Shown: one piece after another, positions 1 through 64,000 of the stretch | Position numbering within the stretch: position 1 is the stretch's first letter | Layout: the number at the start of each line of letters is the position of its first letter | NCBI GenBank assembly: GCA_045863855.1 | Contig: BTVV01000004.1 | Coordinates: 62,627 to 126,626, forward strand | Source: Planctomycetota bacterium | GTDB lineage: Bacteria; Planctomycetota; SZUA-567; H5-PLA8 | Reading direction: 5' to 3' | Length of the DNA stretch: 64,000 nucleotides | The notes under the pieces: generated by a model | The model's input: only the letters and a program-made list of their open reading frames with translations | Told to the model about the DNA's origin: nothing | Databases searched by the model: none | Position numbers and translations under genes: made by a program

Positions 1-1476
1 CGAAGCTGCCGGTTCGAGCGCGATCTCGTTCCCCAATTGGGCCGGCGCCAACGGCGGCGCGGAGGGCGTGCCCGAGGCCAGCGTCCGATTGAAGACCGGC
101 GCCGAGCAGTGCTTCGAGCAAACGATCAGGAGCGCGTGCCCCTCGTTTACGTAGGTCCGCAGATCCGCGAGGTTCTCGGTCGGCAACGACGAAACATCGT
201 ACAGGACGACGATGTCGTACTTGCTCAGCACCTCCGCGCGCAGTTCGGGCGCCAGGATCCGCTTCGTATGAATGCCGGTGCCTTCGGCGAGCCCCAATTC
301 GCGGCCGGGATTAAGCACATATTGCAGGATGCGCCCGCCATCGACTTCGGAACCGGCGACGGCCTCGCCCGAATCGGCGGGTTGTCCCGGAAGCGCTTGG
401 ATCTGCGGTCCGGCCGCACCGCTTTCGCCCATCACAATCAGCACCCGGCGCAAGTCGGCCACCTTTAAGGGAACTCGAAACGCGTCGTCCAGCGCGTACG
501 CGTCCGAGTCGATCTGAAGTTCGGCGATCGTGCGCAGACTCATGTTGATCGGCTGCGTCAATTCGACGAAGGCTTCGCCCCCCGCCGCGAGGTTCAACGC
601 TTTCGTGTGCGCGGCCTTTCGAGCGCCCAGCATCAACTGCACTTTGACTTCCGCCGCTTCCGGTCCGTGGTTCACCACATGCGCCAGCAGATGCGCATCG
701 TCGCCCACGTTGACCTCAGGCTTGCGCAGACGGGCGTATTCGATGGCGACATTCCCCGCACGGTCTCCGTGCGAGACATCCAGCAGCGCGACACGCAGGC
801 TGGCGCCGTGCGCTTCCGCCGCCGCGGCGATGCGTTCCAGGTCGGCCTGCTTGCGCGGATAAAGCGCGCTGGCCCGGTAATCGGACAGCAGCACGATCTG
901 CGTGCAGCCTTCACGCCGCCCCGCCGCCAGTTCGATCGCCTTGCTTAGTCCCGCCGTCAGTCCGCAGCCTTCCCCATCGATGGGTTCCGCCCGCGCCAGC
1001 GCCTCGCTCGCCGCGGCCGTACCTTGCGTGAGCGGCAGGATGCTTTGGGCTTCGGTGCCGGCGAGTACGATTCCGCAGCGGCTCGCGGCATGTTCGGAAT
1101 CCAGCAATTCCGCGCCGAGCGCTTTTGCGCGGTCGAAGTAGCGCTCCGCCTGGATCGTTCCATTCACCGTGACATGCCGCTGCATGCTCGCCGAAGCGTC
1201 GAGCACCAGGATCAGGTTTCGCGGAGCCGGTTCGCTGCCGGGCCACGCGAAGCGTGCCATCGCCAGCACCAGAAGCAGCATCGCCAGCAACCGCAGCAGC
1301 AGTTGAATTCGGTCGATCAGTCGCGGAGCGAAAACATTGGTTTGGCGCGTATCGGCCAGAAAGCGCAGCGACGGAAACTCGCGCACGGGAAAGCGCGCTC
1401 GATTGATCAGGTGGATCGCTACGGGCGCCGCCAGCCCCAGCACGCCCAACAGCATGGCCGGATAGAGCAGGCTCAT
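1..1476 (-). CDS. BatA N-terminal domain + vWA domain protein (3' end runs off the window; absent from ORF track)
   Basis: Hand translation from ATG 1476, which overlaps the DUF58 stop as ATGA: MSLLYPAMLLGVLGLAAPVAIHLINRARFPVREFPSLRFL (BatA-type), RLLAMLLLVLAMAR, vWA MIDAS-like LVLDASASM and later VLLSD. Sits in canonical position after MoxR-DUF58. Confidence 0.88.
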   Translation of the reverse strand, partial: MSLLYPAMLLGVLGLAAPVAIHLINRARFPVREFPSLRFLADTRQTNVFAPRLIDRIQLLLRLLAMLLLVLAMARFAWPGSEPAPRNLILVLDASASMQRHVTVNGTIQAERYFDRAKALGAELLDSEHAASRCGIVLAGTEAQSILPLTQGTAAASEALARAEPIDGEGCGLTAGLSKAIELAAGRREGCTQIVLLSDYRASALYPRKQADLERIAAAAEAHGASLRVALLDVSHGDRAGNVAIEYARLRKPEVNVGDDAHLLAHVVNHGPEAAEVKVQLMLGARKAAHTKALNLAAGGEAFVELTQPINMSLRTIAELQIDSDAYALDDAFRVPLKVADLRRVLIVMGESGAAGPQIQALPGQPADSGEAVAGSEVDGGRILQYVLNPGRELGLAEGTGIHTKRILAPELRAEVLSKYDIVVLYDVSSLPTENLADLRTYVNEGHALLIVCSKHCSAPVFNRTLASGTPSAPPLAPAQLGNEIALEPAAS

Positions 1477-2384
1477 CGCGCGCGCTCCCGGCGGAAGTTC
1501 AGGTAATCGCGCAACGCGATTTCCAGCGGATCGGTGGTCGTAAAAAAGCGGTAATCGGCGCCCCATGCCGCACAGGCTTCGCGCAGGTCTTTGCGAAAGC
1601 GCCCGAAGCGGTCGAGGTACGATCGCTTCTGTCGCATCGCGTCGCAGGTCATCGTCGCGCCGGTCTCCGCGTCGCGAAACGTATTCATTTCCTCGAACGG
1701 AAACTCCACTTCGTCGCGGTCGGCCACATGGAACAGAACCACCTCGTGATTGCGCGCGGCGACATGCCGCAGGCCGTCCACGATATCCTCCACTTCCCCG
1801 TAGCAGTCGCTGATCAGGATCAGGATGCTCCGTCGCGGCATGCGCTGCGCGGTCTGCTTCAGCGCGTAGGATAGGCCCGTTTCGCCGTGGGCTTTCAATT
1901 GGTCGAGTGTCTTGAGTATGGCGAACAGGTGCCGCTTGCCCTGCCGTGGCGGCAGGAAGGTGCGGATACGGTCGTTGAAGGTAAAGAGTCCCGCCGAATC
2001 CTGCTGGTGCGAAACCAGATAGGTAAGCGCCGCGCTCAAGTACGAACCGAACTCGATTTTACTGAAACGGCCGGGATCCACCGGCTGATAGCCCATCGAA
2101 CGGCTGATATCCAACAGGCAGACCACATTCATGTTGGATTCCATCTCGAAGCGCTTCACGAAATACTTTCCGGTGCGCCCCAGCATGCGCCAGTCGATCG
2201 TCCGCGGTTCGTCGCCCACCACATATTCGCGATGATCCACGAACTCGACGCTGAAGCCGTAGTTGGGGCTGCGGTGCCGCGAAGCGTACATCCCTTCCAC
2301 CAGCAGCCGCGCTTTCAGCTCGATGGACTCGATCGAGCGCAGCAGCTTCGGGTCGAGGTAGCGGGCTTGAGCGATGGCGTTCAT
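1473..2384 (-). CDS. DUF58 domain protein (MoxR-associated)
   Basis: GFSVEFVDHREYVVGDEPRTIDWR, LLDISRSM and LILISD motifs; directly downstream of MoxR. Confidence 0.93.
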   Translation of the reverse strand: MNAIAQARYLDPKLLRSIESIELKARLLVEGMYASRHRSPNYGFSVEFVDHREYVVGDEPRTIDWRMLGRTGKYFVKRFEMESNMNVVCLLDISRSMGYQPVDPGRFSKIEFGSYLSAALTYLVSHQQDSAGLFTFNDRIRTFLPPRQGKRHLFAILKTLDQLKAHGETGLSYALKQTAQRMPRRSILILISDCYGEVEDIVDGLRHVAARNHEVVLFHVADRDEVEFPFEEMNTFRDAETGATMTCDAMRQKRSYLDRFGRFRKDLREACAAWGADYRFFTTTDPLEIALRDYLNFRRERAR

Positions 2385-2427
2385 CGTCGCGGTTCATCCC
2401 TGCGGCTGGAAGGCGATACGGATGGTG

Positions 2428-3438
<1,011 letters not shown>

Positions 3439-3507
3439 TCCAGATTCCTCCTTCATCCTAGGCAGACTCGGGTACTCCGCATCGGCCTTTTCCCTATACA
3501 CCAACAC

Positions 3508-3803
3508 TTCATGCCATAGATCGATTTGTTAAAGTATTAAATTAAACCAACTAGGGAGCCCCTGGTAAAGTTTCGGGTCTCCAAACAGCCACCCCCTAAG
3601 ACTCCCGAGCAATTGGGATTTGCACAAGCGCATGAGCACCAAGATAATCGTGCGGAGATTCGAGGAATCCATTCAACCCAAAGTATACCAACAGGATAGG
3701 AATATTTAACTTTATCAATTGTTTTGTCTGATTAAAGTACAGTTGCGGGTGTATACTTTTCCATTCAGTGAAGTAAAAACCCGCTAATCGGTGTCACGGC
3801 CCC
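3508..3803. promoter_or_regulatory. AT-rich divergent promoter region with candidate GntR operators
   Basis: AAAGTATAC at 3680-3688 and its inverse GTATACTTT at 3751-3759; further AAAGTA half-sites at 3531 and 3734. Fits the GT-N-AC palindrome style of GntR operators. Confidence 0.5.
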
Positions 3804-4901
3804 ATGAAACAGTCCGAGATCGCTCAACTCATCCGCGACCAGATCGTTTCCAGCTCGCTTACGCCCGGCGCGCGGTTACCTACGCGGCTGGAACTCGAAC
3901 AGCGCTTTGGAAGCAGCAGCGTCACGATCCAGCGCGCACTCGATCAACTCAGCGCCGAGGGATTCGTCGAAGCGCACGGGCGCAGGGGCACCTTCGTTTC
4001 CGATGCACCTCCGCATTTGCATCGATACGGGTTGGTCTTCGCATCTCGGCCCGCGGCGGGCGGCGCGTGGAACCGCTGGTGGCAGACGCTCGTTCACGTC
4101 GCTCAGGATTTGCAAGCGCGCTCGGGGAAGCAGATCAAGCTGTTCTACGACGTTGACCCCCGGCTCAGCGGAAGCGCCGAATACCAGGCGCTCGAAGAGG
4201 CCGTGACCAGCCAGACCGTCGCGGGGCTGATCTTCGCCTGCCATCCGTACATCTTCGTCAATACCCCGGTGCTCGATTTCCCCGGCGTGCCGCGCATGGC
4301 GTTCACGGGCGAACCCTTTCGCTCGGACATGGCGGCGTTTCAGTTCAATAACCAGGCGTACCAGGATAAAGCGTTCGATTATTTCCTCCGGCGCGGGCGC
4401 AAGCGCCTCGCGGTGCTGGGGCAGCCGATGTCCGACCGCCTGGATCTGGCCTGGACCGTCGCCGCTCAAAAGCGCGGCCTCGAGACGCGCCCGGCCTGGA
4501 CGCTGGCCGTGCCGCTCAACGACGCGCACTGGGCTCAGAACGTCGTGATGCTACTGATGAGCTTGCCGCCAAGCGAACGCCCCGACGCGCTTCTGATCAA
4601 AGACGACAACCTCACCGAACAGGCGCTCTACGGATTGCGCGACAGCGGCGTGCGCGTAGGCGAAGACCTGGACGTGATCGCACACGCCAACTTTCCGGTG
4701 CAAGCGCCGCTGATCCTGCCGGCCAAGCGCCTGGGCTGGGACTCGCGCGAAATCCTGCGGCTGGGTATGGCCTACATCGACGCGCACCGGCGAAAAGAAA
4801 GCGCGCCCGACCGCTACCTGCTGGACGCTTGGTTCGAAGAAGAATTGGCAGAACCGCTGTTCACGTCTCCGCCATGGCCTGCGGCGCGCGTCCACGCCTG
4901 A
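3804..4901 (+). CDS. GntR-family regulator with LacI-like periplasmic-binding-fold sensor domain
   Basis: N-terminal wHTH LTPGARLPTRLELEQRFGSSSVTIQRALDQLSAEGFVEAHGRRGTFV; C-terminal PDALLIKDD and GVRVGEDLDVI typical of LacI-type domains. Confidence 0.9.
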   Translation: MKQSEIAQLIRDQIVSSSLTPGARLPTRLELEQRFGSSSVTIQRALDQLSAEGFVEAHGRRGTFVSDAPPHLHRYGLVFASRPAAGGAWNRWWQTLVHVAQDLQARSGKQIKLFYDVDPRLSGSAEYQALEEAVTSQTVAGLIFACHPYIFVNTPVLDFPGVPRMAFTGEPFRSDMAAFQFNNQAYQDKAFDYFLRRGRKRLAVLGQPMSDRLDLAWTVAAQKRGLETRPAWTLAVPLNDAHWAQNVVMLLMSLPPSERPDALLIKDDNLTEQALYGLRDSGVRVGEDLDVIAHANFPVQAPLILPAKRLGWDSREILRLGMAYIDAHRRKESAPDRYLLDAWFEEELAEPLFTSPPWPAARVHA

Positions 4902-4977
4902 TCGATTCTACGGCCACTCCGGTTAGGCGAGGTTCGTGGCGCGGGCAATCGACTGCGCGTCGAAACTACCCGCCATG

Positions 4978-7900
4978 CTAATCCATCTCTTCCAGCAGCG
5001 AATCCGCGGCGCTGGTTTTGCCCACCGCGCCGGGAATGCCAGGCGATTGCGATCCGTCCTGCTTGCTGCCGATGAAGCGCAAGTGCCCCCACAGCGACGG
5101 ATCGAGGCGCGCTTCGGTCGGTTCGTCCGCCACGCCGGAAGCCAGAAGGTCGGCCCACGATTGCCGGTTGCGCGTCGAATGCCCGTCGTCGGTCATCATC
5201 ACGCTCCAATCCATCTTGAGCGTCGCCGCGGCTTCAGGCTTCAGGCCCAGATCGGCGAGCGGAATGGAAGCTTCGATCGTGTACTTGCCGTCTTGATCGC
5301 GCAGCGCGATCTGCGCCGCTTTAAGCACCGTTACCTGCTCGAACACGGCTGTACCGCCGGCCGGCGTGCTGGTCTCCCAGCGCGCATCGGCCGGAGCGCC
5401 CGGCGCCACAGCTCGATACAGCACCGCCACCGGCTTACCTTTGAAGCGCGCGATCAGCAGGCGCACATCGCCCGCGACCGGTTGCTTGCGGTCCGGCGGC
5501 GCGAGCGGGTCGGCGCCGAGCTTCACGTCCACCGCCGCACCGGTCTTGAAGAGCCTGCGGAAATCCTCGCCACCATTTTGGAACGGTCCTCGATCCTTCA
5601 CCTCCCAAGCCAGGTAGAGAAATTTGGCGTTGTAGCGCGCCCCAAAGCTGGCGAAGTCGTCGATCGACGCCAGGTCGGGCCATTCCTTTTCGCCGAACTC
5701 ACCATCCAGACTGGGCATGCCCATGCGGCATGGAAGCAACTGCGCCTTGGCGAACACCTGCTGCCGCCCGATCGACGCCTCCCATTCGCGCGTCTGCCGG
5801 ATCATTTCCGCAGTCACTACCAGTTCGCCCGACGCTCGGCGGAACAAGTCCAGGCCGCTCACTTCCATGACGCTGGTGCTGGCGTGCCCCGCGACGACGT
5901 AGCACTTCCCGTCGGCCGTCTGGCAGAAATGGTGGTGAAAGTGTTCCTGTCCCAAGCTCAGGTTTTCCAGCACTGTCCCGCGTGCATGTTCCGCGGGGAA
6001 GCCCTTGGCGCGCGGATCGCGCTGGTGCAGCGTGAGGTGCCCTGCCAGCAAACCGTCAGCGGTCCACAGATTCATCTGGCCGTTGTTGGCATGTATCACG
6101 AAGATATCGCCCAACTCGCCCACCTTCCGGGCTGTGCCGGAAAGGCCGTACTGCAAATCCACTTTGCCCGGCGCCCACGGATACACCTTGAGTCCGTCCA
6201 TGCCGAGCTGGGCCGGATAAGACCAGATCCGCTTTCCGGCGGGGTCCAGCACTTCGTTGACCCCATGCCCGAAGCGAAAATGATTTCCGTCGGGAAGCTG
6301 GAAGTCGGCCCCAAACGGCATCGGCTTGGCTTCGAACTCGGGCGTCCCATCGGTCAGAAAGCTCTTGGGCTCGTAGCGCTTCGAGCCGGCGCTGGTGTTG
6401 GCCCAGAGCCCCAGATTCGCATCGAAGCGCCCCAGCGCGACGCGGTTATCCTTGCCGGGCAACGGCTCGAACGCGACCTCGGGCACCTGCGGCAGGCCGT
6501 CGCCGTTGCGGTCAGTCCAGACGAACTGGAATCCGCCCATTGGCTTCCCCCCCAAGGCCTTGAGGAACTCGGGCTTGGCCAAATAGGGAAAGGCGCCGGC
6601 CGTACCTACCGCCGCACACAGCCGCAGGCGCTTCGCCGTTTCGTCGTAAAGACAGATGACCGCCAGGTTCTGAGTCGAGCCGTGGCTCAGAGGGGCCGAA
6701 ACGATGTAACGCCGGCCGTCCACCACGATCGGCTCCGAGTTATGCCGGAAGCCCGAGCCCCACACCGAAGCCTCCTCGTACCGGTCGGACATCAGGCTGT
6801 CGAGGCGCGTCTTGCCCGTCTCCCAGTCGATATGAAAGCGCATGTCCGCGAAGTAGAGCCGGCTCTTGTCGTACGGATCCAGCACGCCTCCGCCGCCGTA
6901 GTTCGTGTTGCCCAGGAAGTCCTGCACGAACGCGCCGTCTTGCTTGAAGTGCATGATGCGGCGCGGATTTTCGTGCGGATATACCGCGAAGAAGTTGCCC
7001 TGCCCGTCGGCGGTCAGCGCGCAAACCTCCTCCATGATTTCCGGATCGTACGGCCCTGCTTTCATGCGCCCGCGCTTCCCGATTTCGTTCAGGAATTTGC
7101 CGTCCGGACCGTAAACCCGGACGTTGCGCCTGTCGTCGGCGCAGTCGAAGACGTACAGCCGCCCCTGAGGATCGAAGCCGAACGGTCCCGCGCGCTTGGC
7201 GGGTGCCAGATCGGTAACGAAGTCCGTCGTCTGCAGCGAACCGTCATCCACCTGCACGACTTTGGTATCCACGCGCCCGAACAGCGCGCCGTCTGTCGGC
7301 CGGAAGGCCAAGCCGCCGTTCAACGGCGACGCGTGCTCCGAGAGCAGCTTGCCGTCCTGCGCGTCGTGAACGGCTAGGCGACGCGTCACGATCGGATCTA
7401 CCGGCGGCTCGCCGCCCAAATACTGCAGTGCGGCTACGCCGTAGACCCGGCAGCGCGCGGGCTCGATCTGCGTACCGCCTCGGTCGTGGCGCACACCTTC
7501 GGGCCGGCCGCCCTTTTCACCCCATTGCTTGACCACGCGCAGCCGAATCGCGCGCGTTTCGTAATCACGGCCGAAATCGAGCACGCCGTCCAGGTACAGC
7601 GCGTGTGCGTTGTTTCCGCTGTCGGGTTGATAATGGTTGCGCCGCGGCTGAAGGTACGTGCCGGCTGGCTCCCAGCCTTCGAGGGCATCCAAGGTGGGCT
7701 CACCGGCGCCCGTCCAGACGTCCACTTCAGTCCGCTCGCCGTCGATTTCCTTGATCGCCAGCCCGCGCACGCGCTGAGGTTGCTCCCACGCGAGCTGCAT
7801 GATCCCGGGTTCTTCGGACGAAAGCGGGTTCTTGCGCTGCGCGTCCCAAACCCCGCTCTTCACGTCGTACGTACCCGAGTTCACGCTCACCTTCGCGCCG

Positions 7901-9750
7901 GACAGACTGCGATGGCGCATGCGCAGCAGGCGCATGCCTTCGATCTGCCCGCGCCATTTGCCGTCTTGAGCGCCGGCGGCGCCTTCGTTTAAGAGTGACA
8001 AGCCGGCCGTCTGAGCCCCCGTGGTATGGTCTTCCTCGTCCATCAGCGCGTCGTCCATCTCGCCGCCCGGCTTCGAAAACGTAATTCGCAGCGCGCGCGT
8101 AAGTATGCCTTCGGGCAGCGGCACGCACATCCAGGCGTCGTCCAGCTTGGCCGGAACCTGGAGCCAGTCCGCATCGAGGTGCGGCTTGGGCGGATACGAC
8201 GCGCCGGGCTTCAGAACCGACAACTGCACATCCAGGCCGCCCGGCCGGACCAGGGTCGGGAAGACCAGGCTGCCCAGAGGCACTTCTTCCTTAAAGGAAA
8301 GGACAATGTACTGCTTCGAGCGCCGCCCTTCGGTCGACTGCAGATGCAGCGTATTGCGCGGATCGCCTCCGACGAATCCACCTTTCAACCGGAAGTAGCT
8401 CAGGAAATCGCGCCGAGGCGAGATCGGGATTCCGTAATTGTCCGTGCGCGGAATGCCGGCTTGAAGCTTAGGCAAGCTGGCCTCTAAATCGACAAACGAC
8501 TCGGAGGTGGCGACATCGAGGTAGTTCAGAGGACTGTAATAGCCCACGTAAATCTTCTCGTCCTTGGCGGCCAGCCCAACCACCCGGCCGCGCCGCTCCG
8601 GATCGGGGTACAGGTTGAAGAGCCGCGTGGACTTTCGCGACTGCGCGTCGAAGCGGCTGATCTCGTTACCGGATTTGAAGAAGAGCGTCTTTCCGTTGCT
8701 GAACAGCACGTTGACGGCTTGGGGCGATCCCCACAGCTTGCGTCCCTGCGTGTCGCACTCGATCAGCGCATGCCCGCCTTCGGTGCCGCCCGCGCCGATG
8801 TAAAGTTTCTCGCCCACCATCGCGATCGCGCACTGATTGCCGTGATTGGAGAGCCAGCCGTCGGCGGGACCGCGCCACCACGGGGTGCTGTCGGGCGAAT
8901 GCGCCTCCACGTTCGGGTATGGCGTCACCTGATAGACCAACTCGGGCTTGGGCCCGCTGACCAGCTTCCAGCGGTATGTTCCGGGCGCGACGTACTGGCC
9001 CTGCTCGTTTTTCAAGTTCCAGCGTTCTTCGACCGGACCGGCCTCGCGGGGCACTTGGGCAAACAGATTCTTAACGCGCCGGCCTTGGGCATCCTCGAGC
9101 ACCAGCGCGGCTTCGCCGGCCACGGGCACCGTGGCCGCGATGCGCACCGGCGGCAGCGCTTCAGGCGGCACGATGGGCTCCGCGGGCGGCGCGCCCCAGA
9201 CGCTCAGATCGCGCAGCCAAGCCACCTGACCGTTCTTCGGCGCAACTTCAAGCACTGCGATCTTGAACGCGCGCGTCGAAACCGCCTCGGGCAGTTCCAG
9301 CGTATACGTGACTCCTTCGCGCTCGGACTTCTTCGCGATCGCTTCGGGCGGGAGCCGCCGCCAAGCCTTGGCCGGCGCCAAAGCGGGCGACTCGAGCGCC
9401 TCCGCTCGAAGTACAAGGAAACTCACCTCGGTTCCGTTGGTCGTCACGCGTGCGCGCCGGATTTTCTGCGGGCCGGGCCAAGTCAAGATATACCAACTGG
9501 GGCTGGCGCTGCTGACCGGACCGCGATGAACCTTCTTTTCTTCGTCGGGTTGAGCGTTGAACCAAGGACCGCGGCCGCGCGCAAGCGCTACCGGATCGCT
9601 GCCCAGCGGGCATCGCTCGGCTTGCGGAATCGCCATCGGAGCGAGGTTGACGATATCTTTAGAGGGTTCAGCCGTGCCCGCCGTGACCACTGCCGCAGCC
9701 ATGCCCACGCAAAAGCACCCAATCAGCCATACGACTCGAGCTCGCTTCAT
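4978..9750 (-). CDS. Large secreted multidomain protein (FlgD-like Ig, beta-propeller, C-terminal CBM9/DOMON-like sugar-binding domain)
   Basis: Signal peptide; FlgD-like LEDAQGRRVKNL...WNLKNEQGQYVAPGTYRWKL; propeller-like repeats (FGFDPQGRLYVFD, LTADGQGNFFAV); WTDRNGDG motif; C-terminal SLDGEFGEKEW...FLYLAWEVKD...YTIEASIPLADLG. Confidence 0.8.
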   Translation of the reverse strand: MKRARVVWLIGCFCVGMAAAVVTAGTAEPSKDIVNLAPMAIPQAERCPLGSDPVALARGRGPWFNAQPDEEKKVHRGPVSSASPSWYILTWPGPQKIRRARVTTNGTEVSFLVLRAEALESPALAPAKAWRRLPPEAIAKKSEREGVTYTLELPEAVSTRAFKIAVLEVAPKNGQVAWLRDLSVWGAPPAEPIVPPEALPPVRIAATVPVAGEAALVLEDAQGRRVKNLFAQVPREAGPVEERWNLKNEQGQYVAPGTYRWKLVSGPKPELVYQVTPYPNVEAHSPDSTPWWRGPADGWLSNHGNQCAIAMVGEKLYIGAGGTEGGHALIECDTQGRKLWGSPQAVNVLFSNGKTLFFKSGNEISRFDAQSRKSTRLFNLYPDPERRGRVVGLAAKDEKIYVGYYSPLNYLDVATSESFVDLEASLPKLQAGIPRTDNYGIPISPRRDFLSYFRLKGGFVGGDPRNTLHLQSTEGRRSKQYIVLSFKEEVPLGSLVFPTLVRPGGLDVQLSVLKPGASYPPKPHLDADWLQVPAKLDDAWMCVPLPEGILTRALRITFSKPGGEMDDALMDEEDHTTGAQTAGLSLLNEGAAGAQDGKWRGQIEGMRLLRMRHRSLSGAKVSVNSGTYDVKSGVWDAQRKNPLSSEEPGIMQLAWEQPQRVRGLAIKEIDGERTEVDVWTGAGEPTLDALEGWEPAGTYLQPRRNHYQPDSGNNAHALYLDGVLDFGRDYETRAIRLRVVKQWGEKGGRPEGVRHDRGGTQIEPARCRVYGVAALQYLGGEPPVDPIVTRRLAVHDAQDGKLLSEHASPLNGGLAFRPTDGALFGRVDTKVVQVDDGSLQTTDFVTDLAPAKRAGPFGFDPQGRLYVFDCADDRRNVRVYGPDGKFLNEIGKRGRMKAGPYDPEIMEEVCALTADGQGNFFAVYPHENPRRIMHFKQDGAFVQDFLGNTNYGGGGVLDPYDKSRLYFADMRFHIDWETGKTRLDSLMSDRYEEASVWGSGFRHNSEPIVVDGRRYIVSAPLSHGSTQNLAVICLYDETAKRLRLCAAVGTAGAFPYLAKPEFLKALGGKPMGGFQFVWTDRNGDGLPQVPEVAFEPLPGKDNRVALGRFDANLGLWANTSAGSKRYEPKSFLTDGTPEFEAKPMPFGADFQLPDGNHFRFGHGVNEVLDPAGKRIWSYPAQLGMDGLKVYPWAPGKVDLQYGLSGTARKVGELGDIFVIHANNGQMNLWTADGLLAGHLTLHQRDPRAKGFPAEHARGTVLENLSLGQEHFHHHFCQTADGKCYVVAGHASTSVMEVSGLDLFRRASGELVVTAEMIRQTREWEASIGRQQVFAKAQLLPCRMGMPSLDGEFGEKEWPDLASIDDFASFGARYNAKFLYLAWEVKDRGPFQNGGEDFRRLFKTGAAVDVKLGADPLAPPDRKQPVAGDVRLLIARFKGKPVAVLYRAVAPGAPADARWETSTPAGGTAVFEQVTVLKAAQIALRDQDGKYTIEASIPLADLGLKPEAAATLKMDWSVMMTDDGHSTRNRQSWADLLASGVADEPTEARLDPSLWGHLRFIGSKQDGSQSPGIPGAVGKTSAADSLLEEMD

Positions 9751-10149
9751 CCCGAATCTCCGATACCCACTCTACCCGACCTTACGTTTGAACCCGACTC
9801 CATTGACGCACCTTGAGGCGTCCGACTTTTATTTCATCATACGTACACCGTATATAAATTGATTGTCGCTGGACTTCCTGAGATTATTCCAAGGATCCTC
9901 GACTAAGACCGCAAGCTATCGCTCTATCATCATGTAAGACACTATTTATATTGTGTTTATAGATTTCATAATCAACTCCATTCGGAAACCATGAGATTGT
10001 GTCCATTCAAGCGTGGCGTTTTGTGAGTTCACATAACCTTAGTATATAAAAGATGTAATGAATATATCTGTAGCGATGGCAGATTTTCGCTCTACTCTAT
10101 ATTTTGCGGTGTAACTATATTAAGTAAAGTGAAAAAGGAAAGCCCCGCT
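9751..10149. promoter_or_regulatory. Strongly AT-rich divergent intergenic region
   Basis: Sharp drop in GC between divergent genes; GTACAC/GTATAT motifs at 9843-9855 and 10042-10047; TGTGA-GT-TCACA dyad at 10022-10033. Confidence 0.45.
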
Positions 10150-12480
10150 ATGGCCTTACCCCTTTCGCAGCACTTAGTTAATATTCCGGCGCTCCGCACC
10201 AAACTTGCGCGCGCCGAAGAACGCGGCAGCCGCATGGGGCGCGTCTGGAAATACTTGAAGCGGGTTTCGCGCGCGCAGCCCCAGGCGCATCCCTGGCTCC
10301 TTCCTTTAGTTGCGCTGGTCGAAGAAGACGCCGACCTCACCGCCCGAGCCAAGCGCGCGATCCAACAAGGCCTCGCGACATACGAAACGGTCGGCGCGGC
10401 GTGGTACTTGAACAACATCTGGTGCTTCTCTTTCCCCTTGGCGCGGTGGGCGCTCTGGTTCGATCTCCTGCGCCGCAACGGCGCCTACGACGAGGCCGAA
10501 GCGCACGCGCTGGCGGGGCGTTTTCTCTTGCAGCAGTACCGCGACGGGCATTCGGTCCTGCTCTGCAAGCCCTATCCGGAATGCGTGGACAATCAGGCCG
10601 CCGCGCTGGTGCTCTCCTCGTATCTCGTCGGCACGCTGCTGGCCGATGCGCCGGGCGGAGGGCATCTGGCGCGCTTTCTGCGCGCCGAGTCCGCGCCACG
10701 CCTAGGCGCCATGATCGGCGGAATGCCGCCGGGCGGGTACACGGGCGAAGGCAGCACCTACCAGACGCAGATCGTTTCTTTCGCCGTCCCCCTGATCGTC
10801 GAAGCCTTGGAACACCTCACCGGCGAGGACCATTTCGCCCGGCCGCTTCCGCCGCAAGGCACCAGCGCCTTCGACATTCTGCGCATGACCAAACGGCTCT
10901 GGATGCCCGGAGGAACGGTGCTGCCGTGGGACGATTACGGCTACCAGTTCAGCATCCGCTGGCCATTGGCCTACTTCGCTCACCGCACCGGCGATCCAGC
11001 CTGCCTGGACCTTTTGGAGCACACCGCCAACTGGTCGCGGGTGATACTCGACAACGCCGGCTGGGGTCAGGACGAACCGCTCTGGACCTTGATTCACTGG
11101 CCCGAATCGGACGAGTTGCGCCGGCCAGTTCGGCACGCGTCCTGGGTAAGCTGGGACGATGGCGGCTGCCTGGTCTCGCCCGACGGCAGCCGCTACGCCA
11201 TGCAGATGTGGGACCCCACCAGCGCGCTGCCGATTCGCGGCCACGTCAACCCCAACAGCCTGATCTTCGCGGTCGACGGCATCCCCGTCTCGGCCGACGG
11301 TTCGTTCGCGCCGGGTAAGCAGCCGCTGAAGTTTCCGGGCGCGACGCATACCCGCATCTTCGGGCCGGGCGAACACCAGACGCTGGACGTTTCCAAGGGC
11401 TGCGGCGGCGGGCACAACGCGATCCTGCTCGATGGGAACGAAGCGCTGCGCCCGAGGGACGGCTACGAGCGCTCGTACCTTGCCGATTTCAACGCGGAGC
11501 GCGCGGTGCTAACTGGCGACGTGACCGGCCTTTACCGCAGCGTTTACCCCGACGCGCTATGCATCCGCCGCTCCACGCGCCTGATCGAAAACCGTTTCTG
11601 GCTGGTCGAAGATTACGCCGCCTTCGAAGCAGCGCACGAATTCACCAGTCGCTGGTTCTTCCGGCCCGGTGCGCAACCCGCACCCGACGGCGTGGACGTG
11701 ACGACGCCCGAAGGCGTGGTCTTGCAGATGCGCAACCTGCTGGGTTCGGCCCATGCCGCGATCCGGCGCCTCGACGGATATCCCAAAGCGCCCGACGAAT
11801 GCAGCGACCTCGTGGATTTCGTGCTCGGCGGAGCCGCCTGCGAAGCGCGCTGGCTTTGGCTCGTCTGGCCCTCATGCGATCGATCCGTAAGCCTGGAGTT
11901 GGACACGGGCTGGCGCGCTCGCCCGGTGCCGGCAGATGCCGAATGGACCGCACTCACCGCGGGCGACGGCCGAACCTACCCCCTTCAGCCCGGGCTCCCG
12001 CCACTCCTGCAGGCCGACGTTCCCGCCACGGCCGTCTGGGGCTTCGACCGCCGCATTCCGGTACCCGCCACGCAACGCTGGTGGCTGCGCCTACCCCGCG
12101 GCATCGGACAAGCCACGAAGCTTTGGATCGATGGCCGCGAAGTCCCCATCGCCTTCGTGCCTTCCGGAGCGGACCTGTTGCCCACCTTCGTCCCCGCGCC
12201 GTCCGAGACCCAAGGCCGTTCGGAGATTCACGTCGCGCTGCGGATCGAATACTTCATGGGCGGCACACGCAAAGACGCTTTGACCTGCGTGGCCGACGGG
12301 GCTCCGGCCGTCTGCGTCGAAGACCGCGCGGCCCCGCGCATCGCGAGCGCGCGTTACGAAGACGGCTATGTCCTCCTGACCACCACCGACGGCGCGCAGT
12401 TCAAGGCGGCGCACAAGCTGATGCCGCGCACCCGCGAACGCGCCCGCGATCCCGTTCACGCCGGAGCGCTAGACGCATGA
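10150..12480 (+). CDS. Heparinase II/III-like (alpha/alpha toroid + beta-sandwich) polysaccharide-lyase-like protein
   Basis: DNQ motif, GGYTGEGSTY, GHVNPNSLIF, GHNAILLDG, and WLVED...HEFTSRWFF, as in the Hepar_II_III architecture. AAGGA SD before ATG 10150. Confidence 0.65.
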   Translation: MALPLSQHLVNIPALRTKLARAEERGSRMGRVWKYLKRVSRAQPQAHPWLLPLVALVEEDADLTARAKRAIQQGLATYETVGAAWYLNNIWCFSFPLARWALWFDLLRRNGAYDEAEAHALAGRFLLQQYRDGHSVLLCKPYPECVDNQAAALVLSSYLVGTLLADAPGGGHLARFLRAESAPRLGAMIGGMPPGGYTGEGSTYQTQIVSFAVPLIVEALEHLTGEDHFARPLPPQGTSAFDILRMTKRLWMPGGTVLPWDDYGYQFSIRWPLAYFAHRTGDPACLDLLEHTANWSRVILDNAGWGQDEPLWTLIHWPESDELRRPVRHASWVSWDDGGCLVSPDGSRYAMQMWDPTSALPIRGHVNPNSLIFAVDGIPVSADGSFAPGKQPLKFPGATHTRIFGPGEHQTLDVSKGCGGGHNAILLDGNEALRPRDGYERSYLADFNAERAVLTGDVTGLYRSVYPDALCIRRSTRLIENRFWLVEDYAAFEAAHEFTSRWFFRPGAQPAPDGVDVTTPEGVVLQMRNLLGSAHAAIRRLDGYPKAPDECSDLVDFVLGGAACEARWLWLVWPSCDRSVSLELDTGWRARPVPADAEWTALTAGDGRTYPLQPGLPPLLQADVPATAVWGFDRRIPVPATQRWWLRLPRGIGQATKLWIDGREVPIAFVPSGADLLPTFVPAPSETQGRSEIHVALRIEYFMGGTRKDALTCVADGAPAVCVEDRAAPRIASARYEDGYVLLTTTDGAQFKAAHKLMPRTRERARDPVHAGALDA

Positions 12481-13022
12481 ATCCCACCAGCACGCTGGAC
12501 TTTTTTCTGCGCGTGGACGGCCTCTTTGCACCCGACGCGCCGCTCGAGGCCCTCCACGTGGCGCTTCACGACGAACGCTGGGAACTTCAGCAAGCGGCGC
12601 TGCATGCCTTGAGTTTGCGCGCCGAATCGATTTCGATTGCGCCGATCGTGGATCTGATCGCACGGCACGAATACACCGACCGTTACGGGAACCAGGAAAC
12701 GGCCGCCCCGAACCCGCTGGGTCTGACCATCCAGAAGTGCCGCTACCGTGTGACGCAGGCCGCCTGCCATGCGCTCGCCGCCATCGCCGCAGGCGGCGCC
12801 GCCGAAGCCGTGCAGCGCCACGCCGGCGCGTGGCTCTGCCGGACCGCGATCAATCAGGAAGAGGATTATCCGGTTCGCGCCGCGGCCTCGGGAGCATTGG
12901 GGTATCTGAGTGGCGAAACCGTTCGGACGGCTCTCGAACGGGCCAAGCTCGATACCGAATGGTGTACGGCCGCGTGGGCGCGCAAGTCCCTCGCCCGGAT
13001 GGAAGCCGCCGCCGCCCCTTGA
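12477..13022 (+). CDS. HEAT-repeat protein
   Basis: ATGA overlap with the upstream gene; HEAT-like ALHDERWELQQAALHAL, YPVRAAASGALG, WCTAAWARKSL. The ORF track's 11559 start is a shadow extension. Confidence 0.75.
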   Translation: MNPTSTLDFFLRVDGLFAPDAPLEALHVALHDERWELQQAALHALSLRAESISIAPIVDLIARHEYTDRYGNQETAAPNPLGLTIQKCRYRVTQAACHALAAIAAGGAAEAVQRHAGAWLCRTAINQEEDYPVRAAASGALGYLSGETVRTALERAKLDTEWCTAAWARKSLARMEAAAAP

Positions 13023-13044
13023 TGCGCATCCGGAGGAACCGCTC

Positions 13045-15348
13045 ATGACGCAGCGAACGCGAGCACGCTATCGAACGCTCGTCGTGCTGCTCCTGCCGGC
13101 CTTGGGGTTGGGCGCCGCCGAAGCGGCGCGCGCGGGCTCGACGGAGCCTTACGAGCGCGCGGCGCTTCAGAACTATCTCCTCGAACGACTCGCGCAGGAC
13201 AAACGCCTGTCGCTGCTGCTCCCCTTAGAGCCCGGAAAGCTCAGCCGCGGCACGATCCTTAAAGGCGACGCGGAGAAACTCTTCGTCGAGGCGCGCGGAG
13301 GCAAGTTCGACCTGTCCTGGGCGCTGATCGGCGATGCCGAGTTCTGCCAGATGCTGTACGGACTGGCCGAATCGATGCCCAGTTCGGCCCAGATTCAGTA
13401 CCTCTGCTTCGCTCAAGCGGTGGGCCTGCATAAGACCAAGCCCTACGAATCGCTGCTCCAGAAGCTTTGGGGCACTGACGCTTCCGCCGCCAAAGAAGTC
13501 AAAGCCGCCTGGGACGCAGATACGTCTGCGGCACCCGAAGCCGAAGCGTCACCCGGCGCCGTCGCGCCGGAGCAAACGGCTCAGACCGGCTCCACGCGCC
13601 CGCGCGCCGATCCGCTGGCCGACTGGTGGAGCGGAGTCGTGGACTCGAACGGGAAGGTTCATGTCGCGGCCTATCGGAAAGAAGCGCTGGCCTGCGACGT
13701 CGCCAGCCTAAACCGGAAGCTGGGGCCGGACTATGCTTTCTTTCAGAGCGGTAAGCACGATGAAAAATTCCCCGACGTCTACCTGCGCCCGATCCTGAAC
13801 AACCCGCACGGGAAAAAAGGAAAGGGCTCGGACTACCACTTGGGCGAGCCCATGAAAGATCCCGGGCGCTATTTCTCGACCTTCGGACAGGCGGGCTACC
13901 TGCCCGACGATCTGGCCAAGCCGGGGCTCGACCGCATGCACTTTCTCTCGGCGGGACACAATTGTATCTCGTTCAAGCCCGAGCACAGTTGGCTGGAACG
14001 CGCGCGCCCAGACCCCGGCATCGCGCGCTGGCCAGCCGGCGACGGCTACCAGCCCGTCGCGATGATCCGCAGCCACTGCATGTGGAATTGCGACGCGCTC
14101 GTCGTCTTCCGCAACGGCGTGATCGGAGCGACGGGGAACTTCACCAGCCATGACACGCATCCGTTTGTGCAGCTTCCCGCACATAAGGTTCCGGTGGCCA
14201 TCGGCATTACGAACCGAAGCGAGTTCGCGGTCGTCGCGGTCTGGGATGTAAATGAGCTGAAAGGGCAACTGGCCGTGATCGCCTTGGGCGGAATGCATAA
14301 GACGGGGCTCATGGCGCTGTGGGACTGGCACTATTCGCACCCGGGCCTCTTTAACCTGGGCGGTTATCACTTCATGAAGCTGCTGGGCTACGTCGATCTG
14401 CCGGGCATGGCCGCGCCCTCGGCACTGATCGCCTGCGGGAATCACGGCGAGATGCGCTTCATCAACGACATGGACGGAAACTGGATGACCTACCATGCCG
14501 GCGAAAAGGTGAAACTCGAGGACCCCAAGTGGCGGCAGAAGTTTTGGGACGGCGACAACAAAACCGTGACGCAGACGGCCGGCTACGTCGCGGTGGTGAG
14601 CCGTTACGAGAAGAAAATCGCGTTCGTGGACCTGGAGCCGCTCTTTGCGTACTACCGCGAGATGTATTTCACGACCCAGGAGCGCTACGAAAAAACGCGC
14701 AAGCAAGGACCGGCCCCGGACGAATGGCCGTATGCGTTCGAGCACGAGCCGAAGCAGATGCCCAAGCTGGTGAAGGTCGAGAAGATTCCCTACAAGTACC
14801 CGCCCACCGCGGTGATGGCGCGGCTCGAAGCCGGGAAGGACGGCTGGGTCGCGATGACGACGGTGGACGGGCGCTGCTTCGTCTACCGCATCGCCGGATT
14901 GGGCGCCGAAGGCCCGGTGGCGCCTCAGGAGATACGGGCCGTCGGGTCGTTCGAAGTGGGCAAGAATCCGGTGCAACTCGCCTTCAAGAACGGCCGGCAC
15001 GTGCGGGACGAGTTTCTGCTGGTCAGCCGCGGCTCACGTGAAATCCAATGGATCAAGATTAACGGCGACGGCGGAAGCGTGACCAAACGCCTGCGCGACT
15101 CGCGGCTCGTCGATCCCGTCTGCGTGGACGACGCCGACAACAACGGATCGAGCGTGCCGGTGATTACCGTTGCGGACTTCAAAAGCCGCCTGGTGGTTAA
15201 CTACCGCTACGGCATAGCCAACCTGAACACAAACGGAGTGAAGCAAACCTTCGGGCTTGGACCGGACGGCAAGGACGAGTTCGAATGCGGCGGCGGCATG
15301 GCCTTCCCCGGCCATCCGTTTCTCGTCAGCGGCGCTAACCTGCCCTGA
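13045..15348 (+). CDS. Secreted hypothetical protein (N-terminal module, Ala/Pro linker, beta-rich C-terminal domain)
   Basis: GGAGG SD before ATG 13045; signal peptide; coding-like GC3 bias; function not recognisable. Confidence 0.8.
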   Translation: MTQRTRARYRTLVVLLLPALGLGAAEAARAGSTEPYERAALQNYLLERLAQDKRLSLLLPLEPGKLSRGTILKGDAEKLFVEARGGKFDLSWALIGDAEFCQMLYGLAESMPSSAQIQYLCFAQAVGLHKTKPYESLLQKLWGTDASAAKEVKAAWDADTSAAPEAEASPGAVAPEQTAQTGSTRPRADPLADWWSGVVDSNGKVHVAAYRKEALACDVASLNRKLGPDYAFFQSGKHDEKFPDVYLRPILNNPHGKKGKGSDYHLGEPMKDPGRYFSTFGQAGYLPDDLAKPGLDRMHFLSAGHNCISFKPEHSWLERARPDPGIARWPAGDGYQPVAMIRSHCMWNCDALVVFRNGVIGATGNFTSHDTHPFVQLPAHKVPVAIGITNRSEFAVVAVWDVNELKGQLAVIALGGMHKTGLMALWDWHYSHPGLFNLGGYHFMKLLGYVDLPGMAAPSALIACGNHGEMRFINDMDGNWMTYHAGEKVKLEDPKWRQKFWDGDNKTVTQTAGYVAVVSRYEKKIAFVDLEPLFAYYREMYFTTQERYEKTRKQGPAPDEWPYAFEHEPKQMPKLVKVEKIPYKYPPTAVMARLEAGKDGWVAMTTVDGRCFVYRIAGLGAEGPVAPQEIRAVGSFEVGKNPVQLAFKNGRHVRDEFLLVSRGSREIQWIKINGDGGSVTKRLRDSRLVDPVCVDDADNNGSSVPVITVADFKSRLVVNYRYGIANLNTNGVKQTFGLGPDGKDEFECGGGMAFPGHPFLVSGANLP

Positions 15349-15390
15349 GGGGAAGCGGAAAGAGCGTCGGTTATTGCATGCATCGCTGCA

Positions 15391-15419
15391 GACCCCTCGG
15401 CTGCGCGGGCCGAGGGGTC
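15391..15419. terminator. GC-rich hairpin between convergent genes
   Basis: Perfect 11-bp stem GACCCCTCGGC / GCCGAGGGGTC with a 7-nt loop; no clear U-tract. Confidence 0.5.
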
Positions 15420-15426
15420 CGGCGCA

Positions 15427-18400
15427 TCAGCGTTTCACAATCACCTTCACCGTGTCGGTATCCGCGTCGTCTCCGTCGTGGACCGTGACGCGCAGCACGT
15501 AGGTACCGGGCTTGGAGAAAGTGGCTTCGGGCTGTTCCGCTTCGGGCGTGCAATTGTCCGAGAAGGTCACCACGCCAGGACCGCTGACTTTGGTCCAGAT
15601 GTAGATCATCTCGTCCGGAGCTTCGTCCGCATCTTCCGCGGCCACCCCCAGGACCGTCGAACCCGCCACCTTGATTCGCGCCGGCGAGGCCCACGGACTG
15701 CTGATGATCTCTGGTGGCGTATTGGCCAGCTTGCCGGCGACGGCCCCCTGGAAATTCCGGCTCGCCAGGTTCGCGCTCACAGTAACCGTATTCGTGAAAT
15801 TGGACGGGGTGAAGGTATAACCGGAAAGGCTGGCAGTCAGCGTGTAGGTGCCGGCCGGCACGCCGCTGAGCGTATAGGTCCACTTCTTGTTCTTGCCACT
15901 ACCGGTCAGTTTGCTGGTCGTGCTGCGCGTGCCGTCGCTGACGGTGACGGCCTGGGCCACGCCCAGGATTTCACCCGAGATCGTATAGGAGGTGGTGCCG
16001 CCGCCCGCCGCGAAGTTAATCCCGCTGCGGTTGCTGGTGACGGAGAGCGGGTTGGTCCAGCCGCTGGGTACGAGCGTGTAACCGGTAAGCGTCGCCGTGA
16101 GCGTGTAGCTTCCCTGCGGGACGTTGGAGAGCGTGTAGACCCAGCGCCTGTTTTTCCCGCTGCCGGATTGGTAGGAAGTCGTGCTGCGGGTTCCGTCGCT
16201 GATCGTGACGGAAGCCGTCACGCCGGTGATTTCGCCGCTGATGCTGTAGACCGGAGCCACGAAATTACGCGCGGTGAGGTTCGCGCCCGCCACCGTCACC
16301 GGATTGCTCCAGCCGCTGGGATTGTAGTTCAATCCCGATTTGACGGCGGTCAGCGTATAGGTGCCGTTGGGCACGTTGGCGATGGTAAAGGTGCCGTTGG
16401 AGGCCGTAAGCACCGAGCGTGTGCCGTCGCTGACCGTGACGCCCGAGACCGCCACGCCAGCCGACGTGACGGTGCCGGCGATGGAGTAGGTGGGGATCGA
16501 CCCGGTAAAGTTGATGCCCGTGGCGCTGGGACCGACCACTACGGGGTTCGTGAAGCCCGAGGCGCTGAACGTATAGCCGTACTTCACGGCGCCGACGGTA
16601 AACGATCCGGCGGGCAAGCCAGCGAGTTCGTAGTTGCCGTCGCTGTCGGTCCAAACGGTGCGGTAATTGGCATCCGTCGTTCCCAGACCGTTATGCACGC
16701 GAACGCCTTCCACGGGCGCGCCGCTATGGGTAATACGACCGGCGATCCGGTAAGTACCCGGGGCTCCGACCGTGACGACTACATAGTCGCTTGCCACGCC
16801 GCCCTTCATGTCACTGACCGTGCAGCGGACCACGTATTCTTTAGCCGTCGTCCAGCTCTTGCTGGCCGTGGCGGCATTGGCACCGAAGGTGGTGTCGCCA
16901 AAGTCCCAGAAGTAGGCGAGCGTGTCGCCGTTGGCGTCGGACGCGCTGGCCGTGAAGTTGACCGCCACGCCGGTGCCCACCGCGGTCGCGCTTGCGGAAA
17001 GATTCAGCGACGGGGCGCTGTTGCCCGAGAAGGCGCCGATGTTGACGACCACATCGATCGACTCAGGCGAAGTCCCGCCTTTGCGGATGGGCGTAATGTG
17101 AATACCCGCGCTCGTATCGGAGAAGGTTCGTCCGATCACCACCGCCGAGTCGCTCTTGCCGCTGGACGTTCCGGGCGTGGTGTCCAGCAAGTGGCTGCCG
17201 GAGTTGCTGCTGGCCCAGGGATCCCAATGCAGGTCCACGCCGCTCATCAGCCAGCGATTGGACGTGAACTTCTGGCGAAAGTTCAACCAGTAATCGCGGT
17301 CGGCGTCCTTGCGGATCTTTAACGCATAGGGCGTTCCCGAGACGAGGTTCGCGTGGTCGAACGAGGTGATGCGGTAGGTGCCGCTGGCGGTGATCGTGGT
17401 CACGTTGGTGGTGGGGAGCCAGTCGAGCCGGTTTTTCTCGTAGGCGTTGAAGTGGTAGGCACCGGCATTGGCCGAACCCATCGTGTCGAAGCTGTCGCCG
17501 TATTCGTTGTTGCTGCCGGGGCCGATGACGCTGTCGCCGGTGGCCGTCCAGTAGTTGGCATGCCAGAGGCCGAAGTTGTGCCCGAACTCGTGCGCCGCGA
17601 CGCCGGCCGTGGCGCTCTTGAGCCAGCAGCCGCGCGCGCCGACGTAAGCCTGCCCGCCGTAACTACCCGGACCGCCCTTCCAGCAGACGGCGTCGAGGTT
17701 GTAAGCGGTGTAATCGTATCCCGCGCTGGAAGCGGCGGAGCGTGCGTGACTGTACAGGGTCATGTCGCCGTTGGTGATGTAGTAGGACTCCGGGTTGGGC
17801 AGGGTCAGCAATGGCGTGAAGGTCGAAGTCATAGTCGTCGCGCCGTAGCTGTTTTCCGCGATGAACGATGCGCAGCCGTTCATCATGTTCGTCAGCGTCG
17901 CGTCGCTGTGGTAATTGGTCGTCGTGTCCGAGAACTTGATATTGATGATCAGCACGGTCTTGTTGCCGGTGGTCCAGGCCGACTGAGCGATGACCTCTCC
18001 ACCCGAACCGCCCGAGCCGCCTTCCTGCGCGATGAGCTGCTCTTCGAGCGGGAGAATGTGCCCGCCGCTGCAAAGGTAGTAGATCACTCCACCGGCATCG
18101 ACGGCTACCTCGCGCGATGCGATCTTCGAGATTGGACAGCGCGTTTCTTCGTTGGCGACCGGAAGCTTCGGATCGGGAACTTCGCCCTTCGCCAGCACAC
18201 GCAAGGGGCTGGCGCTCAACGCCATCTGCTTATCCAGCACCACGCCGTGCAGCGGGATGCCCGAACGCGTCGTCTGGGTGAGGCGGCGGCCGTAGACGTG
18301 CGCCTGATAGCGCTGTCCATCCACATCCACGAAGCGCCGGATCGGCGGCTCGCCGCTGTCCGGATCGACCAAGGCCGCTACGACGGAGAAGTCGCCTTTG

Positions 18401-18888
18401 GCGTCGATCCAGCGTTCCATTTGCCCGCGCACGGCATCGGGAAGCTGCTTGGCCTTGAATGCAGGCACCGCATGCTCCAGCGCCCGTTCGGGCGCCGCAG
18501 GAATCAAACGCGCCATGATGGCGCGGCGCCGCGGGGCCAAGCGTGCGCCTTCTTCCGCCAAAGCCGGGCGAGATTCCTCGGCGGCTTCCAGGTAGCGTTC
18601 GGTCCAGGCCGTAAATTCGGCCAGAACCTGCTCGTCGGAGGCATCCACCACCGGATCCGGCGCCCGCTCTTCGCTTCCGGCCACCAAGGTCGGCTGTTGA
18701 ACTTGGACGGGGGCCGGCAACAGAGCCGGAGTCTGCTCAAGCCGTTCCCGACCGTTCAGGAAAGCCAGCAAGCTCAGCCCAAGGCAGAAAACCAAGGCTG
18801 CCAAGGCCGTCCATGCCGCAGTTCGGCGAGCTTCTACCTGTTGCACAGGTGCGCCCTCCTGAATCCGTTCCTTTTTGCCATCCTTCAT
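15427..18888 (-). CDS. Secreted/anchored zinc metallopeptidase (M11/M6-like) with PKD and tandem carboxypeptidase-regulatory-like Ig domains
   Basis: Metzincin motif HEFGHNFGLWH, then EYGDSFDTMG (Met-turn); PKD YFWDFGD; four roughly 80-90-aa Ig-like repeats; N-terminal hydrophobic segment. Confidence 0.88.
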   Translation of the reverse strand: MKDGKKERIQEGAPVQQVEARRTAAWTALAALVFCLGLSLLAFLNGRERLEQTPALLPAPVQVQQPTLVAGSEERAPDPVVDASDEQVLAEFTAWTERYLEAAEESRPALAEEGARLAPRRRAIMARLIPAAPERALEHAVPAFKAKQLPDAVRGQMERWIDAKGDFSVVAALVDPDSGEPPIRRFVDVDGQRYQAHVYGRRLTQTTRSGIPLHGVVLDKQMALSASPLRVLAKGEVPDPKLPVANEETRCPISKIASREVAVDAGGVIYYLCSGGHILPLEEQLIAQEGGSGGSGGEVIAQSAWTTGNKTVLIINIKFSDTTTNYHSDATLTNMMNGCASFIAENSYGATTMTSTFTPLLTLPNPESYYITNGDMTLYSHARSAASSAGYDYTAYNLDAVCWKGGPGSYGGQAYVGARGCWLKSATAGVAAHEFGHNFGLWHANYWTATGDSVIGPGSNNEYGDSFDTMGSANAGAYHFNAYEKNRLDWLPTTNVTTITASGTYRITSFDHANLVSGTPYALKIRKDADRDYWLNFRQKFTSNRWLMSGVDLHWDPWASSNSGSHLLDTTPGTSSGKSDSAVVIGRTFSDTSAGIHITPIRKGGTSPESIDVVVNIGAFSGNSAPSLNLSASATAVGTGVAVNFTASASDANGDTLAYFWDFGDTTFGANAATASKSWTTAKEYVVRCTVSDMKGGVASDYVVVTVGAPGTYRIAGRITHSGAPVEGVRVHNGLGTTDANYRTVWTDSDGNYELAGLPAGSFTVGAVKYGYTFSASGFTNPVVVGPSATGINFTGSIPTYSIAGTVTSAGVAVSGVTVSDGTRSVLTASNGTFTIANVPNGTYTLTAVKSGLNYNPSGWSNPVTVAGANLTARNFVAPVYSISGEITGVTASVTISDGTRSTTSYQSGSGKNRRWVYTLSNVPQGSYTLTATLTGYTLVPSGWTNPLSVTSNRSGINFAAGGGTTSYTISGEILGVAQAVTVSDGTRSTTSKLTGSGKNKKWTYTLSGVPAGTYTLTASLSGYTFTPSNFTNTVTVSANLASRNFQGAVAGKLANTPPEIISSPWASPARIKVAGSTVLGVAAEDADEAPDEMIYIWTKVSGPGVVTFSDNCTPEAEQPEATFSKPGTYVLRVTVHDGDDADTDTVKVIVKR

Positions 18889-19093
18889 GGGTCGTCTCCC
18901 GTGAGGCCCTTAAAACGCGTGTCCAAGCATGTTCGCAGTGCGGCACGTGTGACTACAAATTCTCCAAACAATGCCCGCTTGAGGTCGTAAGTGTGGTGCA
19001 CGGGTTGAGGCTGCGGCTTACGCAATCCATCCACTTATTCGCAAATCGGCGTCACGGCCGGTCGGCTGGTGACATGCCTAGGTAGGGAACGCC

Positions 19094-19669
19094 ATGGCGG
19101 AAGTCTCGGACTTGCCCGATTTGGTCGAGTCTGCCCGCCAAGGGGACGTGCGCGCTTTCGAAGCCTTGGTGGTGCGCTTCGGTCCCGCGGTACGCGCCAT
19201 GTGCATGCTGCGTGCTGCCGATCCCGAGTGGGCCGATGATCTGAGCCAGCAGGTGTTTCTCACGGCTTGGCGCCGCATGTCCGAATTGCGCCCCCACTCG
19301 AACTTCTGGGCTTGGTTGGAGTCGATTGCCCGCAACCACCTCTTGAATGAGTGGCGGCGGATCCAGCGGGAGCGGGGCTTTAAGCAGCGCTACACGGTCG
19401 CTTGGCTGGCGCAGCAGGAGTCGATCGCGGAGACGGAACAGCCGGGCGATCTGTTGGCGCGCACCGGCGCTTTGAACGCCTGCCTGGAGCAGTTACCGGA
19501 ACACTTAAGGAAGATGGTTTCGATGCGTTACGCGGACGGCTGCACTTCGGATCAGATCGCCGACGAGTTGGGCGGATCGGCCGATTCGGTCCGCCAGACG
19601 CTCGTCCGCCTGCGTGACAAACTTCGCGATTGCATCGAGCAGCGGCGTAGAGGGACGCAGCTCTCATGA
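19094..19669 (+). CDS. ECF sigma-70 factor
   Basis: Sigma2 AFEALVVRF...ADDLSQQVFLTAW...WAWLESIARN; sigma4 LPEHLRKMVSMRY...IADELG...VRQTLVRLRDKLRDC. Confidence 0.93.
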   Translation: MAEVSDLPDLVESARQGDVRAFEALVVRFGPAVRAMCMLRAADPEWADDLSQQVFLTAWRRMSELRPHSNFWAWLESIARNHLLNEWRRIQRERGFKQRYTVAWLAQQESIAETEQPGDLLARTGALNACLEQLPEHLRKMVSMRYADGCTSDQIADELGGSADSVRQTLVRLRDKLRDCIEQRRRGTQLS

Positions 19670-21453
19670 TCGCCTCCGCGTCCGCTTACCGCGCTCCCGA
19701 GTTCGAAACGCTCATGGCGCGCTTCTTCGACGGCGTGCTCACCGAGGCGGAAGACCGCGCGTTTTCGGAACTGTTGGCGGCCAGCCCAGAGCGCGCGAAG
19801 CGTTTTCTGGAGCAAGTGCGCATGGAACGCGCACTGGGCGGCGCCGTGGAAAGCCGAATCGAAAGCGACGCGTTCGTGGCTGCGGTCATGCGCGGCGTAA
19901 AATTGGCGCAAGACGGTTCCGATACGGAGCGTTTCGCGCGCATCGTCGCGAAGCAGGCGCGAGGCGTTTCCCAGCGCCGGATGGCGTCGCGGCGTTCGCG
20001 AGCCAGCCTTCGCGCGCGGCGCGCCGAAGCGGCTCCGGGAGCGGCCTTGTGGCTGCCGGTGCTGGGAGCTGCCGCTCTAGTGAGCTTAGTGATCCTGCTA
20101 GGTGGCTCACCGGAAAGCGACCGCTCTCGTACGGGAGTAGCAAAGGCCCCGGGAACCGCTGAATCCCCTGACCGCTTCCGTCCCTCCCGGTACGATTACG
20201 CAATACCAGTCCCCGATTCCGAACCTTCGCTGCCCAGCGAGTTCGAGTCCCCGACAGAACAACCCGCCCCCCCATTCGAGCCGGATGCGCTCGTCCAGAC
20301 GGACACGGAACCCGGTGAGCCGGTTGAGGCCGAATCGAAGCCCGCTCTCGTGGACCGCCCTGATGCGCCTGAGGCGATTCCTGTACGCGAACCAGGCCGC
20401 CTGATGGCCCGCGTCCAGCGCTTGGTCGGCGTCCGGGCGAAGTTACGCGCCGCGGATGGCGAGCGCGATCTCGTTGAGCGACAAGCGTTGTCCTCGGGCG
20501 AAACCCTCATCCTGAAATTGGATGCCGGCGCGACACCCGCCGATGGGCAATCCGGCGCGGAACTCGCGCTCGAAGACGGTACGACAATCTGGTTGAATCC
20601 CGATTCGGCGCTGCGTTTCGACGCGCAAGGCGTCGCAGTGCTGGAGGCGGGCTCGCTGGCCTTCCGTGTGGCCGGTCCGGCACAGGCGGAGGCCTGGAAG
20701 CTGCGGGTCGATTCAGGCCCGCAAGTCGCGGCGAAGAGTGCCGCGGCTCGTGTTCGGCGCGACGCAGCCAATCGGCGTGTGGTTGTGTTGGTAGACGAAG
20801 GCCGCGCGGAAATTTCGAACTTGGGCGCAAGGGAAGTGGTCGTCGCCAACCACGGCTGCGTCTCGCCTTTCCAATCCACGCCCGGCAGCCCGTATCTCTT
20901 CCAAACCTTGAAAGGCAGCGGAATCGTTACGCAGCCGCCTCCCAGTGCCATGGAATCCGGCGGAGGCGCCCGAGAAAGCTCTACCGGCGAAACCGCGGGT
21001 GCGGTTCCGGCGCCAGAAAGCTCGGGAACGGGTTCTGAGGGCAGCGGTGCAGGCACAGGTCCGAACCCGGGCAAGACCAGCGGGAACGGCGCCGGCGCCG
21101 GAAAGACCGGGGGTAGCGGCAACACCAATCCCCCGGGCGCAGGCAACGGCAGCGGTTCAGGTGCGAGCAAAACGGGCGGCTCAGGAAACGGTACTCCTCC
21201 CGGTGCAGGCGGCAGCGGAGCGGGCAGCGGTACGGGCGCCGGATCCGGAAACGGTTCCGGACGCGGGCCAAGTGGCGGAACGCCCCCGGGCGCGGGAAGC
21301 GGCCGCACGGGCGCCGGTTCCGGAACTGGCGGAACGGGACGCGGCAGCGGCGCAGGCTCGGGCGGCGGCGGATCGGGCAGCGGTCGCGGCTCTGGCAGCC
21401 CGCCTCCCAAGAGCGGCGGACCTAAAGCGGGCAAAGGCGGCGGCATTAAATAA
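19666..21453 (+). CDS. FecR-like anti-sigma factor with Gly/Ser-rich C-terminal tail
   Basis: ATGA coupling to the ECF gene; N-terminal anti-sigma helices, a TM segment, FecR-like LEDGTTIWLNPDSAL...LEAGSL...VLVDEGRAEI; low-complexity tail. Confidence 0.82.
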   Translation: MIASASAYRAPEFETLMARFFDGVLTEAEDRAFSELLAASPERAKRFLEQVRMERALGGAVESRIESDAFVAAVMRGVKLAQDGSDTERFARIVAKQARGVSQRRMASRRSRASLRARRAEAAPGAALWLPVLGAAALVSLVILLGGSPESDRSRTGVAKAPGTAESPDRFRPSRYDYAIPVPDSEPSLPSEFESPTEQPAPPFEPDALVQTDTEPGEPVEAESKPALVDRPDAPEAIPVREPGRLMARVQRLVGVRAKLRAADGERDLVERQALSSGETLILKLDAGATPADGQSGAELALEDGTTIWLNPDSALRFDAQGVAVLEAGSLAFRVAGPAQAEAWKLRVDSGPQVAAKSAAARVRRDAANRRVVVLVDEGRAEISNLGAREVVVANHGCVSPFQSTPGSPYLFQTLKGSGIVTQPPPSAMESGGGARESSTGETAGAVPAPESSGTGSEGSGAGTGPNPGKTSGNGAGAGKTGGSGNTNPPGAGNGSGSGASKTGGSGNGTPPGAGGSGAGSGTGAGSGNGSGRGPSGGTPPGAGSGRTGAGSGTGGTGRGSGAGSGGGGSGSGRGSGSPPPKSGGPKAGKGGGIK

Positions 21454-21480
21454 AAACAGCCACCCGCTGAGGTGGCTGTC
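21451..21480 (-). terminator. Rho-independent terminator (for tRNA-Asp; possibly bidirectional)
   Basis: Minus strand reads ACAGCCACC-TCAGCG-GGTGGCTGT followed by TTTTATTT. Confidence 0.75.
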
Positions 21481-21542
21481 ATGCCTGCGTATCGAATCCT
21501 ACCGGCCCATCTATCCGACTCGGTTGCAGGGTCCCACAAATT

Positions 21543-21619
21543 TGGCGGGCCCGACGGGACTCGAACCCGCAACCCTCGGATCGACAGTCCGATACTCTAA
21601 CCAATTGAGCTACGGGCCC
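21543..21619 (-). tRNA. tRNA-Asp(GTC)
   Basis: Reverse complement GGGCCCGTAGCTCAATTGGTTAGAGTATCGGACTGTCGATCCGAGGGTTGCGGGTTCGAGTCCCGTCGGGCCCGCCA; cloverleaf, anticodon GTC, encoded CCA. Confidence 0.97.
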
Positions 21620-21829
21620 GCTTGTTTGCCGTGCTCATCCTGGACCAGCTGCTCTAGGCGGCCCTTCCAGGGAGCGCTTTTCTACAGCAAGGCCGCAGGC
21701 TTGCAAGTGCCGGTTCGAGACTGAAAATGCGGCTTGCCGCGTATGCGGCCAGAGGCCCGGCCGACCTGCGATAACTCAATGCCGGCCACCGGCTTGACCG
21801 CCTGCGGCGGGGACGTACCATGAAGCGGC

Positions 21830-22132
21830 ATGGAGGCTGATCGAGAAGGAGCGGCCGTGGCGAAGACGGTGGATTGGCCGGCCCCAGGTGCAGCGCCTGC
21901 CAGGAGCAGCGGCTGCGTCAAGGCCGGCGAATTGGCGCGCCGGACGGGTCTGACCCGCCAGGCGTTGCACCTGTACGTCCAAATGGGCCTCTTGCGTCCC
22001 TCGGAACTCACCAAAGGCGGGCAGCGCCTCTTCGGCGAAGAAGCCGTCGCGCGCGTCCAGTTGATCCGGAAGCTCTGCGCGAGCGGGTACACGCTGCGGG
22101 ACATCCGCGAGATTTTCCTGAAGGATCGCTGA
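21830..22132 (+). CDS. MerR-family HTH regulator (short)
   Basis: KAGELARRTGLTRQALHLYVQMGLL...GGQRLF...GYTLRDIREI. Alternative start GTG 21857 has an AAGGAG SD. Candidate promoter TTGACC-N16-TACCAT at 21794-21821. Confidence 0.88.
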   Translation: MEADREGAAVAKTVDWPAPGAAPARSSGCVKAGELARRTGLTRQALHLYVQMGLLRPSELTKGGQRLFGEEAVARVQLIRKLCASGYTLRDIREIFLKDR

Positions 22133-22134
22133 AC

Positions 22135-22854
22135 GTGAGGCGCGCCCAATTCCCGGTCCGCCGCGGGCTGGCCGCATGGGCGAGCCTGCTGCTGACCGCG
22201 GCGCTGAGCGCGCAGGAAAGCCCGGAACGCCTGCCCAGCCTTACGGCCACCGAGCGCGGCGACTTGCAGCAATGCCTGGCCGCGCTGGCCGAAGCCTTCC
22301 AGGCAGGCAACGCGGAGGCGGCGCTGAAGACGTTCGCGCCTCGGCACGACACGGATTTGGAACGCCAGGAGCGCATCCGCAAAACCTTGGAGCGCGAGTT
22401 CGCGGCGTGCCGCTATTTGAGTCTCGAATTTCTGGATCAACCCGTGGTGGAAGATTGCCCGAACGAAGCGACCTGGATCGTCTGGGTGCGCATGCGGATC
22501 GGCTACGAAGACCGGAACACAAAGTTGACGCACACGTACCACCACAACGACACCTTCATCGTCACGCGCCTGGAAGACGGGCGCTTCCGGCTGGCCGATT
22601 CGCCCTGGTTCGACACGCTCGGCAAGCGGCAGCGCCTGGGGCTCCTGGGCGATGTGGCGCTTTTGGCGATCGGGATGCTGGCGGCGCTCGCTTTTTGGGT
22701 CTGGATGGGCTTCGAGGCGCATTGGCTGCGCCCGCGCAGCCATGCCTGGCGCCTGATTGTCGTCCTGCTGCCGCTGCTGGGTGCGATCGCGTTCTTCGCG
22801 GCAAAGTACGTGCCCGAATGGCAGCGCCGCAGACAATTGGGCATCGCAACGTAG
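22135..22854 (+). CDS. Exported NTF2/SnoaL-like domain protein with two C-terminal TM helices
   Basis: GTG start just after the MerR stop; signal peptide; LAEAFQAGNAEAALKTFA (NTF2-like start); C-terminal TM pair ending LLPLLGAIAFF. Confidence 0.6.
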   Translation: MRRAQFPVRRGLAAWASLLLTAALSAQESPERLPSLTATERGDLQQCLAALAEAFQAGNAEAALKTFAPRHDTDLERQERIRKTLEREFAACRYLSLEFLDQPVVEDCPNEATWIVWVRMRIGYEDRNTKLTHTYHHNDTFIVTRLEDGRFRLADSPWFDTLGKRQRLGLLGDVALLAIGMLAALAFWVWMGFEAHWLRPRSHAWRLIVVLLPLLGAIAFFAAKYVPEWQRRRQLGIAT

Positions 22855-22864
22855 AGGGTACGCC

Positions 22865-23779
22865 ATGGGCCGCCGGGAGGAGTTTCGCGAAGCGATGGCC
22901 GTCGGGCGCATCCTGCTGGCCGACGGCGCGTGGGGCACCGAACTCCAGAAGCTCGGACTCGACACCGGCGATTGCCCCGAAGCCTGGAACGTCGACCGGC
23001 CGGACGAGATCCGCAAGCTCACGCGCGCTTACGCCGAAGCCGGCGCCGACCTGCTCATGACCAACACCTTCGGCGGAAACCGCTTCCGCTTGCGCGCGCT
23101 CGAACACCACGGCAAGGTTGAGGCGTACAATCGCGCCGGAGCGGCGATCGCGCGCGAAGTCGCCGACGCGCACGGAAAGTGGGTCGCGGCAAGCGTCGGG
23201 CCCACGGGCGAGTTGATCGAACCGCGCGGACTGGCCAGCCGCCGTCAGATGTACGAGGCCTTTCGCGAGCAGCTCGAAGCGCTGAAAGCCGGCGGCGTCG
23301 ATGCGGTCATGGTCGAGACGATGTCCGACCCCGATGAGATGCGCGTGGCGGCACAGGCGGCGAAGGATCTCGAACTCTACTGCTTCGCCACGATGACCTT
23401 CAATCCCGGGCCGGACGGTTACCGGACGTACACGGGCGTGACCGTCGCCGAGGCCGCTCAGGCGCTGAACGAAAGCGCCGCCGACGCCGCGGGCACCAAC
23501 TGCGGCACAGGTCTGGCCGACATGCTTCATGTGGTCCGGCAAATGCGGCCGCTGACCCACAAGCCGCTGCTGGTGCAAGCCAACGCCGGACTGCCGCAGA
23601 CCGTGAACGGGAAACTGGTCTACGGCGATACGCCCGCGCATATGGCGGCGCTTTTGCCCGACCTGATCGCGGCCGGCGCGCAGGTCGTCGGCGGCTGCTG
23701 CGGCACGACGCCCGAACACGTCAAAGCCTTCCGCGCCGTGGCGGATGCCCTGAACGCCAAGCGCGGTCCCGCCGCATGA
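22865..23779 (+). CDS. Homocysteine S-methyltransferase family protein (stand-alone MetH Hcy-binding domain)
   Basis: LADGAWGTEL, AGADLLMTNTFG, ASVGPTG, VETMSD, GTNC, ANAGLP and Zn-binding GGCCGTTPEHV. Confidence 0.92.
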   Translation: MGRREEFREAMAVGRILLADGAWGTELQKLGLDTGDCPEAWNVDRPDEIRKLTRAYAEAGADLLMTNTFGGNRFRLRALEHHGKVEAYNRAGAAIAREVADAHGKWVAASVGPTGELIEPRGLASRRQMYEAFREQLEALKAGGVDAVMVETMSDPDEMRVAAQAAKDLELYCFATMTFNPGPDGYRTYTGVTVAEAAQALNESAADAAGTNCGTGLADMLHVVRQMRPLTHKPLLVQANAGLPQTVNGKLVYGDTPAHMAALLPDLIAAGAQVVGGCCGTTPEHVKAFRAVADALNAKRGPAA

Positions 23780-25047
23780 GCGCCCCGCGCAGCCACGCCA
23801 CGCTCGCCATTGTCAGCATGCTGCACGGTGCCACTCACCTGCATTGGGTGCTTCTGCAGCCGCTCAATCCCGAGATCATGACTTACTTCGGGCTTACGCA
23901 GGATAAGCAGATCGGGCTCCTGCACACCGTCTTCCTCATCCTGTACGCGGCCAGCAATCTGGTCGCGGGCATCCTCGCTTCCCGCTTTGCCCCGCGCGGG
24001 ATGCTGGCCGGCGGCCCGCTCTTGCAAGGCGCGTGCATGGCGGCGATGTCGCTGCTCGGCCCCGGCGATTTCGGCTGGCTCATCGCGCTGCACGGACTCG
24101 GCGCCGCGGCGGGCGGCTTGTATCACCCGCTGGCGAACTTGTTGCTAACGACCACGTATCCGCACGAAAAAGGCCAGGCGCTCGGCATCGCGGGCATCGG
24201 CGCTTCGGTCGCGTTCGTGGCGGCTCCTTGGAGCGCCTCCGCGCTGGTTCACCACGCCGGCTGGCATTGGCAGCAAGTCGCCTTCGCTTCCGGCTGCGTG
24301 GGGATGCTCTGCGGCGCCATCGCGTGGATCGGACTTCCGGCGCGTTCCTGCGACCACGAGGAAGGCCTGGTCCCGCTGCGGCCGCTCGATGCCGCGGGAG
24401 CCAGCATGCGCCCGTTGTGGCTCTTCGTCGCGCTGGTGGTGGTCGTGATGGCCGGACGCGAGATGGGCAGTTGGGGCACCACGGCCAGCACGCGGCAGTT
24501 CCTCGACAAGACCTTCGGCGCGCAAGCGCCCGATGCCGGCTTGCTGCTGGCGTTGCTTTTCCTGCCCGGACTGATCATCCAGCCGGTGGTGGGCAAATTG
24601 AGCGACCGGATGCACCGCGAACTGGTCCTGGGCGTCACCATGCTGGTCATGGCCGGCGCGCTGGTGCTGATGTCGCGCGTACCTCCGGGCTGGCTGTGGC
24701 TGCCTTACATGCTCTTGGGCGCGGCGATGCAGGCCAACGTGCCGACGCTGGAAGCACTGGTGGCCGACCGTGCGCCGCTGCGGCTGCGCGGGCTGGTCTT
24801 CGGCGTGATGATCACCAGCGGCATCGCGATCGGATCGGGCGGCCCGATCCTGGCTGGCGCACTGGCCGATGCCGGCGGGCGCCGGCCCGAAGCGTACGCG
24901 CAAGTCTTCGGTCTATTGGCGGCCCTTTGCGCCGCCTCGGCCGTGATGTGCGCGGCGCTGCGCCCGGCCGCACGGGCGTTGGGACTCCTATCCGTTCCAC
25001 CGCCTCCAGAAGCCGTGCCTGCGGTGCGCGGCGGCGCCGGGGATTAA
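23776..25047 (+). CDS. MFS transporter
   Basis: About 12 hydrophobic segments; GILASRF, GKLSDRM and YHP motifs; ATGA coupling to the upstream gene. Confidence 0.9.
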   Translation: MSAPRSHATLAIVSMLHGATHLHWVLLQPLNPEIMTYFGLTQDKQIGLLHTVFLILYAASNLVAGILASRFAPRGMLAGGPLLQGACMAAMSLLGPGDFGWLIALHGLGAAAGGLYHPLANLLLTTTYPHEKGQALGIAGIGASVAFVAAPWSASALVHHAGWHWQQVAFASGCVGMLCGAIAWIGLPARSCDHEEGLVPLRPLDAAGASMRPLWLFVALVVVVMAGREMGSWGTTASTRQFLDKTFGAQAPDAGLLLALLFLPGLIIQPVVGKLSDRMHRELVLGVTMLVMAGALVLMSRVPPGWLWLPYMLLGAAMQANVPTLEALVADRAPLRLRGLVFGVMITSGIAIGSGGPILAGALADAGGRRPEAYAQVFGLLAALCAASAVMCAALRPAARALGLLSVPPPPEAVPAVRGGAGD

Positions 25048-25064
25048 AGCACTCGAGGACCGGG

Positions 25065-25331
25065 ATGGGTTATACACTCGGTATCTGGACGCAAGCCGGA
25101 GATCCCGAACTCACGGTGATCGCGCAAGCGATGCCCGCCGCGGTCTTCGGCCTGCGTGCGCCGGTGGCGACGCTGGAGCACCTGCAGTTGCTGTATCTGT
25201 ATTCGACTCAACCTCGACATTGGGGCGATTTCGCCTCGGTCGTGCAATCCGGCCGAGCCGAACTTTAGGCGGCTGAACGACTCCTGCGCGGCATGCACGC
25301 CGAATGCTGGGGCGCTGGCGCAAGCGGGTGA
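25065..25331 (+). pseudogene. Possible remnant of a nucleotidyltransferase-like small protein (TAG at 25266-25268)
   Basis: GAGGA SD + ATG 25065; PVATLEHLQLLYLYSTQPRHWGDF resembles the C-terminal helix of small nucleotidyltransferases; frame continues AAERLL after the TAG. Confidence 0.3.
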
Positions 25332-25437
25332 AGGAAACTCAATCGCCGCCGCCGGCCCCCGCACGCCCTAAACCCCGTGCGCGCCGTCGCCCCTGATCTT
25401 GCCGCGTTTCGCGGAAAGCGATACACCCCTCGTTACC

Positions 25438-25971
25438 ATGGCACGCATGAACGCCGCCAAGACCCCGCCGCCCGAGCCCGCGCCTTCGGGGCGCTTCACC
25501 GTCTATTTCGCCGCGCCGCTTTTCACGCTGCTCGAACGCCGTGCCAACCGCGCGCTCGCGAAGGCCATCATGCGCGAATGCCCCCAAGCGAAGATCGTGC
25601 TGCCCCAGGACTTCAAACACGAAGGCAAGTTCAATGACGCGCAGGCCTACGGGATCATTTTCCGCGACTGCGTAGGCGGGATCGACGCAGCAGACGCGAT
25701 GATCGCGTGGCTCGACGGCCCCGACGCCGACAGCGGGACGGCCTTCGAGGTCGGCTACGCGTTCGCCAAAAGCATCCCGGTCGTAGGAGTGCGCACCGAT
25801 TTCCGGCAGAACCAGGAACTGGGCCTGAACATCATGCTCTCCCGGGCCTGCGCGGCCTTCGTGTACCGGCCCAGCTTCGCGGAAGATGTGGAAGGCTTGG
25901 CGCGGGATATCGCCCGGGCGCTCAAGAAAGTCGTCCGGCCACGCGCGCCCGAAAAGAAAGGCAACGCATGA
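25438..25971 (+). CDS. Nucleoside 2-deoxyribosyltransferase / DNPH1-like N-glycosidase
   Basis: VYFAAPLF, LPQD, IDAADAMIAWLDG, DSGTAFEVGYA (catalytic Glu), RTDFR, LNIML. Confidence 0.9.
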   Translation: MARMNAAKTPPPEPAPSGRFTVYFAAPLFTLLERRANRALAKAIMRECPQAKIVLPQDFKHEGKFNDAQAYGIIFRDCVGGIDAADAMIAWLDGPDADSGTAFEVGYAFAKSIPVVGVRTDFRQNQELGLNIMLSRACAAFVYRPSFAEDVEGLARDIARALKKVVRPRAPEKKGNA

Positions 25972-26369
25972 GCACCAAAAAGATTTACCTCTGCGGCCCG
26001 ATCATGGACGCCGCGAACAAAGAGCAGAAGGACTGGCGCACGCGCAGCAAAGAACGGCTCGCCGGGCGCTTTATCCTGCTCGACCCGATGCGCCGGAACT
26101 TCCGCGACAACGAACTCGACAGCGCCAACGAGATCGTCGAATTCGATCTCGCCGACGTGCGCGAAGCGGACATCATTCTGGTCAACTACAGCAAGGCCAG
26201 CGTCGGAACCTCGATGGAAGTCTTTTACGCTAGCCACGATCTGGGCAAGTTCGTGATCGGCTTCTCGCCGTTCGACTTCAAGGACTGCTCGCCGTGGATG
26301 GCTCGCTTCTGCACGAAAATCCTGCCGAACTTGGAAGGGGCGCTGGAGTATATCGAGCGGCATTTCTAG
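25968..26369 (+). CDS. Second nucleoside 2-deoxyribosyltransferase-like protein
   Basis: ATGA coupling; KIYLCGPI, DWR, LDPMRR, DLADVREADIILV, SVGTSMEVFYA. Confidence 0.82.
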   Translation: MSTKKIYLCGPIMDAANKEQKDWRTRSKERLAGRFILLDPMRRNFRDNELDSANEIVEFDLADVREADIILVNYSKASVGTSMEVFYASHDLGKFVIGFSPFDFKDCSPWMARFCTKILPNLEGALEYIERHF

Positions 26370-26374
26370 GGCTT

Positions 26375-26405
26375 TTCACCACGGAGAGCACAGAGACTGC
26401 AGAGA
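26375..26405. repeat. Left arm of 31-bp imperfect inverted repeat
   Basis: TTCACCACGGAGAGCACAGAGACTGCAGAGA; 23/31 identical to the reverse complement of 26983-27013. Confidence 0.8.
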
Positions 26406-26427
26406 ACGGCGCATGCTTGGGAACGGC

Positions 26428-26967
26428 TCAGGCGCCGTAGCGCGCGATGCGAAAGGGCCAGTATTGTTCTTCGGCAATCGCTACGACTTCGGCAAAAATT
26501 GGATCTTTAATTAGCTTAGCTACCTGGCAAACTTCGACATCTTTTGTGTAGCCGGACTCCTCAAGAATGTTTAGGTGGCTGTAAAATTGTTCGCAGTTCC
26601 AGGACGAACAGGAGGAGTCTGTAACTTGGCCTGCTTCTTTTAAAAACTGAGCCCACGACCACTCGCCCCTTTTGTATCTCAGAAACTGGCAACCGACGTG
26701 AAAGTTATGATACTTCTGAAATCCAGTGTTCAAATCGGTATTGGAAATTAAGTAGCCTTGCACTGTGTTCACCAAGTCATCTTGATGCGTACGGCTTGCC
26801 AAATCACAGATCCACGCCGGTGGAGCCTCCACCGTCGCGATCAGCGCGTCGGCCCAGGGTTCGGTGAAGCGATAATCAATCAGCCTGGATTCCAGCATCT
26901 TAAGGATGTAACAGACTTCCTCATCGCTGGGCCAACGGGGAATATGCATAGGGCGAACCTTACTCAC
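26428..26967 (-). CDS. Low-GC hypothetical protein (possible immunity-type orphan) between inverted repeats
   Basis: 179-aa ORF with visibly AT-richer codons than its neighbours; WADALI...PPAWICDL motif. Alternative ATG at 26949. Confidence 0.7.
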   Translation of the reverse strand: MSKVRPMHIPRWPSDEEVCYILKMLESRLIDYRFTEPWADALIATVEAPPAWICDLASRTHQDDLVNTVQGYLISNTDLNTGFQKYHNFHVGCQFLRYKRGEWSWAQFLKEAGQVTDSSCSSWNCEQFYSHLNILEESGYTKDVEVCQVAKLIKDPIFAEVVAIAEEQYWPFRIARYGA

Positions 26968-26982
26968 CCAAGAATCTGCCTT

Positions 26983-27013
26983 TCTCGGTGCGCTCTGTGA
27001 CCTCCCTGGTGAA
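26983..27013. repeat. Right arm of 31-bp imperfect inverted repeat
   Basis: TCTCGGTGCGCTCTGTGACCTCCCTGGTGAA. Confidence 0.8.
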
Positions 27014-27018
27014 CAACC

Positions 27019-28020
27019 CTAACCCTTAACCGGCGTCACCCAGGTACCTTCCTTCGACGCACGGTAGCAGGCTTCCATGGCGGCGTTACGAGCGGCGGCT
27101 TCGCGAACGCCCACGAGCGACACGTCTTTCCCGTGCAGCGCATCCAGGTACAACTCGAACGCGTGCGGCCATGCCTCGGGGAGTTTCGTCCACGGCTCTT
27201 TCCCGTCCGCGCCCTCGACCTTGGTGCTCTTGAAAAAGAGCTGACCGTTGTGGATGTGCGCGTGGCCCTCCGTGCCGCTGATCAAAAGCGGAACGGGGTT
27301 GGCGTGATCGACCCAGCCGGCGGCGAGCGTCGCGACGAGGCCGCCGGGAAAGCGCAGCAGCGCTTCGCCGTATTCGTCGCAGTCGCCGTAGCGCCCGGTG
27401 GCGACTCCGATGTGTGCGGCGACCGACTCCGGTTCGCCCAAGAGCCACATCAACAGGTCAAGGCTGTGCGTGCCCAAGTCCCCGAACGCGCCGCAGCCGG
27501 CGATCTTCGGATCGGCCATCCAGCGCCATTCCGTATCGAACCAGCCGCCCAGCGAGCCGGTGTGGCAGTTGCTCCCCCGAGCGCGGGTGATCTTCCCAAA
27601 CGCGCCGGCTTTGAGTTGCTCGCGGATGAACAGATGCTGCGCGTGCCCGCGGTTGAAGTACCCGGTCTGAAAGATCACGCCCGCGTCTTCGATGGCCTTG
27701 GCCATCCGGAACGCATCGGCCGCCGCGAAGCCCAGGGGCTTTTCCACGAATAGGTGCTTCTTGGCCTTGGCCGCGGCCACGACCAATTCCTCGTGCCGGT
27801 TGGTCTCGCTGCAGACGACCACCCCGCGAATGTTCACGTCGGCAAGAATCGCGCTCAAATCGGCAACGACCGGAGCGTTCAGGTCCTTCGCGCGGCGCTG
27901 GGCGGTATCGGCGTTGGGATCCCAGACGGCCGCGACCTTCACGTCGGTCCGGGCGTTCAAGCGTTTCACGAAACCGGGCGTATGGATGTGCGTCCCGCCC
28001 ACGAGCGCTACCTGGATCAT
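27019..28020 (-). CDS. Gfo/Idh/MocA oxidoreductase
   Basis: Rossmann start VALVGGTHIH, HLFVEKP, GAFGDLGTHSLD. Confidence 0.93.
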   Translation of the reverse strand: MIQVALVGGTHIHTPGFVKRLNARTDVKVAAVWDPNADTAQRRAKDLNAPVVADLSAILADVNIRGVVVCSETNRHEELVVAAAKAKKHLFVEKPLGFAAADAFRMAKAIEDAGVIFQTGYFNRGHAQHLFIREQLKAGAFGKITRARGSNCHTGSLGGWFDTEWRWMADPKIAGCGAFGDLGTHSLDLLMWLLGEPESVAAHIGVATGRYGDCDEYGEALLRFPGGLVATLAAGWVDHANPVPLLISGTEGHAHIHNGQLFFKSTKVEGADGKEPWTKLPEAWPHAFELYLDALHGKDVSLVGVREAAARNAAMEACYRASKEGTWVTPVKG

Positions 28021-28199
28021 CTGATCGGCTCCTTAAGATGTAAATGGCTGGCGACGAAGCAAGCAGGCTAGCCGATGCATCCGGAGCGTCACGGACCTTT
28101 TGCGACCCGACTTGCGCGGATCGTCCGGAGCCTGACAATCGTCCTGAAGAAGGCCGCCGCGCCGAGCGTCGGTCTCACGTCCGAGGACCGCACGCAGCG

Positions 28200-30041
28200 A
28201 TGAATTCCGTCTTCAAGCGGCTGATGGCAAGCCTGATCCTTTGCGCGTGCGCCGTAGGCGCGCAGGACCCTCCGCCGCGGCCTTCGCCGCATCCGGCCGC
28301 CGCGCGCGTGCCCGCGTTCGCCTTCGCGGCGCTCCGGTTTCCAAACCTCGGTCAGCCCCTCGACAGTTTCGCGGCCTATTGCAGCACCATCGTGGGCAAC
28401 AGCGGCGCGCTGGGCAAGCTCTTCCTGTCCAGCGCCCTGTTCCCGGTATCGATCGACCCCGGCGACGGGATCGCTCAGGATCAGCCTGCGGGGGTCTATT
28501 GGATCGACCCGGTGCGCGCGGGCCGGACGTTCGAAGTGGCACTAAGTCTGCCTGTCGCCGACGCAGCGCGGTTCCGCGCGGCCCTTAAGGAAGCCTACGG
28601 CGCAGAAGGCGACGGCGATAAGCTCAGCTTTTCGATCATGCAAGGCGTCGGCCAGAAAGATCGCACCTTTGTCGTGCGTTTGGACGCCGGACGCGCCTGG
28701 TTGGCCCCGAATGCGGAGTTGCTGGACGCGCTGATCCGCCACGAAGCGGCGGCGCTGTTGGCCGAAGCCACGGACGAAGTGGCGCTGGACGCCGATCTCG
28801 ATGCGCTGCGCAAGACGTACGGTCCCGTACTGGGACAGTACCTCGCTTTCGCATCCTTCATGTCGCAAGCGCTTCTGCCCGAGGCCGCTCCAGCGCTGGC
28901 CGAAATTTCGCGGCATGCGCTGCCTACGTGGGAGCAATTGGGCGCGCTGACGTTGCGCCTGCGCTTCGACGGTACCACTGCCTGCCTGGGCGGGCGGCTG
29001 CACGCGCACGCGGGAACGGCGCTGGCGGATTTCTGGGACGCCCGCGCACCCAGGATGGGCGCCGATCTGGCTAAGCTCTTACCGGCAGCAACCCCTTTCT
29101 TCGCCCAATTGCCGAATCACGATTTGGCCTTTCTGGACTTGGCCGTGCGGGAAGCCTTCCGCCTCGCGCTGAAACTCGAAAGCCCCGAAGCACGCAAAGC
29201 GCTGGCGGTCTGGCGGCAGGCCATGGCGCAACTGGCGCATGCCGCCGAACGCGCCGCTTCCGTGAGCCTGCTGCCAGCGCCGGGCGGCAAGCTTCGCATC
29301 GCGATGGCGCTGGATACGCAGAACCCCGACGCGGCCGCAAAAGCGCTGGAGGTTTACCTCCAAGCCGTAACCGCCGCGGGCGGTGAAAGCTTGCGCGCAG
29401 CCCTGAACTTGCCCAAGGATGCGCCCGCGCCGCTGGTCCTGAACGCCTTGCCGGCCGAAACCCACGGCGCGCGAAGCATCGCCGGCTTCGACTTGGACTT
29501 CACGCCGGGCCTCCCCCTCCCCGCGGGCCTGCGCGAGGTTTTGGCGCGGGCAACCGGCTGGCCGCTGACGATTCGGATCGCGCGCACCGAGGCCGGCGTG
29601 CTCGCCGTGGCCGGCGTCGACGCGCTCGGCACGGCGCGCGAACTGCTCGACCTAAGCGCCGGCGATCCGGTGCAAAGCCTCGCCGGACATGCCGTCTTGA
29701 AGGACGAACTCGCCGCACTCGCCGAAGGCGTGGACCTTTGGACGCGCGTGAACCTGTTGGCCACCGCGGCGATGCTGCTCGAAGCGTGGGTTCCACCGGA
29801 CACGCTGGATTTCGAAGCGATCACGCGCCGGCTTTCGGACGCAGCGGTGCGCGTGCGACTCGAAACCGGCGGCCAATGCGCCGGACTCGAGATTCGCGCC
29901 CCCGCCGAATCGATCGAAGCGCTGATGGAAGCCTACTTGCGCCTCAAACGCCGCGGCATCGATCCGCTGACGCTGCTGCTGCATGCAAGGCCGGGCGGCG
30001 GAACCGTACCCGCACCCCTGCCGCCCCCGCCCGACGAGTAG
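28200..30041 (+). CDS. Exported hypothetical protein
   Basis: GAGGA SD before ATG 28200; signal peptide; long Ala/Leu-rich ORF with coding-like GC3. Confidence 0.72.
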   Translation: MNSVFKRLMASLILCACAVGAQDPPPRPSPHPAAARVPAFAFAALRFPNLGQPLDSFAAYCSTIVGNSGALGKLFLSSALFPVSIDPGDGIAQDQPAGVYWIDPVRAGRTFEVALSLPVADAARFRAALKEAYGAEGDGDKLSFSIMQGVGQKDRTFVVRLDAGRAWLAPNAELLDALIRHEAAALLAEATDEVALDADLDALRKTYGPVLGQYLAFASFMSQALLPEAAPALAEISRHALPTWEQLGALTLRLRFDGTTACLGGRLHAHAGTALADFWDARAPRMGADLAKLLPAATPFFAQLPNHDLAFLDLAVREAFRLALKLESPEARKALAVWRQAMAQLAHAAERAASVSLLPAPGGKLRIAMALDTQNPDAAAKALEVYLQAVTAAGGESLRAALNLPKDAPAPLVLNALPAETHGARSIAGFDLDFTPGLPLPAGLREVLARATGWPLTIRIARTEAGVLAVAGVDALGTARELLDLSAGDPVQSLAGHAVLKDELAALAEGVDLWTRVNLLATAAMLLEAWVPPDTLDFEAITRRLSDAAVRVRLETGGQCAGLEIRAPAESIEALMEAYLRLKRRGIDPLTLLLHARPGGGTVPAPLPPPPDE

Positions 30042-30177
30042 CCTCGGCAAGGCATTCGCCGCTGCGGCGTTATTCTGCGTTCCACTGCCCGTGCAAAAAC
30101 TCTATCATTCCGTTCATCTCCGCATGCTTCGCGTTGACGGCGCTGCATGCCGTCCCTTTTTCGGAGGTAGCGCTCCC

Positions 30178-31482
30178 ATGCCGCGTAAACTGCCGCCCGC
30201 CGCAGGGCCTTCGCTGTACAGCCGCCTGATCCACGGTCGCGCGCGCGACGAACACTGGGACTATCGCCACCACGTGGTTCCGCCACAGTCTTCTTCGACG
30301 GCGTATCGTTTGGAAGATGCGGCGCGGGGCGCGCGGGGATTCGCGGAGTTCGCCCACGAGGAAGATCCGGACAAACGCCGCAAGGCGCCGATCTACATCT
30401 ACGACCGGCTCGCCGAACCGACCCGCGACATGCTCGAAGAAGTGCTGGCCGAGAGCGAACGCGGCGAGATCGCCGTCACCTTCGCCACGGGCATGGCGGC
30501 CATCGCCGCGGGTCTCGGCGTCACGGTGCAAGGCGGCGAGCACATCGTCGCCGACCAGGTCCTCTACGGAAGCACTTACAGCCTATTGACCGAATGGCTC
30601 CCCAAGTACGGCATCCGCACCACCTTTGTCGATCTGTCCCATCCCGAGCGGCTTGCGCGGGTGGTGACGCCCAAAACCCGCGCGGTCTATTTCGAAAGCC
30701 CGGCCAATCCGAACCTGAAACTAATCGACATCCGCGCCGTCCGGCAGGCCGTGGACGCGCTGAACCGCAGACGCAAAGGGCGCGAACGCATCCGTATCCT
30801 GGTCGACAACACCTTTGCGACGCCTTTCTGCCAGCGCCCGCTCGAACACGGCGTCGATCTCTCGATCCAGAGCCTGACGAAAAACATCTGCGGTTTCGGA
30901 ACCGACATGGGAGGCGCGGTCATCGGCGCGCGTGCCTTTCGCGGGCCGCTTCTGAGCTACCGCAAAGACTTCGGCGGCGTGCTCTCGCCTAAAGCGGCGT
31001 GGCCGATCCTGGTCTACGGACTCCCCACCCTCGCGCTGCGCGTACGGCACCAGGAAGCCACGGCGCTGGAGGTCGCACGCTTCCTGGAAGAACACGCCAA
31101 GATCGACCGCGTCCGCTACCCGGGCCTCTCCAGCTTCCCGCAGCACGACCTCGCGCGCCGCCAGATGCTCGACTACGACGGGCGCTTCGCTCCGGGTTCG
31201 ATGCTCTATTTTGTCCTGAAGGGCGCGCCCGCCGCCGCGCGGAAGAAAGCCGAGAAGCTGATCGACCGGCTCGCGCGCGAAGCCTACACCGTCACGCTGG
31301 CCGTCTCGCTGGGCCAGGTGCGCACGCTGGTCGAACATCCCAGCAGCATGACGCACAGCAGCGTGCCGCTGGCCAAACAGCTCAAGGAAGGCATCGATCC
31401 GGGCGGCGTGCGTATCTCGATCGGACTGGAAAGCGCGCGGGACTTGATCGGCGATCTGGCGGCCGCGTTGCGGAAGGTCTAA
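30178..31482 (+). CDS. Methionine gamma-lyase / Cys-Met metabolism PLP enzyme
   Basis: YDRL-EPT, FATGMAAI, FESPANP, DNTFATP, SLTK (PLP lysine), AVSLG, RISIGLE; GGAGG SD. Confidence 0.92.
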   Translation: MPRKLPPAAGPSLYSRLIHGRARDEHWDYRHHVVPPQSSSTAYRLEDAARGARGFAEFAHEEDPDKRRKAPIYIYDRLAEPTRDMLEEVLAESERGEIAVTFATGMAAIAAGLGVTVQGGEHIVADQVLYGSTYSLLTEWLPKYGIRTTFVDLSHPERLARVVTPKTRAVYFESPANPNLKLIDIRAVRQAVDALNRRRKGRERIRILVDNTFATPFCQRPLEHGVDLSIQSLTKNICGFGTDMGGAVIGARAFRGPLLSYRKDFGGVLSPKAAWPILVYGLPTLALRVRHQEATALEVARFLEEHAKIDRVRYPGLSSFPQHDLARRQMLDYDGRFAPGSMLYFVLKGAPAAARKKAEKLIDRLAREAYTVTLAVSLGQVRTLVEHPSSMTHSSVPLAKQLKEGIDPGGVRISIGLESARDLIGDLAAALRKV

Positions 31483-31491
31483 GCGGACCGC

Positions 31492-33687
31492 TCAAGCGCG
31501 GATGATCTCTTCGTAGCTGCGCAGGTCGGAGGGAATCGAAACGCCGGGGCGCAGTTCCATCACGTCGTCGGCGACGTCGGACGCCACGAGCAGCAGCGAG
31601 CCTTCTTCGGACTGGATCTCGATCAGCGAGGTGCTTCCGTCGCCCACGTCCTGCTCGGGCGGCGGCACCGACCCCGGCGCTTTGGGCGTCCAACTCCGTT
31701 CGACTTCCACGTTGAGCGGCGAAAGCTTGGGCTTTTCCTGCAGGTCCCAAAGCAGACGCAGCTTCGAACCCGGCGGAATGGGCGTCTCGGCCTGGACCTG
31801 CAACCGCGCGCGCCGCTCGGACCGGTTGCAGACCATCCGCACCACCACGGCATTCACCGGCTTGCGCCCGTCCTGGACCAGCTTGCACGGCAAGGTGAAT
31901 AGAATGGACTGCGACCCTGGCTCGACCCGCGAGGTGACGTTATGCGGCGTCCCCGCCGCCGTCCCGCTGCCGGTGGCCGACGGCGGAATGATGCCGCGCA
32001 GCGAATAAATCGGAATCGGCTTCGCCACGTTCTTGACCGGACAGTCGGGCAGCCGGAAAACGATCGCTCGGTCGCGGATCTCTTCGTAGGTGCCTTCGCC
32101 CACGAAAACCTGACCGCGTCCCGCGATCGATTCGACGCGCTGCGCCAAGTTGACCGCGTTGCCGATCACCGTGAATTCGATCTTGCGCTCGCTGCCGATG
32201 TTGCCGGCGATGAAATCGCCGGTGTTCAAACCGATGCCATGGCCCAGCGGCTCGGGCGGCTTAACGATGTTTTCGTCCAGCGCCAGTTCGCGGTTGAAGA
32301 CGAACATCGCGTTTTGCATCTCGATGGCCGCGGTCACGCTGTTCGCCGTGGCGAACTCGGCGCTGACCAGCACGCCCCAGAAGGCCATGATCGCGTCGCC
32401 GCCGGTCTTGTCCACCGTCCCGCCGCGGGCAAAGATGATTTCCTGCATGACGCGGAAATAGCGGTTCAGCAGCGCGACGACGTCCCCCGGGCGCATTTGC
32501 GCGGCCATGCGCGTGAATCCGACGATATCGGAGAAGAAGACCGTCCCGTGCTTCAACGACCCGCCCAGTTCGACGGTCAGTTCCTTCTTGATGATCCGGT
32601 CGACCAGATGCGGGCTCAGGAAGCGCTGCAAGTTCTGGCGGCTCGCGGCTTCGGAGGCCGCCTGGCGCGCCAGTTCGGCGTTCTTGATCACGATCGCGAG
32701 CTGCCCCGTGACCGCGTTGATCAGGTTCACGTCGTCGGGACCGAAGCGGCGCGCGGCGTCTTTGGTATCGAGATAAAGAATGCCCAAGTCGTCGTCGCTG
32801 GCGATAAGCGGCGAGCACATCACCGAGTGAATCTCGAGGCGCGCCATCGACATCGCGGGGTTGTACGCCGCATCGCTGGTCGCGTCGCTGACCAGGATCG
32901 ACTGCCGCAGCTCGCGCACGCGGTTGACGATCGTCCGCGAGACGGCCACCTCGTGCTCTTGCCCCGGCACCGGATTGCGGACTTTCTGCACGCTCACCGG
33001 ACCTTGGCGCGTGGTGAGCGCGTCGCTTTCCAGCCCCTCGGCCGCGATGCTCTGCGGAATCTCGCCATCGGGGCCGTACAGCAGGATGAACCCGCGCTCG
33101 GCCTGCGGGAAGACCTCGAAGAGCTTGTCCAGGCAGGTCATCAGCACCTTGCGCGGCTCCAGCGACGAAGCCAGCGCCTGCCCGATATCGAGGAGCAGCT
33201 TCAGGCGCTGCGTCACGCGCTTGAGCTGAATCAGGTCGCTCGAAGACTCTTCCTCGGCGGTGACCGCGCCCTTGCCGGCCGCCATCGAGTAATCGATGCT
33301 CGGCGCCGCCTCGCTGACGTCTTCGCGTACGCGAACGATGGAAAGACTGGCGTCGGAAAGATGCTGCGGGCCGGGCAGCGTGCGCGGAACCTGCATCGGA
33401 TTCAGCCGCAGCGTCAGCAGCGTGCTGCCGATCTGCAGCGTGTCCCCGTCGCGGTACGGCAGGCGCGTGCGCAGGAAGTCGTTGTTCAGCGCCGTTCCGT
33501 TGGCCGAATGGTTGTCTTCGACGAAATACTGGCCGTTGGGGCCCAGTTCGATCTTCGCATGCCGCCGCGACGACATCGGGTCCGTTAACACAATGTCGCA
33601 GTCGGGATGGCGGCCGAGGATCGTGACCGGTCCCAGGCGGTAGCGCTGGACCGTGCCTTCAGGCGTGTTAACGATCAACTCGGCCAT
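31492..33687 (-). CDS. FHA-GAF-class III adenylate/guanylate cyclase
   Basis: FHA LGRHPDCDI...SRRHA...SANGT; GAF SVMCSPL...GILYLD; cyclase FSDIVGFT, DKTGGDAIMA, FTVIGNAVNLAQR. Confidence 0.93.
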   Translation of the reverse strand: MAELIVNTPEGTVQRYRLGPVTILGRHPDCDIVLTDPMSSRRHAKIELGPNGQYFVEDNHSANGTALNNDFLRTRLPYRDGDTLQIGSTLLTLRLNPMQVPRTLPGPQHLSDASLSIVRVREDVSEAAPSIDYSMAAGKGAVTAEEESSSDLIQLKRVTQRLKLLLDIGQALASSLEPRKVLMTCLDKLFEVFPQAERGFILLYGPDGEIPQSIAAEGLESDALTTRQGPVSVQKVRNPVPGQEHEVAVSRTIVNRVRELRQSILVSDATSDAAYNPAMSMARLEIHSVMCSPLIASDDDLGILYLDTKDAARRFGPDDVNLINAVTGQLAIVIKNAELARQAASEAASRQNLQRFLSPHLVDRIIKKELTVELGGSLKHGTVFFSDIVGFTRMAAQMRPGDVVALLNRYFRVMQEIIFARGGTVDKTGGDAIMAFWGVLVSAEFATANSVTAAIEMQNAMFVFNRELALDENIVKPPEPLGHGIGLNTGDFIAGNIGSERKIEFTVIGNAVNLAQRVESIAGRGQVFVGEGTYEEIRDRAIVFRLPDCPVKNVAKPIPIYSLRGIIPPSATGSGTAAGTPHNVTSRVEPGSQSILFTLPCKLVQDGRKPVNAVVVRMVCNRSERRARLQVQAETPIPPGSKLRLLWDLQEKPKLSPLNVEVERSWTPKAPGSVPPPEQDVGDGSTSLIEIQSEEGSLLLVASDVADDVMELRPGVSIPSDLRSYEEIIRA

Positions 33688-33775
33688 GTCCCGCGTTCCC
33701 TCAACCGCCCCATTCCGGTGTACGGCGTTCGCTGCGGCTGGTCAAGACGACGGCCCCGCTATCGAAGGACGTGCA

Positions 33776-34087
33776 TCAGCCTTCGATCTTCGCGATCTTC
33801 ACGACGCTGTAATCCGTGCGGTGCCCGCGCCGAACCTTGTGCTCGTGAATGAAAAGCCGGCGGTTGGAAACCGTCTTCTCGCCCCGCGCGTGGCCTTCCA
33901 GCACCGCCGTGACCTTCGCGCCTTTCACCGTCGGCGTCCCCACCTTCACGTTGCCGTCCTGGCCCACCAGCAGGACCTCGCCGAAGGTCACCGACGCTCC
34001 CTTTTCGCCGGGCAGTTCCAGCACGCGCAGTCGGTCGCCCTCGCGCACCTTGTACTGGTGCCCGCGGTCCTTAATTATTGCGTACAT
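33776..34087 (-). CDS. rplU: 50S ribosomal protein L21
   Basis: MYAIIKDRGHQYKVREGD...VGTPTVKGAKV...RGEK...GHR; 103 aa. Confidence 0.95.
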   Translation of the reverse strand: MYAIIKDRGHQYKVREGDRLRVLELPGEKGASVTFGEVLLVGQDGNVKVGTPTVKGAKVTAVLEGHARGEKTVSNRRLFIHEHKVRRGHRTDYSVVKIAKIEG

Positions 34088-36986
34088 AGTCGTCTACCTC
34101 ACTTAGCTTCTTCGACACCCACGGCCCGTCGCTCTTCGCGACCTCCAGGCGCCACTGACTGAACGGCAGGCTCGAGTCCCCATGGAACTCCACCTTAACC
34201 CCCCGCTCCTCTTCGTACCGGGACAACTCCCGGCGGAACTGGTTTAGAATCTCAAATGCCGCCTCAGGATTCAAGGACACGCGCACCCGGTTCACTTGAG
34301 GGTCCGCGCATTGGTGCTTCAGTTCACGCATCAGCTCCAGCACCAGGCTTTCCGGCGCTTTTAGCGACCCAGAACCGTAACAGTAAGGGCACCGAATGAA
34401 CAGAGCTTTGCGCAGGCTGTGCCGTACCCGCTGCCGGGTCATCTCCACCACCCCCAGCGGCGATATCGGCAGCACATTGATCCGCGCCCGGTCCCGCGCA
34501 AGGTGCCGCTTCAGTTCCTGCTCCACCTTGCGACGGTGGTCCATGCTCTCCATGTCGATAAAATCGATCATCACCAGCCCGCCGATGTCGCGCAAGCGAA
34601 GCTGCCGCGCCACTTCACGGGCCGCCTCGAGGTTGATCGAAAGGATCGTATCTTCCTGGTTGCGCTTCTCGCGGAAGCGTCCGCTGTTGACGTCGATCGC
34701 CGTCAGCGCCTCGGTCTGTTCGATCACGATCGAGCCGCCGCTCTCGAGCCCCACCTTGCGGTGGAACAGCCGCTGAATCTGCGGCTCGATCCCGTAGCGG
34801 TGAAAGAGCGGCGTGCGCTCCTGATGCAGGCGCAGCTTCACTTCCGCCTGAGGAGCGATCTCGCGCAGGAACGCGCGCGCGCGCTCCAGCGAAACCGGAT
34901 CGTCCACCACCACCTCGGCCACGTCGTCGGTGTAAATGTCGCGGAAGACGCGCGTGATCACGTCGCCTTCTTCGTAGACCAGCGCCGGCGCACGGCCCGC
35001 GCGAGCCTTCTTCGAGATCGTGTCCCACGTCTGCAGCAGGTAATCCAAGTCCTTCTTCAGGTCTTCCTTGCCGCGTCCCAGGCCCGCGGTACGGACAATC
35101 AACCCCATCCCTTCGGGCGGCTGCAAATCCGCCAAGGCTTCCTTTAGCGCTCTGCGCGCGTGCTCGTCGCCGATCCGCTTCGATACGCCCACTCGCGCCA
35201 CCGCCGGCATCAGCACCAGATAGCGGCCTGGAATCGAAAGGTAACTCGTCAGCGCCGGACCTTTCTGGCCCAGCCCTTCCTTGGCCACCTGCACCAGAAT
35301 CTCCTGCCCGCGCTTGAGCAGTTCCTCGATCTTGTATCGTTTCGGCTCGCGGCCCTCCCGGCCCTCGCGGCCGCCGCGCTCCGAGCGTTCAGGCCGCCGT
35401 GCGTCTTCCGCCGCCGGACCGGCCGCAGTAGCTGCGCTCTCCGGCGCCGCTGGCGCGGCCGTGGTTTCGCCTGCTTCCGCTGCGGCCGTTGGCTCCGCCG
35501 CGCCAATCCCGGATTCGGTCCCTTCGAGCGGCGTCTGCGACCCCCAGCCTTCAGGCGGCATTTCGACCGCCGGGGTGGGTTCCGCTTCCGCTGCGGCTTC
35601 CGTATGGGGTTCCGGCTCTGGGTCCGGCGCCGGTTCGGCGCCTTCGTCCATCGGCTCGGCGTACGCGACCGGCTCGCCGGCTTCGTTGTCCGGCGCCTCC
35701 AGCGGCTCGTCCTCCGGACCTCCCTCGCCATCGCGCGGACCGGGCGCCAGCATCGGAGCCTGCTCGGGCGCGCGCCGGGCGCGCCCCGAACGCCCGCGGC
35801 CGCCGCGGCGCCGGCGGCGCCGGCGCTTGCCGCCCGCTTGATCGCTCGATCCGTGTGAAACGTTCGCCGCCGCCGTTTCGCCATCCAGCGGCGTCCCGTC
35901 CGGAGCCACGTTGGGCATCACCTCGTCGTCCGGAAATTCGGCGTCATCCGGCGGTGCGGATACGGAAGCGGCTGCAGATACCGTCGGATGCGGCGGCGGA
36001 ACTTCCTCGACAGGCACGTTAGGGCTCGGCTTACGCGGCGCACCCGGCGGCGGCAGTTCCGCCAGCACGCGGTCGGGCGACAGGCAATCGGAAACGTGCA
36101 GGAAACCGTTGCGCTCGCCGCCGATCTCGACGAAAGCCGCCTGCAACGAAGGCTCGATGTTGACGATGCGCGCCTTGTAGATGTTGCCGCTCTGGCTGCG
36201 ATTGCTTTGGCGCTCGATGAAAATCTCGGTCAGCTCGCCGTCTTCCACCACCGCGACGCGAATCTCGCCGGCGGAATGGGCGTTGAGCAGGAGGATTTTG
36301 TGGACGCCTGCAGGCGGGCGGGAAGGCGTCACCGCGCCGGGCGTGGCTTCGTAACCTCGGGAAGGGCGTCGGCGCCGGCGGCCGCCACGGCCCCGCGAAC
36401 CGGCGTCCCGGCCGGACGGATCGCCGCCTTCGCCAGGGGCTTCGCCCTCGGTTGGCCCGCCTTCCGAACTCGGTTCTACTCCGGTTCCGTGAGTGTCTCC
36501 GTCTCGGCTTCCGTTTCCGTCTCCGGACTCGGGTTCCCCGTCGGCTCCAGCGTCATCGAGAGCTTCGTGATCCGAATCCCCGCCAGTTGATCCTTCGGGC
36601 GTTCCAGCAGCAGGCTGAGCACTTCCAGCGGGCGCGCCGTCAGCACCGGGGTGGGCAGAATCTCGACGTCGACCGCGCCGCCTTCCGCGGCCGCGACGGC
36701 GCCGATGACCGTTCGAAGATCCACGGTCTTCGGAGGTTGCGGACGGCCCTTGCGCCGGCCCCGCTCCAGCCGCACCCGAAGGTAGGGCAGCGTCGCCGCC
36801 CGAGCCAGCCATTCCAGCCGCTCCGGAGAAACCGTCAGCTCCGCCTCCCCCAGCTCCAGCCGGTACACCACCCGAACCGGACGCTGGCCCCGGCGAACCG
36901 GATCCATCTCCCGAACCGTGTGCAGAGCCAGCCCCGGCGGAAGTGCCGCCGCCAAGCGTTCCTTCAAATCCTGAATCGGAATCCAT
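34071..36986 (-). CDS. rne: Ribonuclease E/G family (start uncertain: 36986, 36812 or 36332)
   Basis: GNIYKARI...PSLQAAFVEIG...GFL, ILVQVAKEGLGQKG, AIDVNSG, LRLRDIGGL-IDFIDM, Zn-link CPYCYG; long acidic/Arg-rich insertion within the S1 domain. Confidence 0.93.
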   Translation of the reverse strand: MDSDSGFEGTLGGGTSAGAGSAHGSGDGSGSPGPASGSGGVPAGAGGGGADGFSGAAGMAGSGGDAALPSGAAGAGPAQGPSATSEDRGSSNGHRRRRGRGRRRGRRRDSAHPGADGAPAGSAQPAAGTPEGSTGGDSDHEALDDAGADGEPESGDGNGSRDGDTHGTGVEPSSEGGPTEGEAPGEGGDPSGRDAGSRGRGGRRRRRPSRGYEATPGAVTPSRPPAGVHKILLLNAHSAGEIRVAVVEDGELTEIFIERQSNRSQSGNIYKARIVNIEPSLQAAFVEIGGERNGFLHVSDCLSPDRVLAELPPPGAPRKPSPNVPVEEVPPPHPTVSAAASVSAPPDDAEFPDDEVMPNVAPDGTPLDGETAAANVSHGSSDQAGGKRRRRRRRGGRGRSGRARRAPEQAPMLAPGPRDGEGGPEDEPLEAPDNEAGEPVAYAEPMDEGAEPAPDPEPEPHTEAAAEAEPTPAVEMPPEGWGSQTPLEGTESGIGAAEPTAAAEAGETTAAPAAPESAATAAGPAAEDARRPERSERGGREGREGREPKRYKIEELLKRGQEILVQVAKEGLGQKGPALTSYLSIPGRYLVLMPAVARVGVSKRIGDEHARRALKEALADLQPPEGMGLIVRTAGLGRGKEDLKKDLDYLLQTWDTISKKARAGRAPALVYEEGDVITRVFRDIYTDDVAEVVVDDPVSLERARAFLREIAPQAEVKLRLHQERTPLFHRYGIEPQIQRLFHRKVGLESGGSIVIEQTEALTAIDVNSGRFREKRNQEDTILSINLEAAREVARQLRLRDIGGLVMIDFIDMESMDHRRKVEQELKRHLARDRARINVLPISPLGVVEMTRQRVRHSLRKALFIRCPYCYGSGSLKAPESLVLELMRELKHQCADPQVNRVRVSLNPEAAFEILNQFRRELSRYEEERGVKVEFHGDSSLPFSQWRLEVAKSDGPWVSKKLSEVDDYVRNN

Positions 36987-37300
36987 TGATGCAATTCGAG
37001 TTCTGCGGCTTCATCGAGGGAGGCGATCCCGACCTCAAGCGCGACGGGAAACACGATGCGAGGCCGGGGATTGAACCCCTCGGTCAAACGCACCGGCAGT
37101 TGTGCCCGGCGGACCGCGCGCTGGAAGGCGCGCATGAGGTCATGATGGGATATGAAGCGGACGGCCTCGCCTTTAACGAAGCGGAGCTCGACCTTTTGCC
37201 GGATCGCCGTGGGCCCGAGTCGGTCGGAAGGCCGAGAGGACTCACGGCCGCCGGACGCGACGATCGAATCTGTTTGGGAGTCGGACGGCGGTCCGGTCAT
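36476..37300 (-). CDS. Radical SAM-associated protein (TIGR03936/DUF2344-like)
   Basis: FVKGEAVRFISHHDLMRAFQRAVRRAQLPV..TEGFNPRPRI..ALEVG..S..E; this family is commonly found upstream of rne/rng. Confidence 0.88.
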   Translation of the reverse strand: MTGPPSDSQTDSIVASGGRESSRPSDRLGPTAIRQKVELRFVKGEAVRFISHHDLMRAFQRAVRRAQLPVRLTEGFNPRPRIVFPVALEVGIASLDEAAELELHQWIPIQDLKERLAAALPPGLALHTVREMDPVRRGQRPVRVVYRLELGEAELTVSPERLEWLARAATLPYLRVRLERGRRKGRPQPPKTVDLRTVIGAVAAAEGGAVDVEILPTPVLTARPLEVLSLLLERPKDQLAGIRITKLSMTLEPTGNPSPETETEAETETLTEPE

Positions 37301-37481
37301 CGAACGTCTGTCCGCGAAGGTAAAGGCGGCGTCCACGCATGCCCTGGCACGCGATGCCCGCCCGGTGGTCTCTCGCGGTCCAGCCGCGCACGCGGCCTGC
37401 CAGCCGGCCTCTCTGCGAAACTGCGGGGACGGGAACGCCCCGTCCCTCTGAAATCCTGACTCGGCGACAGCTCCGAAAAAC

Positions 37482-39479
37482 TTACTTCGGAGCTTCCTCG
37501 CCCAACTCTTCGTCGCCCAACGGCGCGAACGGCTTCGACATCTTGCTGCGCAGCCGGTCGATCTGGGACTTGAAGTCTTCCTGGCGATCCACATCCACGA
37601 TCGTCGGCGTCACGAAGACCATCAGGCTTTCGCCCGATACGCCGCGCGAACGGTGCTTGAACAACCGTCCGATGATCGGTATCTCGCTCAACACCGGCAC
37701 CCGCGTTTCCGCCCGGTTATCCCGGTCGGTGCGCAGGCCGCCGATCACGCCCGTCTCGCCGTTGCGCAGCAGCATCTTGCTGACCACGATCCGCTGTACC
37801 GTGTCCGGCAACACCAGTTCTTCGCCGCTCGGCCCGCGGATCGTCTTCGGCTGGCCGCCGTCTTCGAGGATCAGGTCTTCCGTCTTGGGGATCACCGTCA
37901 TCAGAACGTTGTTTTCCGGGCCCGTCACGTGCGGGATGATCAGGAGCTGAATGCCCAGCTTGATCGGCGAACCGTTCGCTTCGCGGAAGCCCGATACGTT
38001 GCCGCCGCCTTCCGTATTCGCCACGAACGATTCCGCGTAGCGGAAGAGCGTACCCACCTGAATCGTCGCTTCTTCGTTGTCCAGCGTCATGAGCTGCGGC
38101 GCCTGAACCACGCGGCCGTTGGTCTTCGTCTTGAGCGCTTCGAAAAAGGCGCTGGTCGAACCGAAGCCCATCGAGCCGAGCACGATTGCACCTAAATTGG
38201 AAATGGCATAACCCGCATTGCCAGCAATAGTGTCACCGCCCGTGCCGGTAGCTTTTCGCAAGCTGAAAATGTCGTTGATGGACACGGCCGTGTTAGTTGT
38301 TTGATCAACAACTACCCGGGAACCTTGGCCTACAGCCAAATCCCCCAGGAGAGAGCGCGAAAGCCCGCTCTTCACATCGAAGGGAAACGCCGACGGCCAG
38401 CTCGACAGCGGCTGTACCTGGAACTGCAAGCCCGACGACCACTGCACACCCAGGCGTTCCTGGTCGTCGTCGTTGATCGCCACGATCTTCACGCCGACAT
38501 GGATCTGCTTAGGCGCCACATCCAGCTTGTTGATCACCGCCTGCATCGAGTCCAGCGAATTGGGCGTGTCCTGCACGATCATCGCGTTCGAGCGCTTCAC
38601 GAAGGAAATCTTGCCTTCGGTCGATTTCATCTGCGCCAGCAAGTCGATCAGCGTCGAGCCGAAAGCTTGCGTCGAAGCCTCGCCGCCTTCGCGCCGAGCG
38701 AAGTCGGTATTGAGCGTCGCCGTGTACTTCGCGCCTTCCGGCGTCAGGTAGGCCAAGCGGAAAATGCGGTGATCGAGCTGCGTTTTGAGCTTATCGCGCG
38801 TCGTGATGCGGATCGTGTCGTTGACTTCCTGGACCACCACGAAGTCCAGCGTCTTGACCACGATGTTCAGCGCGTCCTGCCACGGTACGTTCTCCAGCCG
38901 CATCGAGATCTCGCCGTTGATCTCGGGACCGACGACAATGTTCGCATTGGCCTGAATCGCGATGGTGCTGATCACGTCGCGGATGTCCGCGCGGTTGAAG
39001 ACCATCGAAACGCGTTCGGGAATCGAGATCGTGATCAAGCGCTGGTTGAGCTGCGAGTCATCCACCTGCAGGGAGTACTTCTTGGCGATGTAATCCAGCA
39101 CCGTGCGGTAGGTGACGTTGTCCAAATCCACCGTTACGGGAAGGCGTTCGGCTTCCTCGGTCAACGCGCGTACATTCAGCCCGCTCACCGCGCTCAAGTA
39201 GTCCAGCACCACCTTCAACGGCCTGTCGCGCACATGCAGCGAAATCAAGCCCTCGCCGGCAGTCTGCCCTACCGAATCGGACTTCTTCTCGTCGAAGAGC
39301 CGCTCGACGCGAATACTCTTGGGCGCTTGTTCGCCCTCTCCGCCGTCCTGCGCAGGAAGAGGGCTGACCCAGGCCCACGCCAACAGCGCCAGAATACCCA
39401 TGCCGCGTACGACCCCGGCCTGCGGGCGGGACGCGCGGACATCTCGATTCGGCTCACCTACGGCGTGCGTGTTCAACAC
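37482..39479 (-). CDS. pilQ: Type IV pilus / type II secretion secretin
   Basis: N0-type domains (ISMRLENVPWQDAL), N3 SNAMIVQDTP, secretin APQLMTLDNEEATIQVG, GETGVIGGL, RVPVLSEIPIIGRLF, VFVTPTIV. GTG start with GAGGAGG SD; ORF track extends to 39566. Confidence 0.93.
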   Translation of the reverse strand: MLNTHAVGEPNRDVRASRPQAGVVRGMGILALLAWAWVSPLPAQDGGEGEQAPKSIRVERLFDEKKSDSVGQTAGEGLISLHVRDRPLKVVLDYLSAVSGLNVRALTEEAERLPVTVDLDNVTYRTVLDYIAKKYSLQVDDSQLNQRLITISIPERVSMVFNRADIRDVISTIAIQANANIVVGPEINGEISMRLENVPWQDALNIVVKTLDFVVVQEVNDTIRITTRDKLKTQLDHRIFRLAYLTPEGAKYTATLNTDFARREGGEASTQAFGSTLIDLLAQMKSTEGKISFVKRSNAMIVQDTPNSLDSMQAVINKLDVAPKQIHVGVKIVAINDDDQERLGVQWSSGLQFQVQPLSSWPSAFPFDVKSGLSRSLLGDLAVGQGSRVVVDQTTNTAVSINDIFSLRKATGTGGDTIAGNAGYAISNLGAIVLGSMGFGSTSAFFEALKTKTNGRVVQAPQLMTLDNEEATIQVGTLFRYAESFVANTEGGGNVSGFREANGSPIKLGIQLLIIPHVTGPENNVLMTVIPKTEDLILEDGGQPKTIRGPSGEELVLPDTVQRIVVSKMLLRNGETGVIGGLRTDRDNRAETRVPVLSEIPIIGRLFKHRSRGVSGESLMVFVTPTIVDVDRQEDFKSQIDRLRSKMSKPFAPLGDEELGEEAPK

Positions 39480-39704
39480 CCCCTCCTCCTCATACTCAAG
39501 GGCCTGCCTGCCGGTAGGGCGCTGTGGGGGGATGCGCCCTTCACAACCTTTGGAACGCGCAATCATGCGCGCACCTTTACCGGCCTGTTAAGGCTGTCCA
39601 AATCCTGGCGCAGCCTAGCCTTTCCACGGAAAGCGGTAATCCTTATAGCACGCTTTCTCGACTTGTCATCTAGCTACTTCACGCAACCCCAAGCAGGTTC
39701 GGAA

Positions 39705-40400
39705 CTACTGAGCCACATCCAACTTCATCCGGAACCCGCGGAATCTCACAATTACTTTACCCGGAAGGATTTGATCCACAATCACCACGCTCGATTCGTC
39801 CCCCGTCTCGACCAGGTCGCCACGGCCCACCACGTGGCTGTTCACGATCGCGCGCGAACTCCTATCCTTAGCCACCACACCGGTTACCGTGATATTCAGG
39901 TTCTTGAACGCGACCTCCGCCTCTTCGCGGTTAAAGAGCCGCTCCGCCGCAAGGCGCAACCGGAAAAGCTTCTCCTGCAGTTCTTGCAGTTCCGGCCATT
40001 CCGTCAGGGGCACCTTGGCTTTGTTGATCGCTTCCAATCCCTGGTCGGCCAAAGCCATGGCGTTGCGGGAATTGGCGCTCATCAAGGCTTGCTCGGCCTG
40101 ATCGAAGCTCCGCTTGGCCGCTTCGCGGATCTTGTTCAACTCGTTCGCATCGGCTACGCCCGGCGTCTCCCCCGGCGTCGGCACCGGCTTGACCACCGTA
40201 TCGACCTTGGCGAAGGTGAAGGGATCCCGGCGACCCTTGATATCGAACTTGAACTGCTCTTCCTTTATCGACGAGGGAATGGCCTCGGTCGGATCGACAT
40301 CCTGCGCATTCACGCCGGTGCATAACGCCAGCATCCCGGCAGCCAGCCAGCATCCTGCACGTGCCCAGTTCAACGTTACGCCCATCCGATGCTTCCCCAT
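39705..40400 (-). CDS. PilP-like assembly protein
   Basis: Lies between pilO and pilQ; signal peptide, GRRDPF motif, C-terminal ITVTGVV..SRAIVN...GD. Confidence 0.7.
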   Translation of the reverse strand: MGKHRMGVTLNWARAGCWLAAGMLALCTGVNAQDVDPTEAIPSSIKEEQFKFDIKGRRDPFTFAKVDTVVKPVPTPGETPGVADANELNKIREAAKRSFDQAEQALMSANSRNAMALADQGLEAINKAKVPLTEWPELQELQEKLFRLRLAAERLFNREEAEVAFKNLNITVTGVVAKDRSSRAIVNSHVVGRGDLVETGDESSVVIVDQILPGKVIVRFRGFRMKLDVAQ

Positions 40401-40425
40401 GCGAACGGCTCCGTCCCAAGCGCCC

Positions 40426-41016
40426 TTACTGGCCCGGCGTCGGGATGTAATAGTACGTCACGACATCGAAGCTCACGTTATGCTTGGCGCCGGTGATGTT
40501 CATCCCGCCGGCGTTCGCATTGATGCTCAAATTCTCGATCTGAATGAAACGCGGGTAGAACTCTTCGAAGTAGTTGATGAACTCGCAGATCGATTTGAAA
40601 TCCGCCTCGTAGTTGGTGCTGTACACGTCTTTCTTGAAGTTCTGCGGATTCAAGCCCGGCACGCTGACCGGCACGTCGTAGCGCGGCACGTAGCCCAAGT
40701 ACCGAATCCCCTTTTGTTCGGCCAGTTGCACCAAGTCGGTAAAGAAGCGGTCGCGTTCGTGCGTCTTCGGCAGACGGTTCTCGAGTTCTTCCTTCTGCTG
40801 GCTCAAGCGCTTCAGTTCGGACACCAAGTCGGTCTTCTTGTTCGCTTCGACCTTGAGGCCGTCCACTTCCTTGACCAGATTCTTGCGCTCGTTCTCTTTC
40901 TTGGTCCAATCGCCGTGAGCCTTGTAAACAAGGCCCCACACGCCGGCGTTGATAACGACGGCAACGCCGATCGTGATCAGCAGGCGCGTCCGTTCGGACC
41001 AGTCGGACATGGCCAT
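40426..41016 (-). CDS. pilO: Type IV pilus assembly protein PilO
   Basis: N-terminal TM, coiled coil, RLP, F..FINYFE..PRFIQIENLSI; synteny. Confidence 0.85.
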   Translation of the reverse strand: MAMSDWSERTRLLITIGVAVVINAGVWGLVYKAHGDWTKKENERKNLVKEVDGLKVEANKKTDLVSELKRLSQQKEELENRLPKTHERDRFFTDLVQLAEQKGIRYLGYVPRYDVPVSVPGLNPQNFKKDVYSTNYEADFKSICEFINYFEEFYPRFIQIENLSINANAGGMNITGAKHNVSFDVVTYYYIPTPGQ

Positions 41017-41078
41017 GCGGCATCAACCTCCGGAGCGCGGCGCGCGAACCGACGCGCGGGCGCGTGCCCAATCTGAGT

Positions 41079-41852
41079 CTACCGGCCGGCGCCTTGCGGC
41101 GGCGGCAGGGCAAAACCCATCGAGAAACTGAAGTTCAATCCGCGCGGAGGCACCACCACCGTCTCGGCCGCCACCGCCAATCGAGGCATCGGAACCGGCT
41201 GCAACGAAAGCGCGACCGGTTCGTAGTAGCGCATGCGCAAAAACTCGTTGTACCCCGGCGGAAGCTTGCGGCTCCCCACCTGGGTCGCCTCCGGACCGGC
41301 CGCCTGCTGCGCGGCCAACTGCTTCGATAACTCGTCGGGATCCGGAACCCGGAAGGTCTTCTTCAGACTCGTGTAAAACTCGCGGTGCCGATTCGCGCAT
41401 TCCTGGTCGCTTTCGCCCGCGGCCAGTCCCGTGAAATTCATGCGGTAGCGCGGACCTTCCGGTATGCCGAACTGCGGCGCGGCATCGGGCGCGAAGCTGA
41501 CCTGCCGGATCGTCACGTTGCTGGGCACCGACTGCGAGAACGTATCCAGCAGCCGCGCCCAAAGAATGCGGCTGTTGCGCAGATTCTCCAGCCCCGCCAC
41601 CTTCTCTTTGATCGAAGCGATCTCGCCTTCAAGCTTCTTGACCTCTTCCACCTGAGCCAGGAGCGTCTGCTTGTCCTTCTTCAGCTGGTCGATCTGCTGG
41701 TTGGCTTTGGGAATCTCGACGAAGTAGTAGTTGGAGACGAAGACGCCGCCGATCACCGCCAGCACGACGCCCACGATAATGCCCATCAGGCGCGGCAACG
41801 GCGTGCCTTCGGACTGCCGGAGTTCCGGCGGGAGCAGGTTGATTTCTATCAT
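41079..41852 (-). CDS. pilN: Type IV pilus assembly protein PilN
   Basis: MIEINLLP (PilM-binding motif), TM segment and coiled coil. Confidence 0.9.
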   Translation of the reverse strand: MIEINLLPPELRQSEGTPLPRLMGIIVGVVLAVIGGVFVSNYYFVEIPKANQQIDQLKKDKQTLLAQVEEVKKLEGEIASIKEKVAGLENLRNSRILWARLLDTFSQSVPSNVTIRQVSFAPDAAPQFGIPEGPRYRMNFTGLAAGESDQECANRHREFYTSLKKTFRVPDPDELSKQLAAQQAAGPEATQVGSRKLPPGYNEFLRMRYYEPVALSLQPVPMPRLAVAAETVVVPPRGLNFSFSMGFALPPPQGAGR

Positions 41853-41873
41853 GCGTGCGTTCCGGCCCCGGCG

Positions 41874-42905
41874 CTACAAACTGCGCAGTCGGCTGGCCAG
41901 CCCCATGGCTACGGCCAGGTTCGAATGCGATCCGCCCAATGCAAGGGTCTCGCCACCCGCGATCTGCAGGCCTTCCGTCGGGTCCCACAGATGTGTGGGC
42001 ATCCCAAAAACCTGCGTCAGCATCGTGTCCACCCCCGGGAAGTAAACCGAACCCCCGGAAATGAAGACCTCTTTGACCTGCTGTTCGTACTGGTTCTCGT
42101 AGTAGTCGAAGCTCAGCCGTATTTCGCTGCCGATGTCCTCGAGCACCGGGAGCATCGCGTCCTGCATACTCTCCAGCGCCCCGCCCGGATCGAGCTTCAT
42201 CTTCTCTACGTCTCGCGGATCTTCGCCGAAGCGCTTGGCCACCGCTTCGGTCAAATCGTTCCCCGCAACGTAAATCTCGCGCTGAAAAAAGCTCGTGTTG
42301 CCGCGCATGATGTTGATGTTCGTCTTGCTCGCACCGATATCGACCAACGTACGAACCTCCTGGTCATCGATGCCCAGCGCCAAGTTGCGCAACTCGAACG
42401 CATTGCCCAGCGCAAAGACGTCCACATCGATCGCCAGCGGCGAAAGCCCTACCGAATGAAGCAGCGCTACGTGCTCTTCCACCATCGCCCGCTTCACCGC
42501 CACCAGCAGCACGCGCATCTGGCCTTCGCCGGTCGCCTGAGCGCCCGCGCCGTTGGGCAACCGCTGCGCATCCAACTGCACCTCGGCCACGTCGAACGGT
42601 ATGTACTTATCCGCCTCGTATTCCACCGCCTGGCGCAACTCGCTGTCCGGCATCGAAACCATCGGCACCTGCCGGATAATCACGCTGCGCCCCGATACCG
42701 CCGAAACGCAACGCCGCGTGCGAATGCCCGCCTCGCGCAGCGCTTCTTGAATCGCATCGCCGGCGGCCTCGGGAGCTTCCAACGTCGCCGTGCCCACACC
42801 CGTAACCGACAGGCTCTGGCCCGAACGGGTCAGTTCCACGGCCTTCACGCTCGATGAGCCCACGTCCAGGCCCACCAAGCTCTTGCGCCGGCCAAACAGG
42901 CCCAC
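41874..42905 (-). CDS. pilM: Type IV pilus assembly protein PilM
   Basis: VGLDVGSSSVKAVEL, EADKYIPF, LVDIGAS, ISGGS, AVAMGLA; GTG start with AAGGA SD. Confidence 0.93.
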   Translation of the reverse strand: MGLFGRRKSLVGLDVGSSSVKAVELTRSGQSLSVTGVGTATLEAPEAAGDAIQEALREAGIRTRRCVSAVSGRSVIIRQVPMVSMPDSELRQAVEYEADKYIPFDVAEVQLDAQRLPNGAGAQATGEGQMRVLLVAVKRAMVEEHVALLHSVGLSPLAIDVDVFALGNAFELRNLALGIDDQEVRTLVDIGASKTNINIMRGNTSFFQREIYVAGNDLTEAVAKRFGEDPRDVEKMKLDPGGALESMQDAMLPVLEDIGSEIRLSFDYYENQYEQQVKEVFISGGSVYFPGVDTMLTQVFGMPTHLWDPTEGLQIAGGETLALGGSHSNLAVAMGLASRLRSL

Positions 42906-43292
42906 GTTCCTTCTCCCCCCAAGGACGGCAGACGGCTTTGAGTCGTACGAAGCCCTGAAGGCGTAGCCTTCACAAGGACTTTCGTCAAGACCCAAAACTT
43001 TCCGGTCCAGGCAAAAGGTCCGAACCTAACCCGCCACATTCGCCATCGGCTGTTTCGCCATTATAGTTGAGCGCATGCCCTTATGAAAAGAGGCAACCCC
43101 GCACTTTGCGCACCTACTTTGACTTAACAACCTCCGAATTATGGCCTTATTCGGTTTACTATGCGCACTTCCCCATGGCAGCCTCAGTTGGTGCATACAG
43201 ATCGAAAAGAGATTGGCCGAATCGAGGCAAAAGAAAACGCGGCTGCGTTTACCGCAGCCGCGCTCTTCCGCCCCATCAAAATGGCATGCGCA

Positions 43293-43886
43293 CTAATCGA
43301 CGTGCACAAAATTCTCGCTGTCCGGGTTGGTGTGCATCTGAATCAAAAGGTCGCTGGTGCCCGTATCCTTCTGATAAATCGTCCCGCGGTCGTCGATGTA
43401 GAACGAATTACGCCCTGAAAGGTTGTACTGAGCCGGCGCCGCGTACACCGCAAAACGAATCGTGCTATCCAGGTTCACGTAGTTGGTGCCGTCGGTGGTC
43501 GTCTGGATCACATCCACATAGAAATAGCCATTCGCCGGCGCCGGATCGCCCATGCTCCCCGCGTAGGCGATATTGGCCCGCGCGAGCGAGAGCTCCACCA
43601 AATTCATGTTGTCGACTTCCTGCATCATCCAGTACCGCGGCGCATACTCCTGCACGCCACGCTTATCCGTCAACCCTAAGGCCGTGTAATCGAATTGGTG
43701 ATCCTGCCGCCGGAAGATCTGTTGGTTGGTGGCGATCGCCTTTAGACCGCCGATGCAGGCCACCTCGTTGGCCGTCATCCGAGCGCGCAACAGGCTGGGA
43801 ATGGCAATGGATGCGATAATCGAGATCAACGTGATTACGATCATCAATTCGATCAGCGTAAACCCACCTGCCGCTCGACGCCTCAT
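43293..43886 (-). CDS. Type IV prepilin-like protein
   Basis: Class III signal G|FTLIELMIVITLISIIASIAIPSL; GYFY and YAAPAQY..SGRNSFYIDDRGTIYQKD (DUF2950-like tail). Confidence 0.92.
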   Translation of the reverse strand: MRRRAAGGFTLIELMIVITLISIIASIAIPSLLRARMTANEVACIGGLKAIATNQQIFRRQDHQFDYTALGLTDKRGVQEYAPRYWMMQEVDNMNLVELSLARANIAYAGSMGDPAPANGYFYVDVIQTTTDGTNYVNLDSTIRFAVYAAPAQYNLSGRNSFYIDDRGTIYQKDTGTSDLLIQMHTNPDSENFVHVD

Positions 43887-44014
43887 GACGCATCCCCCGC
43901 CATTCACTTGGACCTGCCACCAAGCCTTATTATGCCTCAAATGAGGCCACAATCAAGCCCCAATGTGCATTTTATAAAGTCATTAAATTAAAGGCCTTGC
44001 GAGAATGACCCTAC

Positions 44015-45697
44015 TCAGTCGTAGGCCTGAGAGGCCGTCCCGGTCGAGTACCTGGGCCCCGCATTGCGCATCAACCTCATCAGCAGGATCGCGACGAAGA
44101 TCAGCGAGGTCGCGCATGCAACCACCCAATGCGTGAAAATACGAACCACGCCGGAGATATCGTCGCTGTCGAAAGCCGGCTTGGGCCGGTTGCGAAGCTG
44201 AAGGTTACGCATGTCCGCCGGGAGATCGGAGAACTTGATTTCGGGGCGTTCCGGGACACTGGGGGGCGGTGTGGTTCGTTCGATGATCGTATGCCCTTGG
44301 ACCATCCGCAAGCCCAACAAACCGCCGCAGGCCAAGACCGTAGCCAGTAAGCAGGCGCCCACGACCTGTCCGCGGCCCGCGTAAGGCCGGATCGCTTTCA
44401 CGCCGCTCCAGATACCCGCGCCGGCCACCAACCCAATGCCCAAGCCTTCTGCGATTACCCACCAGTATTTGTACCCGGTGGTATTCGCAAAGCCGCAGGC
44501 CACGGCCACGACCAGCGCGCCCAAAATGCCCAGCAACAGGCTCTTGGACCAATGCTTACGGTTCTCGACGGGCGACAGCGCGGCCGGAAGGCCGATCTGC
44601 GTGCGGCGCTGCACGGCCGCCGGCGCGCCCGGTTCGGCCTGGACCGGCGCCGGACCGGCGGATTGGATCGAGCGCGTCGTCAGGCCCATCGTGCCCAGGA
44701 TGCGCGCGGCCAGACCCAGCGAAACCGTCATCTCGGAATTACTGCTGCTCATCGCCCCGCCGAAGCTGCCTACTTCCAGGCCTTCGATCGGATCCCACAG
44801 CCGTGTCGGCAGACCGAAAACCTGGCTCAGCATCGTGTCCATGCCGGGGAAGATTACCGATCCGCCGGACAAGTAGACTTCCTTTACCGGGGTGTCGTAC
44901 TGGTTTTCGAAGTAATCGAACGAGAGGCGGATTTCGCTGCCGATATCCTCAAGCACGGGGAGCATCGCGTCCTGCATGCTCTCCAGCGCGCCACCCGGAT
45001 CGAGCTTCATCTTTTCGACGTCGCGCGGATCTTCGCCGAAGCGCTTGGCCACGGCTTCCGTAAGGTCGTTGCCCGCCACGTAGATTTCGCGCTGAAAGAA
45101 GCTCGTGTTCCCGCGCATGATATTGATGTTGGTTTTGCTCGCGCCGATGTCCACCAGCGCGCGGACTTCCTGATCGTCGATGCCCAGCGAAAGGTTGCGC
45201 AGTTCGAACGCGTTACCCAGCGCGAAGCAGTCGACGTCGATGATGACCGGCGTCAGGCCCACCGACTGCAAAAGCGCGATGTGCTCGTCGATGAGTTGCT
45301 TTTTCACGGCCACCAACAGCACCTTCATTTGCCCGCCTTCGGCGGTTCCGTCTTCCAGGCGCTGGGCGTCGATGGCGACTTCGTTGACGTCGAAGGGGAT
45401 GTATTTGTCGGCTTCGTACTCGATGGCTTGGCGCAGTTCGCTGTCGGGAACCTGTACCATCGGCACTTGGCGGATGATTACGCTGCGGCCCGATACGGCC
45501 GTCACGCAACGCTTAGCGCGGATCCCGGTCTCGCGCAGCAACTGCTGAATCGCCTCGCCCACCGCCTCGGGCGATTCGATTGCAGCCGTGCCCATGCCCG
45601 TGACCACCAGGCGTTGGCCCACGCGCGTCAACTCGACCGCTTTCACGGACGAGGAGCCGATATCCAGACCCACAAGACTACGCTGACGACCAAACAC
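44015..45697 (-). CDS. pilM: PilM paralogue with C-terminal four-TM extension
   Basis: Complete PilM domain with an 82-aa stretch identical to the other copy, then a Pro/Ala linker and four hydrophobic segments. Confidence 0.88.
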   Translation of the reverse strand: MFGRQRSLVGLDIGSSSVKAVELTRVGQRLVVTGMGTAAIESPEAVGEAIQQLLRETGIRAKRCVTAVSGRSVIIRQVPMVQVPDSELRQAIEYEADKYIPFDVNEVAIDAQRLEDGTAEGGQMKVLLVAVKKQLIDEHIALLQSVGLTPVIIDVDCFALGNAFELRNLSLGIDDQEVRALVDIGASKTNINIMRGNTSFFQREIYVAGNDLTEAVAKRFGEDPRDVEKMKLDPGGALESMQDAMLPVLEDIGSEIRLSFDYFENQYDTPVKEVYLSGGSVIFPGMDTMLSQVFGLPTRLWDPIEGLEVGSFGGAMSSSNSEMTVSLGLAARILGTMGLTTRSIQSAGPAPVQAEPGAPAAVQRRTQIGLPAALSPVENRKHWSKSLLLGILGALVVAVACGFANTTGYKYWWVIAEGLGIGLVAGAGIWSGVKAIRPYAGRGQVVGACLLATVLACGGLLGLRMVQGHTIIERTTPPPSVPERPEIKFSDLPADMRNLQLRNRPKPAFDSDDISGVVRIFTHWVVACATSLIFVAILLMRLMRNAGPRYSTGTASQAYD

Positions 45698-45750
45698 CCT
45701 GGTGCGACCTCCAGGCCTCAGCCACGTGCATAGCGCGGTTCACTCGCCAT

Positions 45751-45766
45751 TATGACATGTTTCACA
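45751..45766. promoter_or_regulatory. CRP/FNR-like dyad overlapping a candidate extended -10 upstream of pilM2
   Basis: TATGA-CATGTT-TCACA (9/10 match to TGTGA-N6-TCACA); minus strand also reads TGtCATAAT. Confidence 0.35.
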
Positions 45767-45884
45767 AGCGTCGACTGCATAATTCCAGTGAGAAGGTTAC
45801 CAACGGAAGTGCACGTGCAGGATGGGCCAGGTCACTCGTGATGTCGACCATTGGGATGCAAAATCCACCCACCTCTATCCCCAT

Positions 45885-46109
45885 CTAAGGTTTGGCTTGC
45901 AGCCGTTGCGTCACCTCTCCAGGCTTTGGAAAGCGCCCTTCGCGGTGCTTCGAGAAAACCAGTTTGCCATCCACCGTGACGTCAAAGATGCCGCCTTTAC
46001 TTTCTTCTAGTTCAGAGCTCGCCCCGAAATTCGACTTAATCTCCGCCGCCAAACTGACGGCGTTAGGCTTGTAATCTCACATGCCGCAATACTTAATGTG
46101 AACTTTCAT
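45885..46109 (-). CDS. SelW/SelT/SelH (Rdx-family) selenoprotein, CxxU motif, TGA=Sec at codon 11
   Basis: Hand translation: MKVHIKYCGMUDYKPNAVSLAAEIKSNFGASSELEESKGGIFDVTVDGKLVFSKHREGRFPKPGEVTQRLQAKP. In-frame TGA at 46077-46079. Rdx hallmarks GxFxVxVDG..FSK...RFP. Confidence 0.93.
46044..46062 (-). promoter_or_regulatory. Candidate bacterial SECIS hairpin
   Basis: Begins 14 nt after the UGA: CGCCGUCA-GUU-UGGCGGCG, with G in the apical loop. Confidence 0.75.
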
Positions 46110-46183
46110 GACCGGGAAGGTTCCTTACTCTCGGTTCGGTGCACGGACCTCGAAAAAGAATGCGCCATGCGCACCTATTACTT

Positions 46184-46699
46184 TTACTCCCGATACGGCT
46201 GGATCGCAAATCCACCTTTGCGATCAATCCGAACGTAGTAAAGCTCGTCGTAGCCTTCTTCCCAAGTCGGTCGTTCAAGCTTTTTGATGGTAGATCGTAT
46301 CGCAACCTCGGGCACGCGCTCCGCCGCAGAACGTTCGGCGTTTCGAGCGATGCAGTCTTTTAGGTCACTGGCTAAATAATATCCTACGACACGGTAGCCG
46401 CTGGCTTTGGCCGGCTCGATGTAGCGCGCCCGATCCGCACGCGTAGGGTTGGTGTTGTCGACCACGATCGTGCGGCTTGCGGCAAACGCTTCGCCCAGGA
46501 GTTTGGCTTCCTTCTCGCGCGCTTCCTTACCCGTGCCGATTTCGTCCAGACTGATCAACGCATGCGGAAACGAAAAGGCGTTCCGGCGGAAAGTGGTCTT
46601 ACCGGCCGCCTGGATGCCCATGAGCAGGATCAGGCCGAGAGAAGAAGGGCGGGCAGTCATCTGGTCCATTGGGTTATGCGATGACCCGTGCGCCGTCAA
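46184..46699 (-). CDS. AAA_33-family P-loop kinase (polynucleotide-kinase-like)
   Basis: GIQAAGKTT, ISLDEI, VVDNTNPTRADRARY, CIARNAER, PTWEEGYD. True start probably ATG 46660 or 46669. Confidence 0.85.
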   Translation of the reverse strand: MTAHGSSHNPMDQMTARPSSLGLILLMGIQAAGKTTFRRNAFSFPHALISLDEIGTGKEAREKEAKLLGEAFAASRTIVVDNTNPTRADRARYIEPAKASGYRVVGYYLASDLKDCIARNAERSAAERVPEVAIRSTIKKLERPTWEEGYDELYYVRIDRKGGFAIQPYRE

Positions 46700-46814
46700 C
46701 CCGCATCGAGAATCCCCTTGCTGCCGCCCGGAGCCGCCGATAAGGTGCCGGAATTACGAACGCATGAGCGTCAATGCGCACTCTTGCGAACAGGCGGCGA
46801 GCGTCCCGAATCCC

Positions 46815-47816
46815 ATGGCCCAACGAGTATCGTCCTCCGCGCAACAGTATCTCCCTTTCGAGGAGAGCCTGCGCGAGATCGAAGCCCGGATTCGCGACCT
46901 TACCGATTTCCAGAAGACCCACAAGGTCGACATGCTGCTGGAGATCGAGAGCGCCAACGTCAAGCGCGATAAGCTTTTGGAACAGATCTACGCAAACCTG
47001 ACAAGCTGGCAGCGCATCCAGGTCGCGCGGCATCAGAACCGCCCGCAGACGATGGATTACATCGAACGGCTTTGTTCCGACTTCGTCGAACTGCACGGCG
47101 ACCGCGCTTTCGGCGACGACCGCGCGATCGTGACTGGCTTCGCGACCATCGGTTCGAAAAAAGTCATGCTGATCGGACAGCACAAGGGCCGCGACGTCTA
47201 CGAACGCAGCGCGTGCAACTTCGGCAGCCCGCAACCCGAAGGATACCGCAAAGCGCTCTGGAAGATGCGCCTGGCCGAGAAATACCGCATTCCCATCGTC
47301 TGCCTGATCGACACCAAGGGGGCCGCGCCGGCCGTCGAAGCCGAGGAACGCGGACAATCGCAGGCCATTGCCTACAACCTGATGATCATGTCGGGCCTCA
47401 AGGTACCGATCGTCTGCGCCGTGATCGGCGAAGGCGGAAGCGGCGGAGCGCTGGGGATCGGCGTAGGCGACCGGATGCTGATTCAGGAGTACGCCTACTT
47501 CAGCGTCATCTCGCCCGAAGGCTGTGCCTCGATCATCTGGAAGGACGCGAGCAAGAAAGAAGAAGCCGCCGCCGCGCTGAAAATTACCGCTCCCGAATTG
47601 AAAGCGCTGGGGATCATGGACGAGATCGTCCCCGAACCGTTGGGCGGCGCGCACCGCGAACGGGAACGTGCCGCCGAACTGCTCAAGCACGCAATCCTGC
47701 AAAATCTAAGCGACCTGGAGCGCCTGCCGCTCGACGAACTGCTCGAACGGCGCTATCGCAAAATCCGCTCCTACGGCAAGTACCGCGAAGAGGTTCTCGA
47801 AGCCGTCGGCGCGTAG
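46815..47816 (+). CDS. accA: Acetyl-CoA carboxylase carboxyltransferase alpha subunit
   Basis: YLPFE, WQRIQVARH..RP, ELHGDRAFGDD, PEGYRKA, AEERGQ, GEGGSGGAL, SVISPEGCASIIW. Confidence 0.97.
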   Translation: MAQRVSSSAQQYLPFEESLREIEARIRDLTDFQKTHKVDMLLEIESANVKRDKLLEQIYANLTSWQRIQVARHQNRPQTMDYIERLCSDFVELHGDRAFGDDRAIVTGFATIGSKKVMLIGQHKGRDVYERSACNFGSPQPEGYRKALWKMRLAEKYRIPIVCLIDTKGAAPAVEAEERGQSQAIAYNLMIMSGLKVPIVCAVIGEGGSGGALGIGVGDRMLIQEYAYFSVISPEGCASIIWKDASKKEEAAAALKITAPELKALGIMDEIVPEPLGGAHRERERAAELLKHAILQNLSDLERLPLDELLERRYRKIRSYGKYREEVLEAVGA

Positions 47817-47825
47817 TCCGGTGTT

Positions 47826-47969
47826 TTTCCCCGCAGAGTTCACGGAGCACGGCGATGCGGGACTTGCACGCTCCCGCGATCTCCGCCTGGCGAGTCGATG
47901 GCGCCTACGCGAATCCGTTGAACGCAGTTGAGCCGTTCTCGGTGGTCTTTTGTGAACTCTGTGGCGAAA
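47826..47969. repeat. Empty copy of the inverted-repeat element between convergent genes
   Basis: Left arm TTTCCCCGCAGAGTTCACGGAG; right arm TGTGAACTCTGTGGCGAAA (reverse complement TTTCGCCACAGAGTTCACA). Same CACAGAG/CACGGAG 9-nt-periodic core as 26375/27013. Confidence 0.72.
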
Positions 47970-47992
47970 GCCGTTGCCCGCCGCAGCAGGGG

Positions 47993-48997
47993 TTACTCGA
48001 ACTTGTCCACGTCGACGTGCGGCCAGAGTTCCTTGACATGGTCGGCGAGCTTTTCGTTGGTCGGACCGTAGCCCTTCGAATACATGAACGATTCGAGGCG
48101 GTCGCCGAACTCGCGGGCGCTTTGCCAGCGCTGATCCGGATCCTTCTCCAACGCCTTCATATTGATCTCGACCAGTTCGTCGGGCAGATCGGGGACGATC
48201 TTGCGCGGATCTTTGATCTTGTACTTGGTCATCTGCTCGATCAGCGTGCGGCGCGTGCGTGGCGTATAGACCCGGGTGCCGGTGAGTTGCTCGTAAAGCA
48301 CCAAGCCCAGCGCAAAAATGTCGGTGCGCGCGTCGGTGGTGCGCGCGGCGGCCTGCTCCGGCGCCATATACGGATACTTGCCCATGATCACGCGCTTCTC
48401 GTCAGGCTTGGGCATCTTGAGCGCCTTGGCGATGCCGAAGTCCGTCAGCTTCACCGCGCCGCGGAAATCGATCATCACGTTGGACGGCGTCACGTCGCGA
48501 TGCACTATATTCAGCGGTTTCCCGAAGCGGTCGCGCTTGGTGTGCGCGTAATGCAATCCGCGCGCCACGCGGCTGATGATGAACGCCGATATGTCGGTGG
48601 GCGGAAGGCGGTCGATCCGGAGAAAGTGCGCGAGGTACTCGGAAAGCGTCTTGGCGTGCAGGTACTCCATGACGATGAAGTAGCGGCCTTTGTACATCCC
48701 CAGATTATGGACCTGCGCGATGTTGGTATGCACGAGGTCGGCCGTGAGGCGCGCTTCGTCGAGGAACATCTGCAGCGCCATGCCGTCTTGCAGACGGTCG
48801 GACTTGATCACCTTTAGCGCAACGGTCTTGGTAAACCCAGCGTCGCCGAGCTGTTCGCCCAGATATACGCTGCCCATGCCGCCGTCGGCGATCTTGCGGA
48901 TCACCCGGCAACGCGTGCGGTATTCGAACTCGCGGGTCGCTTCTGATTTCGGTGATTCCGTCTGCGGCGAACTCAACGGGGCCATCCTCGGGTCCAT
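47993..48997 (-). CDS. Ser/Thr protein kinase (kinase domain only)
   Basis: GGMGSVY, VALK, HRDVTPSN, DFGIAK, YMAPEQ, DIFALG; no TM or sensor domain. Confidence 0.95.
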   Translation of the reverse strand: MDPRMAPLSSPQTESPKSEATREFEYRTRCRVIRKIADGGMGSVYLGEQLGDAGFTKTVALKVIKSDRLQDGMALQMFLDEARLTADLVHTNIAQVHNLGMYKGRYFIVMEYLHAKTLSEYLAHFLRIDRLPPTDISAFIISRVARGLHYAHTKRDRFGKPLNIVHRDVTPSNVMIDFRGAVKLTDFGIAKALKMPKPDEKRVIMGKYPYMAPEQAAARTTDARTDIFALGLVLYEQLTGTRVYTPRTRRTLIEQMTKYKIKDPRKIVPDLPDELVEINMKALEKDPDQRWQSAREFGDRLESFMYSKGYGPTNEKLADHVKELWPHVDVDKFE

Positions 48998-49200
48998 AAT
49001 GGGTCCAGCCCCTTATTGTCCTGCCGTATCTCGCAACGTCCAGAGTCTTTCGCTGCCAATACTGGATCGGCGATCCGAATAGCTCCCTATATGGAATACC
49101 GGACAAGCGTCCATTCGGGAGACCTTGCTGGCAACATTCTGGATTTTTCCTCCGCCGCCCGGGAGGCTGAATACGCGTGTAAGGTAACTCAGAGCGTCTC

Positions 49201-50466
49201 ATGACCGAACTTGAACACCCAACCTGGATCTCCGAACGGTTGGACCGTTGGCGGTCCAACCAGGATGCCGTGGCCTTGGGCGAACTGCTGAAATGGCAGC
49301 GCGACCGAGCTTACGCCACCTCCGCCCGATTGCTCGGCGACGGGCCGGACGCCGAGGACGCCGTTCAGCAAGCGTTCCTGAAGCTGCTTTCACGTCGGCA
49401 GGGATTCGAACACGCGCGCGCATTCCAGGCTTCCGTGTACCGAGCGGTGGTGCAGTGTGCCTTGGATCTGGCCCGCGCGCGCCAAACCAGAAGCCAACGG
49501 GAGGCGGACATGCGAAACGTCATGCAGCACGCAGGCGCTACTCCCGCGGCGCTGGCCGAGCAAGCCGAGTTGCAGCTGCTGCTGCGCGAAGCCTTCGGAA
49601 ATCTGGATCCTCAGCAACAGGCCCTCGTCACGCTCTGCTGCCAGGAAGGCCTGACCTTGGCCGACGCCGCGGCGGTGCTCGAAATGCCGCGTGAAACCGC
49701 ACGCGACCGCTTTGCGCGCGCACTGAACGATTTGCACGGCTTCCTGCGCAAACGCGGCGTGGCACTCTCGCTGCTGCTGCTCGCGGGCCTATTTCAGTCA
49801 ACCTCCGTATTGGCCGCGCCGAGCGCCCTGTGCGCGGCCCTCGATGCGTCCCTTCCGGGCCGGCCGTGCTCAGAGGTCGCCGCCGCCGCCCAAGCCCCCG
49901 CACATGCGGCGCGCGTGCTTACGGAGGCAGGGCTTTCCGGCAGCGCGTGGGGACTCCAGATGGCCGCGGTGGCGCTTGTGCTCGTTTGCGGCGGCCTTGC
50001 GGCCGGCTTGCTCTGGAACGATCCGCCAAAGGAGCACGGACAAGCGTATGTGGCTTCCGTGGCGACGGTCGATAAAGAAGGCGCTCAACCTGATCCTGCC
50101 GGGCAGCCCGAGGTCAATCCTTTAGCGACGGCCAAGAAATCGGCTCAGCCTGCCGCTGAAGCGCCCGATGCGCCGGCGCCCGGCCCGCAAGCCGAAGTGC
50201 GCGCCCAGCCCGGCGACGGACTCCCGCTGGGTATCGAAGCCGCTGCCGTCCAGGCGCTCGAGGGATTTGTGTTGGAGCGCTTCGAACGGGAAGTACGTGC
50301 GGGAGGCGTGCGGTACGAACTGGAAGGTACGGCCCGCGGCAAACGCTACGAGATCGTCGTCTCGGCCGAAGCCAAAGTGTTGAAGATCGAAGAAGAAGAC
50401 CAGGACGAAGACGACGACGAGAAGAGCCCAGCCAAGCCGCCGCCGGCGCCTCCAGACGAGTTTTAG
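49201..50466 (+). CDS. ECF sigma factor fused to a TM helix and a PepSY-like domain
   Basis: Sigma2 DAEDAVQQAFL, sigma4 EGLTLADAAAVL...RDRFARA, TM segment, Pro/Ala linker, C-terminal RYELEG...RYEIVVSAEAKVL. Confidence 0.88.
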   Translation: MTELEHPTWISERLDRWRSNQDAVALGELLKWQRDRAYATSARLLGDGPDAEDAVQQAFLKLLSRRQGFEHARAFQASVYRAVVQCALDLARARQTRSQREADMRNVMQHAGATPAALAEQAELQLLLREAFGNLDPQQQALVTLCCQEGLTLADAAAVLEMPRETARDRFARALNDLHGFLRKRGVALSLLLLAGLFQSTSVLAAPSALCAALDASLPGRPCSEVAAAAQAPAHAARVLTEAGLSGSAWGLQMAAVALVLVCGGLAAGLLWNDPPKEHGQAYVASVATVDKEGAQPDPAGQPEVNPLATAKKSAQPAAEAPDAPAPGPQAEVRAQPGDGLPLGIEAAAVQALEGFVLERFEREVRAGGVRYELEGTARGKRYEIVVSAEAKVLKIEEEDQDEDDDEKSPAKPPPAPPDEF

Positions 50467-50518
50467 TGTGAAGTGCGTTTCCCAACCATGCCGCGATAGA
50501 CGCGGAAAGGAGCATGCC

Positions 50519-50872
50519 ATGAAGCACACGTACTGGAGCCTGTTGGCGGGCCTGGCCCTGATGATGGGTCTTACGTCGTCAGGCTTGCGTGCCGAAGAAG
50601 AGAACGACGACGAGAAGGAAGAAAAGATCGAACTGAAGGATGTGCCGGAAGCCGTCCTGAAGGCCGCTCAAGCAGCGGTGAAAGACATCGTCTTCTCCAA
50701 AGCCGAAAAGGAGACCAAGGGCGAAAAGGTTACTTACGAACTGAAAGGCAAAGCCGGCGAGAAGACGTACGAAGTGGAAGTCAGCGCCGAAGGCAAGGTG
50801 CTTGAGGTGGAGGAAGAGGACGACGACGACAAAGACGACGACGACAAAGCAGAGAAATCCGGGAACAAGTAG
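50519..50872 (+). CDS. Secreted PepSY-like domain protein
   Basis: AAGGAG SD; signal peptide; DVPEAV..A...EKE...TYEL...YEVEVSAEGKVL. Confidence 0.85.
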   Translation: MKHTYWSLLAGLALMMGLTSSGLRAEEENDDEKEEKIELKDVPEAVLKAAQAAVKDIVFSKAEKETKGEKVTYELKGKAGEKTYEVEVSAEGKVLEVEEEDDDDKDDDDKAEKSGNK

Positions 50873-50883
50873 CTCAGCTCTCT

Positions 50884-50926
50884 CCGCGCTTGTCCGTTCG
50901 ATCGAGCGGCAAGCGCGGCTTTTATT
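50884..50926 (+). terminator. Rho-independent terminator
   Basis: CCGCGCTTG...CAAGCGCGG stem followed by CTTTTATT. Confidence 0.7.
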
Positions 50927-51847
50927 CTACGCGCCCACCGGGTGGCCTTTTTTGGCTTCCAGGAAGCTGCTGAGGTCGGCCTCGCTGACGCTCGGCTCCC
51001 CGGGGCTCAGGTTGTCCAGCTTGCCGTCCTTGATCCACGCTTCCAGCCGGGCCACTTCGTCGTACAGGTGCTCGAAACCGTCCACGATGTACACCAACGG
51101 CTGGTAATGATGGATCTCGAAGTACTGATTCACGACCCACTCGAGCTGGAACGGGTAACGCTGAACCTCGGGCGATTCCAGTACGTGGGCGATCTCGCCA
51201 TAGCTGCTCAACAGTCCGCTCCCGTACACGCGTACGCCTTGGGGCGTATTCATCAGACCGAATTCGACGGTGAACCAGAAGAAGCGCGCCATGCCCTTCA
51301 AGATGCTGTCGAGCCGGCGCATCCGCTCGTGCTCGTCCTTGATCCCCTGCGCCATATCAGCCACCAGTTCGGCGACTTCGCCGAAACGCACCAGCACATC
51401 GGCGAAACGCCGGTCGGTGTGCATCGGGACGTGCCCGGCGACGTCATGAAAGATGTCGGGCTCGGGCAGGTAGTCCAGCGAGTCCCCCGCGCGGATGGTG
51501 ATGGTGGTGGGAAACTCGCGGTTCTTCAGGCATTCGAAAAAGAGGTACGCCGGCACATAGCCGCTTACGGCCTTCGCGCGGAAATTGCTTAACGGCTGAA
51601 GGAACTTGTTGATGTCGTCGAGGTGCGGGACATTGTGCGGATCGAGCGCGAGGTTCTGCACGCCTTCCATGAACTTCGGATGCGCGAACTTCTCCCAGCG
51701 CGGGCGAATGCGCGCGTAGAGCCGCCGCCAGGTCTCCTGGTTCTCCTCGCTGTACAATTCGTACGGCTGGCGAATATAGATCACCCCGCGCCCGCGGACT
51801 TCTTCGATGAACGGGGCCTGCGTAGTGGTCAGTCCGATGGCGGTCAT
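50927..51847 (-). CDS. phhA: Phenylalanine 4-monooxygenase
   Basis: DYLPEPDIFHDVAGHVP, WFTVEFGL, YGSGLLSSYGE, YQP (His-His-Glu iron site). Confidence 0.95.
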   Translation of the reverse strand: MTAIGLTTTQAPFIEEVRGRGVIYIRQPYELYSEENQETWRRLYARIRPRWEKFAHPKFMEGVQNLALDPHNVPHLDDINKFLQPLSNFRAKAVSGYVPAYLFFECLKNREFPTTITIRAGDSLDYLPEPDIFHDVAGHVPMHTDRRFADVLVRFGEVAELVADMAQGIKDEHERMRRLDSILKGMARFFWFTVEFGLMNTPQGVRVYGSGLLSSYGEIAHVLESPEVQRYPFQLEWVVNQYFEIHHYQPLVYIVDGFEHLYDEVARLEAWIKDGKLDNLSPGEPSVSEADLSSFLEAKKGHPVGA

Positions 51848-51926
51848 GGCAGACCTCCGGGCCGGCTATCCGACAACCGTATTGTACGCGCTGGCGGGGC
51901 CGCGGAGCAACCGGCTGCCCGGTCGC

Positions 51927-52547
51927 TCACGCGTCTGGCTTGGGCGGCCGAGTAAGGTCGAAGCGTTCCCGCGTTCGCGCGTAGCCTTCGCCTCCCATGC
52001 GACCGATCGTGTCGAGCTTCGCCGGATCGATCCGGCCTTCCGCGTCCAGCACCGTCTCGGCTACATGCAGCAACTCGATCCTGCCAATCACCACGTTTCC
52101 GGCGCTCGGACCTGCACCTACGCGCACGATTTCCAGTACTCGGCACTCATATGCCACCGGCGCCTCGGCCACACGCGGCGTCGTAATCTTCGTGGAAGGC
52201 GCGGGCGTCAACCCGCAACGCTCGAACTCGCTCACCTCGTATTCGTATTCCGCACTCGTCGCGTTCATGCGCTCGGCCAGCGCGAAATTGACCACGTTGA
52301 CCACGAACTCCCCGCGCGCCTCGGCGTTCCGCAGCGAATCCTTTTTCGAACCGTCACGCTTGTTCGACGGACAGAAGAGCAACGCCGGGGGGTTGCTGGT
52401 TATGCCGTTGAAGAAGCTGAACGGCGCGAGATTCGTAACGCCACCCGGAGAAAGGGTGCTGACCCACGCAATCGGGCGCGGATTGATCGAAGCGATCATG
52501 TACGGATAAAATTTATGAGGCGGCATGGCGGCGGGATCGAGCAGCAT
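51927..52547 (-). CDS. Flavin reductase family protein
   Basis: PRPIAWVST, NLAPFSFFN, KDSLRN, EFVVNVV, IGRMGG..Y. Confidence 0.92.
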   Translation of the reverse strand: MLLDPAAMPPHKFYPYMIASINPRPIAWVSTLSPGGVTNLAPFSFFNGITSNPPALLFCPSNKRDGSKKDSLRNAEARGEFVVNVVNFALAERMNATSAEYEYEVSEFERCGLTPAPSTKITTPRVAEAPVAYECRVLEIVRVGAGPSAGNVVIGRIELLHVAETVLDAEGRIDPAKLDTIGRMGGEGYARTRERFDLTRPPKPDA

Positions 52548-52590
52548 GAGTCGAAAACCTTGGCGCGCAACTTGCGGCGCTTGAAATGAA

Positions 52591-53766
52591 TCAGCCCAGC
52601 CAACTGAACGGATACGCCGCGTCTTCCATACCCAGCGCCTGCGGCGTCACATGCAGCGCACGCTCGGTGTCGAACATCACGGCCAGTTCGTCGGTCCGTT
52701 CGGCGGCCATGCTGGCCAGGATCGTCCCGGGGTGCGGCCCATGCGGAATGCCGCGCGGGTGCAGCGTCAGCGAATACTGCTCGATCCCCTTGCGCGAACC
52801 GAAATGCCCGCGCACGTAAAAGAGCACCTCGTCGGCTTCGACGTTGCTGTGCGCGTATGGAACTTTGATCGCCTCGGGGTGGTGATCCAAAAACCGCGGC
52901 GTAAACGTGCAGACCACGAATCCGGGAATCTCGAACGTCTGATGCACCGGAGGCGGCTGGTGCACCGTCCCGGTGATCGGCTCAAAGTCGTCCACGTTGA
53001 AGGTATACGGATACAGAAAGCCGTCCCAGCCCGCGACGTCGAACGGATGATGCGCCATGGTGTAGCGCGTCAGGCGCGAGCCGTCTTTGACCAGCACCGG
53101 CGTCTCGCGCTCCTGGTCCAGCGTGAGCAATTCCGCGGGCCCGTGAAAATCGCGCTCGGCGTACGGCGCTCCCATCTTGAGCTGACCATCGGGATTCAGG
53201 TAGCGCGCGGGTAGACGCACATCACCGGTGCACTCGAGAATCAAATAATCTTCGCGCCGGGGATCGTCGGGAATCAGGCGGTAGGTGACCGTGCGCGGGA
53301 CCACGATGTAATCGCCCGCGCGGTAAGGCTGGCGTCCGAAGACGCTCTCGAACTGCCCGCCGCCTTCGGCGACGAAGATGATCTCGTCGGCGGTAGCGTT
53401 GCGGAACAATTCGCTTTGCGCCTGAGCGGGACGGCAGCGGTAGTTGATCACATCGGCATTAAAGAAGAGGGGCACACGCCCGGAGACCGGATCGCCTTGC
53501 CGCGCCAGCGGCCCGGATTTGACGTGCACGTGCCGCAAGGGCAGGTCCGGCGCGGCCTCGACCCTCACCTGACCGGCGGGCTCCACCTTCGTGACGCGCG
53601 TCGGCGGCCGCAGGTGGTAGCAGATCGAATACGCACGGTCGAAGCCTACGGTGGTGATAACGTGCTCGTAGTGAAGCCCCTCGCCCTTATAAGAGGCGCT
53701 CTTCTCGCGGGGGAGCTTGATGTGCCGCTTGGAGGGCACGGCGCCGAGTTTCATGTAACGGGACAT
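52591..53766 (-). CDS. hmgA: Homogentisate 1,2-dioxygenase
   Basis: HPFDVAGWDG, HQPPPVHQTF, PYAHSNVEADEV, LHPRGIPHGP, ELAVMFDT. Confidence 0.95.
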   Translation of the reverse strand: MSRYMKLGAVPSKRHIKLPREKSASYKGEGLHYEHVITTVGFDRAYSICYHLRPPTRVTKVEPAGQVRVEAAPDLPLRHVHVKSGPLARQGDPVSGRVPLFFNADVINYRCRPAQAQSELFRNATADEIIFVAEGGGQFESVFGRQPYRAGDYIVVPRTVTYRLIPDDPRREDYLILECTGDVRLPARYLNPDGQLKMGAPYAERDFHGPAELLTLDQERETPVLVKDGSRLTRYTMAHHPFDVAGWDGFLYPYTFNVDDFEPITGTVHQPPPVHQTFEIPGFVVCTFTPRFLDHHPEAIKVPYAHSNVEADEVLFYVRGHFGSRKGIEQYSLTLHPRGIPHGPHPGTILASMAAERTDELAVMFDTERALHVTPQALGMEDAAYPFSWLG

Positions 53767-53789
53767 CGAGTACCTCGACTTGGGACGGG

Positions 53790-53902
53790 GGATTCCGGAT
53801 ATTGGATAGTCGGAAATGCGTCGGGCTCTTGAACCAAGATCACACTCCTCAAGTTCGATCTTTCGCAGTCCAATCCGAATTCGAAAATTGAAAATCCAAA
53901 AT
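53790..53902. repeat. Imperfect inverted arrays of 7-nt repeats between hppD and hmgA
   Basis: Left TCCGGAT-ATTGGAT-AGTCGGA; right TCCGAAT-TCGAAAA-TTGAAAA-TCCAAAA. Confidence 0.55.
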
Positions 53903-53904
53903 GA

Positions 53905-55029
53905 TTACAGCGTGCCTCGTTTCGCTTGTTCACGCTCGATGGCTTCGAAGAGCGCACGGAAATTGCCTTCCCCGAAGCCCGCGCTGTTACCGCGGCGCTG
54001 GATGATCTCGTGGAACAACGTCGGCCGGTCGAAGACCGGCTGCGTGAAAATCTGAAGCAGGTAGCCATCGGGGCGGTCGCGGTCCACCAGCACGCCCAAG
54101 TCTCGCAGCGTCTGCTTGTCTTCCTTGATCTCCCCCACGCGCTCGTCGAAATGCTCGTCGTAGTAGGTGTCCGGCACCTCCAGGAACTCGACGCCCGATT
54201 CACGCATCGCGCGTGTCGTGGCGATCACATTCGGCGTCAGGAGCGCGATATGCTGCACGCCGGGCCCCTTGAACTCGTCGAGGAACTCCTGGATCTGCGA
54301 ATTCTTGGAAGACGGCTCGTTGATCGGCAGCTTCACGTACCCGTCCTCGTCGGTCATCACCTTGCTCATCAGCGCGCTGCGACCGGTGTTGATGTCGAAA
54401 TGCGCGAGCTGGTCGAAGCCGAAGATGTCGCGGTAGTAGGCGCACCACTCTTCCATGTGCTCCACGTTGGCGACGATATGGTCGATCATCGCGAAGTGGA
54501 TCTCGCCGTCCTCGGCGCCGCCGGCGATGTTCACGTAGCCGGGCGCGAACGTCGCGTGCTTCTTGCGCTGAATGAAGCTGTGCACCACGTCGCCGTACGC
54601 GGCGATCGTCCCGCCGATGAAAATCTCGTGCTCGTCCAGCGGGCGGACGATCTTCGCGCCTTTGCTCGACGCCGCTTGCAGCGCCTGCTCGGTGTTATGC
54701 ACGCGGAACGCGACGTCCTTCACGCCGTTCCCGTGCTTGCCCACGAATGCTCGGATCGCGTCGGCCTCCGGGCCCGTTCCTTCGGCCTGCGCGAACAGAA
54801 AGGTCACCCGACCCTGGCCCACCACAAAGGCCTTGCGCCCTTTCAGACCCGATTGGGTGTCGCCGTAGCCGCGGTGGTACATCCCGTAATGCTGGATGTA
54901 ATAGTTCGCCCAGCGCTCGGCGTCGTCGACCAGGAATTCGATATGATCGACACCCCGCAGCCCCAGCGGGTTATGCAGCGTCGCGGCGGGCGCGGCGCCG
55001 GCGGATCGAACGGTCGGAGCGTTACTCAT
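53905..55029 (-). CDS. hppD: 4-hydroxyphenylpyruvate dioxygenase
   Basis: DHIEF, HGNGVKDVAF, IDHIVANV, SQIQEFL..GPGVQHIAL, LLQIFT, EIIQR..GFGEGNFRALFEAIEREQ. Confidence 0.97.
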   Translation of the reverse strand: MSNAPTVRSAGAAPAATLHNPLGLRGVDHIEFLVDDAERWANYYIQHYGMYHRGYGDTQSGLKGRKAFVVGQGRVTFLFAQAEGTGPEADAIRAFVGKHGNGVKDVAFRVHNTEQALQAASSKGAKIVRPLDEHEIFIGGTIAAYGDVVHSFIQRKKHATFAPGYVNIAGGAEDGEIHFAMIDHIVANVEHMEEWCAYYRDIFGFDQLAHFDINTGRSALMSKVMTDEDGYVKLPINEPSSKNSQIQEFLDEFKGPGVQHIALLTPNVIATTRAMRESGVEFLEVPDTYYDEHFDERVGEIKEDKQTLRDLGVLVDRDRPDGYLLQIFTQPVFDRPTLFHEIIQRRGNSAGFGEGNFRALFEAIEREQAKRGTL

Positions 55030-55078
55030 GGGGGTATCCTCGCGTGCATCGGCTTCGAAGCGGCAGCCCTGCACAGGC

Positions 55079-55108
55079 ATCGTAGCGCGCGCGAAGCGCC
55101 AGCGTCAA
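55079..55108 (-). promoter_or_regulatory. Candidate sigma70 promoter for the hppD operon
   Basis: TTGACG-N18-TACGAT on the minus strand, about 50 nt upstream of the ATG. Confidence 0.5.
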
Positions 55109-55112
55109 GCCT

Positions 55113-55250
55113 GCGGGAACGCCTAAGCGGTCACCCAAACAGTGCTAACCCCTACATCCGCTAGGTGGTTAACATCGTGAGTGCACGTACTATGAGGCCG
55201 CATGCCGCCCGCGCCCGATAACTCGAAAGCCGGGACTCGCTTTGCGCCCA
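55113..55250 (-). ncRNA. Candidate structured non-coding RNA (family not recognised)
   Basis: Nested helices GCGGG/CCCGC, GCGG/CCGC, UAGU/ACUG, CGUG/CACG, UGUUAACC/GGUUAGCA and CCUA/UAGG, plus a UUCG hairpin; G-U pairs favour the minus strand. Confidence 0.45.
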
Positions 55251-55428
55251 ATTTGAAGCTCGGAGCATTTTCTTTCCTTTTCTTTACGCCCGAATCGTCC
55301 CTCCAAGGCAGCAAGCCGGAGCTTTGAACACTCCAACTTGCAGGGGGCCGCGAGCCGGGGAAGTTCGCGCCAGATGCGCCCTTCCGATACGTTACTTTGT
55401 ACAGGTTACGCCTCCACGGAGTTCCCGC

Positions 55429-57240
55429 ATGCGAATACCGCTCGTTTTGGTCTTGCTGGCGCTGGGAACGATGGCGAACTTCGCGCCGGCCGCACAGAGC
55501 ACCTTGGTCACCCAGCCCGTTCCCGAAGCGCTTAAGCACGTCGAAAGCCAGCATACTCGGATCTACCGTAGCTTCGGACCGGCGGTGGTGGGCTTGGAAT
55601 GCAAGGGGTCGATCCGCTTGCCCAACGGCGGGCAGCAGATAGGCACGTATTACGGGACCGGAGCGGTCATTACGGCCGATGGGTTAATTCTGACCAGTAT
55701 CACCGTCATCCCCAAGGATGCGACCGACTTGAAGGTGTATTTCGCCGATGGCCACGTGCGCAACGCCCAACTCAAGGCCTCTGATCTCGATTCCGAAGGC
55801 GTGCTGCTGAAGGTAGAGGCCCGCGACTTGACCCACATGCGGTTGGCCGACAGCGATCGTTACGAGGTCGGCTCGCCCGTCTACAGTTGGGGAAACCCGC
55901 ACTTCACCATCAAGAACGACGGCCAAGTGAGCCTCAGCACGGGCACGATCAGCGGCCGCTATCAAGTCGCCAGCGTGGACGACCAGAGCCGCTACGTCGG
56001 GCCGGTGATCGAGACCGACGCCGCGGTCAATCCCGGCAGCGACGGCGGGCCGCTCACCGATGCCGAAGGCAATCTGATCGGAATCATGAGCCTCGCGTTC
56101 AGCCGCACGCGCTGGCTGGGGCTGGCGATTCCCACGCGGCGCATGATCCAGGCGATTCCCGAATTGCAGAACGTGAAGCTCGCCGAGCCGCCCCGGCTCA
56201 CCGGAGACCTCCAGCGCGTCTGGGCCATGCACGCGGCTTTCAAGGAACTCTCGGCGCGAACCGATCCCGCGGTGGTCACGGTCCTGGTGCTGGAGGAATC
56301 CAAAGCCGCCGAATGGCCGGCGAGCCGCGACCTGGAAGCTGCCAAGCCGCGCGATCCGATTCCGCAGATGAGCCAGTTGCGCTCGCAGGCCGAACGTACG
56401 CCGCAGAACCCAGCCATCTACAGCGGCATCCTGGTCGAAGCGTCCGGCACGGTGGTCACGACCTCCTTGCCGTTTCAGCCACGTCCCGCACAGGGCAAGA
56501 ATCCCGCGCCGAAGCACAAGACCTTCGTCTACCTCGCCAGCGGAAAGCGCCTCGAGGCTAAACTGCTGGGCTTTGACGCGGGCTACGATCTGGCGGTTTT
56601 ACAGCTTCTTGGCGAAGCCGGCTCCACGTACCCCTGCGCCAAGCTGGCTTCGGCCGCCAAACTGGCGCAAGGCCGAGCCGTGGCCATCTTGGGGCGCAGT
56701 GAACCGCCGGGCGGCCTTACGCTTAACAGCGGCTGGGTCTCGGCTGCCGGCCGCGCGCGCAACACGTCCTGTCAGATCGCCGCGCTGATGAGCTACGGCA
56801 ATCTGGGCGGCGCGGTGATCGATCTCGATGGCAACCTTGTCGGTATGGCCTGCAAGCTCAATCCCGGTTCGCCTTGGCGCCAGAACTGCGGTGTGGGGTT
56901 CATGCTCAACGCCGAAACGATCTCACTGGCCCTGCCCTTCCTTAAAGAAGGCAAGGAGATCGAGCGTCCGCGGCAGCCCTTCCTGGGCGTCGGCCTCGAC
57001 CGCGATGCGCCGAACGTGAAAGGCGCGCGCGTGGAACAGTCTCTCGAAGGCGGCCCCGCGCAAGCCGCAGGCATCCAGGTGGGCGATGTGATCGTGGAGT
57101 TCAACGGAAAGCCCATCGCGAGCTTCCTGGAACTGATCGCGCTGATTAAAGATTGCAAGATCGGACAGCAGGTGAAAGTGCAGCTCCTCCGCGGCGAGGA
57201 AAAGCTGGCGCTGGACGTGACCGTGGGCGAACGGGAGTAA
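55429..57240 (+). CDS. HtrA-like protein with two degenerate trypsin-like domains + PDZ (pseudo-protease)
   Basis: Signal peptide; domain 1 LTSITV and NPGSDGGP; domain 2 VTTSLP and YGNLGG; C-terminal PDZ FLGV...GDVIVEFNG. Confidence 0.88.
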   Translation: MRIPLVLVLLALGTMANFAPAAQSTLVTQPVPEALKHVESQHTRIYRSFGPAVVGLECKGSIRLPNGGQQIGTYYGTGAVITADGLILTSITVIPKDATDLKVYFADGHVRNAQLKASDLDSEGVLLKVEARDLTHMRLADSDRYEVGSPVYSWGNPHFTIKNDGQVSLSTGTISGRYQVASVDDQSRYVGPVIETDAAVNPGSDGGPLTDAEGNLIGIMSLAFSRTRWLGLAIPTRRMIQAIPELQNVKLAEPPRLTGDLQRVWAMHAAFKELSARTDPAVVTVLVLEESKAAEWPASRDLEAAKPRDPIPQMSQLRSQAERTPQNPAIYSGILVEASGTVVTTSLPFQPRPAQGKNPAPKHKTFVYLASGKRLEAKLLGFDAGYDLAVLQLLGEAGSTYPCAKLASAAKLAQGRAVAILGRSEPPGGLTLNSGWVSAAGRARNTSCQIAALMSYGNLGGAVIDLDGNLVGMACKLNPGSPWRQNCGVGFMLNAETISLALPFLKEGKEIERPRQPFLGVGLDRDAPNVKGARVEQSLEGGPAQAAGIQVGDVIVEFNGKPIASFLELIALIKDCKIGQQVKVQLLRGEEKLALDVTVGERE

Positions 57241-57244
57241 CGCG

Positions 57245-58591
57245 ATGGATAGGAAATGCCGATCCGTTCAGGCCGGGGTCGTAGGACTGATCTGGTCCTT
57301 GCTCTGCGCGCCGGCGCTGTTCGGCGCACAGGCCGGCGGCGATCTGGTCCGCAACGCCAAGGCAATCGAAAAAGCCGTCGTGGACAGCGCTGCGCGAATC
57401 GTCCCGGCTTACGTCTTCATCGGCGGCGGATCGGGCGTCCTGATCGGCCCCGACGGCCTGATGCTCACCAACGACCATGTCGCCGGCGAAAAGAAGCGCT
57501 GGACCGTCCGCGTCGGCACGCAGGATTACCAGGCCGACCTGCTGGGCACCGACCGCCACGGCGATATCGCCGTCTTGAAGCTGCGCAACGCCCAAGGCCT
57601 TGCGTATGTGGAGTTCGCCGACAGCGACGCGCTGGTGGTGGGACAGCAGGTGATCGCCGTGGGCAACCCCTTCGCCACGGCCGGCGCCGACGGCGAACCT
57701 ACCCTCACGCTGGGCATTATTTCCGCGCTGCATCGCTTCATGGACGGCTACAGCGACTCGATCCAGACCGACGCGCCGATCAATCCCGGGAACAGCGGCG
57801 GCCCGCTTTTGACTCTCGACGGCAAACTGGCCGGGATCAACGGGCGCATCGCCACGCGCTTCGGCGCCAAAGCCAACACCGGCATCGGCATGGCCATTCC
57901 CGCCAATCAGATCAAGCGTTTCCTCCCGCATTTCGAGCAAGCGAAGGGCGGGCACGTCTACCACGGCATTCTGCGCGGACTGGTCGGCGATCCCGAGGAA
58001 GCCGACGGCATCCAGAACGGCGCCGAAGTGAAGGAAGTGGTCATCGGCAGCCCCGCCGAGAAAGCCGGCTTCAAGGTTGGCGACCGCATCACGCATGTGG
58101 GCGACCAGAGCCTGCTGAATTACAACCGCTTCCTGGGCGTGCTGGGCACCTATCCGGCCGGCACGGAACTGGAACTCACCGTCCGGCGCGGCACGGAAAC
58201 GGTGAAGCTGAAAACCGCGTTGGAGGCGCTCCGCCCGGGCGACTTCGGCCTGTGGAATAAACAGCAGCCATTCAATCAGCCCTACGAAGTCGAGAAGATC
58301 TTTCCGAATCTGGCGGCGGCCAAAGCCGGATTGAAGCCCGGAGACCGCTTCGTCTCCATCGAAGGCAACCCGGTCCCGAACGTCGTCGCGTTGATCCAAT
58401 GGATGCAGCAACACACGCGCCTGCGCGGCGGTCCGATGCTTGCGGGAGACACGCTTACCGTCAAAGTTGCGCGGAAAGAAAACGGAGCCGAACAGGAAGT
58501 CGAAGCCGAAGTCACGCTCACCTGCGCCTACGATACGCCCCAGCGCCCGCAGGGCCAAGGTCCCAACCAAGGCGGCCGGCGCAGGCGCTAA
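57245..58591 (+). CDS. HtrA/DegP-like S1C serine protease with two PDZ domains
   Basis: Intact triad LTNDHV, DIAVLK, INPGNSGGP; two PDZ-like domains; signal peptide. Confidence 0.93.
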   Translation: MDRKCRSVQAGVVGLIWSLLCAPALFGAQAGGDLVRNAKAIEKAVVDSAARIVPAYVFIGGGSGVLIGPDGLMLTNDHVAGEKKRWTVRVGTQDYQADLLGTDRHGDIAVLKLRNAQGLAYVEFADSDALVVGQQVIAVGNPFATAGADGEPTLTLGIISALHRFMDGYSDSIQTDAPINPGNSGGPLLTLDGKLAGINGRIATRFGAKANTGIGMAIPANQIKRFLPHFEQAKGGHVYHGILRGLVGDPEEADGIQNGAEVKEVVIGSPAEKAGFKVGDRITHVGDQSLLNYNRFLGVLGTYPAGTELELTVRRGTETVKLKTALEALRPGDFGLWNKQQPFNQPYEVEKIFPNLAAAKAGLKPGDRFVSIEGNPVPNVVALIQWMQQHTRLRGGPMLAGDTLTVKVARKENGAEQEVEAEVTLTCAYDTPQRPQGQGPNQGGRRRR

Positions 58592-59656
58592 TCAATCTTT
58601 CAGGATGCCCGCCGCCAGCTTCAAGGCGGCGTCGATCTGCGCTCGTGTCACGTCGCGGTGCGTGACCATGCGCAAGCGCTCGCCCAGCGCCAGACACCAC
58701 ACTCCGCGCTCGGTCAGCGCCCGCCCCAGCCACGCCGTGTCGCCTTTGCGTCCGCGGTATTCGATGAACAGGATGTTCGTCTGCACACTTGCCGGATCGG
58801 CGACAATGCCGGGCAATTCGGCGAGACCCTCCGCGAGCCGGCGCGCGTTCGCGTGGTCGTCGGCAAGCCGTTCGAGATTCGGCGTCTTCAGCGCTTCCAG
58901 TCCCGCCGCCGCCAGGATGCCCGCCTGGCGCATCCCGCCGCCGAGCATTTTGCGCAATCCCACGCCGCGCGCGACCAGTTCGTTCGAGCCGCAGATCAGC
59001 GATCCCGCCGGCGCACCCAGGCTCTTCGAGAGGCAGAAACTCACCGAATCGGCTAGCGCCGCGATATCGCGCGCGGAGACGTTCAATACGGCGGCGGCGT
59101 TGAAAATCCGCGCGCCGTCCAGGTGTACCTTGATCCACGGCGCTCGCTCGCGCGCCGCGGCGATGGGCGCGCGCATGTCGGCGACGCTTAGCGCGCTCCC
59201 GCCGCAATAGTTGTGCGTGTTTTCCAGCGCCAGCAGCGTCGTCGTCGCGTGGTGGCTGTTGCCCCCGGAAATTTCGGCGCCGAAGCGTATGCTCGACCGC
59301 ACCAGGACCGGATCCAGCCGCCCGCGTTCGTCTTCGGGAAGCGCGCATTTGTTCACCTGCGCCAGCCGCGCATACGCCGCCGATTCCGCGCTGTTGATGT
59401 GGCTGCGCGCGCCGACCAGAATCTCGCTCCCCGCCGGCGCCTGTGCCATCACCCCGATCAGATTGGCCATGCAGCCGCTGGGCACGAAGAGCGCCGCCGG
59501 TTTGCCGACCAGTTCGGCGGCGCGTTCCTGCAAGCGGATCACGGTCGGATCGTCGCCGAAGACATCGTCGCCCACTTCGGCCTCGGCCATCGCGCGGCGC
59601 ATGGCCGCATCGGGACGGGTCACGGTATCGCTGCGCAAGTCGATGGGGGTCATCAC
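58592..59656 (-). CDS. ltaE: Low-specificity L-threonine aldolase
   Basis: [54 protein letters not shown]. Confidence 0.95.
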
Positions 59657-61620
59657 TACTCCTTCGGTTCCGGATGGGCCGCTGGAGCCTGCGAAGAGGA
59701 GGCCGCAGGGCCGCCCGTTCCCGAACGTTCCGCCTTGCTTGGCAGGCGCCGGGGCGGTGGGGACATCACCATTGTAAAGCCAGTACGCAACGCGATCTCG
59801 TTGCGAATCCGGCGCGCTTCGCGTTCGATTTCCGCATCGTGTGCCCCGATATCCTGCAAAAGGAAGCGCGCCAAGCCAACGGCAACTTCGGTTTCTTCGA
59901 AGCTGACGCCGTTGGCTCCCGCGCCATCCAGCATCGTCCGTTCGGCCAGGTAGCGAGCCCGCGTGAAGATTCGCACTTCGTTATTGATCAAACGGGCCGT
60001 CGCCACCACGGGCAGCCGGCCCGGCAAATCGGGCAAGGTCACCAGCAGGTAAGCCGCTTGTCGGATGCCCGCCGCCTCCAGCACCTCTCGCCTTCCGGCG
60101 TCCCCATATACGGCCGCGATGTTGAGCGAATGAAGCCGCCGAATCGTATCCAGGTTCAAGTCGACCACCGTGGGCTGGATACCGAAATCCTGCAAAATGC
60201 GCGTCAAGGTTTTGCCTACCGGGCCGTACCCGACCACGACGGCGCGTAGTGCCGCCAACTCTTCGGCCGGTAGCGCAGCCACTTCGGGCTCCGCCACGGA
60301 CGAGGCAGGTGCGGCAGGCGCAGCCGAGGAGGAGGAGGAGGCAAGGACCGGCACGCCTTCGGGCGGGGTCGGCACGCCGCTGCGCCGGCGACCCGGCGCT
60401 TGGGGCTTGCCCGTCCCCCAACGCTGGGCCGCCGCGTTCACATAAATCGAAAGCCGCCCGCTCCAAGCCGCCAGCACGGGCGCCAGGAGCATGGAAAGCA
60501 GCGAAAGGGCCAGAATAAACTTCTGCAGCCGCTCGGACAACATGCCCAGCGCATCGGCCTGCTGAGCCAGCACGAACGAAAACTCCCCTACCTGCGCCAA
60601 AGGAAGCGCCACGCCCGCCGCAATGGCGAGCGGTACTCGGGCCGCCAGAAGGGCCACGATGGCCACTCCGAATTTCAGCGCAAGAATCACGATCAAGGCC
60701 AGGATCAGCCAATGCGCATGGCTGGCCACGTAGCTCAAATCCACCAGCATGCCCACCGATACGAAAAAGAATCCAAGCGCGAGGTTCCGTAGCGTCCCAA
60801 GGTCTGCCAGGATCTGGGTCGTGAAGGGCGTCTGTGCGAGCACCAGTCCGCCGAGAAACGCGCCCAACGCCATGGAAGCGCCCGCGAACTGAGCAGCCAG
60901 TGCGACGCTCAGGCACCCGCCCAAGGAAAGCAGCGAGAATGCTTCCGGCACCCGCACCAGCGCCGCTTTCTCGAAAATCCACGGCAACAGGAAACGGAAC
61001 ATCGCGAACAAGATCGGCAGGCCCACAAACAGGACCGCCAATTGTGTCACCAGCGAAGCGCCTCCAGGCGCGGCCTCCGCAACGCCACCATCCGGCTGGC
61101 TCTTGAAAAATCCTTGGCACAGCGGCAAGAGCGCCACCACGAAGATTGCCGCGATATCCTGAAAGAGCGAAACGGTCAGAAATATCCGAGCGCGCTGCGA
61201 ATCGGCCTCCCGCCGGTCCTCGAAGGTTTTCATAACCAGCGCGGTGGAACTCATGGCCACCATCAGGCCCAACACCGCTGCTTCGACCACCCCCACGCCC
61301 ATGGGCAGCATCATGAGACCCGAGAAGCCGGCCGTAACCAGCACCTGCAATCCGCCGCCCACCACGCAGACCAGCAGCATCGCCCGTGCATCGGACAGCC
61401 GAAACTCCAGCCCAATGAAAAACATCAGCAATATGACGCCTAAGTTGGCCAAGGCGTCGGCGCCATCTCCCTCCAGGCCCATGGCCTCCTTGAAAGGCGA
61501 GACCAGGACGCCCAGCGCGAGGTAACCGATGATCGGCGAAAAGCGCCAACGCTGCAGCAGCCAGACCAGGAGTGCCGCGCTCAGAGTCATTACGGTGACG
61601 AGGACAAAGGGATCGCGCAT
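59656..61620 (-). CDS. CPA2 cation:proton antiporter with TrkA-N (KTN) domain
   Basis: [35 protein letters not shown]-terminal [12 protein letters not shown]. Confidence 0.93.
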
Positions 61621-61749
61621 CAGGTACCGTGTGTCGTCAGATTCTCGAACACCCGAAATCCAGCGGCGGCCGGGTGTGTACCGCGACTCGCAACGGCGTC
61701 GTTGTAACCGCAGGACCGGTCGCTTTTCAATTGAACTGCTGCACTATCT

Positions 61750-62967
61750 TCAGGCGAAGCAAACCTGGCCCAAGACGCGCGGACCGTCGGCGCCCGTAGC
61801 CGAAGGCAAATTGCCCGGCCGGCCCTGGATGGCCTCCCGCGCCAGCAGCGCGAAAGCCATCGCCTCCTTGGCTTTTACGGGCATCCCGTAGTCGTCAGAA
61901 AGATGGATCGCGACGGAACCAAACTCCTGACGCAGCCGCGCCATCAGCACCGGATTCAAAGCGCCTCCGCCCGATAACACGATCTCATCCACCGCATGCT
62001 TGGACTTGATCCAGTTCACGTACGCGAGATGCAGCGAAATCGCCGTGAAGTCGGTGACGGTGCGCAGGATATCCGTCGGGCGCACCGAACGCTTGATGCC
62101 CCACTCGTACAGTTCGCGAGCGTACTTCACGCCGAACTCTTCGCGCCCCGTCGATTTCGGAGGCTTGCGCTGAAGGAACGGATGCTTCAGCAAATGCGAT
62201 AAGATGTACCCGTCCACCTGTCCCTGAGCGGCCAGAGCGCCGTCTTTGTCGTACAACTGCTTGCCCACCGTCATGAGTTGGATCATCGCGTCGATCAGCA
62301 TGTTGCCCGGCCCGGTATCGAAGGCCAGCACGTCCTCGGGATTGCCGTTCGGCGGAAGGAAGGTGAAGTTCGAGATGCCGCCGATGTTCACCGCCAGCCG
62401 CGCCCGCTCGTCGTGGGTCAGCAGCAGGTAATCGACGTACGGCACCAGCGGCGCGCCCTGTCCGCCGGCGGCCATGTCCCGCGCCCGGAAATTAAAAACC
62501 ACCGGAACGCCCAACTGCTCCGCGATCATCGCCGGCTCGCCGATCTGAAGCGTGCTACCGATACGTTCGGTCACGCCCGTCGCCAGAATGCCCGGATCCA
62601 TCCGCGGCGAGAGGTGCGCCACCGTCTGCCCGTGGCTGCCGACCAGGTGTACGTCCTGCGGCTGCATGCCCGCCTTCTCGATCACCGCCGCCGCCGCCCG
62701 CGCGAAGGTCGAGCCCACTCGAAAGTTCAGCCGGCAGACGTCCTCGGTTTGAGCTTCTCCGCGGCTGACCGCCAGAATGCGATCCTGCATCCGCGCCGAA
62801 TAAGGTTCCGTCACGAAGGCAATCAGCTTGATCCGCAGGCTGCCACGTCCGCTGCCCGTGATCTCGCACAATGCCGCATCGACCCCGTCGCAACTCGTCC
62901 CCGAGATCAAACCGACCACGAGCATCGGATCGGGCGGACTCAGTTGCTCCTGAAAGCTTCGTCCCAT
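61750..62967 (-). CDS. anmK: Anhydro-N-acetylmuramic acid kinase
   Basis: GLISGTSCDGVD, GSHGQTV, DMAAGGQGAPLVP, NIGGISN, FDTGPGN, KSTGREEF, KEAMAFA. Confidence 0.96.
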   Translation of the reverse strand: MGRSFQEQLSPPDPMLVVGLISGTSCDGVDAALCEITGSGRGSLRIKLIAFVTEPYSARMQDRILAVSRGEAQTEDVCRLNFRVGSTFARAAAAVIEKAGMQPQDVHLVGSHGQTVAHLSPRMDPGILATGVTERIGSTLQIGEPAMIAEQLGVPVVFNFRARDMAAGGQGAPLVPYVDYLLLTHDERARLAVNIGGISNFTFLPPNGNPEDVLAFDTGPGNMLIDAMIQLMTVGKQLYDKDGALAAQGQVDGYILSHLLKHPFLQRKPPKSTGREEFGVKYARELYEWGIKRSVRPTDILRTVTDFTAISLHLAYVNWIKSKHAVDEIVLSGGGALNPVLMARLRQEFGSVAIHLSDDYGMPVKAKEAMAFALLAREAIQGRPGNLPSATGADGPRVLGQVCFA

Positions 62968-63167
62968 AAACCCGCTCTACCTTATTACTAAGGAATCGTT
63001 AGCACGGACCGTTTGGGGAGCTATTCTAGCAGCCGCTTGGAAAAGTAGGTGGACCAATGGAAAACCCGATGCCCGGTTCGTGCGTTTTTCCGCGGCTTGC
63101 ACTTGAGCCTCAAGCCGGCTTCGGTATCTTGGTTCTCCACGTTTTCAGTTTGCCTGATCTTTAAAGT

Positions 63168-63254
63168 GCCCAGGTGGCGGAATTGGCAGACGCGCTGGCT
63201 TCAGGTGCCAGTGGCCGCAAGGCCGTGGAGGTTCAACTCCTCTCCTGGGCACCA
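63168..63254 (+). tRNA. tRNA-Leu(CAG)
   Basis: GCCCAGGTGGCGGAATTGGCAGACGCGCTGGCTTCAGGTGCCAGTGGCCGCAAGGCCGTGGAGGTTCAACTCCTCTCCTGGGCACCA; long variable arm, encoded CCA. Confidence 0.97.
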
Positions 63255-63600
63255 CGTTGAATGCGAACCACTCTCCCGAAGCTGGGGTCCTGCCAAGACC
63301 CCGCACCCTAAAATATACCATAAAACAGTCGGTGCAATTTTGTCCACAACGGGGTGGCCCGTATTGCGCTCTTTAATCCTAATGAACACCGTATCTAACC
63401 TGGCTCACTCTAAGCACTTAGAGCACTCCACCAAAAAAGGATTGGTCCTGCTTAAGACTTGACGATAAGCCTGAAGCCGCTACGCTCATGTGGTCCTGTG
63501 ACTACCTTAATACGTAGCAACATCCTTCCGGTGCTGTTTGACCGGCGGCGTGCGGTACAGGTCATGCAGTGGGCGTAATTGTAAACTCAGGAGGAACTCC

Positions 63601-64000
63601 ATGCCTCGCATGGGTTGGTTGTGGTCCTTGGCGGTTTTGCTGGCGGTAAGCACCGGTGCATCGTGGGCGGGTGCCAGCGGCGAAGAGATTACCAAGGCCG
63701 AATACGATCAAATGAAGAAGGAGCTGGACGATCTGAAGCGCCAGCTTGAGTCCACGACTCCGATCGGGCCATCGAGCCCGGTGGTAGACGAGGCGCTGGA
63801 CAACAAGTACGGTCCTAACGCTCGCGTGAGCACCCGGGCCGGACGGTTGACCATCGGCGGCTTGCTTCAGGTTTGGTTCTACAGCATCCAGAATGACAAC
63901 ATCGGCTGGGTGGATACGCGGCAGTTGGCGGCGGTTCCGGGCGGAGCGGGCTGGGGCAGCAACGAGACGAACGATAACGATTCGTTCCGCGTGCGCCGCA
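63601..64000 (+). CDS. Probable outer-membrane porin (OprO/P-like), 3' end runs off the window
   Basis: GGAGG SD + ATG; signal peptide MPRMGWLWSLAVLLAV; coiled coil KKELDDLKRQL; LTIGGLLQVWF...DSFRVRR. Confidence 0.65.
   Translation, partial: MPRMGWLWSLAVLLAVSTGASWAGASGEEITKAEYDQMKKELDDLKRQLESTTPIGPSSPVVDEALDNKYGPNARVSTRAGRLTIGGLLQVWFYSIQNDNIGWVDTRQLAAVPGGAGWGSNETNDNDSFRVRR

Follow-up and report, generated by a model that had tools for sequence, protein, structure and literature searches.

The L34 gene of Thermus is on the 144-nt scale, and comS of Bacillus encodes a short, separate peptide. In Thermus the RNase P protein gene (rnpA) is described, in the parts of the two reports drawn on here, as containing the L34 gene (rpmH), with both frames translated (PMC9841429; bioRxiv 10.1101/520783). 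The available text of a 2019 paper gives comS and Thermus rpmH/rnpA as the sole bacterial precedents for out-of-frame internal initiation (bioRxiv 10.1101/520783). For RNase E itself, the accessible sections of a mycobacterial study state that normal mRNA decay, as well as the binding of RNA and of partners, is supported by the N-terminal disordered region of the enzyme (PMC12767347).

Here we describe a locus of a Planctomycetota bacterium in which rne and its upstream neighbour, a TIGR03936/DUF2344 gene, very probably form a translated dual-coding overlap that is conserved in the family, as judged from comparison of related genomes. It is highly likely that rne is translated from ATG 36986, which lies in the TIGR03936 coding sequence, in its -1 frame; RNase E would thereby gain a 227-aa, probably disordered N-terminal arm, whose residues 1-170 would share their DNA with the second half of a TruA-fold gene that is itself still functional. 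Counted from this ATG the overlap is 511 nt, within an open stretch of 535 nt; across the family it measures 424-580 nt and is partial, not nested, the two starts lying about 220-310 nt apart (Table 1). The first-pass annotation had noticed that the rne frame stays open for 511 nt inside the upstream gene (36476-36986), and that only a GTG at 36332, and no ATG, lies between the TIGR03936 stop and the RNase domain; the open reading frames and the list of in-frame starts (ATG 36986, ATG 36812 and GTG 36332, with no other ATG, GTG or TTG ahead of the RNase domain, which begins at V228, 36305) bear out both points. Our literature search, which covered main texts of mostly open-access papers, found no description of an rne/TIGR03936 overlap.

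Table 1. Features of the rne/TIGR03936 locus. Coordinates are positions in the window, i.e. the whole 64,000-nt stretch analysed, from Planctomycetota bacterium contig BTVV01000004.1; all features of the locus are on the - strand.
Feature	Position	Strand	Remarks
rne, long form	34071..36986	-	971-aa Rne/Rng-family ribonuclease with 227-aa N-terminal arm; ORF, TIGR00757 and PDB RNase E matches
TIGR03936/DUF2344 gene	36476..37300	-	modelled TruA-like fold; start uncertain (ATG 37300)
Putative dual-coding overlap, 511 nt	36476..36986	-	frame 0 TIGR03936, frame -1 RNase E residues 1-170
Proposed rne start ATG	36984..36986	-	17/17 family genomes
A/U-rich, weakly folded stretch 5′ of proposed start	36987..37012	-	without Shine-Dalgarno
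Arm segment 1, residues 1-75	36762..36986	-	Gly/Ser-rich; Arg avoided via TIGR03936 synonymous choices
Basic patch, residues 95-108	36663..36704	-	Arg 11/14 here; Lys+Arg 6-11 of 14 across family
Arm segment 3, residues 120-170	36476..36629	-	acidic, Gly-rich; composition windows reach residue 149, rest from ORF translation
TIGR03936 C-terminal tail past folded core	36479..36544	-	low model confidence
Arm part outside overlap, residues 171-227	36306..36475	-	second Arg block and motif conserved just before RNase domain
ATG with GGAG upstream	36810..36812	-	not conserved; unsupported as main start
GTG of public gene call (753-aa form)	36330..36332	-	behaves as Val codon across family
Low-complexity insertion in S1 domain, ~250 aa, residues 301-549	35340..36086	-	gap between two PDB-matched stretches; carries Arg block
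Rest of catalytic region	34143..35339	-	5′ sensor, DNase I-like domain, Zn link, small domain
rplU (ribosomal protein L21)	33776..34087	-	next gene downstream of rne

Both proteins belong to recognisable families. The rne product scores 500.6 bits against TIGR00757 (cut-off 325.95) and accounts for the genome's single RNase E/G match (one to PF10150); its catalytic Asp motifs, 5′ sensor and Zn-link cysteines align to those of E. coli RNase E. It falls below the cut-offs of the equivalogs for E. coli-type RNase E (NF008074; 403 vs 908), whose long C-terminal scaffold it lacks, and for RNase G (NF008689; 388.8 vs 594); there is no long C-terminal tail, the protein ending 23 aa past the small domain. 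The upstream product scores 136.8 bits against TIGR03936 (cut-off 71.9) over profile positions 2-208 of 209, and is modelled as a single fold spanning the overlap (pLDDT 89.6) with a match to TruA (E = 6e-7); the C-terminal tail beyond the folded core is probably a shadow of the rne arm. The radical SAM partner gene TIGR03960 is present in the same genome, on another contig (693.6 bits). TIGR03936 exceeds its cut-off in 117 of 201 genomes of the phylum.

The proposed start codon takes its A from the last position of one TIGR03936 codon and its TG from a Trp or Cys codon, and an ATG is found at this site in all 17 family genomes while the TIGR03936 residues there vary (Q/E/A/T, then W/C). An ATG at the RNase domain itself was seen in just 1 of 14 family loci, vs 71 of 71 control loci outside the family; three genomes (G007, G009 and G021) have no ATG, GTG or TTG between the conserved ATG and the RNase domain, and another (G003) carries a conserved arm motif with no canonical start but the conserved ATG. 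Outside the order, a sister genus (G021 and G028) uses the same ATG site, which may reflect an old shared origin with losses or else a second origin; the tree used in the analysis is a quickly built one. The surroundings of the start are weakly folded (family values lie between -0.2 and -6.3 kcal/mol, whereas internal -1 ATGs have a median of -12.0), and the Glu codons of the A/U-rich stretch upstream are GAA in 17/17, 17/17 and 16/17 genomes. No Shine-Dalgarno sequence precedes ATG 36986, its start score ranks at percentile 23 among 150 starts that are unambiguous, and a 16S 3′ end that would give the anti-Shine-Dalgarno was not found in the assembly; initiation would be Shine-Dalgarno-independent, at an A/U-rich, unfolded patch. 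Earlier, two candidate starts had been named: ATG 36986 is the one that held up, and we rejected ATG 36812 as the main start, the version with GGAG being present in G000 and G002 alone among the loci listed, and its context being structured.

Around the locus, a consensus scan of 36200-37700 gave no promoter or terminator (a promoter of a different kind may lie within it), and Rfam gave no match up to E = 1. The four RNA runs examined, of 18 listed, consist of contigs from strains about 95-98% alike, which are silent on strand, start, level and transcription; in two of them a single contig extends from 38186 to 36279 or 36203 with indels that keep the frame (6 nt at 36508; +1 and -1 at 36466/36470).

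In this genome the -1 frame is poor in stops (0.9% per codon): 982 of 3331 called genes of at least 730 nt have their last 511 nt stop-free in that frame, and synonymous resampling gave P(open) of 0.05-0.13. With a chance of about 0.28-0.29, openness in a single genome was rejected as evidence for the overlap. Only when relatives are compared does the openness of the arm frame go beyond chance. In 15 of 17 family genomes the frame runs open from this ATG as far as the sequence reaches, so that the stops in close relatives that would have spoken against an overlap were largely missing; over the stretch tested, 1.2 open frames were expected among ten genera and nine were observed. Past the ATG, just 1 of 457 sites carries a synonymous T that creates a -1 stop, vs 42 of 186 ahead of it, the comparison rates for T being 324/1655 at other sites of the same region and 83/1050 in high-GC controls. 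Related genera are not independent, and pooled P values overstate the case because the genera are kin. Beyond the family, none of 52 phylum loci with an adjoining rne has a -1 frame open for at least 420 nt, and 1 of 71 earlier controls does. The TIGR03936 frame is thus widespread and the arm frame lineage-restricted, a distribution that marks them as the apparent host and overprinted frames. Three family genomes depart in detail: in G008 the ATG persists, but a stop interrupts the frame about 70 nt short of the TIGR03936 end and a new ATG stands at -49; the assembly of G001 places TIGR03936 and rne in one frame; and in G002 rne is frameshifted further down.

The composition of the arm changes right at the ATG, where the choice of C vs G before G-starting codons drops from 0.72 to 0.04-0.19, recovers to 0.67 within the basic patch and then drops again, outgroups staying at 0.44-0.57 throughout. 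The Gly/Ser/Asp-rich peptide and the two Arg blocks described at first pass are present in the translation. That the peptide differs from a default shadow frame needs qualifying: in the basic patch C precedes a G-starting codon at 73 of 125 sites, compared with 66 of 117 in outgroups, so the Arg block is the default output of the shadow frame, and the real signal is the avoidance of Arg around it (42/261). The block itself, as it had been read, stands in this genome; it is pure poly-Arg in only part of the family and mixed Lys/Arg elsewhere. Synonymous choices in TIGR03936 appear to give the arm its Gly/Ser, basic and acidic pattern. For G000 and G002 this argument from composition is weaker, because their rne catalytic region is equally G-rich at four-fold sites (0.59 vs 0.65 in the overlap). 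Synonymous variation, which the first pass had proposed to check for suppression in orthologues, is not generally suppressed site by site: between genera, identity at four-fold sites is 0.46 ahead of the ATG and 0.47 past it, and among closer pairs it is higher past the ATG in 4 of 10 and lower or equal in 6. With this identity unchanged between genera, it is stops and composition that are constrained. The arm has 3 aromatic and 8 aliphatic residues in 227, which fits disorder, and AlphaFold gave residues 1-227 no structure, in a whole-enzyme model of too low quality for a verdict on disorder (mean pLDDT 46.6, 10 sequences). A protein search with residues 1-300 returned RNase E matches; by eye, the overprinted segment was recognised in none of the 8 inspected.

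Could a single coding frame account for these observations? If the second half of TIGR03936 were dead sequence captured by rne, its lower conservation (amino-acid identity 0.48 vs 0.89 in the first half, within the family) would be expected, as would the loss in G000 and G002 of the ATG that most relatives have just ahead of the TIGR03936 domain. A similar fall is seen, however, in outgroups without the overlap (0.27 vs 0.56), the TIGR03936 profile matches over its full length, and frame 0 is stop-free in the overlap, with second codon positions the most conserved (0.69 vs 0.58 and 0.44) and 26 columns kept in at least 16 of 17 genomes, many of them common to outgroups; dead sequence is barely conceivable. 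TIGR03936 is instead under purifying selection across the overlap, and since it stays selected and models as one TruA-like fold there, both frames would code. A programmed -1 frameshift that appends RNase E to the opening third of TIGR03936, making the ATG incidental, might be read from the in-frame fusion assembled in G001 and from the adjacency of the two genes in 52 of 70 phylum loci. Against this, G001 and G004 have a -1 stop immediately ahead of the ATG, and 10 of 17 genomes have one no more than 24 nt from it; no slippery heptamer is common to the family, and G000, G002 and G012 have none; the G001 fusion falls at a G run and is accompanied by a second frameshift in its rne, which fits an assembly error; and a shift here would, on the model, cut the TruA-like fold. 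We find it hardly credible. A start at GTG 36332, or at near-cognates before the domain, as annotated, would make the arm frame a high-GC shadow, in keeping with the stop-poor -1 frames of the genome (29% of long genes open), with the public call of a 753-aa form (both public calls checked, for G000 and G015, begin downstream and omit the arm) and with a GTG at the equivalent position in 5 of 14 loci. But in the other 9 of 14 the codon is GTT, GTC, ATC, GAC or TCT, its context is strongly folded (-14.2), and the fixed ATG, the purge of stops and the switch in composition exactly at the ATG would be left unexplained; we rejected this GTG as the main start and regard the reading as very unlikely. 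On the sequence evidence there is selection in both frames, with a fixed ATG, a purge of stops and no alternative start that holds across the family.

A different question is whether a translated arm does anything, and here one alternative is compatible with a real overlap. The start could have shifted upstream, or been captured for regulation (autoregulation or coupling), leaving a passive linker that selection keeps merely open, soluble and harmless. The depletion of Cys, Trp, Tyr, Leu and Val and the enrichment of small polar residues are what a harmless linker predicts; residue-level conservation is slight (just 8 columns common to at least 14 of 17 genomes), the use of C in the basic patch is at background, and G008 apparently dropped the overprinted part. 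Yet all 10 genera tested relax the avoidance of Arg at one shared place (73/125 vs 42/261, in a window picked after seeing the data), and the 4.3-fold excess of Lys, the 2.2-fold excess of Ser and the acidic segments on both sides of the patch are more pattern than solubility needs. A passive linker is possible, though less likely than not; given translation, we lean towards the overprinted part having an RNA-binding or assembly role of its own, by analogy with other RNase E enzymes. Under this functional reading the arm would act like their disordered regions: the basic patch would bind RNA, the alternating charge blocks would promote multivalent assembly or partner binding, and the arm, with the S1 insertion, might stand in for the missing C-terminal tail. 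We tentatively combine these elements in a charge-patterned, RNA-binding, condensate-forming RNase E arm overprinted in the synonymous sites of a neighbour. Initiation may occur without a Shine-Dalgarno amid a translated frame, the TIGR03936 coding RNA acting as a leader for rne; the A/U-rich patch could double as a ribosome landing site and a target of RNase E autoregulation.

Such an overlap, on the same strand, between two conserved RNA-metabolism genes in about ten genera and with apparent selection in both frames, would show a route by which a core enzyme can acquire a disordered arm without any added DNA, conserving charge pattern rather than sequence; the tests on stop-creating synonymous sites and on the Arg/Gly switch are transferable to other genomes in search of further cases. 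The closest precedent is Thermus rnpA/rpmH, likewise a same-strand, out-of-frame housekeeping pair with a ribonuclease (there a subunit) as one member. In the available Thermus text a single initiation site with one Shine-Dalgarno serves both ATGs, and the L34 gene is fully nested, unlike here, with a mid-gene start lacking a Shine-Dalgarno, 424-580 nt of overlap and a folded, enzyme-like domain as host. Bacillus comS in srfAB shares out-of-frame internal initiation within a translated gene, as far as the same preprint text goes (bioRxiv 10.1101/520783); unlike comS, the overprinted frame here is the N-terminus of a downstream enzyme. Pseudomonas aeruginosa olg1/olg2 also form a long bacterial overlap under purifying selection, but in the text available they are antisense, new stand-alone ORFs with translation shown directly, whereas our evidence is comparative (PMC8850804). 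Mycobacterial RNase E has a long N-terminal disordered arm on its catalytic domain, as predicted here, and also a C-terminal disordered region, and the accessible sections mention no upstream-gene overlap (PMC12767347); the likeness is one of architecture. The Caulobacter RNase E tail, as described in the portions consulted, has similar alternating positive and negative charge blocks and Arg-rich patches (PMC10412687; PMC11321048), but that tail is C-terminal with DNA of its own, and the Planctomycetota arm would be N-terminal and written mostly in the synonymous sites of another gene.

On the minus strand of the window lie genes for a PilQ-like secretin, a TIGR03936/DUF2344 protein, RNase E/G (rne; the genome has no other RNase E/G match) and rplU. 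Relative to TIGR03936, rne is read in the -1 frame, which stays open for 535 nt into that gene; the only ATG, GTG or TTG codons in this frame upstream of the RNase domain are ATG 36986, ATG 36812 and GTG 36332. The public protein collection contains a 753-aa form begun at GTG 36332 and neither longer form. Residues 230-300 and 550-927 of the window's RNase E align with E. coli RNase E, its C-terminal end is without a long tail, and its S1 domain is split by a 250-aa insertion, charged and of low complexity, which includes an Arg block shared unchanged by the 10 aligned proteins. The start of TIGR03936 in the window's genome (G000) is uncertain; public annotations make the protein 274 or 219 aa long, and an ATG directly before the DUF2344 domain, present in 13 other genomes of the window's family (f1), is missing in G000 and G002, as also in G009 and the genomes of family f5. 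Within the secretin gene, about 150 nt of lower GC in G000 are swapped in related strains for different sequence of similar length.

Features of the rne/TIGR03936 locus and its surroundings (window positions unless stated otherwise)
Feature	Position	Strand	Loci
rne ORF (971 aa)	36986-34071	-	
TIGR03936 gene	36476-37300	-	
Overlap (511 nt; arm residues 1-170)	36476-36986	-	
Segment at DUF2344 domain without directly preceding ATG	37210-37300	-	
C-terminal tail of TIGR03936	36479-36544	-	
Insertion splitting S1	35340-36086	-	
rne catalytic region	34143-35339	-	
Swapped segment in secretin gene	38187-38343		
A..RA.QIV motif	40-365 nt past TIGR03936 stop		L083, L084, L007, L086, L088, L089, L016, L091, L025

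The open frame that the first-pass annotation reported inside TIGR03936 is present, but in a single genome it is not significant alone, because the -1 frame is open across the last 511 nt in 982 of the 3331 genes of at least 730 nt (4554 genes called in this analysis, GC3 0.81), and synonymous resampling gave a probability of openness of 0.05 with local, or 0.13 with genome-wide, codon usage. Genome-wide, -1 frame stops occur at 0.9% per codon.

Our comparison covered 20 genomes of the order, 17 of them in f1 (10 genera), and 62 of the class. A -1-frame ATG is found at the same site in all 17 f1 genomes; its first base ends a CAA (11), GAA (4), GCA (1) or ACA (1) codon, for Gln, Glu, Ala or Thr, and its TG comes from a Trp (11) or Cys (6) codon, such that the TIGR03936 residues vary while the ATG is constant. 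As the dual-coding reading of the first-pass annotation predicts, close relatives keep the frame, which is open from the ATG in 15/17 f1 genomes as far as sequence extends: it reaches the RNase domain in 12 (two via metagenome loci L051 and L052) and the contig end in three. Seven metagenome loci (L048-L054; two are duplicates of G013 and G014, and one is incomplete) have the same ATG and no stop downstream. Overlaps in f1 span 430-580 nt, and arms 199-689 aa. The other two f1 genomes have a single stop (G008) and a junction frameshift (G001). In G008 (GC 0.52) the ATG is retained and the frame runs for 125 codons before the stop, which is followed by a new ATG 49 nt upstream of the TIGR03936 end; this stop reflects either recent shortening or an error, and the overlap at this locus (L086) is possibly in loss or conversion to an upstream ORF. 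In G001, TIGR03936 and rne read as an in-frame fusion with the shift in a run of G; upstream of it the -1 frame resembles the f1 arm, and rne contains a second frameshift. In G002, four short deletions within the S1 insertion break rne. Since these assemblies comprise 6-8 contigs each, long-read indel errors are the likely cause.

At TIGR03936 third positions where T is synonymous and creates a -1 stop (G001 being cut at the homologous end), T occurs at 1/457 sites after the ATG, at 42/186 before it and at 83/1050 in 41 high-GC control loci; where it creates no stop, T occurs at 324/1655 sites of the same region. With each genus represented by its most lenient genome, nine genera are open across the tested stretch, against 1.2/10 expected by chance; pooled P values for this purging are too strong, kin genomes not being independent. 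Four-fold site identity between genera is 0.46, and thus third positions have mostly turned over. Identity between genera at TIGR03936 codon positions 1, 2 and 3 in the overlap is 0.58, 0.69 and 0.44, and 26 overlap columns are kept in at least 16/17 f1 genomes, several of them also in 10-13 of 13 outgroups. The AlphaFold model of TIGR03936 (26 sequences) is a single confident fold over residues 5-223 (pLDDT 89.6) that resembles TruA pseudouridine synthases (E 6e-7, TM 0.47-0.57); the overlap begins at its residue 76. At the level of sequence comparison, these results establish that both frames are under selection.

The variable-length C-terminal tails of f1 TIGR03936 resemble a shadow of the rne arm, so that the overlap may have grown at both ends. 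At four-fold sites, the rne catalytic region of G000 (0.59) and G002 (0.63) is rich in G, matching the overlap there, and that of most relatives is not; this region is not a second overlap, because stops interrupt its -1 frame (7 and 9 among 422 codons).

A survey by Palleja and colleagues found no real co-directional overlap of >60 bp among 715, and its commonest error class was a gene extended at its 5' end although alternative starts lay further downstream (PMC2478687). Such misannotation is excluded here at the family level by the stop test and by start positions: an in-frame ATG lies from -60 to +12 nt of the RNase domain start in 71/71 control loci with adjacent rne (f5 excluded; duplicates may be among them) versus 1/14 f1 loci. 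No ATG, GTG or TTG is found from the conserved ATG to the domain in G007, G009 and G021, where near-cognate CTG or ATC is present, and in G003 the conserved ATG is the sole canonical start upstream of a motif common to nine f1 genomes. GTG 36332 was rejected as main start, its homologous codon being GTG in only 5/14 loci (GTT, GTC, ATC, GAC or TCT in 9/14) and its context folded (-14.2 kcal/mol); ATG 36812 was likewise rejected, with its context folded at -14.2 kcal/mol.

Shine-Dalgarno-like 4-mers precede 74/150 unambiguous starts, and none was found at ATG 36986, whose start score falls at the 23rd percentile among true starts and at the 92nd among internal -1 ATGs. The region from -25 to +20 around it folds at -5.4 kcal/mol (f1 range -0.2 to -6.3), compared with a median of -8.3 for true starts and -12.0 kcal/mol for internal -1 ATGs. 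The three Glu codons upstream are GAA in 17, 17 and 16 of 17 f1 genomes; Glu codons further upstream number 45 GAA to 44 GAG, in a pool that contains the first of the three. We infer that selection has kept the initiation region at the ATG A/U-rich and unfolded.

Compared with synonymous resampling in nine genomes, the arm is enriched in Lys (4.3-fold), Ser (2.2-fold) and Asp, Glu, Thr and Gly (1.3-1.4-fold), has Pro, Leu, Val and His halved, almost lacks Cys, Trp and Tyr, and contains no stops where 22 are expected. When a TIGR03936 codon starts with G, a C just before it is read as Arg in the -1 frame and a G as Gly, and neither choice costs TIGR03936 anything; across 10 genera (nine in f1, plus g14 of f5) the C share is 0.72 just 5' of the ATG, falls to 0.04-0.19 across residues 1-75, reaches 0.67 at 90-104 and is ~0.2 past 120, and in 11 outgroups it is 0.44-0.57 past the ATG site. 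The arm is thus ordered as Gly/Ser-rich, then basic, then acidic, and the basic patch reflects a lifting of Arg avoidance, since C usage there is at background. The Arg block that the first-pass annotation singled out is poly-Arg in G000, G001, G002, G004, G007, G009 and G012, but this holds for only part of f1, the patch being mixed Lys/Arg elsewhere. Residue-level conservation of the arm is slight. In nine f1 genomes, the window's genus not among them, the non-overlapping arm contains an A..RA.QIV motif followed by an Arg block; this motif is probably helical and is a candidate partner-binding microdomain. Two RNase E search matches, P0015 and P0016, have long Lys/Thr and acidic N-terminal arms.

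In a quick tree of the catalytic region f1 forms a single clade (support 100), and its sister is f3 (90). The overlap is missing in f3, f2, f6, f7 and f4 loci, f2 being represented by the unpublished G017, which is also one locus among the controls for the stop, column-conservation, C-share and domain-start ATG counts. In f5, genus g14 (G021, G028) combines the ATG with a frame open for 424 nt and of intermediate composition; at GC 0.70 this openness alone is not significant (P ~0.6). Genus g17 has two stops in G024 and an open, shadow-like frame in G026, with a GTG at -40 in both. TIGR03936 is above cut-off in 117/201 phylum genomes, and rne adjoins in 52 of the 70 loci inspected, with all three frames represented; none of these 52 has the -1 frame open for at least 420 nt. 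Control L068 has a -1 frame open for 571 nt, of shadow-like composition, with ATGs at the RNase domain. A +1 rne frame reaches 542 nt (L233, G094) and 509 nt (L176, G182) into TIGR03936 without a stop; the peptides it encodes are shadow-frame-like and other starts are present. Because the overlap is restricted while TIGR03936 is widespread in the phylum survey, distribution marks TIGR03936 as the older frame, with the arm overprinted on it.

We propose that, with both frames selected, ribosomes very probably start at ATG 36986 without a Shine-Dalgarno sequence, on either a polycistronic RNA or a transcript from an internal promoter; a consensus scan of window 36200-37700 found no sigma-70 site for the latter. 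The arm, charge-patterned in composition, would be disordered, and we somewhat favour its binding RNA or partners to aid assembly. Of the first-pass annotation's overprinted RNA-binding or scaffold segment, the overprinting is thus supported by comparison, and the role is suggested by analogy. Disordered regions of M. smegmatis RNase E are dispensable for catalysis but important in binding RNA and in contacting PNPase, RNase J and RhlE1; when the N-terminal one is lost, growth and mRNA decay are slower (PMC12767347). The proposal for Caulobacter is that charged blocks drive phase separation (PMC10412687), and autoregulation there via the 5' UTR requires the disordered region (PMC11321048). A search of the main texts of mostly open-access papers found no published description of the rne/TIGR03936 overlap. 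The arrangement appears, with good support from the sequences, to be of a rare but known kind: Thermus rnpA/rpmH and comS/srfAB share with it an out-of-frame start, although the layout of each differs.
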